From Antechinus flavipes (taxonomy: Eukaryota), in contig NC_067403.1 of the NCBI RefSeq assembly GCF_016432865.1, forward strand, positions 242,730,001-242,794,000: DNA of 64,000 bases. The letters are read 5' to 3'. Within the stretch, counting starts at the first letter, position 1; the number at the start of each line of letters is the position of its first letter. Under the pieces are notes generated by a model. The model saw only the letters and a program-made list of their open reading frames with translations, had not been told where the DNA came from and did not search any database. The position numbers were made by a program, and so were the translations under genes. This document shows positions 1 to 64,000 of this stretch, piece after piece.

Positions 1-69
1 GAACATATTTTTTTGTTGAAGCTGATAGTTTTTTATGAGGTTACAGAATCAAGAATGTTGAGGAAGGTG

Positions 70-232
70 TTTAGCTTTTTATTTTTCAAAATACATGCAA
101 AAATAGTTTTCAACATTCACTCTGCCAAAATCTTGGATTCCAATTTTTTCTCCTTTCCTCCTTCCTTCCCCCTCCTTTGTACAGCAAGTAATCCAAACTA
201 TGATAAATGTGTGCAATTCTTCTAAGCATATT
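70..232 (-). mobile_element. L1 3' UTR fragment
   Basis: Marsupial L1 3' UTR pattern: pyrimidine-rich tract followed by CAGCAAGTAATCC..ATGTGTGCAATTCTTCTAAGCATATT. Confidence 0.7.
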
Positions 233-1149
233 CAGGAAATTGTCAATTATTCAACTAGACAGTACATATATTTCATGAAGGAAAACACTGTGAATATCCA
301 GAAATAAATGAATGAAACTATAAATTTCAATAAAAGAGGCTCATAAGGGGACATAAGTGAGTTAAAAGAATAAGAGAAAATAAAGTAATGGCAGCAAAAA
401 AAAAAAAAATAAAGAATATATCTTAGAAAGGAATATACAATAGGATTGAAATGGATGGCAGAGCAGAAGGATAAGTCCTGATCAGAGTATATCACAAATG
501 AAAATTTAGAACTTAAATGCCAGTTTAATTATTACTTACATGTCAATTGATTTCGTAAATGCCAAACTAATCTTGAAAATCATTACAAAAGTTATTAAAA
601 ATAAAAAATTGAAAAGGACAAGTCTTGAAATGATAAAAAGCACTATATTGTGAGTAAGGGAAAATTAATTTGTTCTAGATCATATAATTAGAATAAATGA
701 GTATAAATTATGTCTCACAATATGAATCCATGTGGGGATTGATTGATTTCAAATGGAGAGTAAATTCACATTTGGGTTGAAACTTGAACTCCAAATTTCC
801 TTTTCATGTATACAATATTGAGGTCATAGACAATGATGAGTGAGACTTATTGGGGAACGTTTGCTCCCTTGATGATTGAATTTGGCATTTGAAGATTTCA
901 GTTTTAAACATTAATTTTTAAATTATTACTTGCTAGACCCACAATTTAAAGATGAAGGGAATAAGTATATTACATGATGATTTAAATTTTAGAAATGTAG
1001 AAATTTTATATAGCATGTTTCTCACAAAACACCAGAAAACCATGTAGTTAAATAGTAATTAATTCCTACTGATAGATGAAGAAAGTCAAGCTGTTAAGAA
1101 TACAGAGGTCTTTGGTAGTTCTTTTCAACAATGAGATGATTGAGGCCAG

Positions 1150-1512
1150 TTCTAATGAGCTTGCAATGAAGAGAGCCATCTACACTCAGAGAGAGGACTG
1201 TGGGAACAGACTGTAGATCACAACATAGCATTCTCACTCTTTTCTATTGTTGTTTGCTTGCATTTTGTTTTCTTTCTCATTTTTTCCTTTTTGATCTGAT
1301 TTTTCTTGTGCAGAATAATAATTTTATAAATATATCTATATCTATCTATCTATATATTGAATTTAACATGTTTTATATATATTGAATTACTTGCCATCTA
1401 GGAGAGGGGGTGGGAAGAAAGGGGGAGACAATTTGGAGCACAAAGTTTTTCAAAGGACAGTGTTGAAAAATTATTTATGAATGTTTTGAAAAAAAAACAT
1501 TAATAAAAAAAG
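1150..1512 (+). mobile_element. L1 3' UTR with A-rich tail
   Basis: GAGAGCCATCTACACTCAGAGAGAGGACTGTGGGAAC...GAATTACTTGCCATCTAGGAGAGGGG...AATAAAAAAA. Absent from the paralogous OR2 upstream region. Confidence 0.8.
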
Positions 1513-2785
1513 AATACAGAGTTGCTTACCCCCAGGCTTTTATTTCACTTTCCTGCATCTTAATTACAGAAAGGTCAATTAGTTCACTGATGAAAAGTAC
1601 TTTGTTCAAAGTTGTCATTAGAACAATGAAAATTGACCAATCTTTCTTTCAAATTTCTAAGAACACATGGCAAAATAGAGTTAGAGGATACTAAAGTTAT
1701 CCTTGTTCAAGAATAAGCTGAAGTTCATAAAGTGTTTAATAGGTATTGATTTTTGTGGTTTCTGTATCTTTTAGATTTCACAATTCACAATTCACAAATT
1801 TAAGATGTCAGCATGAAATAAATCATGAAGAATTTGTGATAATATCCCATTGTTCCACATTTCCTTGGGATCAGAAATGAGGGGGACAGATTTGGATAGC
1901 ATTGACTTTATGCCAACACTGTGCTAAATGCTTTTAAAAAAAACAAAACAATTAATGTTTCTTTCAATCATCTTGAAAAGTAGTTATTATCATCACGATT
2001 TATGAAAGTAAACCAAGCTTAATAGCCAGGGTCACATAAATCGAAAGTGTCTGAGGCTATATTTGTCTCAGTACTTCATGACCTGAAGTTTAGGACTATA
2101 TCTACTGTGTCATCAGTTTCCATGGACAGTCGAATATAATCTTACCCTCTATTAAATTTAAAACAGAAGAAATTATACATATTTGGTAGGAATTCTTTGC
2201 CTTCAGGGACCATGCCCATGGCATTAGTCTATTATACATTCAAAAGATGTCCTATCAGCAAGTTTTGGGAAGATGATACCTTAAATATCATAAACACTTA
2301 TACTTTATTATTTACTTCTAAGGGACAATCAGGTATTCAGAACTGTGACATAGTCAGACAATGTTTTCCAAACCTACCAGGAGAAATCTGTAAAGAAATC
2401 AGTAAAGAGATTATCCTGCATACAAAAAGAGAAAAAAGAATGACAAGTAAATGTTTTTTCAAACTTTGCTAACATATGGATTAAATGTCATTCACTCAAA
2501 TAGCACTTGGAAAAGTCCTTTCTAACCTTAACCTTTATGGTTTAAGATACATTTTCTCCAGAGGAGTCTCTTCACAAAGGGAACTGACTATTGTCTTTAA
2601 AATGCATTGGGAAGGTGTAAAATTACAAAAACTTGAGAAACTTAAAAAAAATAACAACCTAATAACAATTGGGCCTTTGTTCTGGATGATTTGCTTACAG
2701 TTGTATATTGAATGATTTTAATTACTCCTTATTTTCTTTGCAGAGAAAGCCATTTCTTGTGATTCTGTTCTTTCATTTCGCATAG

Positions 2786-3715
2786 ATGGAAAAAGGAAGG
2801 AATGTGACAGAATTCATCTTATTAGGACTTACACAGAATCTGAAGATGCAGAAAGTAATATTTGTCTTGTTTCTGATCTTATACATAGCAACACTTACAG
2901 GCAATCTTCTCATTATGGTGACAATCATCAACAGTCAAACTCTAAACTCCCCTATGTATTTCTTCCTGGCACACTTATCTTTTATAGATACAATCTTTTC
3001 ATCTTCTTCAGCACCTAAACTTATTGTGGACTCCCTAAAAGAGAAGAAAACAATCTCCTTCAATTGGTGCATGACCCAAGTCTATGCAGAACATGCCTTT
3101 GGGGCTGCTGAGATCATCTTGCTCACAGTGATGGCCTATGATCGGTACGTTGCCATCTGTAAACCACTCCACTATACTACAATCATGAGCAGGAAGTTGT
3201 GTGGTCTGCTTGTGGGGGTAGCTTGGACAGGGGGCTTTCTCCATGCAACGATCCAGATTCTTTTCACAATATGGTTACCTTTTTGTGGACCCAACATTAT
3301 AGATCACTTCATGTGTGACTTGTACCCTTTGCTCAATCTTGTCTGCAGGGATACCCATACTCTTGGTCTATTTGTGGCAGCTAATAGTGGCTTCAACTGT
3401 CTGTTAAACTTCTTCCTCTTGATGATTTCTTATGCTGTCATTCTGCGCTCCCTGAAGAACCATAGTATAGAAGGCAGACGTAAAGCCCTCTCCACCTGTG
3501 TCTCCCATATCACTGTGGTTGTCTTATTTTTTTTGCCTTGTATATTTGTGTACCTGAGGCCAGTGATGACCCTTCCTGTAGATAAAGCTGTGGCTATCTT
3601 TTATAGTATGGTGGCTCCCGTGTTAAACCCTTTAATCTACACACTAAGAAATGCAGAGGTCAAAAATGCTATGAGGAAACTCTGGACTCAGAAAATGAAT
3701 TTAGGTAATAAGTAA
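2786..3715 (+). CDS. Olfactory receptor, class II family 4 subfamily C (OR4C12-like), intact 309 aa
   Basis: ORF carries the OR motifs [30 protein letters not shown] and [10 protein letters not shown]. The N-terminus [18 protein letters not shown] and [11 protein letters not shown] resemble human OR4C12 as recalled. Confidence 0.97.
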
Positions 3716-5384
3716 ATAGATCTGTTAGATAACATCCTTATAAATAATCATATATGAGAACTGAAAGCAAAGTATTAAATAGGACTAGTCCAATGGTCAT
3801 TGTGCCAGGGCCATGAGACTGAAAAATCATTGACAGTACTTGATACAAGTCATAGACTGGTGAGATCAGCAACTAATTACCCAGAAAAAAAGTAGATTTT
3901 GATATGGAATAATTTTTATCTCTCTCCTCCTCCAAAACTCTAGGTCGATCATTTCCACAATTTAAGATGTCTTTTGTCCCCTGCTCCCTTACCCAGCAGA
4001 CTCCTTTTCAGAATCCTCAAGATATTCCAAGGTTCCGTCTGATCTAAGCAAATATTCCTCCATTTCCCCTATGTGTGGACACTCCTCCCATGATCTAATT
4101 AAAAAAAGACTCATTGTATTTTAACAAGTGGATCTGAAGGCATTTGTTATACCTTATCCTAAAAGCTTTAGTTTAGAAAAGTTTGATCCTGTAATTGATA
4201 TTTACATCTCTGGTTTATGAATTTCCATAATTTTTAATTCCTTATTTCTATGATGGTCAAGAGGGAAAGAGAATGTGATAGATTAAATAATGAAAGAAAT
4301 TCACCTTAACTTCTTTTACTATCTGTTTTTTCCCAAATATATTACATTTAAAGTTTTATGTACTATAATTTTGAAGAACTTTATTATTTACAAAGCCTGC
4401 TTGAATTTCTCATGTCATTTGTTCAACATAACAGATAATTATGTAAATCTAAAGTTGAATTACTTATCTAATTTTATTCTATACAGAGCTAAAGGGAAAG
4501 AAGGGAAGATACCCTTTCCCAGAGGCTGAAGAACATGCTTTTAGAGAGTCCAACCTCCTTATCTAATACTTGTTTATGTTTTGTTTTTAATCAGTGAAGT
4601 ACTGAGAAATGTAGTGACTTCTAAAGGTCACATATTCAATATCATGTGAGATGGAATATGAAATATCAGAGGTAAATCTGAGGTTTTCTTCACTACAGGT
4701 GCAGTACAGTCATTCACTACATGCAACGATCTCTAAATGGATTGCTTCGGTTTGGATCACTAGCAATGCTAGAAAAAGAAACAATATTCCTGACTTTTGA
4801 CACTGAAATTATTATTACTCCATCATTGCTAGGGTCTAAAATTATGAGTTTTATCACCAGAATACAGCACAGTTTAGATTTGAAAGTCAGGTAGATATAA
4901 ATGTATGCCTTGTAAATTTCAGATCAATTAGAGATTGTCTCTTTTAAGTATTTTGCAGGAAGTATGGGGATTATTAAGAGCAAGTCTCTAAAATTCATCA
5001 CTTTTGATACCACAGACTTATTACATCACCTATTTTGCAATACCTCAGAGAATATCAATTGTAAACAGTACTTGATCAGAAAAAACATCCTTCCAAAAAT
5101 CATTCAAAACTTAAGTGATCAACCTATCTTTCCTAAATCATTTCTAGGTTATCTAAGTTTAGTACTCTACTCAGGCTACTCATTACCCTTCTGAATATCA
5201 CTCTGGTGGTTAATTTTTCCTGCCATTGAACTAAAATTTGTAAGTTATATTAATTCATCCAATTTGTTCCCTTTCTATATATATAGAATGATTCAATTTT
5301 CTAAGCTACATTACTGGAAAAGTAATCCCCCTCTCCCCCTTATTGATGGTATTATTACTGTCTGACTCTTCCTGACACCATTAG

Positions 5385-6290
5385 GGTTTTCTTTTTTCCT
5401 TTTTTTTTTTTTTTTAATATAACAATAGCTTTGTATTTTTCCAAAATACACACAAAGATAGATTTTAACCTCCCTCTCTGCAGAACATTGTTTTCCAAAA
5501 TTTTCTCCCTCCCTTCCCAATACTTCCTTCCCCTAGACAGTAGTTAAGGTTAAACATGTGCAATTGTTCTAAACATATTTCCACATTATTATGATGCACA
5601 AGTAAAATTAGATCAAAAGGGGGAAAAAGTGAGAACAAGAAAACAAACAACCACCACCACAACAAAAGTGAAAATACTATGTTTTGATCCACATTCAATT
5701 CCCAGAGTCCTCTTTTTGGGTACAGATAATTCTATTCATGATAAGACCATTGGAACTGACCTGAATCACCTTGCTATTGAAAAGAGCGATGATCATCACA
5801 ACTGATCATTGTATAATCGTGTTGTTGCTGTATACAATTTTCTCTGGGTTCTACTCACTTCACTTAGCATCAGTTCATGTAAGTCTCTCCAGGCCTTTCT
5901 GAAATCATCCTGCTTATTGTTTTTTATAGAACAATAGTATTCTATTACATTCATATGCTATAACTTATTCAGCCATTCTCCAACTGATGGGCATCCACTC
6001 AGTTTCCAGTTCCTTGCCATGATAAAAAGGGCTGCTACAAACATTTTTGCACATGTGGTTCCTTTTCCATTTTTTTATGATCTCTTTGGGATACAGGCTC
6101 AGGAAAGATACTGTTGTTGAATAAAATAAGGGCATGAACAGTTTGATAGCTGTTTGAGCTTAGCTCCATATTGCTATCCAAAATGCTTTGGTCAGTTCAC
6201 AACTCTACCAACAATGTATTAATGTCCCAGTTTTCACACATTCTTCTCCAACATTCATCATTATTTAAGAAAAGTAATTTCTTTAAACAA
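5385..6290 (-). mobile_element. L1 3' end (ORF2 C-terminus plus 3' UTR)
   Basis: Poly-T head, then the reverse L1 3' UTR and CATTCTCCAACTGATGGGCATCCACTCAGTTTCCAGTTCCTTGCC (ORF2 end). Confidence 0.88.
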
Positions 6291-7859
6291 CAGTCACTGT
6301 CTTCTTTTTCCTCCATGTCTCCTTCCTCAAAGTTCCATATTCCCAGAAATTTCAACCTATTCCTGTTTGGGATGTATGTTCACAATTATGAAATGTATTA
6401 TATCCAAATATGAAAAAAAAAAAAACAATTTTATGATGCTTCTTCCAATAATCATGAGTAAAAAGAATGCAATTATCTGTATCTTTCTCACTTTGTCCCA
6501 TCTAAATAACTATATTTTATTTCTTAAATAAAGGATTTTTTTTTGTTCAAAGTGGGTAATATTAAAAAGTTTATGGAACCACTTCTAGTTTTCTATAGAA
6601 TTATTGTAATTTGCAAAGTGGTACTAAAAGTTGAGAAATAATGAGAAAATAAAAAGTTCTAAAGAATGATATGATAAATTAATGTTAAATTCTGAGTTGT
6701 ATCAGGAACTTGAAGTAGAGAGAGATTTAGCAAAATATCAGGGAAATAAGAATCAATTACCATTTATAACTACAAGATATGCATTATCCACATAAACAGA
6801 GAGCAATGGACCACCCAAAAAATAATTAAATGTTTTCTGAGAAATGAAAATGAAAATATAAAGGTGTCATCTGAAGAGAAATAATCTCACCAGCGTCAGA
6901 GGAATAAATAATTAAGAAATAGTAGTTAGTATCTGCCTTCTAAATATGACTGAAGCAACTATTTTTCCAACTTGTGAAAATAGTAAGAGAGAGTCCTGAT
7001 ATTGACATATAGTCAATATCAGAGTATGACAAAGAGGCTTCAACAGCCTTCCAAACTGAGAAGACAACATCCCACTTTTGGTGATTGTCAAAGAAGTAAG
7101 TTATATTACAGGGAAAATAGACTAAAGATTGCTAATACTTAGTTTAAGTAATAAAATCTTCAGAAAAAATATATCCATTGTGTCCATCCTGGCCACAAAC
7201 TAAAGGAAAAGTTTGGAAAAAAAGATATTTGTATATGTTTATACATATACATATATGCATATGTGTATATTTGAAATTATTAGCTTGTTAAAAATTATTT
7301 CAGAATGCATAAAAAGAAGAGAATCTATATGCTCATAATTGCCTGTGCCTTAAATTTCAGTGCTGCAATCTTTCTGAGATAAGTAATCATGTGACAATGA
7401 TAAGTCTAGAGTCCATATGGCACTTTGCAGATCAGAGGACTCCTAGAATGTGAAAGAAGGGCCAACCCAGGGCAGAAATGGAGAAGGCCAAAAATTCCAT
7501 ATCCTAACATGGTAGGAGTTGGGTTTTGGAGTGGTTATTACAGCCTATTGACATAAGGAGACAGTCTTCAAGAAGTAAACAAGCAAATAAATGAATTAAA
7601 AGATTCATCCAATAAATTAATGACTTGATAAATCAAATAATAAAATTATATTTTTATAAACATACAAATAAATATTTATGTTTAGATTATTATTTATCAT
7701 ATTTATATTATATCTTATATAAATATAGTTATTTATATTATTATATATTAAATTATTATAAATAAATAAGAAGGTTTTTGAAACTCAAATAAGATATAGT
7801 AGGAAGTGCCCAGTGTATAATAAGTTCTAGGTAGATATTATTAAAATTATTATAAAAAA

Positions 7860-10110
7860 CAACCTAAAATAAAGGCATAAAAATAGAGGCCTAGATAACC
7901 TAACCGTATAATGTGCATCCAAAATTTACAACGCAACAGTAACAAAAGCAGAAGTTTTATTCACACTATAAGATATAGCAAAAATATTAGTTGAAAAGAC
8001 AGACTAAAAAATCTGCTCAAATCAGGCATATGAAACCAATACAAAAATTTAACTTATTTGCTTTAAATACCTGGAATTTAAATTCAAAAAGAAAAAAATA
8101 ACCGGAATAAAGAATAGATAATAATATAAAAATGACATGATATGTCAGTGTTCCTCTTTCTGTTTTGGATAAGTCTAAAAGAATGCTAAAAACAAAAAGG
8201 GAAAACAGAAATTGAAAAAAAAAAGTGGAGGAAGCAGTTGTTTTCCTTCTAAAGAGAATATATACATTTTCAGTATCACACAAAATCTTTTATGAGAAAT
8301 AATTTTATTTTAGAACAGATATATATGGTAAGCAAATTCTTTGCATACAACACAATTGAAATAGGAATCAAAATTCATTTTTTTCAAAAAAGAAATGTCA
8401 GTTGGGACTTATCAACTGAATTATAAATAATGTGTAGGCCAAAGAAAAAAATCTTTAAATAGTATATTAAAATGGTATTAATGACATAATTTTTCATTAA
8501 CACATTTCTGGTACATAACTAAATTTAAACTCAGAAGGGGGAAAACATCCCTAGAAATATATACCTAACCAAAATGGAACAAGAATAGTGATATTGCATA
8601 AATTACACACACACACACACATATATATAATATTCATTAATAATATAATGTTAAATATGTGTATATTATGTTATATTGTTAGTCATAGGTGCATATACAT
8701 ATATATATATATACATGTACACATATACTCATATACACATCTATAAAAAGATGCATCACCTTATATCAAAATGGAAATATGTCAAAAGAGAGATTAATAA
8801 AAATGAAAGTTAATAACAAATTGAACTAATGAGCAAAACTAGGAGCTGAACATGTAAAAAATAAAAGACATTAATGACTTGATGATTTAATTAAAAAAAA
8901 TAAAATATATCACTATCAAAAATGAAATTTGAATATACCATGGAAGATGATGAAATCAAACAATTATTAAGAGTTATTTTGACCAATGATATGCCAGTAA
9001 AATTGATAATTTAAGGGAAATAGATGAATACTTACCAAAAATTAGGAACTGACCAGGTAAACAGTAGAAAACCCACACATAACATTATTTTAAAAAGAAA
9101 AAAGAAACAAGCCATAAATGAACTCCCTAAGGAATAATCTCTATGATTGGATGAATTCACAAGTTAATTCTGCCAAATATTTAAGAAGCCATTAATCCCA
9201 ATAATCCATTAACCATTAATAAAACAGATAAAAATGTTCAGTCAAATTATTTTTATGGTACAAAGACTGATGCTTAAACTAGGAAAAGAAAAAATAAAAA
9301 TGAAAATTATAGACAAATTTCTCTAATTAATGCCAAGGCTAAACAAACAAATAAATAAGCAAATAAATGACATGAAATGAAATATTAGAAAGGACATTTT
9401 CAGCAATATCACAATGATCATTTGCCATGATCAGATAAGGTTTACACTAGAAATAAAGGATTAATTCAATATTATTAAAATTATAAGCATAATTGACCAT
9501 ATCAATTACAAAGAAAAAAATTATAGGATGATATAAATAGATACACGAAAGACAAAATACTACACTCATTGCTATTAAAACATCAGAAAGCATAGGAATT
9601 AAGGGATCATCTCATAAAATGATATGCAGTATTTATTTAATGCCAAGAGGAAACATAATTATTCAATATGGAGAAAAGCCAAAGGCTTTTTCAATAATGT
9701 TATGGGTGAAGTAATAATATTCACGATCGCCAAAACTATTATTAAAAAGTATATTAAAATGCTATCTTTAGTAATAAGAAAAAAGAAATCAAAGCCAAAA
9801 GATTAAAGACATGAGGAAACAAAACAATCACTCTTTATAGATGAAGTAGTATATTTACAGAAGCCTATAGAATCACTAAAAAAAAAAAATAGTAAAAGAA
9901 TAACAATCCATCAGGAGGAGAAAGATAAATTCTATTTAAAATCATTGCAAATAATAATTTTAAAAAATCATGTCAATCTATTTGCTAAGACAAAACCAGG
10001 GGCTATATGATACAATTACAAAGAACTTCTCATGCAAATAAAGACAAATCTTAAGTATATGAGAAAAAAATTGTTATTGTTCATGGGTAGCAAGAGCCAA
10101 TAACAATGAA
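7860..10110 (+). mobile_element. Old degraded L1 ORF2 (endonuclease to RT)
   Basis: A-rich sequence with recognisable L1 ORF2 segments such as AAAATTGATAATTTAAGGGAAATAGATGAATACTTAC and CAATCACTCTTTATAGATGA (FADD region). Confidence 0.75.
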
Positions 10111-10149
10111 AATTCTTCTTAAGAGAAAGCATTCAACCATAATGGTCTC

Positions 10150-10372
10150 CTTAAGCTGTCAGTACCAGTGCTGACTCTTTGAGATCTTGCCAAAAATACT
10201 GGAATGGATTATAATTTTCTTTTTCAGCTCATTTTTTGAAGAGGAAACTGTGACATCAAATTGTGTTAAGTGATTTGCCCATGATATACAGTTAGTAAGA
10301 GTCTGAGGCTGGATCTGATATCAGGTTCCTTTGAGTACAGGAACATTGCTCTGCTGTATCACATAGTTGACC
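10150..10372 (-). mobile_element. CORE-SINE (Mar1-like)
   Basis: GCCAAAATACTGGAATGG...GAGGAAACTG...GTTAAGTGATTTGCCC...GTAAGAGTCTGAGGCTGGATCTGA is the reverse of the CORE-SINE body. Confidence 0.75.
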
Positions 10373-10384
10373 TTGTTTTATATT

Positions 10385-10950
10385 TTTTAAATTTTGGCCT
10401 CAGTGTTCATTGGAGACAATGTCAATAGGCATGAAGTTAAAAGATGATCCTCCTTTTGAAGGAAAGCTATAGCAAATTTGGATAGCATACTAGAAAGCAA
10501 GGTTTTCATAAAATTATCATTTTTCCAAGAAACAATTCTGGCTTTGAGAGTTGGTTTATGAGGAAAGCTAAGAATTTCAGAATTCAACTTTCTAATTGTG
10601 GAGCTGGAGAAAACTTTGACAGTCCCTTGGGCAACAAGGAGGCCAAATCAACCAATATTTAAAGACATTAATTCAGGCTATTCATGCCAAGATCAAATAT
10701 TGAAGCTAAAGCTGAAATACTCTGGCCACCTAATGAGAAGGTAAGGCTCATTGGAAAGGACCTTGATTTGGAGAAAAATGGAAAGAAAAGGAGGGTGGCA
10801 GATATTCAGGTGCAAAGATAGTACCATGAAAATAGAAAAAAAAAAAAAAAAACTTGTATAGACTTTCAAAAAAGTGAAAGATATAAAGGCCAAGTGTGCT
10901 ATAGTCCGTGCGGTCCTGATAAATAAATATGATTAAATGATGACTAAATG
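10385..10950 (+). mobile_element. RTE (BovB-like) LINE 3' fragment
   Basis: GAAATACTCTGGCCACCTAATGAGAAG...CTCATTGGAAAGGACCTTGATTTGGAGAAA matches the recalled BovB/RTE 3' end. Confidence 0.8.
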
Positions 10951-11204
10951 ACTGAATAATATTGACAGAATACCGAATATCACTGGAAGAAGATACAATT
11001 GTCTGAGAATTTGCAGTTTTTCTTTGAAAACTGTCAATAAGTCAATAGTCAATAAGAAACTGAGTAGTAAATCTGTGTAATAAATCAGGTTCACAATCCA
11101 CTGTAGATCCAATATTTGGGGGACGAGTAATTATTTGATAAAGATTTCTGGAAGAACTGAAAAGCAGACTGGCAGAAACTAGCTATATATTATCTCCAGA
11201 GCCT

Positions 11205-11530
11205 CAAATATTGTTGTCTTAATTTGCATTTCTCTGATTCATAATGACTTGAAGCACTTTTCATATGACTAGAAATAGTTTCAATTTCTTCATCTGAGAA
11301 TTGTCTGTTCATATCCTTTGACCATTTAGCAATTGGAGAATGGCTTGATTTCTTATAAATTAGAATTAATTCTCTACATATTTTGGAAATAAAGCTTTTT
11401 TTCAGAACCTTTGACTGTAAAAATGTTTTCCCTGTTTATTGCTTCCCTTCTAATCTTGTCTGCATTAGTTTTGTCTGTATAAAAATTTTTCAATTTGATA
11501 TAATCAAAATTTTATATTTTGTGATCAATA
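11205..11530 (-). mobile_element. Younger L1 ORF2 fragment
   Basis: TTAATTTGCATTTCTCTGAT..TTCATCTGAGAATTGTCTGTTCATATCCTTTGACCATTT..ATTGGAGAATGGCTTGATTTCTTATAAATT. Confidence 0.85.
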
Positions 11531-11559
11531 TATGATGTAAAATGTTGCATACCCTTTGA

Positions 11560-12245
11560 TAAGTCCAGAAATAATCCATAGAGGCTATAGCCAAAAGATA
11601 TAAAGAAAAAAGAAAAAAAAGATATATGTGTACCAAAATATTTGTAAAAGTTTTTTTTTGTTGTTTGTTTTTTTGTGATTAGCCATTGGAAATTGAGGGG
11701 ATGCACGTCAATTAGAGAGTGACTGATTTAAGTTGTGGCATGTGATTTTTACAAAATGTTATCTCACTATAAAATGTAACAGGCAAGATATTTTCAGGGA
11801 AAAAAAAAACTTGAGGAAACCTATATGAACTGACGGAGAGTAAAATGAATAGACTCAAGAGAACATTGTACAAGCCACAGCAATGATGTAAAGATGATAA
11901 ACTGGGAATGGCTTATCTATTCTCAGCAATATAATAACTAAGACAATTCTGGAAGACTTAAGAAGAAAAGTACTATCTATTGTCGAAGAAAGAACTGACA
12001 TATACTTTCTTTTATTAAATTTGTTGTTTCTCTTTTATGTCTACATTTTCTTGTAATATGCCCAACATGGAAATTTTTTACATGATTGTATATGTATAAT
12101 TTGTAACAAATTGCTTGCTCAATGAGGAGGATGATAAGAGAGGCAATAAAGAGAAAATTTGGAACTCAAAATTTATGAAAAATGCAAATGTTGAAATTGT
12201 TTATTTATATGAAATCATGGAAAAAACTTTAAAAAAAAGAAGAAA
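11560..12245 (+). mobile_element. Older L1 3' end
   Basis: ORF2 C-terminal segment (GGAAATTGAGGGGATGC), 3' UTR and A-rich tail. Confidence 0.75.
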
Positions 12246-13600
12246 ATAATCAATACCGATTTTGTACCAATTTTCCTAATCTTGAAATGATATCATGTGT
12301 AGTCTCTCTCCACACTCTGCATCCTTGTGTAAACTCAGGAGGATTGGTCTTAATGGAACATTTACTCCATGGCTTTGAAGGTAGAGAGTGGAAACCCCAA
12401 AGGCAGGGAAAAGAGCCAACTAGACGTTTTTCCAATAAACAATTCGCCAAATCCCACCTCTATTCCTAAGGCAAAGCCCTTCAAAAATCATTAATAATTA
12501 GGTCCTCTGAGTAGGAAGTATGAGACACGAGAACAGGTCAGTATTTTTTTAGCCTCTTTAAATATGTTGTAAACAAAGAAGAAATCTCTTGTGGACAGGT
12601 TAAGTAAGAGGTGGAATAGTTTGAGAGAATCTCTTGTACTCATTTCTGCCATAAGCTTTCTCTATTGTCTTATGGTCATAGAAGTGAGCCTCTCATAATC
12701 CACTATTTTACTAAAGCAAAATTCAACCTAAACTTTTCTGGGAATATAGTTTCAATCCCAGCACTTCTCAAGAAGGTTCAGAGCTTGAATTATTTTGACC
12801 AAAAATATTGGTTTTCGTGTGTCTCTAAAATGTTGCTTTGAGGTATACTACACCTATCCCCTAAGAAGATATCTGTTATGAGAGGCTCTATTGTGAACAT
12901 GGATAATCCATGCATACTTAGATAGAACTGAAAATGTCTTATTAAACAAGGCTACTCCTGAATGTATCAGAAGCTACTCTCATCCAAATTAACAACAAAT
13001 GTAAGTTTGTTTTTACCTTAGCATTAAATTAAATTAAAATTTAATTCAAAATGAACTACTATTTGAATACTGTATTTCATGAAATATATTTTTGTTAGTT
13101 GCCTAACACTTTTTGTAAAGAAATTTATAATAATATATCAGATAATACAGGTAGCTGATGAAGTAGGTAATGAGCCAGGCTTGTATTTATGAAAACCCAG
13201 ATTCATAAGTCTTACCTTCAACAAAATAGATGTGACATTGGACAAGGCACTTAACTCCAGACAAATCTCTGATTATAAATTTCAAAGGAGGTATGAATGT
13301 GCATTAGTAAGGGATTTCTTTTGCGAGAGCCTAAATGAATGAATCATAGATCAAATTTGACAACAATAAGTTTCACGAAACACATTTATCTCTCTTTTAT
13401 CCACTTGTGATTGACCAGTGCCAGGGTATTAGTTCTGGACTCCTAAAATACCATGCATATATTGCACCATAGTGACAGAAGGTTATCTTAGGTGGATTTT
13501 TCACCCACAGAAGAAAGGAATCCCATTAGCAGAACTTCTTCCCAATGAGTCAAATCTTTTGGATTTTTTTAATATTATCAAGTTCTCTCTGTCTCTCTGT

Positions 13601-13605
13601 GGTGT

Positions 13606-13650
<45 letters not shown>

Positions 13651-13656
13651 TGTGTT
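13601..13656. repeat. (GT)n microsatellite
   Basis: Direct reading. Confidence 0.95.
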
Positions 13657-16595
13657 TTTCCCATTATAGTTCAGAAATAGATGTTAAGTCAAAGACTTTA
13701 ATCCTTTGAAGAAATAAAGATTTCCATGAGCCCAAACTGTTTTGTTCATAGCAATATCATTTTAAAATTTCATATTTTTATCTTCATTGTTTTGTTGTCG
13801 CACTAAAAATCACTTCAGCAAGATTTTTTTAATCTAGGCCTAAAAAGAAGAAAAAAGGATAAAACAGTAGTTAAAACAAAAAAAAAAAAATGGAATGAAT
13901 ACAGCAAATGGACCTAATGATTTGAGGTACCTTGCTGACATAGGCTATAAAGCATGGAGCCTAGATTCAGAGGGAGCTGAGTTCAAATCTACCTTCAGAT
14001 GCTTATTAGTTGTATGTCACTCTTTAAATCACTTAATGTCTTCTACTTCAGAATCTTCACTTCTGTAATGTATATATAGGATATTCTTTATCTCACAGGT
14101 TTATTGTGTGGATAAAGTGACATATTATTTAGAAAATTCACTGCAAACTTCAAAAAATAACTATATTATCTATTATCACCATAGTTCTTCGAGTTGTGAA
14201 TCTATGTATATGATTGTACATATGCGTATGCTTGCTTATGAGTGTCATGACATATATGCACATTTGGATTTTCATAGGTAAGGTTAACATGAAGTATTAT
14301 ACTTTAGAACTACAATTTTAAAGTAGGAATGTAAATAATAAATTCAGACGATTTGCAGTTAAGGTGTTTTGTCTGGGGAAACATTCTATAATTAGCATAT
14401 CAATCAAAACAATAAGTCTTCCCTCCAGAGCACATGTCTGAGCTACCTTTTCCTGCCTTTAACATGAATCAGAGCATAATGGACTGAGAGCAAAAGGTGA
14501 TGTTTTACCTCATATGCTACTTACTATACTCGGGTAACAATCTGGCACTTTCATAGCTGAGAAAGTACAATGAAAGATGGTGATTTTTTTCAAAGAAAAT
14601 ATTGAGAATAGAAAACTGAAGACTATGTCTTGTGAAAATTCTGTTCTTTTCTAATCACTAAATGTTTTAAGTACCTAATTTGTGCAAGCTGATGTGTTAA
14701 ACTCTCAGATGAAAAATTTACAATGAAACAATTTTTACTCTCAAATAAACATAGTTTATTGGATGAATATACTGTATATACATGTACATATCATGCCATG
14801 AGTATTTGAAGAAGGAGAAAGAAAATTAACAAATGCTGTTATGAAGGTAGCAATCAAAACAGAGTTAGTACCTGAGTTTAAATTTAAAGAAAGGTTTCTT
14901 GAACACAAATGAGGATGGACTAGAGGATTGTTTAAGCTGTGAGTCTGTATGAATTTACAAAAGGATGTCCAGGAAATTGCTAATAGTTCAATTAGAGAAT
15001 ACCATGGACTTCATAAGACCATAAATTTTAGAAAGGGAGGTTTAGAACAGGACAAAAAAGATTTAAGTGGAAAAGAGAAAGATAAATAGAAGAGAAGAAA
15101 TAAAGAACATATAGGAGAAAGGGTTGTACAACAGTACTAAAACTAAATGGAAGACCAGACGGATGAATCTTAAATAGAGGATATCACAATAGAAAATCAA
15201 GACCTATGATTTTTTTAAATGACAAACCAGTCTTGGAAAGTAGTCCTATAGCCTATAAAATACAAAATATTGAAAAGGATGTCTTAAAATGTCTTAAGCT
15301 CTGTAATGTAAAAGAGGAGTAACTTAATTTGGCCTAAATCATGCAATTAAAATTAATGTGGGGATTCATTTGGCTCACAATGAGAACCCCTGCAGGGATT
15401 GAATGATATCAAATGGAGAAGACATTCAAATTTTGGTTGACTAATGGATTCCAAATTTCATTTCCATATGTGCAATATTGTAACTATAAGCAACTAAGAA
15501 ACAAGGAAGCTTATTGGGGATCTTTTTTTTCCCTTGATGACTGAAGCTTATTGGAGACCCTTGTTTTGTCCTTGATGATTAAAATTGGGATTTGAAGAAC
15601 TGAATTTTAATTTTTACTTGAATAAATGAATTTTAAATGTTTAAAAGTAATAATTTATTACTTGTTAAACCCTCAAGTTAGAAATGAAAAAAATTAAAAT
15701 AGGTAATTATATCACATGGAGGTAAAATTTTAGGAATGTTAAAATGTTATGTAGCACTTTCCTCACAAAATATCAGTAATCCAGGTAAATAGTAATTAAT
15801 TTTAAATAACAGATGAGGAAAATAGATCTACTAAAAAAAATAGCCATTATGAAAACAGGATTCCTCATCCCCAGGCTTTTGTTTCATTTTCTTAAATCTG
15901 AATTACATGAAGAAAAATTAGTTCATTGACGAAGAGTAGTTTCTTCAAAGGTGTCATAGGAATAATTAAAATGACCCAATTTTTCTTTCATACTTCTTCT
16001 AAGAACATATGGCAAAATAAAGAAGGATAATATTATGAGTCAAGAACAAGTTGAAGATAGAAATGAGTCCAGTGAGCAGTGTTCTTTGTGGCTTCTCTAG
16101 AATCTCCAGCTATAAGATTTTAGGTATTTGTCAACAAATTCAAAATGTCAGCTTATTAGTAATAATAAGTAAGGATATATTAATATCTTAATTTGTTGAT
16201 CATACCAAAATAAAAAAAAATAAGAATGACTGGCAATGTTTGACAAAAATTTGCTAACACATGGATTTAATGCTACTCACCCAAACAGATTGGACAAGAT
16301 CTTTATATCCTAAAATGTACTTCACCTTCACCATGAAAGACAAATTTTTTTACCAGGAATGATTCTTATGAAGCAGGGAACTGGGTTTATAATTAATTAA
16401 ATGTTAGAATAGGCCTTGGGAAGGTGTGAAGTCATAATCACTTGAAATAGTTTTTTTTTTTTTTTTTTTAATTTGAGTCTTTGTTCTACATGGTTTATTT
16501 ACACTTATCTAGTGAATTATTTTAAGTATTGTATAATTTACTTATTCTCTTTATAGATAAAGCACATCTCTTGAAATTCTTTTCTTTTTACATAG

Positions 16596-17525
16596 ATGGA
16601 AAAAGGAAGGAATGTAACAGAATTCATCTTATTAGGACTTACACAGAATCTGAAGATGCAGAAAGTAATATTTGCCTTGTTTTTGATCTTATACACGGTA
16701 ACACTTACAGGCAATGTTCTCATTATGGTGACAATCAGCAACAGTCAGACTCTAAACTCCCCTATGTATTTCTTCCTGGCACACTTATCTTTTATAGATA
16801 CAATGTTTTCATCTTCTTCAGCACCTAAACTTATTGTAGACTCCCTAAAAGAGAAGAAAACAATCTCCTTCAATTGGTGCATGACCCAAGTCTATGCAGA
16901 ACATGCCTTTGGGGCTGCTGAGATCATCTTGCTCACAGTGATGGCCTATGATCGGTATGTTGCCATCTGTAAACCACTCCACTATACTACAATCATGAGC
17001 AAGAAGTTGTGTGGTCTCCTTGTGGGGGTAGCTTGGACAGGGGGCTTTCTCCATGCAACGATCCAGATTCTTTTCACAATATGGTTGCCTTTTTGTGGAC
17101 CCAACATCATAGATCACTTCATGTGTGACTTGTACCCTTTGCTCAAACTTGTTTGCATGGACACATATACTCTTGGTCTATTTGTAGCAGCTAATAGTGG
17201 CTTTAACTGTCTGTTAAATTTTCTCTTGTTGATGATCTCCTATGTGGTTATTCTGCGTTCCCTGAGGAATCATAGTGTGGAGGGCAGACGTAAAGCCCTC
17301 TCCACCTGTGTCTCGCATATCACTGTAGTTATCTTATTGTTTTTGCCTTGCATATTTGTGTATCTGAGACCGGTGAAGACCCTTCCCATAGATAAAGCTG
17401 TGGCTGTCTTTTATAGTATGGTAGCTCCCCTGTTAAACCCTTTAATTTACACATTAAGGAACACAGAGGTAAAAAATGCTATAAGGAAGCTCTGGACTCA
17501 GAAAGTAAATTTAGATGATAAGTAA
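16596..17525 (+). CDS. Olfactory receptor OR4C12-like, intact 309 aa; close paralog of the 2786 gene
   Basis: All OR motifs are present. The 5' ~550 bp is nearly identical to 2786..3715. Confidence 0.97.
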
Positions 17526-17721
17526 ACAGACCTCTAGGAAAACATTCCTATCAATATTCATTTACAAGCACTGAGAGCCCAATCTTAAATAGAACTGGTC
17601 TACTGGTCATTATGCTGGGAATATGAAATTTAAAGAACATCACATTTAATACTGTAGCAAGCATAGACGGCTTTTTTTTTTTTAACCAATCAATTATTGT
17701 TTAGAATTGTTCTTTGAGACC

Positions 17722-18275
17722 TGTAATGGACCAGAACTCTGGAGAAATGTACTTGAAACAAGGATTCTTACAACAAGGTGTTAACTCAGTGGAATTGATG
17801 AGAATATGGTTATCTAGTTTAGCATGGTGATTAATAGTTCTCTAGTTCAGTATGACTGATTTAATCTTACAACAAATAATGGTTCTCTAGTGATATGACT
17901 GACTTATACTCAGTATGATGAATAGATTTAACTGTAATAGAGTATTTAAGAGGTCAAAGTCAGACCTAGAAAAGGACTTGAAGAGATTCCAAGAAGACAA
18001 AGGACTGGATACTGGAGCTCAAGCTCTGGGACTCAGAAAGGCATTCAATCTTCATCAGCCTCCTGGTGGCTGGCCCGTGCTCCTTCATTCTCCACTGAGA
18101 TCAAGGCCTTTCTGAAGGCCTTCAGAAAGCTAGACAAGCCTCAGGTGAAGGAGACAGACTATGACGAAGATAATAAAGACTTTTGGACTTTATTTTTGGC
18201 TATTCTCATGGTGATTACTCTGCTGAGACGAAGGCTGGTCCAAAGGTGCTCCAGAAAGCAAACCAGAACATTACA
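17722..18275 (+). mobile_element. Solo LTR (554 bp)
   Basis: TGTA...TACA termini, TATTTAAG box ~17943 and AATAAA at 18172. Degenerate 6-bp TSD GAGACC/GAGGTC. U3 is similar to the LTRs at 60544 and 61565. Confidence 0.88.
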
Positions 18276-19427
18276 GAGGTCCCTACAAAATAAGAAATTC
18301 AGAGTCTGTGGTATTAAAAGTGATAAATTTAAGAGAATTTCTCCTAATAATCACCTTTGGTAACTACACTTACTTGCAAAGTAATTTAAAAGTGATAATC
18401 TATAATTGTTCTGAAACTCCAAGTTTTTTTTTTTTTTAATTTATTTTTAGATAATACAGCTATACCTACCTGACTAAATTCAGCTAACTAATAAGCCAGG
18501 AAAAAAGTAGAATTTGATTTGGGCATACTTTCATCTCACAACTCCCTCAAATCTCTACACTGACCATTTTTTTTTTGGTAGTCCATCCAAGATCTTTTTT
18601 GTCCATTAGTCCATTATCAAGGAGAATCCTTTTCAGGAACCTCAAGTTGCCTCAAAGTCTAACCTCTTGGTTTTTGTGGTTGTTGTTTGTTTGTTTTGTC
18701 CTTTTAACTAGTGAATCCTGAGATATTTATTGGCATCCAAAGGTCACAAAAGTAAAATGAGATGAATCTCAATTCAGAGCTTCTTAAGTCTAGGTCCACT
18801 GCTTTATCCACTACATGCAGTACATACAACTATCTCTAATTACCTTCCTGAGGGTTGCAACAATTTTTTTCTGGGAAAAATAAAAAGATTCCTGACTCTT
18901 GGAATTTTTCTCATCATGTTATTCTCATCATGGCTACCAATAAAAGGAAGAAGTTGAATGGAAGTAGCTATGTTATAAATTATTAGCTTTTTAAAAAATC
19001 ATGTCTGAATGCATAGAAAAGAAGAGAATCTATAAATTGATATCCCTCTGAGCTCAAAATATCTGTACTGCATTTGTTTCCAAGTTAAGCTACATGTGTC
19101 CTTGATAAGCCTATAGTCAATATGGAAATCTAGGAATAAGAGGATCACCAGATTGTATAAACCTAGGACCACGATAAAAATGGAGGAGGTTAAAGATCCT
19201 ATACCCAATGTATACGACTGAGTCCATGAATGGTTATTCCAACTTCTGTGAGATAAGGAGACTTAGTCTCCCATAAGTAAATAAACAAATAAACAAATGA
19301 ATTGAGAAATTAATAAAATAAATAAATAAATTGATATATAAATGGAATAATAATAAATGGATAAATAAATAAAACAGTTTTAGAAAATCAAATCCCTTTC
19401 ATTTATGATTTCTTCACTACCACCAAT

Positions 19428-19455
19428 ACACACACACACACACACACACACACAC
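19428..19455. repeat. (CA)n microsatellite
   Basis: Direct reading. Confidence 0.95.
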
Positions 19456-19518
19456 CCCAAACAAAAACAACTAGCTATTTTTAAAAAACACACTAAATCC
19501 TGAAATACATTTTGCAGT

Positions 19519-19670
19519 NNNNNNNNNNNNNNNNNNNNNNNNNNNNNNNNNNNNNNNNNNNNNNNNNNNNNNNNNNNNNNNNNNNNNNNNNNNNNNNNNN
19601 NNNNNNNNNNNNNNNNNNNNNNNNNNNNNNNNNNNNNNNNNNNNNNNNNNNNNNNNNNNNNNNNNNNNNN
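19519..19670. other. Assembly gap (152 N)
   Basis: N run. Confidence 1.
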
Positions 19671-20068
19671 GGTAGCACTCCCTAATTCTTAGTACACTTT
19701 GCTTTCAGTCTCCCTTACTCTAATTCTTTAAATTTCGCTCCATTTCATCCTTCCAGGAGTCACATGTATAATGGATTTCAGATACCTCCTTTCTCAAGGA
19801 GTTTACATTTTGGTTTACAGCCTTTCTCTCTATTTGTATTATTGATTTCATACTTGGTAGCTTCATTAACATATTAATTTATGCTCTAAGAAACACTTTC
19901 TTCCCAATTCATTGGGATGTCTTACAATGTACGCATGAACTCCAACATCCTATTTATATATTTACCTCAATCATTTTATTCATTGAAAATTCCTTTTCTG
20001 TTAACATTTTCCCAGCCTTCTAAGCTTGCACTTTAATTTTACTACAATAGAAGCCAGAAGTTCTTAAT

Positions 20069-20070
<2 letters not shown>

Positions 20071-20113
<43 letters not shown>
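20071..20113. repeat. (GT)n microsatellite
   Basis: Direct reading. Confidence 0.95.
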
Positions 20114-20114
<1 letters not shown>

Positions 20115-22113
20115 TGGACTATCAGAGCAAACTGATGAAACCCATGACTCTTGATCTTCAGAATAATATTCTAAAAACAAAAATAAAATATATAAGATTG
20201 TGATAATTTTTATCAAAATAGTCAAGAAATGTGGTTGCAGACCTGAAGTTAAGAACCTATTTTCTCATTTTTTTTAATATTTATGTTCTCAAAGTCCATC
20301 AATACTTTCCTGAATTTGTTTTCCTTCTTTAGCGTCTTGACCCTGTAGATATATGTAATAATTGGGGAAATACCATTTATGAACTTTGAGGATTCTATCC
20401 ACAAATACTGTTAATACTGTTACATTTTGTTAGTACTAACAAATATATGAATTGTTTTTAGTGCCAGAACAGACTAATGATATTATATATGTGGCTGTAA
20501 CACAAGATGAACTAACTACTTGAAGCACTGAAGAGGAAGAAGAGGAAGAGCTAAGAATCACAACTCCTATAAAACCATGATCATCTTTTCTTGCTTGGTT
20601 GGGTTATGTTTGTAGCAGTCAGGTCACTCTCTGAACATATAATGCCTTTGCTTAGAACCTGGTAGCAAGCCAAACAGATGCAATGATCCATGATATCAGG
20701 GAGCTGTCTAGGCCATTTTGAAGATACACTCAAAATCTTCAATGAAATAGTAATATAAGACATCAAATTTCTTTGTTGATTCAGTTCCCGATAATTACAA
20801 GATTAGAAATAAAAAGGTGAATTGGAACAGAGGTGTGTGTCCTTTGATACATGTTTTTAATTCTACTTTATCTTATCTTACTTTTTACTAATCAAATTAA
20901 ACTGTTTAACCATGTCCTTGAGCTTTGAGAAACTGGCATAATTCACAGGGCCTTTTAGGAAGTGAGTGGAGTGTGAATGAATGAAAAGTATACAGATACT
21001 CGATAGATGCTGTTTGGTTTATGTGCAGTATAGCTACTGAAATTTACTATTAAAAAGTAAACATATTTTAGTTTTATTCAAAAAACGTTTTCAACTTAAC
21101 AACTCTCTGAAAATGTCTCAGGAATCACCAGGGGTTTACCATAGTTTGAAAAGTTGGATGATTAAAATAATAAAAAGCAGTCACAAAAAGTAAGTCTTTA
21201 TTCTAAAAAAGTCATGCCAGACAAATCTTAATCTTATATAAATTTAAAAGATTTAGATTAATACAGATATATTGATTTAGAAAGATATGTACATAAATAT
21301 ATAATATTACTTTATAAATCAAGATGATGATGAATATGTGTTTTAGTAAGACTTTTTTAGTATATTTGACAAAGGCTTTTGTTCTATTATTGTGAACAGG
21401 ATGGATAAGAAAAAAGATAGTTTAGATGATAATATAAATAGGTGGATTTGAAACCTAATTGAACCAGACTCAAAAAATAATATTTTCATTGTGGGAGGAG
21501 GTTTTGTGAATATTATTATGAGTTGTATTGGTGTCCCTTTGATTTTCCAGATTAACTTCCTTCCCATTGTCTACATTCCAAAACGGGCCTTCTCATTACT
21601 CTTCACCTATAGCAACCCATCTTTTTTTTTTTTTTTTTTTTTTACAAAGTTTAAACCCAATGCCTGATGGACAACCTTTTCCCCCTCCACCTAGTAGAAC
21701 CCTAACATCCTTTAAGACTTAGACCAAGTGCCATTTTTTACATGAGATGAGCCCTGATTTCCCATATATCCCCTATTTATAGGGCTGCTTTTAAAATTAG
21801 GTCATGTTTGATTTCTATCCTTTGTGTGTACTACTGAGTGTTATGTTGTTTTTTCCACCCCATAATATAATGCAAGTTTTATAAGGACAAAAATAATTTA
21901 ATGTTTGTCTTTAAATAACAAAAGCATTTGGTCTATTAATAAGTATTTACTAAGTACTATGCAAAATGCCAGGCACAGAGTAGGCACACACAAAACTATT
22001 GTAACCAAGAAAGGCATCCATACACTAGTATTTCATTCATGAAAAAAATTGATGCTTACCTTCTTTGTATAGATAGATATAGATATTATATATTCAAAAA
22101 TTAAGAGAATTCA

Positions 22114-22249
22114 GGGCAGCTATGTGGTGCAGTGGATAGAGCACCAGTCCTGAAGTTAGGAGGACTTGGGTTCAAATCTGAACTCAGACACTTAACACTT
22201 CCAACTGTGTGACCCTGGGCAAGTCACTTAACCTCAATTGCCTCAGCAA

Positions 22250-22283
<34 letters not shown>

Positions 22284-22285
22284 TA
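22114..22285 (+). mobile_element. tRNA-derived marsupial SINE (WSINE1-like) with (AAT)n tail
   Basis: GGGCAGCTA.GTGGTGCAGTGGATAGAGCACC A-box head, GGGTTCAAATC B box, core CTGTGTGACCCTGGGCAAGTCACTTAACC and a (TAA)n tail. Confidence 0.88.
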
Positions 22286-22603
22286 AGGGATAGATAGCAT
22301 GAAGATTGTTCATAGGCACTATAAGTCTCTCTTATCTTCTTTATTATCCATTCATTATCTCCATTAAACAGCTTTATAAATATAATTATATCTCACCTAA
22401 GATAGAGCCCTTTATACACATTTCAAGAATGTTATAGAAAAACTTTCAATGTAGACATAATGAACATCAGTTAGCAATTTCATTTTTAATATACCATGGA
22501 ATGTTCCTTTCACCTTTCAACAAAATGGTATTTAAAATATAGTTCCTCTTCCTTCCCCTCACATATAACTTTTGAGTCTGGTAATTTTATTAGGAGTCCT
22601 TTA

Positions 22604-23530
22604 CTAGGTAACCAGAGTCTCCTTTCGACTGCATAATTTCTTGATGGCATTTTTCATTTGGTTATTTCTCAGTGTGTAGATTAAAGGGTTTAACATGGGG
22701 GTGATAATTGTGTAAAAAATTGCAACAGCTTTATCCATGGGAAAGGTTGTTGCAGGCCTCATATAGATAAAAATGCACGGGACAAAGAATAAGACAACCA
22801 CAGTGATGTGGGAACCACAGGTGGAGAGGGCTTTGCGTCTCCCCTCCACACTGTGAGTCTTGAGAGAACTCAGGATGACAGCATAGGAGACCATTAAGAG
22901 GAGGAAGTTTAAAAAACAGATGAAACCACTGTTGGCTGCAACAAAAAGGCCAAGGGTATGAGTATCAGCACAAGCAAGGTTCAGCAAAGGATTTAAATCA
23001 CACATAAAGTGATCGATGACATTGGGACCACAAAAGGGTAATTGGATCAGGAACAACATCTGTATGGTTGCGTGGAATAAACCTCCTATCCATACTACAC
23101 CCACCAAGAGATAACGCACACGCCAATTCATGATGTTCACATAATGCAGGGGCTTGCAAATTGCTACATAGCGGTCATAGGCCATTACTGTAAGGAGAAT
23201 GCCCTCTGCCCCTCCAAAGAAGTGTTCTCCAAAGACTTGGGTCATGCAACCATTGAAGTAAATGGTTTTCTTTTCATAGAGTGAGTCTATAATGAGTTTA
23301 GGTGTGTTAACAGAAGAATAGCAAGCATCTATAAAAGACAGATAGGCAAGAAAAAAGTACATGGGGGAATTCAGGGTTGGGCTGATGTTGATGGTTATGA
23401 CAATGAGTGTGTTACCTACCATTGTAATACCATAGATGATAAAAAATACAACAAAAATGATTTTCTGCATCTTTGGATTCTCTGTAAGTCCCAATAGGAT
23501 AAATTCAGTCACATTGTTTCCATTATCCAT
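22604..23530 (-). CDS. Olfactory receptor OR4C13/OR4C46-like, intact 308 aa
   Basis: [24 protein letters not shown] and [12 protein letters not shown] are present. [30 protein letters not shown] and QMKNAI resemble human OR4C13 as recalled. Confidence 0.97.
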
Positions 23531-24654
23531 TTATTCCATGGGGCTCTTGAATTCAGGCAAGAATTTTTTAATCTGTAAAAAAGGAAAATTTTTCAGTAAG
23601 GGAGCCTTCTGTTTTATTTTGTTTTGTTTTTGTTTTTGCTTTTGCTTTTTGTTTTTCACTCTGCTCTAGGAAGGTCATGTGGAGAGAGGTTGATTTTGGA
23701 ATCTAAGAAGACTACATTTATATCTCAAATATCCCTGTCACTAAGTAAACTTGAAGTAGGCAGTTTATACCATATAAACTTATATGCCTTATAGCCTTAT
23801 AATTAACTTGGCTTAGAGATAAGGAAAAGATCTGAATTTAAGAGAACCTGGGTTCAAATTATTCTCAGACGTATATTACTAATAATAGTTATACAACCTA
23901 GCATTTATATAGTACTTATAAAATATATGCTAGTTTTTTACTTTTAATTGTTTTGAAAATTGATTTATATGTAATTCCTCATTTCATTCCCACAGCAACC
24001 TCTTAGGTAAAATGCTACTCTGCTATTTTTAGAGATAAGTCAATTGAGGATAGGACAGTTTCAGTTATTTTCCCAGAGTAACATATCTAATAAGTTTCTA
24101 AGTTTGAATTTGAATTCATATATTTTGGATTTCAAACCTATCATTCTATTCACTCAATTACCTAGTTGTATAATTCTGGCCATGTAGCTCTCTTTGTCTC
24201 AATTTCTTTATCTAAATATATGGGTGTGTAGGGTTAAACTCTATGCTCTGTTCTAGTTGTAAATCTATGATCTTAAGATATGATTATATACATTTCCTCA
24301 CTGAGCCATTAAAAGATCTATTTTAACACCATTAAATGCAATGTAATCATCCAATCATAATTCAAAGCATTCCATCAAATCTGTCTTGCTATTTAAAAAG
24401 ACAGGATTGAATGATGTGAGTTAGATGATACTATATTTAGATAGTTTAGAAATGTCAGGATGTGAATTATAAACACGAATAATTCAATATATGCTTAGAA
24501 TGGGGTATACATGAAGAACCCTTAAGTTATCTGCTTGGTCTTAAGCTGTTTAACGTTTTTATAATTGACTTAAAGATATATTTGACTTTTAAAATCAATT
24601 TGCAAATGGCACAATCTAGAATGGATAGATAAGACCATTATGATAAGTATCTGA

Positions 24655-25145
24655 AAAGAAATTTTATTTTTAATTAATTATTTTTAATACACATTGCTTT
24701 GTGAATTATATTGGAGGAGAAAAATCAGAAAAAAAAAAGAGAAAAATAATGGGAAATAGTTTTTTTTTTCTGAATGCAAATATAATTTTCCATCCAAAGT
24801 CTATTAGAATTGCTTTGGATCACTGAACCACAGAAAGAACCAAATTTTTCATAGTTGATCTTTACACATTCTTGCTGTTATTATGTATAATGTATTACTA
24901 TTTCTTTTTGTTTTGCTCCACATTAGTTCATGTAAATATTTCCAAGTTTTTCTAAAATCATCTTGTTCATCATTTCTATAGAACAATAATATTCTATTCA
25001 TATACCATAGCTTATTTTGTCATTCCCCAAATTTTGGACATCTACTCATTTTCAAATTCTATGCTACCACAAAAAAGAGCCATAATAATCATTTTTGCAT
25101 ATGGGTTTCTTTTTCCCTCTTTTATGATTTCTTTGGGATACAGAC
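24655..25145 (-). mobile_element. L1 3' end fragment
   Basis: CATAGTTGATC..CATTCTTGCTGTTA..TTTCTATAGAACAATAATATTC..TGCTACCACAAAAAAGAGC. Confidence 0.8.
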
Positions 25146-25479
25146 CAGTGGCAAAATTTTTTCTTAATATCTAATATTATCTGAAATGATTGTTGAGATT
25201 TTTTTGTCTTTCAGGCTAATGGATGAAGAGACATGATGTAGAACTTTTTCACTGACACAACCAGAACCTTCTTCCTCTCCTATTATCTACCATCTGGCTC
25301 TTCTTATATCACATTTGCTTTTCCTATACCAATATATATGTGTGTGTTCCTGTGTGTGGTGTGTATGTGTGGGGAGGTGCATGTGTATGTGTATCATATA
25401 AATCTCAGCAATGTCTATATCATCTAGTAAAGTTGTAACTTTATATTTATTCCTACCAAGGTCCTTTTTGATGTAATAC

Positions 25480-26900
25480 ACTTTCTGCTACATTTATTTC
25501 CTAGTTAATACCCTTTCTCTCCATCTTCAAACATATTTACTTTTTCTTGAATACACTTCTATACCAATTTATTATCCTTCTCAAGACAGTCAAAAATCAA
25601 TAAATATTTGTTAAGCATAAACAAACTTTTGTTCTGGGAAACTCTCCTAATCTATAGGATTATTAAACTTCAAAGATCCAAAACATGGGTCACAGTTTAA
25701 ACTTTATCCTTATCTAACTAGGCTACCTCAATGATTTTGAGATTTACATTTCCCCTTAGTTTATCTGAAGTCCTCCAAACTCTCTTTTTCAATCTCACTA
25801 CTCCGAACCTGTTGTATAAACTCTCTATCCAGTCACTCCATTTTCTCTGTCCTCCCAATTCATCATATCTGTTCTGTCCATAATTTAACTTTTTTTCCAG
25901 TGGAAATTCTTTCCTCTTAGATAATCTCTCCTTCTTGGATCTTCTATGTTAGTGTTTCCTAATTCTTACTTTTTTTTTTAGCTGTTCTTCCTTTGCTGGT
26001 ATCCCTCAGTCCTTCAAATTAAATCTTTGCTTTTCTTTATAGTCTTACTTTGTCGATATCATCTCCTTTAATAGATTTAAATACCTTCTATACATGGATA
26101 GCTGTGATGACCATGCTAGCACTCCAGATACCTCAGAATCAGCTGGAGTCAGGATAAGCAAAAATCCTTTGTCCTTATTCTTGGTCTTAGACACAGGATT
26201 GAACAGGATGGAAGCAGAATCTCTGCAACTGCTTTCTCCCTCATCTACCACCAAAGAGTGACTGGCTAGTCTTACTGCACCCCTTAGTTCCTCCTACAAT
26301 CCTCTGTATACACCAATCATTGAGCTAGCACGGATAGTGGAAAGGACCATTTTCCAAGCATATGCCCATAGATTATTGTCCAATCAGTAATTAGCCTCAA
26401 GTGCTCGGCAGTCCTGACCTCAGTGCCATGACTCAATGGTTTCAGTCCTCTACAGATAGCTCTAAAATATATAAAATCAAACCAATCATTTTTCCAGTGC
26501 CTTCATCCTGAAATTGTCTGTTTGACATTTCATCCTGCATGTGTGCAGGCATACTGAACTCTAAATTTTAAAAGGAAATTATCATTTTATAGCCTAACCC
26601 TGCCCTTTCTTGAAATTCCATAGCTTTGAGATCAACTTGCTTCTAGTCTCTGAAGTCTGTGATCTCAGGATGACTCTGGAATCTTCCCATTCCCACATTT
26701 CCTGCATGTAGTTAGTTGTCAATTCATGTCAGTTTTATCTATAGAATATCTCTACACTTTATCCCCTTTCATCCACTTAGTATATTTTAGCATATTTCAC
26801 TTCCATGATTTGAATAGCTTCTAAATTCATCCTACAATAAATCCTACAAATAATTATTGGGAAATCTTATCAGTTATAATCATTCACCTCTTCTCCTTGT
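25480..26900 (+). mobile_element. L2 LINE fragment (RT region), interrupted by an LTR
   Basis: Pyrimidine-rich L2 pattern. Joining across the LTR gives CTTCTATACATGGATAGCTCTAAAATATAT (LLYMDSSKIY), a decayed YADDSQIY. Confidence 0.7.
26103..26454 (-). mobile_element. Solo LTR (352 bp) inserted into an L2
   Basis: TG...CA termini with a perfect 6-bp TSD GATAGC (26097-26102 and 26455-26460). Confidence 0.9.
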
Positions 26901-28634
26901 TCACATTCTCAGATTCTTAAGGATTGAAAAATCAATCAATAGAGTTTTTTGTTCATTAGTTTTCCTCTTGGTTTCATCAAAATCAAAAATGTGAAAAAGA
27001 AACAGTTTGAAGATCAAAAATACATGTCAATCACTACTCAGATGAGAAAACTGTAACTTATGTTTCTCTTTTTTATTCCAAATCCTGTCTTTGCTTCTGT
27101 TTCTTTTATTTATTTATTTATTTTACATATCTTTGTTTATTTTCAGGAGAATCTTAAAGTTATGACCCTAATACTGTAGTCTATGACTGCAGATAAAAAA
27201 AAAAAAAAAACAACATAATGTCAAGGGCAGAAAAGTAGTTTTTTCAATATTTAAATTGAAAATTATATCTTGACAATTTCCTCTAGATTCTGAGATGGAA
27301 ACTGTAGCTTCAATTCACATGGTTACCTTACCTTCCAGTGTTTTATCTAATGGGTTATATTTTGTTATGATTTACTGTGACATATTTAACAAATATTTCA
27401 AATTTTGGATGATTCCAATTTAAAATTACTCCTTAGATCATTATGGTCTTGTGTGAGAGAGGATAGGTCTTGAAATTTCTGCATCTGCATCTGTTTTATT
27501 TATAGTCTCTTTGTTTCTTAGTTCCTTTTCTTGATAAATGGTTCATTTGTATGCTAATTTAGACTAACTGGTTTACTAAGAACTTTTCCCCCTCACATAT
27601 ACCCAAGTGTTGACCCTTGTAAATTTTATTATTTTCATTTTACAGAGGAAGAAACTGAAACTCAGAAAGGTGAAAAATCAGAAGCTGGATCAAAAATGAA
27701 ACATTCTGAAACTGCATTTTTTAAAAATTCCATATTTACCTTATTCACTTCCAAACTCGTTTTAAGAATTAAATGTTGTTCTATATGATGTGAGATATCA
27801 TGTCAGATTTGGCAACAAATGATTGCAGGCACTAAAAGCTGGGGTTCAGTCAAGTGAAGAATTTGCAATGGACAGTCTCTTTGGCAAAAGGTAGAATTAT
27901 TTAGAGGAATGGGTTACAGACAACAGACACTGGGGAGAGTAAATATGAAATAGTGTGGGAGAGCATATAAAAGGCAAGTTCCTTAGTGGATTCACAATTA
28001 CCTAGTAGAAAGGGAATACCCCTTAAAGTTGGGTTATATCCTTAGCTAGTTATACTCTTACTTTCATGGTAAAGTACCTAAAAGGTACTTAGCAACCTAA
28101 AAGATTTAGTTAGCTGTAAGAAGGAAAAGCATAGTGGGGTTGGGAAGCATAGTGGAGTTGGAGCAGATACTGTCTGACATGGGGGAAGAGGAAGGGGAAA
28201 AACACCAGGGGGAATCATGGGAGACTGACCCAAAGAAAGGTAGTAGCCACAGGATGGCCCATAAGTATATTTTAAAGATGAAATTTAACTTCAGGTATAT
28301 TACTACTATTCCTGCAGAACAAGGCAAGGTAAGACTGCTCAAGATCTTCACAGAGGATGGGTCTCAGGAGTTTGACATTACTTGGATTTTTGACTGGACT
28401 ACATGCCCAAAGGGTGGGACCAAGGTGCTAAACTGATAACTATCAGAACCTTCTGCCTGCTTGTTTCAAGGATCAGTTTTTTTTTAGTTTCTCTTGGTCT
28501 AAAACACCATTCAGGACTACATTGCTGTAGATTAAATTTCTTTGAATATAATGAATGAAATCCTTCTAAGGAAACACTATGAAATGTATGAATAAAAAAT
28601 CAGATCCACTAAAGTTTGTGGAGGCCGTGGTGAA

Positions 28635-28652
28635 ACTTACCCTAGTATGATA
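28635..28652 (-). other. Candidate 5' UTR exon splice donor (ACTAGG|GTAAGT)
   Basis: Consensus donor, conserved at 51130-51147 in the paralog. Confidence 0.55.
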
Positions 28653-28997
28653 TATGTATAGAGATGCTTTTTCGTGTATTCCAAAGAATTCGGACTTTCA
28701 TGATGATATTTCCATTGGATAGAGATGGTGGCAAAGTTATTCAACCTCTGAGTTAGTCAGTGATTAATGGAAATATTCTCAGGATTTTTCTATTCAGGAT
28801 CTCCTTCACCTTAGAGTTAGGAAAACAGCTATATTCAGTAATATTTTTTCTAACAATAAAAAACAAAACAAAACAGATATTAAGGATTTCATATGTGTCC
28901 TGATGACAAGAAGAAATGAATTGAAATGACTATCTATGTTTATATCTTATCTACCCTTATCTAGACACTGACAAATATATCTAAATAGAATCCTATA

Positions 28998-29055
28998 AAA
29001 GTTCAGGGACCTATTTTCATACCCAGAGCTGTATTCTCAGAAGAATTAATTATCA
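28998..29055 (-). promoter_or_regulatory. Candidate OR promoter element (O/E-like site next to a homeodomain TAATTA) for the 22604-23530 gene
   Basis: TCTCAGAAG followed by AATTAATTA. The block is more conserved with 51538-51593 than the flanks are. Confidence 0.5.
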
Positions 29056-29759
29056 ACAGTGTCAGAAGTACTTTACCTTAGAAGATCTATTACTTTGAGA
29101 ATATGTTTGTGAAACAATGCATGTGTGTTGTGTTCATTCTTCTCTCTTTATTAGAGACTTCAATTATGTGCACTAGAAGTGAGTTGATTAAATATGCCAA
29201 TTAGAAAGAAGCCTTCAGAATTTTAGTTCCTGCCTCACAAAATATTTGATGGACTACATGAGGGACAGAATCGGGGAATATTAGCAATTATGATGTATCC
29301 TCCATACTGACTGAATGGGAGTCAACAATTGTAGATCCTTAATTGACTATCCACTTACTTTACCGATTCAACTAGCATTAATGAATTTAGTAAAAGCTGT
29401 GCTCAAATACACTATAAGGTAGAAGGAATAATGATTGTATACAATCAGTATGGATGGTTTTTCTCTTATAGATGTAAATGAAAGCGGTTGTGATTTTTTT
29501 CATGAGACTTTGGATGGAACAGGAAACAGGAATATCCATTTTTACTGTTGTTGTTTATCCTTTTGGTTTTAATCCTCATTTCATACTATTTCAGAGCCCT
29601 ATTGCAATGATATGGATCTTCCAATTCAGCTGAGTCAGCTTAAACATTCCCAAGTCAGACATTCACACTGTTTCTGTGATGATTTTCACAAGTATTTTTA
29701 GAATGATTATCTTTTGTGAAAGTCATTTTTTTAAAAGTGTAGACATTGCCCAAATGATA

Positions 29760-30130
29760 AATTTTCAAAGAAAATAAACAACTTTAAAGTGAAATTCAAA
29801 TCTGAACTAGAAATCATAATAGGAAAATTGTTCAAAATCTCTAATATTGGAAGAAATTAAAATTAAAACAACTCTGAGGTTCTACCTTATATTTATCATT
29901 TTGGCAAAGTTGGAAAAAAAGATAAATGGAAAATGTTGGAAATCCAACACATTATCTATTGTTATTAGAACTGTCAATTGGTCTAGTAATTCAGGAAAGT
30001 AATTTCAAGAAAAGTTATACAAGTCATTAAATTATGCAAGTCAAATTAAATTTGACTCCAAAATACTATAAAAGTATTTTATAAAAAGGATGAGAAGTAT
30101 GATTTCCACTATAAATTTATGCTGCATGGT
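29760..30130 (+). mobile_element. Old L1 ORF2 C-terminal fragment
   Basis: AAATTAAAACAACTCTGAGGTTCTACC..TTGGCAAAG..ATGTTGGA. Confidence 0.65.
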
Positions 30131-31360
30131 TTAAACTGTCTTCACTGGTTTATACAATGATACAATACCTCCCTTACCAATGCTCTAAATTCCTCTCAAA
30201 GATGGAGCTTCCAAAGTTTTCATCCATCCTCTAACCATACATGACTTTTCTTTCCCTAACTCTTTCAAGTTGAGAACCTTACCTAATGTATTATTTAAAA
30301 AAAACAAACAAACAAACTCTATTCACTCTGAACTACTCCAGATTATCTCCTTTTATCATAAGTATCACTCAGAAGTTTGTCTGGGGCTCTCTTCTTTTTC
30401 CCCTTTTATACTTCTTCACTTGATGACCTCAACAAAATCCTATGAATTTATCTAACTAAAAACTGAAAATGTTTTCTTTTCCCCTAAGTCCTTCCTCTCC
30501 TATCTTTTCTATTATTATAAAGAACAACAACATCTTGTTAGTTCCTCAGAATTGAAACATAAAGTCCTCCTGGATTCCTTTCTCTCACCTTCAATATTTG
30601 ATTTGTTATGAAGGTCTATAGATCTTCTCTTCGTAATATCTCTCTCAAATACTTCCTCTTTTTTCCTTTCACTGTTCTCCAGTGTAATGCAAGCCCTTAT
30701 CAACTCACTCCCTAATTACTAAAGTAATCTATTGAAAGGTCTACTTGCTTAATGTTTCTCTCCATACCAATGTATTCCTCATTCATATTCTAAAATGATT
30801 ACCCTAAAACATAGATCCAACCATTTCCCTATCAACACTATAGTCACACTCAATTCCAGTGCCATCATCTTACCTTCTTAAGTAAATTTGTAATGTTGGT
30901 AGTTGGCATTCAAAATTGTTCATAACCTACCCTTATTTGTCAAGTCTTCTCACATATTACTTCCCAACATGTACTCTTCCATATAGTGACCAATAGGTTT
31001 CATTTCTGAAACAAGACAGTCCAGCTCTTGGTTCTGGACATTTTCTCTGACTGTCCTCTATTTTGCAAACACACTCCCTCCTCTTTCCTCACTAATGACC
31101 TTCTTGGCTTCCTTTGAATCTGATATAAAATTCTGTGTTGTATAGGAAGTCTTCCCTAATCCCTCTCAATTCCAGTGATTTTTCTCTTTCAATTATTTTC
31201 TATTTATCCTTAGCTTTGTATATATTTATTTACATATGTGTCCCCCAATAGACTGTAAACTCCTTGAGAGCAGGGGCTGTTTTTTGCCTCTTTTTATAAT
31301 CCCAGAATTTATTATAGTGTTTTGAACATAATAGGTTTTCAATAAACATTTATTAAAGAG
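30130..31360 (+). mobile_element. L2 LINE 3' fragment
   Basis: L2 body ending in GACTGTAAACTCCTTGAGAGCAGGGGCTG...TAGGTTTTCAATAAACATTTATT. Confidence 0.8.
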
Positions 31361-31364
31361 GTGA

Positions 31365-31700
31365 GGAGAGAGTCATCTGAAACTAGAAGAAGGACTGTGG
31401 AGATCGAATATGGATCACAAAATAGTATTTTCACTTCTTTGTTGTTGTTTGCTTTTTTTCTTCCTCATTTTTTTTTCCTTTTTGATCTGATTATTTTTGT
31501 TCAGCATGTTAAATGTGTAAATATGTAGAGAAGAAATGCACACATTTTAAACATATATTGAATTACTTGCTGTCAAGGGAAAATGGTAGAAAGAAGGGAG
31601 GGACAAAAATTTGGAATACAAGGTTTTGCTAGGGTGAATGTTGAAAACTATCTTTGCATATATTTTGAAAATAAAAGGCTATTAAAATCATTTATTAAAT
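31365..31700 (+). mobile_element. L1 3' UTR with tail
   Basis: AGAAGGACTGTGGAGATCGAATATGGATCACAAAATAGTATTTTCAC...GAAAATAAAAGGCTATTAAAA. Confidence 0.8.
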
Positions 31701-32978
31701 AAATGAATGAAAATTTCAAAAAGTGGAGACTTGTATTATTCAGTGAAGTAGGCAGAAGCAGGAGAATTTTATATATATATATATATATATATAATAACAT
31801 TATTGTTAAGATAAATAACTTGGAAAGCCTTAGAACTTGGGTTTAGAGCTTTATTTTATCAGAAATTCTGTTATACTTCAGATTCAGGGAACAACCTTCC
31901 ACCCTCGAGATAAGATGATCATCTACAATCTCATCATCATAAAGAAAAACTCTGATTTTTATTTGTAAACCTTCTCAATTTATCCTCAGTTGTTTCTCCT
32001 TTCTACCTAGAGCTTTAAATTCCTTCCAATGCCTTATTTTATAGAAACCTTATAAACTTGGTAACTCCACTTTTTTTTTTCAGTAGTTCTACTTAGCTTC
32101 AATTCTACTCTGAGTCTAATATACACTGTTCCACTTTCATGCAACCATGATACAGTCCCCAATCAAGAGTTCAATGTTCTTTGGCTTCAGATTCTGGTGC
32201 TCTACAAATAGGACTTGTGGTTAGTTACTTGGGGAATTAGAATGGTGTTGGATGCTTCCTTTTTATATAGATAGAGATAATTTTATTTAATTAGGAGTAA
32301 TTTTATTTTTTACCTTGATTTCATGTGCCTTCTTTCTCTTTTAGCTTATAAGCCCTGTGAAGGCAGAACCTTTTTCTTTTTCTTATTTGTATCCTTAGCA
32401 CTGATCTCAGTGACTGGCAAATAGGAAGTACATAATGAATCTTAAAATATTAAATGATTACAGAGTACTCATGAAGTAACATACTATTCACTTTTATCAA
32501 AGGGGTTATAGATATATGTATTAATAGAGATTTTGCTGACATGAAAAATGGAGCAATTTGACTCGATTGACTATTCATGTTTGCAACACATTTATTTTCT
32601 TTATTATTGATATATAATTTTGTAAAATGAAAAAAATAATTAGGGATAGGGAACATTTAAAAATAAGCAAGGATATCATCTCTTTCTTCAGTGAAGAGTA
32701 TTTTCATGTGTCTATCAAGGGGAATGCATAAACTATTCAGTAAAAATGTTTAATGACAAGACATCATTGTAACTCCTACTATGATCTTAGGTGCTATTTA
32801 GGAAGATGTGATCAAAGATGTCAATTACTTAATTTATAAGCTCTTATCCAAAGACAAGTTGACAACATGCATAAAGAGAGAGTTTAAAATCTTACTTTAA
32901 ATCAAGACTTCAGTGTTCTTTGTATTCAGATTCTGGTGCTCTATAAATAGGACTTCTTATTAGTTGACATATTAGAAC

Positions 32979-33110
32979 NNNNNNNNNNNNNNNNNNNNNN
33001 NNNNNNNNNNNNNNNNNNNNNNNNNNNNNNNNNNNNNNNNNNNNNNNNNNNNNNNNNNNNNNNNNNNNNNNNNNNNNNNNNNNNNNNNNNNNNNNNNNNN
33101 NNNNNNNNNN
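32979..33110. other. Assembly gap (132 N)
   Basis: N run. Confidence 1.
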
Positions 33111-36100
33111 TCATCAGATAAAAAAAAAAGAGTCCTTATAATCATGAAGTTTGTGCCATCTATGTCTTTGCTTTATCATCAACTTCCATAATATTATCCA
33201 TAGATCCTTTAGTCTCAAACTTTCAGTGTCTTATTTCCTTTATCCCTTACTTAAGTTACTACTTAATTGACCATTTATTTCTCCTTATAGACCATGTCCT
33301 TTTAATAACATTGTTTCTTTCATAAAAAGACATGTCTCCTTATAGACCATCTCCCTTTTTTAACATTGTTTCTTTCATTAAAAAAAACAAACAAACAACA
33401 CTTATCTTAAGTAAACTATCACAAAATGAAATAGCTTTAAAATTTTTGACAAATATGGAAGAAGAATGGTTATAAGTGTTTACTTCTGCTATGAAAATTC
33501 CTAGCAAAGAATTTTTTAAAAAGGTTCCAGATAAAACAATAGTCAATGAATCCAACAGGAAATGGCCTTTTCCAGTATCACATAGGGATAACCAGAAATT
33601 TATAATTGCTTGATGTAAATGAACTGAGATATCTGCTAATTGGTGGATGTAGCCAAGTGATCTTGTTTCTAGAATGTTGGAAGACTCAAAACCAAGTTCT
33701 GGTATGCAAGAAAATGGGAAAGAAGAAATTGGGACATGTAGAATTTCCTTATATTTTTCCTAGGAGTTTTGTGAAATTGCTAATTCTGTTTTGGAGTCAT
33801 AATATGGAATAAAACTAGCTCCTGAAGAAGTAAGTACATGCCATCCCACCACACTCCTTCCACTGATCTTCTGCATGGATCTGTTGATGAAGAAGAGACA
33901 TATCTTTCCATTGCATTTTTCCACTCACATCCTAACATATTCTTCATCATTCAGGGTGAAATGTAGCTCAAGAATAAGATTCACTTTTTCAGGAAACATC
34001 TCATTTGAAGACAATAAAAAGAAAAAAAAAACTAAATTGACTGGGAAACAGTATTGGAAAATATTATTATTTAATAAAGCCATCAAACTCAAGGTTCACA
34101 GATTGCCCCCAGAACTACATAAAAATATGTAGGACATATTTAACAAAATAAATAATAAAAATACAATGTAGATGAGATTAAAAATGTAGTTTTCTAAATT
34201 AATATGTGTTTTATAAAGATTTATTTTTATTTGATTTTGACACTATGATTTCAAAATGTCTCGTATCTATACTGTGACGGGATTTAAATCACAAAAGTTT
34301 GCCTTCAATCCTAGTGGTAATAAAAAAAAAATCCTGATGTTCACTGAATAGGTGAGTGACAAAATCATTATTTTGCTTTAGGTATATCACATTGTTACCA
34401 GTGTTTAAAACGTTGAATTGACAAGAATTGTGAGTAAAAAGGAGAAATTGTTAGGGTATTTATATAGTCCAGAACAAAGTCATGAAATTTTAATCTATGT
34501 TATTACCTATGAAAATTAAAATATTATCACAGAAAGGGAGTGATATGGAATAGAAAGTTAGGAAATGATTTGTAATATTGGAGGGAAGGTAGAATGTAGA
34601 CTCAGGAACAACTCTGAAGTTGTGTGTGTAGGTGACCGAATTGATGATATGCTTAGTCAGGATTAGAAAGTTTGTAATACTAGTAAATTATAGAAGTGAA
34701 TGATTCATTCTATTTTGAACATATTGGCTTTAAAATGTCTATAAGTGCATCTAGTTCTAAATGTCTAAAGGGAAGCCAGTAGTTTGGGAATGAAGCTCAG
34801 GAGGGGTATTAGGACTGGATATATAGCTCTGGGAGTCATCCTAATTGAACCCATGGGAGATAATGAGGTCACCAAATAGAATGTGCTGAGAAAAGAGGAC
34901 AGCACAGTTTCTTGAGGTACAATTACTTGTTATTTCAATGCAATGTTCCAACTTTTTCCCCTGATTTTAAGCTAAACAGAGGGTTTATTCTGAAGGTGAG
35001 ATTTTGCCTTCTCACTTTCTTGACTATGCCTTAAAAATCTACTGAAAGAAAATCCATGATGAAACCATTCATATCTTCTCTCCAACTTATGTGACATGTT
35101 TCATATTAGCACTTGTTCATAATATGATGATACCATTATGAAGATGGAAAAATCCAAGAAAATGAGCATAGGATATAATGGATTTTAAAGACTGGAGTGA
35201 AGAGTCTTCTGTATACTCTTAAATGTATTAGAAGGAATCATTAGCAGATTTTCAAAAATGTAAGTTTTTCATCATTGTGGATAGTTTAAGAACTCCTAAA
35301 TTCACTCTTGAATTAAAAAGGCTATTTGGTAAGGATTATAAAATGATTAAATTGAAGCCAGAAAGGAACTGGATTCAAATCTGACATCTGACATTTATTA
35401 ACTGTGAGTTACTGTCACTTAATTTTTTTCACCTAAGTCTTCTCATTTGTAAAATGGAGATAATAATGCTCACTATCTAAAAATGTAATTATGAAGCTTA
35501 AATGAGGTAATTAATACAAAATAGTTTATCATATTTAAAGGATTTGTTAGTGAAAACTACAATTAAAACAAATATCTCCTCTTTCTTGGTATTATTTTTT
35601 GATGTTTAAATAGTAAGGTCTCTTTCCAAAAGATAGTTTTGTAGACTCAATAATCTGGAGTTGGAAGTAACTCTTAAGTGTTTATCTCCCTTGGCAAGGC
35701 TAAATGGAAAAGTTCTCATTCTCAGGGTAACCACTTCACTGTGAAATTTTGATTTCTGGTATTTTGAATAATTTCTACTCTCTATTTTGATGTACTGAAA
35801 AGGAGTCCTGGGAAGAATCATAGTACAGTGGCAAGTATAATCATTTTGTTGTGAGGTAAACTGATTTTGGATGTTGAATATACCAATTCTAACCCTAAAT
35901 TATATTTGACCTCTGGTAAATTGTTCAGAATTTTGGACCTCATCTTCTTTATCTGTAAAAATAAGTTGATGGATTTGGTAAGCACTATATAATTTTTGAG
36001 ATCTATTTTATCTATATTGTTATGGCTACATTTTGTAACTAATTATTAACATCAATACTTTTACTCCCTTAAAGGAGAAATAAAGATCCTGATTCTGAAA

Positions 36101-37529
36101 CTCTCTCCTTATTAATAGAGATTTCCAGGTACCTGAGTTATCTTTGCTGAGATATTTGCAATCATAAGAGTAGAAGAAATAATCAAGAGATCGAATATAG
36201 AGATTTAAAAGAAAAAGTTGATTTTTGAAATTTATCCATATTTAGAGAAAAGTAATGCATAATGAGCTGGCAAAGAAGAATAATAAGGAACAAATTGGGG
36301 AAGAGAAATGAAGAGGAATCAGGAAAGATCAGAGACATGGAAACAAAACCATAAGTATCCAAGTGGAATTGGCATCAAAACCATGACAAAAGTAGTAGGG
36401 TCAAGGAATATAGAAGCTAAGAAAAGACCATTAAATTTTGGGGTAACAACATCATTAGTAAAATATAACCACTCAGCTGATAATTTGACTTTAGATACTC
36501 AATATATTTACCCTAAAGAAGAATTAATCTTGAGGAAGGGAAATGTTTGATGATTTTCTTGAATTATCTCAGCATTCTTATGGAAAATAAATGCATTACT
36601 TTTCATTTTACTAACCATTAAAAATATAGTTAAAATCAGTTTGTGAGTATTATTGGCAGCAGGAGAGGGGCAATTTTAATTCGATATGTAGAAAAACTAT
36701 AGAAATTGAATACATTGCCTCAATATATAATAAGATTCTTATCCAGACAATAGATTCCCCATAGGGTTATTGTCTTACTACAAGGAAAATTTATAGACTG
36801 AATTTGTTGCACTAGAAAAGACCCTTGAAGATACTTCTAATTCCAAAACCACCCACAACTAGCATTCTGTACTATTCTTTGCACCTATAATCAACATGTC
36901 TAAGTTTGAGATCAAAAAAAGTGGTGTGTTATTTTAGGAGAAGGATTACAATACAGATAGAAGATATAAAACCTGATGTCAACTTATTTTAAATATGCCA
37001 GAATGTTCTCTGAGTCTTAGTTTTCTCATTTGTGTTATAAAGGTATTTAGCAAGATAAACTTCTATGGGCATTTTATATACACATTCTAAACATACATAT
37101 ATACATATGTGAATATGTGTCTTTGTGTATAAACATTTTTCTCTAAAAAAATTTCAAATTATATACTATTGAAATTCTATAGTACCTATTTTAGAGATGA
37201 TTTTTAAAATGAGATCAAATTAATCTATATGTATCAGCCACATGAAGTTGATTACTTTTTTCTTCTAAATTCCACAGCATATTTTACATTTTCTTTAGTT
37301 ATTCCTATGTTCTATGAAACATTATGTCATCTGTGTTTGTCTCAGAATTTGCTTGTCAAAGAAAATCTGCTGCATAGAATTGTTGCACTATCATCTGATT
37401 TTCCCTCAACAAGATCCCTCTCTCTGATGTATATATAATAAGAATCAGGGCACACTGCATTTTTTATTTCCTTCACAGGCTAATTGTACATTATTTCAAA
37501 GTCTGACTCTTTTTATATAGCAAAATAAC

Positions 37530-37745
37530 TGTTTGGACATGCATACATATATTGTATTTAACTTATGCTTTAACATATTTAACATGTATTGTTCAACCTG
37601 CCATCTGGAGGAAGTGGTAGGGGAAGGAGGGAAACATGGAACAAAGGATTTGCAACTGTCAATGCTGAAAAATTACCTATGCATATATCTTGTAAAAAAA
37701 AAAGCTATAATAATAAAAAATATTAAGAAAGAATAAAAAAAAAGA
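37530..37745 (+). mobile_element. Short young L1 3' tail
   Basis: GGACATGCATACATATATTGTATTTAAC...GCTGAAAAATTACCTATGCATATATCTTGTAAA...AAAA. Confidence 0.85.
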
Positions 37746-38159
37746 ACCAGGGCATAGGTATAGCTGCTATATTATTCACAGTTCTTAGTATGCCAGGAAA
37801 AAATAATAATTGTCAAAACAATGGCTGGCTTTTGAAAGATTTTAGTATGAAATTAACATGAGGAAATTTTTTAACATAATTGCCTTCTCCCTAAAAATAT
37901 CCGTGACATTCTCTCCAATGGCTCTGTTGGGTAGGGAAAAGAATAATTGGGGTTATTAAATATGGGAATCAGTAACCTAGAGATGAGGAAACTTTCAGCA
38001 CTGGAGATCTTTACCAATAGAATAGTTGATTATTAAGATAATTTAATTATTAATTTGTTCAAGATTTAGGCATTGGTCCATGTAACATCCTATAATTCTT
38101 GGCTTTTCATTGCAGATAAGACGACTCTCATTTTCATATTCACTGCCTAAACTACATAG

Positions 38160-39089
38160 ATGGATAATGGAAGGAATGTGACTGAATTCATCTTATTAGG
38201 ACTTACACAGAATCCAAAGATGCAAAAAATAATTTTTATAGTATTTCTAGTCTTATACATGGTAACTCTGGCAGCCAACCTACTCATTGTGATCACCATT
38301 ACCACCAGTCATGCTTTAGGTTCCCCTATGTATTTCTTCCTGGCACACTTATCTTTCATAGACACAATTTATTCATCTTCTTCAGCTCCTAAACTCATAA
38401 TGGATTCCCTCCATGAGAAGAAAGTTATCTCCTTTAATGGATGCATGACCCAGGTCTACGCAGAACATATCTTTGGAGGTACTGAAATCATCCTGCTCAT
38501 GATAATGGCCTATGATAGATATGTAGCCATCTGTAAGCCTCTCCACTATATGACCATTATGAACAGGAAATTGTGTTTCATATTTGTGATTGTAGCTTGG
38601 ATAGGGGGCTTTCTCCATGCAACTATCCAGATTCTTTTCACAATCTGGCTCCCTTTCTGTGGACCTAATATTATAGATCATTTCATGTGTGACTTGTACC
38701 CTTTGCTCAATCTTGTCTGCATGGACACCCATATTCTTGGTCTATTTGTGGCAGCCAACAGTGGTTTCATCTGTCTGCTAAACTTCCTTTTCTTGATGGT
38801 ATCCTATGTTGTTATTCTCCATTCCCTGAAGAATCACAGTCTGGAAGGAAGACGTAAAGCCCTTTCCACCTGTATCTCCCACATTACTGTAGTTGTCTTA
38901 TCTTTTTTGCCTTGTATATTTGTGTACCTGAGACCTGTGGTCACTCTGCCTATAGACAAGGCAGTAGCTGTATTCTACACTATGATATCTCCATTATTAA
39001 ATCCTTTAATATATACCCTGAGGAACACAGAGATAAAAAATGCTATGAGGAAACTCTGGAATCAAAAAGTGAATTTACATAACAAATAA
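38160..39089 (+). CDS. Olfactory receptor OR4C12-like, intact 309 aa
   Basis: All OR motifs are intact. [16 protein letters not shown] and [18 protein letters not shown] match the OR4C12 type. Confidence 0.97.
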
Positions 39090-39929
39090 ATAGCATATTA
39101 TGGGAGAAAAATAAATCATGTTTATAAGCATGACCTTAGAGCAATCCTTAAGTAGCCTGGAGTGATGAAATCCTTGACCAAAGAAAATGAAATCTAGGGG
39201 ACATTGCCTACATTTATAAATTTTTCATCTGATTGAAAGGACCTTAGTTTGGCACATAATTAACCCAAACATTTTCCTATACATTGAAGATAATAATCAC
39301 AATATAAGAAGAAAAAAAGTAGTTATTTTATCCAGAAATTCTCAGGGAGCAAAATGCAAGAAGAAAGCAAATACTTATTTTCAAGGTCTAAGACTTTCAT
39401 ATGCAAAGACACATAATGGATCTACAAGTATGTTGTCTTCTCTCTGTTTTTTCTCATAGTGATTTCTTCGAATTCTCTCACTAGGTTGATACTCTTTACA
39501 AGTAACATTTGATGTTTGCTCTCCCAGCAGAGGCCATAAGGTGACCTAGGGTTTCTGTCTTATCCCAAATGGGTGTGTATTGCTATGTCTACTATGCCAT
39601 TATATGTCTTTATTCAAGAGGATTTTATGTCTAGATAATGATCTATGATATTGTAATTATGATTGCTTTAAACCAATGGTATATAAATATAAATATGAAC
39701 AATTGGTGGATAATTTTCAAATTTGTCAAAAGGATTTTAGCATCCCATTCAATCACCTCCACTGGTAGCTTGCCATCTTTCTTTATACAAGCCCTATTAA
39801 AAAAAAAAATGAAATGACACTCTTTGCACAAGATAGTTAAAAACCAAACCCCATTCTTCAGGATTGAAGCAGGAGAGACAATTCAACAAATTTTGGGTTT
39901 TCAACCTGGTACTGAGTTGTGTTGACATC

Positions 39930-40628
39930 AGTCAAAGAAAAAAAAATCAATACAAAAAAAATCTCAAAAAAAAAGCCACCATGGTAAAAGATTTAGACAT
40001 ATTTCAAAACATTTTTGAATTATATGTAAAATAAATTTTTAGTATTTTAAAAAATTGAATTCTAAATGTTTCATCCCTACCCTAAAACTTTATCATGAAG
40101 GCAAGCACTTCAGTACAGGTTACATAAGGTAATCATGCAAAAATATGTAAATATTACTCATACTGTGAAGGAATGCTGACAAGCCATCTTTTGTCAAACA
40201 CTTAAAAGTTTTTTTTTTTGTTTTTTTTTTTTTTGTTTTTTTAAGGCATGCTTTGTTCTGTATTCAGACTCGATCATTGTTTTCCCCTCTGGAAAGTGGG
40301 ATAGCATTTCCATCACAAGTCCTTTGGAATTATCTTGGATCCTTAAATTGATGAGAATCGCTGTCATTCACAGTTGATCATTATACAATATTGTTCTTAC
40401 TATTTACATTATTTTCCTAGACTCATTTCACTTTTCATCAGTTCATATAAATCTTTCTAGTTTTTTTTTTTTTTGCAAGCATCCTGGTCATCATTTCTTA
40501 CACAAGAGCATTCCATTACCTCAACATATTCACCCATTTCCCCATTAATAGGCATCCACTCTAATTCTTTGTCACTACTAAAAGGGGTGTTATAAATACT
40601 TCTGTATATATAGATCCTTGTATGTTTT
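39930..40628 (-). mobile_element. L1 3' end fragment
   Basis: Reverse L1 3' UTR (CACAGTTGATCATTATACAATATTG) through the ORF2 C-terminus. Confidence 0.75.
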
Positions 40629-40629
40629 G

Positions 40630-41637
40630 GAATCTCTTTGAAATAATACTATGCAAACTATTTAGAAAAGTAGGTAACAGAGTCCTTTAAAATCTCTTAT
40701 ATGACAAAAATATGGTACTAATAGGAAAACTAGGAAGAGCCAAAACATAGAAAGAAAATTACAGATCAATCTCCCTAATGAATATTGATGCAAAAAATTT
40801 AAATAATATATAAGCAGAGAGATTATAGGCAATTTAGCAAGATTATGCTATGACCAAGTAGGATTTTTTACCAAGAACTTTTCAATATCAGAAAAAAAAA
40901 TTATTACCACAATCGACCATATCAATAACAAAACCAGCAGAAATCATATGATAATATGGATGCAGAAAACATATTTGACAAAATACATCACCCATTTCTA
41001 TTAAAAACACTAGAGAACATAGGGATAAAAAGAGCTTTCCTTAAAATAATAAGCATTATTTATTTAAATCAGAGGTAAAACAAGGTTGCCCATTATCACC
41101 ACTTTTATTCAACATTGCACTAGAAATGTTGGCTTTAGCAATAAGAAAAAGAAAAGAAAGTAAAGGAATTAGAATACACAATGAGGAAATAAAACTATCA
41201 CTGTAGATGATATGATGTTACAATTAGAAAATCCTAGAAAAGCATCCAAAAATATACTGGAAACAATTAGCCCTTTTAGCAAACTTGCAGTATATGAAAT
41301 AAACCCACACAAATCATCAGCATTTCTAGATATTACTGAAAAAAAAAAAAAAACATCAGCAAGAGATAGGAAGAAAAATTCCATTTAAAATAATTATGGA
41401 CAAAATAAAATATTTGGGTGTCTACCTGCCAAAACAAAGCCAAGATCTATATGAACCCAGTTACAAAACACTTTTCACCCAAATTAAGTCAGGTTTAAAC
41501 AATTGAAAACCTATAACTTGCTCATGGGAATATGAACGATTTTCAGACAATGAAATTGAAACTATAACCATGTGAAAAAATGCTCTAGATCATTATTAAT
41601 TGGAGAGATGCAAGTCAGAACCACTCTGGGTTACAAC
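40630..41637 (+). mobile_element. L1 ORF2 RT fragment with internal deletions
   Basis: CAATCTCCCTAATGAATATTGATGCAAAA, AAACAAGGTTGCCCATTATCACC (QGCPLSP) and AAAAAATGCTCTAGATCATTATTAATTGGAGAGATGC. Ends at the ERV LTR junction. Confidence 0.88.
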
Positions 41638-41905
41638 TGTGCATGTGCTAATTATATACTACCCATACTACTGCATTATAAACTTGCTATTATGTGTAGC
41701 CGCCTCGTTGCTACTTAGTATAACTCTGCTTCAATTACAACACAGGTTGTCACCTCCCCCACTTCTCAGGAAGGCCCCCAAGATGCCCCCAAGGGGGATG
41801 AGAGCCAAACCAGACTCAGCAGGTTGCCTGGCTGAACTGGAGGGTCTTATATCTCACCCAGAGCTCCCCCACTAACTGTGGCCCTCTACATCTCCCACTA
41901 TTTTT

Positions 41906-42300
41906 GTTTTATATTGAAGCAGGTATATACCAGTGGTTAAATCCATCAGCATGCGAGGAATCACACAGGCAAGTAGTAATATAACAAGCAATATGAATAA
42001 ACAAGCTACTATAAAAGACTTCCATGAATCCCAGAAGGAATATATAGAAAATATCTATTGTTATTTCTCTAATCCATTGAGCCCCCTCAGTGTACATTTG
42101 TGGTCACTTGCTGTGAATTATTGATATATATACCACAAGGGGAATATATAATCACACATATAGCTCTTTCTGAAGCCAAGAGACAGTCAAAATCAATCTA
42201 TTGTCAATTACTTCACATGTCAGGGAATCCTATGATGCCTGCAGGTTTTGAAGTCCTGCATCAATCTGATTAACAATTATTTTTATGGTCATGGTGATGT
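41906..42300 (-). pseudogene. ERV env transmembrane subunit fragment
   Basis: LQNLQAS*DSLTCEVIDNRLIL/DCLLASERAIC is ISD-like. SFWDSWKSFIVACLFILLVILLLACVIPRML is the membrane anchor. Frameshifts are needed to join these. Confidence 0.7.
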
Positions 42301-42439
42301 TCATTAGTCAATTACCATACACATAGGGCTAACAGCCATGTTCTTTCAGTGGTAGACATAGTCAGAGATGAAGCCACCTGATATTTCTTGTGTCTTCCCC
42401 TTTGTTTCAAGGGTCCTTTCTTTTTCCACCACTGTCAAA

Positions 42440-43215
42440 TTGACCAGACAGATGTGGTATGTCAGCACCTATCAGATTCCTTCTCCATCTGTAGACACAC
42501 AAGCAAACTCTCTGCCCTATGTGGTTAATCTGTCTCACCCCTTCCATTCACCACTGTCCAGATCTCTCCACATCACCTGCTGATTATCTAAAGATAGTGG
42601 AGCTGCTCGCACTGACACTGCTCTTCAGGTAGGCTATGAAACCTGTCTGCCAGAGCCAGTGAATCTTCATTAAAAAAAAAAAAAAGATAGTGTAAAGAGC
42701 TAGGTTTAGAAATTCTCTAGGGTTGCCTGTGGCTCCCCCTTTCTTTTGTTTTTGGAGGAATGTCTTGATAGCTCAGTTCCTTCTTTCTACTATTGGCTGT
42801 CCTTGAGGATATGCCAGTGGTGTGTGAAATCTGATACTGTACACAAAAGTGTACGAAATGTTTGGAAGTATATGCAGGTCCATTATCTGTTTTTATTACT
42901 TCTGGCATGCCCATAACTATAAAGACCTGTATAAAGAATTCATCTTTATTTTGCTGCTGGTATTGCAAAAGTAAATCCTGAAGCGTCCACTATAACGTGA
43001 ATAAAAGCTAGATGGCCAAAAGATTTACAATGCATCACATCCATCTTCCAAATTTCATTAAGTTTCAAACCATGAGGATTCTTCCCTGGAAGGAGCATAC
43101 GAACATAGAAAGGAGGGCAAGCTGTACAGACTTTTACTATACTCCTAGCCTCCTCTTTTGTTATCCCAAACTGCAGATGTAAAGGTCATGCAGTCTGATG
43201 ATAATTTAGAAAGAG
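42440..43215 (-). pseudogene. ERV integrase, frameshifted, with stops
   Basis: CxxC of the zinc finger, the D,D(35)E motifs WKMDV, KTDNG and VER, and a C-terminal WRDL..GREFACVS are spread over several frames. Confidence 0.88.
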
Positions 43216-43690
43216 ATTCTTGGGCTGCCTGAAATAAAGGAGTATTGGCTAACATAGTGAGATGGCTATCTGCCTTTGACTTATCATCAAAAATAGGATC
43301 TGGAAATCCACAATGAGAGTGGACATGCAAAATATAAATCTTACCTGGATGCTTTCTCACTTGCTCTTGAAGTTCCTTAAAAAGCTGATATATATTGGAA
43401 GGTACAAATTTTATTTGGGCTGTGGCAATTCTTTGTACCACATCTATTGAATAGGCCAAATCAGATATTATATCTACATCTTCTGGAAAATAAGTAAGAG
43501 CTAGTACAATTGCATACAACTCATTCTGCTGAGTGGACTGAAAGGAAGTTCTGACTACTCTTTTTATAACTAATTCAGGAGAATATATAGCACAAATGTT
43601 AAGTTTGGATGTATCTATAAGTATGGTCAGTTCTTTAAGAGATATTTTGGAAACTTTTTCTTCAAAAATCCATGGCCAGTTATGTAATAG
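43145..43690 (-). pseudogene. ERV pol RNase H segment, stop-free for ~181 codons
   Basis: Extends the provided 43145..43519 ORF upstream to a stop at 43691-43693. The acidic RNase H residues (IDTS, NEL, ISDL, KADS) are retained. Confidence 0.85.
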
Positions 43691-46600
43691 TCAGGCTAAC
43701 TTTAAGGAAGCTGCGTGTAAAATTTGGACCTGTCTTCAATAAAATTTTCCGTTCTGGGATGGTTTCACTTTTTTTTTACATTATTTGTTTGTACATGTGT
43801 ATAAAAGGTATATATCTTATCAGGTCCTATCCCAGATAATTGAACTACTTGCTTTATGGCCTTTAATAAGATTCTAGCCACAAGCACTGGATAAAGGATA
43901 AGGCTTTAGTCTGGTTATACTGTTTTTGCTATAGATTTCTAGTCATTAGGGGTTAGGATTTCATAAGCCAAATTCTCTAATAATATCTTAACATAAGGTG
44001 ATACAGACTCATAGAAGGTACAAGTCTTTTTTAGATTTTTGATGATTTCCAGATTAAAAGGAGTATATCTTCTCCTGATTTGACCTGGAGGTTCATTAGG
44101 GTCAGGTTCTTCAATCACAATGCTTCCATTCTCAGTCCAAATGTATCCAGTCTTTCCTCCCTTGCTTTAATGCCTCTTGTAATTAGGACATATGAGAAGG
44201 GCAAAACTGCTGCACATGGGTGGTGCAGATAATGTCACCACCCCTCCTGCTACTCCTTTTCCTAACCAAGAAGGTGGAGTTGAGGGAGGAGTGTCAGGAA
44301 GCAGAGGATACTTAAGGGCACATGCAAGGGCATAGGCAGAAGTGAAGGAGAGCTGAAAAATGGAGAAGTGCCATGCCCCTCAAACCTTCCAGCACAGTAT
44401 CAAACAATATAAACAAACAAGATAATATAAAAGATTTGCTTAGCTCCATCCCATGCTGTCTACTCTCTAGGCTACAGGCACCAACCCTCCGCTTGTCTTT
44501 CTCCTCATACTTCCTTGTTTGACATCACATAAATAAGACTTGCTATATCACTCTTCTACTTCCATTATTATACATTCTGAAAATTCCTTTTCTGCTCATA
44601 ATGTCTTGGTCTAGTGTTTTTTTTTCTATGCCAGAACATTTTAATCATTTTTGTGTTAATCATATGTATGTGTATACGTGTGTTTGTTCTTAATAAGTAC
44701 ATACAGGCTGAATAGTGAATCCTGTGCCCCTCTATTCTCAGAATAATATTTGAAAGACATGAAATAATATTTTATATCAGATTATGATGGAGACCAGTTA
44801 TGTAGAAATGCATTTATTAAAATGATAAAGGAATAATGTTGTAGATGTCCAAGTTAAAAATTTATCTTTTCATCTTTTAAAATCCATGTTTTCATAGTTC
44901 ACTAAATGTAGTTTTGACTTGTTTTTCTTTCTTTAGAATCTTGACCTTATAAATAAATATTTGAAGCTTTGAGGAGAAAGATGGCAAACTAAAGATCAAG
45001 ATTTCCATAAAACCACACTTATCATTTCTGACTTGGTTATGTTAGATGTGTGACAATCAAGTTACACTATGTGGATATTTGTTATTTACATAACATGTGA
45101 GCAATGCATTCCTTTAGACACTAGTAGAAGTGAAACATAGATGACCAAGGAAGCCAGATATAATGACCCATTATTATGAAATTATGCAGGCTATTTATGA
45201 AGATGTAATCAAAATAATTATTAAGACATCAGCAGCACTGCCTAATTCCCTTACAGACTACCTCATATTAGCGTTCCATCTCTGCATTATTAAAATAGGG
45301 ATATTATAAAATACTAGATTTTCATGCTTACTCACCTCCAGAGAATTGAGAGTTTGGAAATGGAATACAAGTAGAAAGGGAGATTGAAACAGAGATGTTA
45401 TGTCCTTCAATACATGTTTCTAATTCCTCTTGATTTTATCATGTTTTTGCTAATCACATTAAACAAAATTCTTAAGGCCTTTTAGGAAATGAGTAGAACA
45501 TGGGTGGGTGATGTAATTATAAAAAAAAAAATAGATATGCATCTACTTCACTTACTCTTTTATTTATGTGGATTAAAATATTAAAATTTACTGTTAAGGA
45601 AATTAACAAGTCTTTGTATTATTATGAAATAATTTTAACTGTCAAAATCTTTAGAAAAATTCTAGCAATAATTTTGACAGTTTTGAGGCAACATCTTGAA
45701 AACTGGAAAATTGATGGATGATTAAAAAATTAAATAGTAGTTATAAAACCCAACCATGATATTAAAAATTCATGTAAAATAAATCTTCCTCTCATCTAAA
45801 TGTATATATGGATTAATATATTGATTTAGATAGATATGAATATAGATTTACATTATTATTTGATATATCAGAATAATGATGAATGCATGGTTTGCTTAGG
45901 TATTATTATTAATCTTACCAAAGAGTTTTGTTCTATTAGTATAAAAGAAATGGAAAAGATGAACAAATGGTGGTTAGATGAAAACACAATTAAATGAATT
46001 TAGAACTCAATTCATTTTGAAAGGAAGCCTTTATCTCAACTGGGTTTGTGTTTCTTTGATTTCAACACTGCTTTCCTTCTCCATTCCAAAATCAGCCAGC
46101 AAGCTATCATATAGCATGCATATATATATATATATATATAGCATTCCATCTCCTTTGCAATTCTTATCTTCATCAAATAGTATTTTTGGCAAACTTAGAG
46201 TGTCATCTTTTACATGAGATGAGTAGTAATTTTTCATATACTCTCACCGTACAAGGCTCCCTCTAAAATTAGATTTTGTTTTGTTTATCTTTTTGCTTAT
46301 ACTTCTGAATGTACATATTTTTCCTCTCAAATAAAGTATAAACTTCATGAGAGCAAAAGTGAGTTTTTCCCTCTATTCACCATGTGAAGCATTCAGTCAG
46401 TCAACAAATATTTATTAAGTACAATATTCTTGACTTTGTAAACAATGCCTGAAACAGAAGAGGCACAGACAAAATACTTAGTAGATGTAACTGGTCTTTT
46501 AAATGAAAACTATTTCCATATTGACATTTCAATTTTTGAAAAAAATCTGATGCTTGCATTATTTGTATAGTATATATTAAAATATGAATGATATAATACA

Positions 46601-46906
46601 GTCTTTTCATTGAAACTATGTCTTCTATTTCTCTTCTATTATTTCTTCATAAACTATACTTAAAAATAACTTAAGTAAGCTAATTACATATATTGCCACT
46701 AGGAAGCCCCTTTCAGCATTAAAAGAAATCAAACAGGAAAATAGCCCAATGTAGTTTTGCTGAATGCTAGATAACAGTTTTTTTTTTTTTTTTTAAAGTA
46801 TATGCTTGAATTTTCCTTGCATTGATCAACAAAATCTTTCTGTGGATATTTTCCATTCTTCCCCCTCACACATAACTTTGAGTCTGGTAGTTTTATTAGA
46901 TGGCCA

Positions 46907-47836
46907 TTACTGGGCATCCACAATCTCCTTTTGGCTGAATAATTTCTTGATGGCATTTTTCATTTGAGCATTTCTTAGTGTGTAGATTAAAGGGTTTAAC
47001 ATGGGAGTGATCATAGTATAAAAAACGGCAACAGCTTTATCAACAGGAAAGGTTGTTGCAGGCCTCAGATAGATAAAAATGCATGGAACAAAGAATAAGA
47101 CAACTACAGTAATATGGGAGCCACAGGTGGAGAGGGCTTTGCGTCTACCCTCCAAACTGTGAGCCTTCAGAGAACTCAGGATGACAGCATAGGAGATCAT
47201 TAAGAGGAGGAAGTTTAAAAAACAGATGAAACCACTGTTGGCTACAACAAATAATCCAAGGATGTGAGTGTCAGTGCAGGCAAGGTTCAACAAAGGATTT
47301 AAGTCACACATAAAGTGATCTATGACATTGGGACCACAGAAGGGTAATTGGACCAGGAACAGCATCTGTATAGTTGCATGAAGTAAGCCTCCTATCCACA
47401 CCACACCCATCAAGAGGCTACGTAATCGCCAATTCATGATGCTCATATAGTGCAGGGGCTTGCATATTGCCACATACCAGTCATAGGCCATTACTGTGAG
47501 CAGGATGACCTCAGCCCCTCCAAAGAAATGTTCTCCAAACACTTGTATCATACAACCATTGAAGAAAATGGTTTTCTTTTCATAGAGTGAGTCTATAATT
47601 AATTTAGGTGTGTTAACAGATGAATAACAAGCATCTATAAAGGACAGATAAGCAAGAAAAAAGTACATGGGGGAATCCAAACTAGGGTTGATGACAATAG
47701 TAATGACAATGAGTATATTACCCACCATTGTTATAACATATATAATGGAAAACACAACAAAAATAATTTTCTGCATCTCTGGATTCTCCGTGAGCCCCAA
47801 TAGGATAAATTCAGTCACGTTATTTCCATTACCCAT
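46907..47836 (-). CDS. Olfactory receptor OR4C13/OR4C46-like, 309 aa, open frame but DRY changed to DWY
   Basis: Paralog of 22604..23530. The motif reads [10 protein letters not shown] (GAC TGG TAT). Confidence 0.93.
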
Positions 47837-50800
47837 TTATTCCATATAGATGTTGAATTCAAGCAAGAGTTATTTTAACTGTAAAGAAAGTAAAAAAAAA
47901 AAAAATCAGTAAGGGAGTCCTTATAGGACTTTGCTCTAGAAAGTTTTCATAGAAAGAGTCTGGTCTGATGATTACATTCATATACAAAATGGCCTTGTCC
48001 TTTGGTAAACTTAACTCTGAATCTCTGTGCTTTTAAACTTAAAGTGTCTGAGTGAAGAGATATATGCTTTGATGCAAAAGTTTCAAAAGTCAAGAGGACT
48101 TGGGTTCAAATCCCCCTCAAATGTACACTACTGGAAATTATAGCAGCTATCATTTACAGAATACATGAAAAGTACTATTTAATCAGTTTATACTTGTAAT
48201 TGCTCTATAAATTAATTTGCAGATGCTATCTCATTTCATAACAACACTTTGAGATGGATACTATAATTCTACTCATTTTAGAGATAAGGAAATTGAGCCT
48301 AGGAAAGTTTAAGTTATTTTATCCAAGAAACAGCTAATAAGTTTCTGAGACAGGATTTGAACTCAGGTTGTCCAGATTTCAAGTCCATCATTCTATACAC
48401 CTAGTTATATGACTCTAACCATATTAGTTAATCTATGTTTCCTCCTGTTTCCTCATCTGAATAATCATGGGGCAGGGTGATTCCTTCCCTTCTAGCTGTG
48501 AATGTTCTTATGATATGATTAGATTAGATACCTCACTGAGTACTTATGGCAACAGTGCTTTTTAAACCTTATAAGGCCATTTTAAAGGAGCATTCCATCA
48601 AAACTCTCATGCTATTTCTCTAAACAAAATACTGATGTGGCCCAGCTGATAATATATTTTAAATAGCTTGGGAATTCACCAAATGTTGGGAAAGAAACGA
48701 TAAAGACTGATTTAATATCTTAAGATTAAGTGTCTATTAAAAATCATAGACATCTCTTCTTGGTCTTTGACTATTTAATATTTCTACCATCTACTTGGAT
48801 TAAGACCTATTTGATATTAATAATCTATTCACAAATGACATAAACCTTGGGGGGGGGCAGGGAATAAGTCAATAAATTGTAATAAAGTAAGAATCAACTT
48901 AAAGTTCCCTTGGCTTTTAAAATATCATTTTCAAAGTGATAAATTGATCAAAGTTTGGTTAGATAATTTTTTTCTGAATTGGTGATTTCTAAGCTCCTTA
49001 TGAATCAACAGTGTGTTGTGACAAGCTAATGTGATTTTAGGGTGTCATATTGAAATCTTTGCTTAGAGGAATCAGGATGATATAGTTCCTCTTCACTCTT
49101 CTAGCTACAGTTCACATTTGGAGTATTCTGTTCAATTTCACATGACATATTATTTGAAGAATATTAACAAATGGTAGGTTTTCTATAGGAGGAAAAGTGT
49201 GATAATTGGAGGGTGTTAATTTTGTTTTATGAAGATGGATTGAAGCAAATTAGCATGTTGCAACTTTAAGTAAAAATTTTAAAAGAGCACCTAAAAGTTG
49301 CCATGTGTAGTGGGTAATGAATTTATTCCCTAACTCCCCCGACTATAAAACTTGCAGCTAGTGCTGAAAATTTTAAAACAGTCATAGCATCATAGTTTCT
49401 TGCAAAGAAATTTAATTCTGAAATATTTTAATTTTGTGTTGCTTTTTCAGTTGAAATATATTTCCCATGGAACCCATAGAAATATTTCCAGGAAACATGA
49501 TGTTTTTCTTTCCTTTCTATCTTATATATACATATATTTCTGCTTTTGTATTAAACAATGCATTTAACAAACATTTACAACCTACTTCATCCCTCCCATG
49601 TGACTGTGAACATTAAAAAAGACAACAGGTGAGAAATGTTTTCATTAAATATATAGAACACAGACATCTTTTTTAAAAAAAATCAACAGACCTAATTGAC
49701 TGGAATGGATTGTTCATATATTAAACTTTTAAATTAAAATATTTAAATATTAATTTTAAATAATAAAGGTATCTAATGGCTTGTTGCTATATTTGCAATA
49801 AATGACAGATTTAGGATCCTATCCTGATAATGAATAGCTATGTAAAATGAGGAAAGTTCTTAAGATGGAAGTTTTAGGTTCATATTGTGGTACTAACTAT
49901 TGTCATGACAACTAGGGAAGAGGAAAGACTAGAGTGAGAGATGATAACCCGATGTCCTTAAAATTTTATGACACCTCTGTTGAGTATTCCATCTGAAATG
50001 ATCAGCTTTATCTTTAACAAATGTGTGCTCTTTTCATTTTCTTCCATACTCGTCTTCCACTCAAAGAAACAAATCTCTCACCAGAAGAAATTTCACTAAA
50101 GACCAACAATATCTTCAATACTAATTAAGATCTTTTTTTTAAAAACACAATAGAGGAATAAAGGGAGTTGGCTTATATGTTCCCCACTAGCACATTTAAA
50201 CCTCTCCCACTCCTATTGCAATCTATTAGCTGCCTGTTTTTTTTTTTTTTTTTTTTTTTGTTAAGATTTGTCTACCTGTCTATCTAAACATACCTATAAT
50301 TATACTTATACCATCTATCTCTAACAAATACATTATGTATTTTGTATTATTAATTACATAATATTAATTATATATAATTATGTATTCCTATGTATATATT
50401 TATCTACCACCACCATATCCACTATATTCTATATTGCCTTTTTTCACTTCTCAAATTGCATCTATCTGATTTTTGAAACAAAGATAAAATTTTCTGGCAT
50501 CCCCTGCAATATGGAAGAAAGTAAATATCTAGGAGCAGCAAAGTAAACTTATTCTCCAATTACTAATGCTTCATATTTTATTATGACATTTTACCAAATA
50601 TGCGTATACATTTCAAGAGTTTAAGATTGTGAATAATTCCAATTTAAAAATAGCTTTTTAAAGGCAGTGCAGTCTCACATAAGTTTTAGAAAACCTGTCA
50701 CAGAATCACTGCATCTGTCTCTGTTACCTTTTATGCCATCTTTACTCTTCAGATACTTTGCCTGTGAAATGTAAATAAATCTCTTTTATATGATGGTTTA

Positions 50801-51129
50801 CATTTTATCAAGAACTTTCTTCCCACCCAACCTCAGATGCTATTCATGAAAGATATTATTATTTTCATTTTGCAGAGAAGGAAACTGAGGGTCATAAAGA
50901 TAAAGGGTAAGAAATGATCAAAATTTGATTTGTCTGAATCACTGCAATTTAAGCGTCCACCCAAAGAAACTTTAGTAGAACTGATACTTACTTTGCTTGA
51001 TATTTTTCATATTTATTTCTTCTATGCCTTATTTCATGATTTTTAATGGATTTATTCTACAGCACAAAATTGGATTCTTAAAAGAAGCCTAGAAGCAAGC
51101 AAGAAATATAGCTTAATATATGTGGAACG

Positions 51130-51147
51130 ACTTACCCTAGTCTGATG
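51130..51147 (-). other. Candidate 5' UTR exon splice donor (ACTAGG|GTAAGT)
   Basis: Conserved with 28635-28652. Confidence 0.55.
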
Positions 51148-51537
51148 TATGGATAGCAAAGCTTTCTCAAGTATTCAAGCAAATTTTAATTTTCATGACA
51201 ATGTTTTCATTAGATAGGAAGATGGTGGCAATGGTTCAACCATAGAGTCAGTCAGTTATTAATTTTTAATACAGGTATTTTCAGAATTCTTACCTGTAGA
51301 TCTCTATCAATTTCCATATAGGAAAACTTAACCTTATTCAGTATCATGTTCTCTAATGCTAAAAACAACAAAAATTACAAAATAAAATAAAAAACCCACC
51401 CTCCAACATTGAGATGTTATGGAGGTCTACACATGCCTTTATGAAAACAGTAAGAAATGACTTTAAATGACCATCTATGTTTTAACCTCCTCTCGCATCA
51501 CTTTGTATTGATAAATGGAATTAAATTGCATATTATA

Positions 51538-51593
51538 AGGTTTAGGGACCTATTTTCATGCCCAGATTGTACTCCCAGAGAAATTAATTATCA
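51538..51593 (-). promoter_or_regulatory. Candidate OR promoter element for the 46907-47836 gene
   Basis: TCCCAGAGA followed by AATTAATTA; paralog of 28998-29055. Confidence 0.5.
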
Positions 51594-51987
51594 GAGGCTT
51601 TGTCCTAATAGGTACATTATTTTGGGAATGTGTTTGGGTAATAATGCTGATATATCCAGGTCATTCTTCACTCTAAATTGGGAGGCATCAATTTTATGCC
51701 ATAGAAAAAGAAGAATGAAATGTTCCCATTAATATTTTAGGATCTGGTTCACCAAAGATACACTTTCCATTATAAGTCAGGAACAATCAGGGAAGACCAT
51801 ACCAATAATATAGCCCTAGTACACCCTTCAAATCAGCTTAATGAAAATGGATTACTGTGGATCCATTTAATCTGTGAACTCATCTGACATTTTACAGTTT
51901 AGATGTTTTGGTCAAATACATCATTAGGCATAAGGAAATAATGACTTGGTATCTAAAAATGTAAATGAAAGTCTTTTATCATGTTTC

Positions 51988-52576
51988 TGATGAAGTCTAA
52001 ATATGGGGCACCTAAATGAAATTAGGGTTTAGTTGAGGTCTAGTGGCAGGTTTGGGGTACAGGGAGTCAAATAGAGTTCCCCTGAAACCCCTTTGTATTT
52101 GGCGCAAGGATACGGCGTTAAATGAAGTCTAGTTATGGCACAAGGGTTCTCAATAAAGGAATTTATTGGCCCTAAAAGCTAGATTGATAAAAGAGATTTA
52201 TTATGGGGTTTGGAAGTAAGGTTAAAGTATAGTTAAGGAAATAGGTAAAGGTGGAGATAAGAAGGGCACTGGGCACAGAGTTCCAGTGGACAGAGGGTCT
52301 TGGCATGGCAGGCGTAAGGCTGACATGTTTGGAACCTCTGCAAAGAGGGAGTCCCAGTTTGGCTCTTTTATAATGGGAGATTTAGCTAGAGGGGTCTGTG
52401 GGTATAGTCCCAACTTGGCTCAGATCCCTGTGGGGCTGAGACAGGCCCAGATCTTCTATTGGAATTCAAAGGGACCAGGATCTGTGAATCAAAAGGTCCT
52501 TGATTGATAATTACATCAACTAGGAGGGGCTGGGAATCAGAAAGCAAGGAATCTTAAAGGGATCAAAACCACATCA
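51988..52576 (-). mobile_element. Solo LTR (~590 bp)
   Basis: GC-richer block with TGATG...CATCA termini. On the minus strand there is TATAAAA (~52365-52371) and AATAAA (~52196-52201). It is absent from the paralogous region near 29480. TSD is imperfect (GTTTC/GAATC). Confidence 0.75.
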
Positions 52577-53613
52577 GAATCAGTTAAACAAAGAGACAAT
52601 CAGTAGATAACATATTCATGTTGCTTGAACTCAAATCCATGAACAGTATGGTCCATGGAATCAGGAAATATCAAACAAGACTGAATGACTGGATAACAAT
52701 ACACATATATGCAAACATGCACACATACATATACACGTATATATCCATATATAAACCATATGCAAAGTTGAAAATTGAATTTAATGAATTAATTGAATTT
52801 TGCTGAAACAATAATATTAGATTTAATATTGCTTTTCCAGGATCCTTCTCTTTGTAAGATTCACTCACTACCCATATTTCATAGAAATTAGCCTAATGGT
52901 CAAGCATTTGTCTTATATTTACCTCTGCCTTTGTGATCCCAACCATCATCCAGTCTCCAGAAAGACTTAATATAAAAAGTCAAATCTCAACCATTTAAAC
53001 TATTTTAGCAATCCCCATCGCCTAAGGCTAATTCCATCAATTGAGAAGCTTTGTCTACTGATTCACTTCACCACTTGGCCATTACTATGAGGGCCCTGAA
53101 AGAGAGGTCCAAATGATCTGAGCTTAACTCTGTCATTAATATAACTATGTCATTAATAGACAATTAGAAGATGACTTACCTGTGTTGCTTGAGATTTTTA
53201 ACTCTCATCTGACTAATTGTTATCAAAGATGTTGTCAGTCTTCATTGAAGGTGTTTAGTTCTTCAGAAAGTCTATTAACCAAATTTACTGGTTACTGTTA
53301 GCCTCATTAAAAAATTCTGTTCAGAATTCTGCACCTTAGTTTACCTTAATTTCTATTGTAACCTATATACACATCTATTTATCTATCATTCTATCTATAT
53401 TTCTTTATTAATAACTTTTTTAAAATTATAAATATCTTTCCCAAGTTTCAGAGTTCTAGATTTGGCTTCCTCAAAAATTTTTCTACTTTATACCATGAAA
53501 ATTATTTTGGGGAGTTCCATTTTCCTTTCAACGGAATCATGTGATGCTGTTTGTATTGTGAGTATTAATTTCCTCACACAGTGATCCACCCATGATCATC
53601 CAGTCATTTGTAT

Positions 53614-53805
53614 CAAGACTTTATAAATTTTTTCCAACTATGATCCCTTTTTGTCCAAGAATTTTTTATATGATCTTGGATATATAGTTATATAAAATAG
53701 GTAAATAAATCAAATATTTACTGATAATAAATAATAAATTAATTACTCACACATTTAGGTATGTGACTCTAAATGTTATCATAACTCACAGGTTAAGAAG
53801 CTTTG
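53614..53805. mobile_element. Putative hAT-type non-autonomous DNA transposon (MITE), CpG-decayed
   Basis: Degenerate TIRs CAAGACTTTATAAA / GGTTAAGAAGCTTTG. The internal sequence resembles recalled marsupial hAT MITEs. No clean 8-bp TSD. Confidence 0.5.
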
Positions 53806-54110
53806 ATCTATCTGATCCCAGTTGTTATATTAACAATGATAATCAACTTGCCTGTCCCATTCTTCAACATTTGACCAAATGAATTCTAAAATGACTCTCT
53901 GTACTCCTAGAATGTTTAAAGAATGAAAATAAAAACAAATGCCTTTAGAAAAAGTCTAATAATTTTTTTAGTTTGTTTTTATCAGACTAGAGTATAATGG
54001 ATTTTGATATTTTTAATAGGGCCATAGCCCTATTAGATAGCACCATAAAGAGAAATTACTTTCCTATTATTGTTATATTCCAAAAGAGATATTGAGTCAA
54101 TTAAAGATAA

Positions 54111-54111
<1 letters not shown>

Positions 54112-54148
<37 letters not shown>

Positions 54149-54152
54149 CTCT
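54112..54152. repeat. (TC)n microsatellite
   Basis: Direct reading. Confidence 0.9.
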
Positions 54153-54290
54153 TTGTGAGGAAATCTGGGTTAAGTGATTTGCCCAGGGTCATACAGCAAG
54201 AAAGGATTAGGTGACTGAGGCTATCTTTAAACTCAGTTTCTCCCAACTTCAGGGGCTGGTGTTCTATCCACTATACTATCTAGCTGCCCC
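54150..54290 (-). mobile_element. CORE-SINE fragment
   Basis: GGGTTAAGTGATTTGCCCAGGGTCATACAGC...TCTATCCACTATACTATCTAGCTGCCCC. Confidence 0.75.
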
Positions 54291-56632
54291 TGAAGATAAT
54301 TTCCTGAAACATCCCAAATTGTATTTTCAATTCTTGGTCAAAAGATTCCCTCCTCCACAATTTTGCCCCAGTCTTATCCTTGGCTCCTTTGGTAAAGCAG
54401 GACTTTGCTGCTAATTAGTAGTTCACCTATCAACCCTAATCTGACAAGGAAGCTATTTGAAGATTATAGGACAACCCTCAATCTAGGATTAGATAAACTC
54501 CTAATGTGGGCATAAGTGCTTAAGTGATAATCAGAAAAAGAAAACAATACACTCTCCTGGAGGTGATAGAAATTCACTGAAATTTGTTGAGCAGGGGAAA
54601 CTGTGTCTTAGTCAGACCTGTATTCTAGGAAATTTGATTTTCCAGGTGTTTGAAGGATGTATTGTAGTTAATTTTTGGCAAGGATACCAACAAATAATCT
54701 GTGGTAATATTATAGGTGTTAGAAGATGAGGGTCTATGATGTAGGTCTAGGTATCATGTATGAAAGTAAAATCATGTAATGAAAATTAACATTCAGGGGT
54801 AAGAGAATGAGTAATCAATTATAATACTTACATTATAAACCTGAATGCCTGAAAGGATGATTCCTACTCCTGAATAATAGTGAGAAAGTTCAGAAGAAAG
54901 AAGAGTTTATGCTGGAAAATGAGTTTACTTTTGTGTATATATCTTTAAGATGTCTATAAGATATCTAGTTTGAGAGTGTGGGGAGAGGAGTAATGTTATG
55001 TAGGTCTGGAAAGCCAAGAGATAGCCTAAATGGGAAAGGAATTATATGTCAGGGAAGTTTTTATTTTATCCTAAAATAAAAGAGAATCACTGAAACTTTT
55101 TGCTTAGGAGTAAGACATGTTTTATTCTTTATCTATAGCAATGTTTGCCATAGGATGAAACAATTTTGCTGTAATTTTGGCAAAATTCCTAACAAGAGCA
55201 ATTATGCATTCTCTAAGGAATTCTGTGGTCATTGCATCACCAAGTTCTTGAAGTACCCAGAGTGAACAAGAAATAAATCTTTGCATTAAGAGAAGAAAGA
55301 TATGAAGGAGAATCTGAGAGGTTTCACAAAATGAATTATCTATGGAGAAAATATCTCTCTATTATAAAATAATTTCCTCTGCATCTTAACTCTGACCCTG
55401 CCTTTAGAGGAAGGAAGGAGAAAGAAAAGCTTCAGCCCTAAGAGTAAAAATATCTCCAGCCTAAACATTGATGTTGTGAAGAAAGGATTTGGAAGTGCTG
55501 TATTCAGCAGATTTCATATTCGTGAAATCATAACCCACAGTTAAATTCATGATACCAATTACCCTAAATTTACCTGCTTTACAAACATATCTTGTATTTT
55601 CTGGTATCAAATCATGCGTATTCTTTGATTTGGTCATTTTAAGTTATATAATTTATCAATAATTTCTTACATGTGGTTCCAGAGAAAACCAATCCTTGAG
55701 ATGGGGCTATTTGGAGATTTGGAGTGATTAGGTAAGAATGTGATCAAATCTCAGACATGAAGTGGTTTCATATTCTCTCTCTCTCTCAAAGATTTCTTCT
55801 TGAGGTTATACATATTATCTGAACAAATGTTTCTGTAAACTTAGAGGATGTGAATTGAGACTCTTCCCATTTGACTCCTCCCATTCCAACTCTCTACCTG
55901 AATTAACATTTAGCTATGTATGTAGTTTATGCAGCTTTAATCTACAGAATTCTACTTTGAATTATATGTTGGTTGCTGCAGCTACAAACATATTTGCTAT
56001 GAATATCTCCTTATTATGTTCTAAATGAAAAATATATATTCAGTTTTTTTTTTCCCTACTCAACTGCCTCATATTGATGTGCTGAAATTGAGGTAAAGAC
56101 AAACTTCTGAAGGTTTTGCCAAAAAGTAAGCAGTCAGGCATAATATTACATGTATTGGCTTGAGATGCTTAACAAAGCATTAATGGGTAAAAAATTTTAA
56201 TTTTAAGGGGATTTTTATTAGAATGTTGGTCACTGGGTAATGAAGTATCTTTCACAAGAATTTGTATATATTTTTATTAGTCTGCAAAAAATCTGCAAAC
56301 TTTCCAGAGTAGGGAATACCTGAAGAAATTTTATGAAAGTAAAGACCAATAGAAATATTAATGTAAATAAATTTAGAGACACACATATAAGGAGCTTTTG
56401 AAATTCATTTTGCTAATTGAAAGTAACCTTGGTTTATAGAATGATTAAAAAATGTTTTACCCAATCATCAGTTTGCTTCAGAATATAAATTTATTATTTC
56501 ATGTTTACAGTGGGATAGAAAACACCAAAATCTTTTGGATTCTAAGATTATTTTATTTATTACATCATAGCTCTCTTGCAATAAATCTGTTCTTGTGAGT
56601 TTGATTATATGTGTTTCTGTACATAACAGAAA

Positions 56633-56668
56633 GAGATAGACAGAGACAACAGAGACAGAGATAGAAAC

Positions 56669-56705
<37 letters not shown>
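56633..56705. repeat. (GA)n-rich microsatellite
   Basis: Direct reading. Confidence 0.9.
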
Positions 56706-56707
<2 letters not shown>

Positions 56708-57804
56708 TAATTAACATATTTTGCTATAAAATTTGTTGAAGTTGATATTGGATATATAAATTTAAAACCAAAATATAAATGTATATATAAATATAAAGAA
56801 AGATGCTGTATAATTATAGCCACTGTTTACCTCCAAAGGAGATATAAAATTTTATCTTTTTAACTTCTTTGCAAAACAGAATGATGGGTGAGGAACAATG
56901 TATATACTGTGGACTCACAATTGTTTTTATTGTTGTCATTCTTTTTAAATAATATGTGTTTTACTAGGTGGACAGGAAAAATATATATTCTAAATGAAAA
57001 TTATACAAATTAAAATATATCAGTGATTTTAAAATGAGATGAAAAATAAAATGTATATGGAGTTCATTTTTGAATGAACTATGATGAACAAGAATGGTAC
57101 AGCATGTTGGATATATAGTCAAAAAACTTGGATACAAATTTTGACTTCCTATAAATACCTGTGTGGTCTTTCAATAATCATGGCATTTCTTGGTCTCTCG
57201 GTTTACTCTTCTTTAAATTGGGGGAATCAGGCTCAATGATGTCATATTGCCTCTCCAATTCAAAATTTATGTTCCTTTGAGGTCAAACTTCATTTGGCTG
57301 ATATCTATTTTTTTTCAGTTAATGGATTAGAATGATAAACATTTATATGATTTATGCATTAGACGGAAAGTTAAAGAATTTATGTAATTTAAGTTATAAA
57401 ACTAGAGTTGCATATAGAGCTGCCCACTTGTTCACAACTTTTTTCTTCCTTTTATTTGTTTTCCATTTGAAAGAAAAGATCTATCTTCTAGAGACAAAGG
57501 CAGGCAGAGAAGAGATTATGCAGTCCCCATTTGGAATGTGATGCTTCATGAGGAAACAGATTCTTCTTCATTGAAGATTATTAAATAACAATGACAATGA
57601 AAACCTGAATGACTTTGCTTAGGTATGGTGCAGAAGGGAGTATTTTGAGGTATAGTTTTTACTTAAAGAGATTTTGATTTGATTGAAATTCTGTACTTTG
57701 GATTCTGGCTTCCCTGGTTATTTGTTCAATATATAGTTCATAATTATTTTTGTCTTTTCAGTTGAGCCAACTTTCACCTATATGACATCTTCAAAAATAT
57801 AAAG

Positions 57805-58722
57805 ATGGATAGTGCAAACAATGTAACTGAATTCATTCTTTTGGGTCTCACACAGAATCCAGAGATGCAGAAAATGTTTTTTGTGGTATTTTTACTCATC
57901 TATCTGTTGACCTTGGTGGGAAATCTATTAATTGTCATTACCATTGCAGTCAGTCAGACTCTAAACTCCCCTATGTATACCTTTCTTTCTTATTTGTCCT
58001 TCTTAGATAGTTGCTATTCTTCTTCCATGGGCCCCAAAATGATAATTGATTCCCTCTCTGATAGAAAAACAATATCTTTCAATGCATGCATGGCCCAGCT
58101 CTTTGCAGAACATTTGTTTGCTGGGGCTGAGATTATCCTCCTAATGGTGATGGCCTATGACAGTTATGTGGTCATTTGTAAGCCCCTGCATTATTTAACC
58201 ATCATGTACAGATCAGTATGTAGTCTTTTGGTGGGATTGGCTTGGATGGGAGGCTTTATTCATGCCATAATATTGATTCTATTCATCATTTGGTTACCTT
58301 TCTGTGGACCCAATGTTATTGACCATTTTCTTTGTGATTTCTTTCCTTTGTTGAAACTCTCTTGTGTTGATATCCATCCCTTTGGGATTTTTGTTGCTGC
58401 CAATAGTGGGATAATGTGCATACTAATTTTTTTCATGCTTCTCGCATCTTATATCATCATTTTGAATTCCCTGAAAACACATAGCTCAGAAGGGCAGCGC
58501 AAAGCTCTTTCAACTTGTGTGTCCCACATTGCCGTGGTCATTTTGTTCTTTGTGCCATGTATGTTTGCATATCTACGGCCTATGACCACTTTTCCCATTG
58601 ATAAGGCCATGGCTGTGTTTTATACAATGATAACACCAATGTTAAATCCCCTAATCTACACATTGAGGAATGAAGAAGTAAAAAATGCCATGAGAAAATT
58701 ATGGAGCCAAAGAATGCTTTAA
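57805..58722 (+). CDS. Olfactory receptor family 4 subfamily C (more divergent member), 305 aa, open frame but [10 protein letters not shown]
   Basis: Contains [34 protein letters not shown] and [15 protein letters not shown] is changed to DSY and VAIC to VVIC. Confidence 0.92.
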
Positions 58723-58849
58723 GATAAGAAATGAACAGAAGAATGTCCAGTGAATATTAATATTCATGATAGTAGCATAAAAACAACTTGTGCTGAAATT
58801 GTATTTCTAATAGCGATAACAAACATAACACTTTTCAGTTTTTTAATAG

Positions 58850-58864
58850 ATGTATATATATATG

Positions 58865-58910
<46 letters not shown>

Positions 58911-58921
58911 CTATATATATT
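58850..58921. repeat. (TA)n/(CA)n microsatellite
   Basis: Direct reading. Confidence 0.9.
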
Positions 58922-60543
58922 ATTAGGGTTAGGAACTACTTTTAAAATGTATACATTATTTGGTCAATATCATTTTAGATGGCTTTTGTTGAAATGGTCC
59001 CTTATCTTTGTTTTATTTTAAACACTCAAACCATTATTTAGAGAATGTGAGAAATCATCAAATTTATCAATGGAGAGGACAAAGCTGGGAAAGAAGATTA
59101 TTATGTTGAAAGATTAAAAATAGCACACAAAAGACCTTAAAATATGAGAATAATGGGATGATCCTAGATAAAGTTTACAAGAATAAAATGTAAAAGAGTT
59201 ACAAATTATTTAGGGTATGATCTATTCTATCAATAATTCTATCTTCTGTGGATATAATGACACAAAATGGGGGGAAAAAAAAGCCTTGATCTTAAATCTT
59301 TAAGGGACTTAAATTATACTGGGAAGGAATAATACATATATAGGCAAGTGAATACAGAGCATTAAAAGAGACATTTATGCTTACAATTTTCATTTAGAAT
59401 CAGGAAAGATTTCCTAAGGGAGATGGTATTTAACCTGAGACTTGAATGGAACTATAAAATCTAAGCAATTAACTTTAGGAACCCTACTAGTCTAGACCTT
59501 GAAGAAAGGTTATATCATACCATATAATTTAATCTAAAGAGAACCAGTTGATCAAATTGACTAATGTAGAATGCATAATATTTTTGGCCTAAAAAATTCC
59601 ACTGAATAGGATAGATGCTCAATGAATGAATGAGAAATCATTTAATAAGCAATTTTGTGCTTGTATTTCAGAAACCAAAATAAATTCTGAAAGGACAAAT
59701 GTAAAGAAGAATATAATCCTTTTTCTCAATGAGTTAGTATTTTAATAGGAGAACACAACATAATGGTGAGAGCAGAGATGTTTTTGGCAAAGATAATTGG
59801 AGTCACAGAGCAAATGATTGTACTGATATTGCCAGCATGATTAGTGCTTTGTGATTTCTGACTTAGTGAGATAAATTGCTTGTAAAAAGAGCAGAAAGGA
59901 AGATATACATATAGCAATATGACATAAATATAGCTGGACAGGAGTGTGATTGGTATGGGTTCAACTAAAAGTGCCTACACAGAAGTTAATATGGGAAAAT
60001 CTGAAAATTTTAGTCAATTTTGAGGTCAAGATGAGTAAGATGGATGATTTTCAAGTAAAACAATTGAATCCATTCATAGAAAGATAGAATCAAGAAATAG
60101 TGATATGTAATGCACACATACACTCCACAGACATGTATATATGTACATATACACACATGCACAGTATACATAAGCATGTATATGTTATTGTATACATCTA
60201 TATAAATGTATGTTACATGTGTGTGTGTGTTGTATATATTCATGTGTGTGTATACACACACACACATATACATAAATTCCTGTTTTGGGACAATTTTATG
60301 AGGAAGTAAAGCAAGATTTCACAATTCTTCCTCCATTACTGGGAAGAGAAAAGTACTCTTCAGATAGGTGGATCCCTACAGCTTGACAACAGCTTTGGAA
60401 AAGGTTTTCAAATGTGGCTGATCTACCCCTCTCTGCCACTTCAGAAATGGAATGTTAATTGGTTTATGAATGTTGGGCATAGATCTGGAATTGACAAATT
60501 GCTTTATTCCTGAAGGGGAGAGCCAGACATTTTATCTTGATAG

Positions 60544-61060
60544 TGTGGTATTTTCTTCTTTTCTAAAATATATGATGGTTCTCTTTGGGAGCAAGTTTCT
60601 TGGGGAGGTTTTCTGGAGGCAGCCTTAGTTTCAGTTCAAAATAATAATCACTTCAAACGCAGCCAGGAGTTAAAATCCAGTCCTTTATTATGTCCTTCAA
60701 AGTCTTGTGCTTCAGCCCCTACCTCCCTTCGAACGTCTCCAGCCAGCACAAAGGTGAAATATGGAATGAATCTGTCTCCGCCTCCGAGGGTGGGCATCTG
60801 TCTCTGGCCCTGAGAGCTTCTTGCTTATATGCTGTACACTGAGTACACACCCATCATTATATCACTGGGAAACCATTATTTGTTGTAGGATTAAATCAGT
60901 TCTAAACATTGTCTCCTCAATTGCACTTAGTACCTTGTTTCAAGTTCTGGCCCATAACATCGCCTTGTAGGATCAGATCAATCATACTGAACCATGCTAA
61001 ATTAGATAATTATTGTCTCTATCAATTCTAATGACTTAACACTTGGTAAGGGTTCCAACA
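60544..61060 (-). mobile_element. Solo LTR with an internal second LTR-start motif
   Basis: TG...CA termini, TSD TGATAG/TCATAG, and minus-strand CATATAAG and AATAAA. A second TGTTATGGGCCAGAAC begins at 60959. Confidence 0.85.
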
Positions 61061-61564
61061 TCATAGGAAATGGCAGAAAATAAATTCTTAAGTAAAGGGG
61101 CTTCATCTCCCCCTATTTTTTAAAGTCATAGAACATTGTCTAGTACAAAAAGAATATATTCAAGCAATCTATGCGTGTGTGTGTGTATGTATATGTATAT
61201 ACATATACATACACACACATGCAGGCATACAATACACACATTTACATATATAAACATGCTTGTACATATACATACATATATCTATAATCATTCACATATA
61301 TACACATGTATATACATATTCATCAATGTAAAATTATACTATGTTTCTATTTCTCTGAAGGTGGATAATATCATCCTTCTTAAGTCCAAGTGTTTCCATA
61401 TTTTTTAATCCACCAACTCATCATTTCTTATATCACAGCAGTATTCCAAGCTTTTATACTATCTAGTTATTTTAAATAAATTAAAACCTTACTGGTTAAT
61501 ATGATTGAAATTTAGTGTACTTTTCCTATTTTTGCAGTTTTTGGCTGCAACCCTAGTTCTTTTC

Positions 61565-61993
61565 TGTATTGTTCTCTTTTTCAGTTTTCTGGGGGGGTCT
61601 CGGGGAGCAGCCTTCATTTCAATTCAGTTATCATCACATCATCACGAGAACAGCTAGGGGTTAAAGTTCAATCCTTTATTGTCTCCTTGCTTGGGGTTTT
61701 CAGCTTTCTTAGATGTTTTCCTCTCTCCTTGGTTTTGAGAGCTTGAGCTCCTGTCTGTCTTCTCTGCCCTCTGAATCTCTCCGAAATCTACCTGGCTTAT
61801 ATGCTTCTAGCTTATATGCTCTATAAAGAGTATAAACCAATCATTATCTCACTAGGAAACCATTATTTTTTGTAAGATTAAATCTATCATACTGAACTAT
61901 GCCAAACTAGATAACCATTGTCTCTATCAATTCCACTGACTTAGCACCTTGTAAGAATCCTTGGTTTCAAGGTCAGAGTTCTGGCCCATAACA
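61565..61993 (-). mobile_element. Solo LTR (429 bp)
   Basis: Minus-strand start TGTTATGGGCCAGAACTCTG, with a perfect 6-bp TSD CTTTTC on both sides. Confidence 0.92.
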
Positions 61994-62682
61994 CTTTTCT
62001 ATAATCAGATATTTCTAGTGTCATTGTATAGAACAATGCTTTAATTTTGCTTGATTAAAATGAATAAATCTTTTAAAAAATGATAGTTTCATAAAGATTA
62101 AAGGATAAATTTAATAATATCAATGCATATGGTTATACTCTTTAAAGTATCTTAAACTCTTAGCCCTAATTTTCTCATCTGTTAAAGAGGGATCATCATG
62201 GTAAAACTCATGTCAATGTATTGTGAGGAATGAAGGAAATAGTGCATCAGCATGCTTTTTTATTCTTTTTAAAATTTTGAAAATTATTTTTTTTAAAGGA
62301 TTGTATAGAAACTGGGTTCATTTGATCCTCTTCAGTGGAGACATGCTTTATTTTGATTTGTCTAGAGGTAAAAATTGATCCAAAGAGAGTGATTTGGGGC
62401 AGTACCTCCAAAAACAGTAAATCTGTTTATTTTGAGTACATAATTTCTGGCTCTAGACTACTGGCTAAAAAGACATTTGGAAAATATGTGATTTTGGTGT
62501 GTGTGTGTGTGTGTGGGTGTGTACGGTGGCACGCTGTGTATCTCTTTAGTAGGAAACTGCTCCAACAAACTTCACTTTTTTGACTGTCCTATGCATTTGT
62601 CATCAATAAGTACAAGCTTTACCCTATGAATGAAGTCCATTCTTTATCATCAATATATGGACAACATTGTACCAGAAAGCAG

Positions 62683-62900
62683 CTAGCCATTATAGTAGAT
62701 ACAGTGATGATCTTGGAATCCGGGAAAATTGTCTTGACCTTCCTAGCTGCATGATCCTGGACAAATAATTTAACCTTGCTTCATTTTTCTCATCTGTGTC
62801 AGCCAGAGAAAGAAATGGTAAACTACTTCATTATATTTTTCAAGATACTGGCAAATGGGCTCATGGAGAATAAGAGATGACTTTAAAAAATGACTGAACC
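62683..62900 (+). mobile_element. CORE-SINE (Mar1-like)
   Basis: GCAGCTAG..TAGTAGATACAGTG..GGACAAATAATTTAACC..GAGAAAGAAATGGTAAACTAC..ATGACTGAAC. Confidence 0.65.
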
Positions 62901-63179
62901 ATTCTCTATCTTCTTATAATTCTTTATCCTATCCCTTTGTTTCCACTTCCATTAATAAAGTCCTGTGAAATATGTTTTTTAATGTTTTAATTTGTTGCAC
63001 CACAAAAGAAACAAAGATTATCATAAGTCTTGTCTGTGAATTTGCCTATCTTGCCTGCAGTCAGATAAAATTAACAAAATTTGGATCCACACTAAAGGGA
63101 GTTTTAAGATGTTTAAAGATCTTTTCCCATCATAATCTTCATCTTACCTGACTTTCTTCTTCAATGGATTTTTATTGTA

Positions 63180-63600
63180 AGTCAGTCAGTAAATATTTAT
63201 TACATACTGACTACATGCAGGGAATGGGCTAAACTTAGTGATACAAAGAAAAACAAAAACTATATCCCTATTCTCAAAGTTTTTATTTTTTGCTGTTGGA
63301 GACAGTGTGAAAAAACATGTGTGTACACATATATATTTACACATATATATGCATATATACATATTAATATATGCATATATTGCATATGTGCATATATGTG
63401 TAAAATAAGTGGAAGATAATGTCAGAAGGAAGGAACTAGTTGTAGATGGGGGACAGAACAGTGGTAAAAACTTCTTGCGGGAAGAGAAAATTGAAATTAG
63501 TCTTGAAGCTAGGGAAACTTGTAGACAGAGATGTATAAGAAAATGATCTTAAATACCAAGGCTAGCATATAAAAAGTGTAGAGTTTATCAATAGCATGAG
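63180..63600 (-). mobile_element. L2 3' fragment
   Basis: AGTCAGTCAGTAAATATTTATT..CTACATGCAGG..ATACAAAG..TCTCAAAG. Similar L2 pieces lie near 14680-15000, 34340-34900, 54500-55100 and 59260-59950. Confidence 0.6.
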
Positions 63601-64000
63601 TGAAACCAGAACAATAATTTATATAAACTTGACAAGATTACAGATTAAACTGACTCATAAAGGATTCAGAACTTGGATTTGAACAATGCCAAATTCAGAA
63701 AATTAAACATGAAGCATTCTACTCACCTCCCTCAAGAGAAGAGATAGATTTAAAATTAAAAAAGAAATATACCTGTAATTTTATAATAATTGTAATAATT
63801 TGTCTTGCTGGACTATGAATGATTGGATAAAATTTCTTTTATTTTTTTCCTAATTCAATTGATGATATAAGAAATATGGATTATATATGCATGTTAAGAA
63901 TAAATATAGATATCTTTATATTTGAAAATTAAGAACTGATTGTTAATTGTATACCAACATCAGTTTCAATTAAATTATGATGTCCAAGGTCAGTTTACAG

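What the first reader, a model, noticed from the sequence alone, without database searches (positions are those of the whole stretch)
2781..3335. Gene-conversion tract makes OR1 and OR2 mosaic receptors
A manual alignment of 2786-3715 with 16596-17525 gives 16 differences in codons 1-183 (549 bp, ~97%), only 6 of them in codons 71-183. Codons 184-309 have ~50 differences (~381 bp, ~87%), many synonymous. The switch is abrupt at ...TTGCTCAA(T/A) (3335 / 17145). Flanks just upstream of CATAGATG and downstream of the stop are only ~70-80% identical. Purifying selection would not erase synonymous differences in just one half, so recent non-allelic gene conversion between old paralogs is the best explanation (inference). 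The receptors would then share TM1-TM4 and most of ECL2 but differ in TM5-TM7, giving reshuffled binding pockets.
Basis: partly seen in the sequence, partly recalled or inferred. Interest (0 to 1): 0.72.

Follow-up and report, generated by a model that had tools for sequence, protein, structure and literature searches.

The report
Partly homogenised olfactory receptor paralogs
Two neighbouring smell-receptor genes of an antechinus are almost identical in their first 550 bases but old and divergent in the rest, because copying between gene copies has kept only the front half alike; a third copy, the Tasmanian devil and a dunnart show the same pattern, so it is old, recurrent and of a kind already known for this gene family.

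Summary
OR1 (2786-3715) and OR2 (16596-17525) align without gaps, with 16 differences in nt 1-549 and 50 in nt 550-930. The best breakpoint is after nt 551 (window 3336|3337), with 0 of 5000 permutations as extreme. Synonymous divergence is 0.074 in the 5' part and 0.46 in the 3' part. Orthologue dS and the distance to a third paralogue are the same in both halves, so constraint does not explain the contrast. Flanks on both sides are old (60-78% identical, then unalignable), so this is a non-crossover conversion tract and not a hybrid gene.

The window is most likely Antechinus flavipes. An upstream third paralogue (OR0) and the syntenic orthologues in Sarcophilus and Sminthopsis carry the same mosaic with the same boundary. 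The 3' halves form three strong orthology clades. The 5' halves of all nine genes form a near-star tree at orthologue depth. The main homogenisation therefore dates to about the base of these dasyurids. Fourteen sites against one, and a 241-nt identical run in Sminthopsis, point to later short conversions confined to the 5' half.

Four independent assemblies exclude an assembly chimera. Three bases (3271, 3283, 3298) disagree with public contigs. This is a new member of a known kind. The scan's index held no similar note.

The parts
2786..3715 (+). OR1: intact 309-codon olfactory receptor gene (OR4C12-like)
   Evidence: ORF. Pfam 7tm_4 E=7e-46. Closest solved chain is consOR4 8UYQ, E=8e-130. 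dN/dS about 0.16-0.24 against OR2.
2781..3336 (+). Homogenised (conversion) tract in OR1: 5 nt before the ATG plus CDS nt 1-551, encoding TM1-TM4 and most of ECL2
   Evidence: 97% identical to OR2 with a break after nt 551. OR2-private indels and substitutions begin about 10 nt upstream of the ATG.
3337..3715 (+). Unconverted, old 3' part of OR1 (end of ECL2, TM5-TM7, helix 8)
   Evidence: 13.2% divergent from OR2, dS 0.46. It groups with the Sarcophilus and Sminthopsis OR1 orthologues.
16596..17525 (+). OR2: intact 309-codon paralogue, 13.8 kb downstream of OR1
   Evidence: ORF. Pfam 7tm_4 E=2e-46. Syntenic orthologues P0007 and P0008, each followed by an OR3-like gene on the minus strand.
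16591..17146 (+). Homogenised tract in OR2
   Evidence: Counterpart of 2781-3336.
17147..17525 (+). Unconverted 3' part of OR2
   Evidence: The OR2 orthology clade has 99/97 support in the 3'-half DNA tree.
3209..3336 (+). Possible younger Antechinus OR2-to-OR1 patch (CDS nt 424-551) next to the breakpoint; three of its bases are in doubt
   Evidence: In the assembly Ant_OR1 differs here from Ant_OR2 at 2 sites but from its own orthologues at 6. Public contigs of the same species read C/C/C at 3271, 3283 and 3298 where the window reads A/T/T.
38160..39089 (+). OR4: more distant paralogue used as outgroup
   Evidence: 17.5-19.0% from OR1 and OR2 in both halves.

Best explanation
OR1 and OR2 are two of three tandem OR4C12-like olfactory receptor paralogues (OR0 - OR1 - OR2). 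The three arose by duplications on the dasyurid stem lineage. Interlocus (non-allelic) gene conversion of the non-crossover type overwrote the first ~550 nt of the coding exon among the three copies at about, or shortly before, the split of Antechinus, Sarcophilus and Sminthopsis. The tract runs from about the ATG to the middle of extracellular loop 2. The last ~380 nt and all flanking DNA were left untouched. Since then short conversion patches have continued to pass between the copies in each lineage, again only in the 5' half. The tract starts at the ATG because non-coding DNA upstream was already too diverged to pair (inferred). The 3' edge then became self-perpetuating, or was held by selection: identical runs in the 3' half are only 25-60 nt long against 65-241 nt in the 5' half (shown), which would block heteroduplex extension (inferred). 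The result is three intact receptors under purifying selection that share TM1-TM4 but differ in TM5-TM7.
For: Shown:
- Abrupt change in divergence at nt 551.
- dS of 0.074 (5') against 0.462 (3') for Antechinus OR1-OR2, and 0.06-0.17 against 0.21-0.59 for all nine within-species paralogue pairs. Orthologue dS is the same in both halves (0.09-0.17 and 0.06-0.20).
- Distance to OR4 is uniform at 17.5-19%.
- Breakpoints of all 27 paralogue pairs, within and between species, fall at nt 410-630 (24 of 27 at nt 464-630; nt 551 for five of the nine OR1/OR2 pairs). Orthologue controls are mostly non-significant: seven of nine at 27/300 permutations or more, two OR2 pairs at 4-5/300 with breaks at nt 887 and 308, away from the boundary.
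- The 3'-half DNA tree resolves OR0 (99/96), OR2 (99/97) and OR1 (78/86) as orthology clades. The 5'-half tree is a near star.
- A likelihood-ratio test rejects branch lengths of the 5' half being proportional to those of the 3' half: 2dlnL=94.5, df 16, p=4e-13. The internal paralogue branches are collapsed and the tip branches are alike.
- Flanks: orthologous non-coding DNA is 88-95% identical. OR0-OR1 flanks are about 80%. OR1-OR2 flanks are 60-78% and then unalignable. OR2-private indels shared by all three species reach to about 10 nt before the ATG.
- Synteny OR0-OR1-OR2-OR3(-) is kept in three genera.
- Continuing exchange: within-species sharing between paralogues occurs at 14 sites against 1 cross-species site in the 5' half (sign test p=0.001), and at 4 against 5 in the 3' half. 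Sminthopsis OR0/OR1 have a 241-nt identical run (permutation p=0.003), although each differs from its orthologues there at 3-6 sites.
- The two independent Sarcophilus assemblies are identical in OR1.
Against: - No donor or direction can be named for the old event.
- Topology is the same in both halves, (OR2,(OR1,OR0)); only node depth differs. The case therefore rests on synonymous and branch-length contrasts and not on a hard topological conflict.
- The post-speciation signal rests on about 14 sites. Paralogue reads mis-placed during polishing could inflate it: the Antechinus assembly is PacBio CLR polished with Pilon and 100-nt reads (PMC9290055).
- Public contigs of the same species disagree with the window at 3271, 3283 and 3298, and none of the contigs shown bridges 3336.
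- The 3'-half dS (0.4-0.6) looks old for a duplication that the protein trees place inside the dasyurid stem. It is estimated from only about 87 synonymous sites.
Confidence: 0.85

Rival explanations
1. There was one ancient conversion only. All later within-species sharing between paralogues in the 5' half is homoplasy or an assembly-polishing artefact, and there is no continuing exchange.
For: OR2 keeps about 7 diagnostic 5' sites in all three species. The Antechinus patch at nt 486/498 is contradicted by public contigs. The Antechinus assembly was Pilon-polished with short reads.
Against: Homoplasy should give species and cross patterns equally, but the 5' half gives 14 against 1 while the 3' half gives 4 against 5. 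The signal also comes from Sarcophilus, where two independent assemblies are identical, and from Sminthopsis, with a 241-nt identical run at p=0.003.
Confidence: 0.2
2. The 5' identity is an assembly collapse or a chimera of paralogue reads.
For: Paralogues 97% alike are hard to assemble from noisy long reads. Short public contigs break inside the CDS and three bases disagree.
Against: The same mosaic and boundary occur in four independent assemblies of three genera. OR1-private and OR2-private sites inside the tract are conserved in the orthologues. Single-copy contigs of two other runs match the OR1 flanks and nt 50-141 without a difference.
Confidence: 0.02
3. There was no conversion. The 5' half simply evolves more slowly because of stronger constraint, a lower mutation rate or an embedded regulatory element.
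For: TM3 with its MAYDRY motif and ECL2 are conserved across the family. dN is lower in the 5' half (0.018 against 0.072).
Against: Synonymous divergence between orthologues is equal in the two halves. OR4 is 17.5-18.4% away in the 5' half and 18.3-19.0% in the 3' half. The OR3/OR5 pair is uniform at 13.3% and 12.0%. A single rate scaling is rejected at p=4e-13.
Confidence: 0.03
4. Unequal crossing-over inside the coding region made hybrid genes, each joining the 5' half and upstream DNA of one copy to the 3' half and downstream DNA of another.
For: Tandem OR arrays do undergo unequal crossover. The switch is a single sharp one inside the gene.
Against: The high identity stops within about 10 nt upstream of the ATG for OR2. 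The OR2 upstream region has its own indels shared by three species, and it is 60-78% identical to that of OR1. A crossover product would carry the donor's upstream flank.
Confidence: 0.03
5. The three genes are young duplicates, with the 5' half giving their true age. The 3' halves look old because they were overwritten from other, more distant OR genes or evolved fast under positive selection.
For: The 5' and 3' trees share the topology. The 3' halves carry most amino-acid differences (18 of 25).
Against: Non-coding flanks agree with the 3' half and not the 5' half: OR0-OR1 flanks are about 20% diverged against a 3' dS of 0.21-0.26, and OR1-OR2 flanks are 22-40% diverged or unalignable against a 3' dS of 0.41-0.59. 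The 3' halves of all nine genes form one clade (95/93) apart from every other marsupial OR4C12-like protein found. The 3' dN/dS is about 0.16, so selection there is purifying.
Confidence: 0.04

Closest known systems
Mosaic olfactory receptors made by gene conversion in mammalian OR clusters (Sharon et al. 1999, primate chromosome-17 cluster, as summarised in PMC1995454)
   Same: Tandem class II OR paralogues exchange parts of their single coding exon by conversion and produce mosaic receptor sequences. The review states this as a general principle of OR evolution.
   Different: Here there are three genes in a marsupial family (Dasyuridae). One boundary in ECL2 is shared by three genera, and there is evidence that exchange stayed confined to the 5' half after speciation. 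I did not read Sharon et al. itself, so I cannot compare tract positions.
Interlocus gene conversion in human segmental duplications (PMC3790853, PMC4467073)
   Same: Short unidirectional transfers between paralogous loci, detected as local drops in paralogue divergence and as sharing of variants between paralogues.
   Different: Those studies concern young duplications that are more than 90% identical over long stretches. Here only the coding exon still pairs, and the flanks are 60-80% identical or unalignable. I saw only titles and abstracts.
OR4C12 / consOR4 (PDB 8UYQ)
   Same: OR1 aligns over residues 1-304 at E=8e-130. Sources name the dasyurid orthologues 'olfactory receptor 4C12-like'.
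   Different: The dasyurid OR0/OR1/OR2 trio is a lineage-specific expansion. It forms a clade of its own in both halves. No ligand is known.

Membership tests
Class II olfactory receptor, family 4 (OR4C12-like) | Match to the olfactory-receptor 7TM profile over its full length | tested here: met
   Pfam PF13853 7tm_4, profile positions 1-280 of 280, E=7e-46 (OR1) and 2e-46 (OR2).
Class II olfactory receptor, family 4 (OR4C12-like) | Single uninterrupted coding exon of about 930 nt with the conserved motifs ([21 protein letters not shown], PxLNPxIY) | tested here: met
   ORFs of 309 codons. The motifs are visible in the translations. A splice-acceptor-like TTTGCAG / TTTATAG lies about 45 nt upstream.
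Class II olfactory receptor, family 4 (OR4C12-like) | Closest relatives are OR4C12 genes | tested here: met
   Best named hits are 'olfactory receptor 4C12(-like)' in marsupials and eutherians at 79-97% identity. consOR4 is the best solved chain.
Class II olfactory receptor, family 4 (OR4C12-like) | Expression in olfactory neurons and response to odorants | not testable with these tools
   No RNA run was examined and no assay was possible.
Interlocus (non-allelic) gene conversion tract | Abrupt regional drop of paralogue divergence that includes synonymous sites | tested here: met
   Max chi-square 36.5 at nt 551, 0/5000 permutations. dS 0.074 against 0.462; Fisher p=4e-7.
Interlocus (non-allelic) gene conversion tract | Not explained by regional rate or constraint: orthologues and outgroup paralogues evolve alike in both regions | tested here: met
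   Orthologue dS 0.09-0.17 (5') against 0.06-0.20 (3'). OR4 distances are uniform. Proportional branch lengths are rejected at p=4e-13.
Interlocus (non-allelic) gene conversion tract | Old sequence on both sides of the tract (non-crossover), which separates it from an unequal-crossover hybrid | tested here: met
   The upstream flank is 60-78% identical with OR2-private indels. The 3' half and downstream flank are old.
Interlocus (non-allelic) gene conversion tract | Different genealogies inside and outside the tract | tested here: inconclusive
   Three strong orthology clades outside the tract and a near-star tree inside it. The underlying topology is the same, so the conflict lies in node depth, plus 14 species-pattern sites.
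Interlocus (non-allelic) gene conversion tract | Donor and direction identified | tested here: inconclusive
   The old event has no surviving unconverted 5' half. For the young Antechinus patch (nt 424-551) OR2 looks like the donor, but the bases are in doubt.
Interlocus (non-allelic) gene conversion tract | Junction confirmed by reads that span it in the same animal | tested here: inconclusive
   Only Logan contigs were available. They fragment in the CDS and one ends exactly at 3336. None of the contigs shown bridges it. Support comes from four independent assemblies instead.

The most novel reading that the evidence does not exclude
The conversion boundary in extracellular loop 2 is held by selection and not merely by sequence divergence. 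Recurrent conversion would then keep one common TM1-TM4 'chassis' (possibly also a coding-region element needed for expression or trafficking) across three receptors for tens of millions of years. Converted TM5-TM7 alleles would be purged so that three ligand specificities persist. That would be modular concerted evolution inside a single-exon GPCR.
Probability: 0.15. Interest if true: 0.55.

Novelty: new member of a known kind. Interest (0 to 1): 0.35.

Why it matters
Partial conversion makes these paralogues look young in one half and old in the other. Whole-gene identity (92% at the protein level) misdates the duplication. Orthology calls or birth-and-death counts for marsupial OR repertoires that are built on whole-gene trees will be distorted. 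The trio is also a natural domain swap: three intact receptors with nearly the same TM1-TM4 and different TM5-TM7, conserved in three genera. Ligand screens of the three genes and of laboratory chimeras could show how much odorant specificity sits in TM5-TM7. For genome quality, the three disputed bases show where short-read polishing of paralogues may have acted.

Tried and rejected
- **Structure model.** An AlphaFold2 model of OR1 built from a 34-sequence alignment came out poor (mean pLDDT 44). I used only its helix pattern to place residue 183/184 between TM4 (136-163) and TM5 (190-222), and ran no fold search.
- **Reads.** Laying public runs on 2300-4200 returned only Logan contigs. These fragment inside the CDS, so the junction at 3336 could not be bridged and copy number could not be read from depth.
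- **Run of identity in Antechinus OR1/OR2.** The 119-nt identical run (nt 244-362) is not significant on its own (permutation p=0.30). I do not claim it as a separate young tract.
- **OR4.** The dip in OR4 divergence at nt 421-570 lies in the family-wide conserved ECL2 region. I did not take it as conversion.
- **Absolute dating.** I found only the age of the Antechinus species split in the genome paper (6.8 Ma) and none for the deeper dasyurid nodes, so I give relative depths only.
- **Scan index.** Searches of the scan's earlier findings by place and by words gave nothing related.

Full report
**What is there.** The window holds six intact olfactory receptor ORFs of 305-309 codons. All six look like OR genes by translation and tblastn. 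OR1 (2786-3715), OR2 (16596-17525) and OR4 (38160-39089) hit Pfam 7tm_4 over the whole profile. The closest solved chain is consOR4, PDB 8UYQ, at E=8e-130. OR1 and OR2 are on record only as window-encoded proteins, on a 264,590,327-nt contig. That is the length of Antechinus flavipes chromosome CM028222.1, which carries the next relatives.

**The observation.** OR1 and OR2 align without gaps. Upstream, identity falls from 97-98% to 76-78% with gaps in the last 100 nt before the ATG, and to about 60% beyond. Downstream of the stop it is 74-76% for 100 nt and then below 55%. Weak collinear homology further upstream (317-1766 against 15018-16099, 63-72%) shows an old segmental duplication.

**Why this is not constraint.**
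- Nei-Gojobori dS for OR1-OR2 is 0.074 in the 5' part and 0.462 in the 3' part. dN is 0.018 and 0.072. The synonymous contrast gives Fisher p=4e-7.
- The distance to the outgroup paralogue OR4 is 17.5-18.4% in the 5' part and 18.3-19.0% in the 3' part. The OR3/OR5 pair is uniform at 13.3% and 12.0%.
- Between orthologues (see below) dS is 0.09-0.17 in the 5' part and 0.06-0.20 in the 3' part. The two halves therefore mutate and drift at the same pace.

**Relatives change the picture.** A word search found dasyurid proteins named 'olfactory receptor 4C12-like'. I fetched their DNA.
- In Sarcophilus and in Sminthopsis the same gene order holds: OR0, about 25 kb, OR1, about 14 kb, OR2, then an OR3-like gene on the minus strand.
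- Antechinus has an OR0 (P0004) on the same chromosome, outside the window. Its locus is about 82% identical to window 2-4169 over 4.2 kb.
- In nt 550-927 the nine genes fall into three orthology groups. Orthologues are 2.4-6.9% apart, OR0-OR1 7.8-10.1%, and OR2 against the others 11.4-14.1%.
- In nt 1-549 all nine lie within 2.4-5.8% of each other, so paralogues are no further apart than orthologues.
- The 3'-half maximum-likelihood tree gives OR0 99/96, OR2 99/97 and OR1 78/86, with Sminthopsis outside Antechinus plus Sarcophilus in OR0 and OR1. The 5'-half tree is a near star in which only OR2 is weakly monophyletic at 77/84.
- On one fixed orthology topology, the branch lengths of the 5' half are not a scaled copy of those of the 3' half (2dlnL=94.5, df 16, p=4e-13). 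The stems of OR2, OR0 and OR1 shrink from 0.060, 0.027 and 0.017 to 0.015, 0.002 and 0.002, while tip branches stay alike.
- Max chi-square breaks for all 27 paralogue pairs, within and between species, fall at nt 410-630, 24 of them at nt 464-630. Five of the nine OR1/OR2 pairs break at nt 551. Seven of the nine orthologue controls are far from significant; the Ant-Sar and Ant-Smi OR2 pairs reach 4/300 and 5/300, with breaks at nt 887 and 308, away from the boundary.

The mosaic is therefore an inherited feature of a three-gene family in at least three genera, not a recent Antechinus event.

**Conversion, not a crossover hybrid or a foreign 3' half.**
- Orthologous non-coding flanks are 92-95% identical (Antechinus-Sarcophilus) and 88-92% (Antechinus-Sminthopsis). 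OR0-OR1 flanks are about 80%. OR1-OR2 flanks are 60-78% for about 400 nt and then unalignable.
- These depths agree with the 3'-half dS (0.21-0.26 for OR0-OR1 and 0.41-0.59 for OR1-OR2). They do not agree with the 5' half.
- Upstream of OR2, a 9-nt insertion and other private changes shared by all three species reach to about 10 nt before the ATG. The tract therefore has old DNA on both sides, which marks a non-crossover conversion.
- For OR0-OR1 the high identity (91-94%) extends about 100 nt further upstream.
- In half-gene protein trees with 25 other sequences (22 other marsupial OR4C12-like proteins, three eutherian outgroups), the nine genes form one clade in both halves (100/99 and 95/93). 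No outside donor for the 3' halves is visible, and the duplications lie on the dasyurid stem.

**Age and recurrence.** Inside the 5' half OR2 keeps about seven diagnostic sites in all three species (nt 88, 102, 243 and 407, and partly 111, 121 and 210). OR1 and OR0 differ at about two (nt 80, 214). The main homogenisation thus slightly predates the split of the three genera.

There is also a later signal. In species-by-paralogue quartets, sites where the two paralogues of one species share a state against the other species outnumber the mirror 'cross' pattern by 14 sites to 1 in the 5' half (sign test p=0.001). The count is 4 to 5 in the 3' half. Homoplasy should give both patterns equally.

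Examples:
- nt 423 is C in all three Sarcophilus copies and G in all three Sminthopsis copies.
- nt 411 and 490 are shared by Sminthopsis OR0 and OR1.
- nt 294 and 412 are shared by Sarcophilus OR0 and OR2.
- nt 358 is shared by Antechinus OR1 and OR2.

Sminthopsis OR0 and OR1 are identical over 241 nt (nt 215-455; permutation p=0.003), although each differs from its orthologues there at 3-6 sites. The two independent Sarcophilus assemblies agree base for base in OR1. I read this as continuing short-tract conversion confined to the 5' half, with about 0.65 confidence.

**Why the boundary holds (inferred).** Identical runs between paralogues reach 65-241 nt in the 5' half but only 25-60 nt in the 3' half. 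From general knowledge of homologous recombination, which I did not test here, exchange needs a stretch of near-perfect identity. A half that escaped the first event would therefore stay excluded. Selection for distinct TM5-TM7 could add to this. The data cannot separate the two.

**Reads.** Four public runs were laid on 2300-4200. Two of them (X17, X18) match the flanks without a single difference over more than 1 kb, so they are the same species. They also match OR1-private sites in nt 50-141. Contigs break up inside the CDS, as expected for a de Bruijn graph of paralogues. One 117-nt contig ends exactly at 3336. None of the contigs shown bridges the junction, so this test is inconclusive. 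That contig reads C, C, C at 3271, 3283 and 3298 (nt 486, 498, 513), where the window reads A, T, T, while it keeps the OR1-private A at nt 492. These are the sites that made nt 424-551 look like a young Antechinus OR2-to-OR1 patch. The window's states are either a polymorphic converted allele or a polishing slip. The assembly was PacBio CLR, wtdbg2 and Pilon with 100-nt reads (PMC9290055). The main conclusion does not depend on these bases.

**Function.**
- Both genes are intact, with dN/dS of about 0.16-0.24.
- Of 25 amino-acid differences, 7 lie before residue 184 and 18 after it. Eight are fixed between the OR1 and OR2 groups in all species: V27A, R136K, H191Y, F210L, A217V, F248L, M261K and V279L.
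- The helix pattern of a low-confidence model puts TM4 at 136-163 and TM5 at 190-222.
- Whether ligand range follows the 3' half is untested.

**Comparison with what is known.** A review states that gene conversion generates mosaic receptor sequences in OR clusters, citing Sharon et al. 1999 (PMC1995454). Conversion is also acknowledged as a confounder of OR orthology (PMC1794568). A text search for olfactory receptor, marsupial and gene conversion found no paper on this in dasyurids. I therefore file this as a new member of a known kind. The feature of modest added interest is a boundary shared by three genes and three genera, with exchange that stayed on one side of it.

Noticed in passing
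window 3271, 3283, 3298: Public contigs of the same species (runs X17, X18) and of related species read C, C, C where the window reads A, T, T, within 28 nt of an otherwise identical region. This is either a polymorphic conversion patch or a short-read polishing slip in the assembly.
   Followed up: partly
window 46907-47836 (-) and 57805-58722 (+): OR5 has MAYDWY and OR6 has MAYDSY where the family has MAYDRY. The arginine of the DRY motif at the end of TM3 is replaced in two otherwise intact ORFs.
   Followed up: no
window 22604-23530 (-) and 46907-47836 (-): The OR3/OR5 paralogue pair is evenly diverged along the gene (13.3% in the 5' part, 12.0% in the 3' part), with no mosaic. It served as an internal control.
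   Followed up: partly
L008:20718-20897 and L008:2-190: In Sminthopsis a further 309-codon OR gene starts 10.7 kb downstream of OR0, between OR0 and OR1. Its first 179 nt are 86% identical to OR1. The 3' end of another OR gene lies 10 kb upstream of OR0. Whether Antechinus has the in-between gene was not checked, because that region lies outside the window and L001.
   Followed up: no
L008:10001-10897; L004 and L007:10001-10927: Sminthopsis OR0 ends 11 codons early (298 aa). Sarcophilus and Sminthopsis OR2 lack one codon near the C-terminus (308 aa), whereas Antechinus OR2 has 309.
   Followed up: no
L001:7240-11372 against window 2-4169: The OR0 and OR1 loci of Antechinus share about 4.2 kb of collinear homology at 82%. 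OR0-OR1 is therefore a younger segmental duplication than OR1-OR2.
   Followed up: partly
window 19519-19670 and 32979-33110: Two runs of N (152 and 132 nt). They were left as they are.
   Followed up: no
window 41638-44525: Another first-stage note on this window reports an ERV remnant here. I did not examine it.
   Followed up: no
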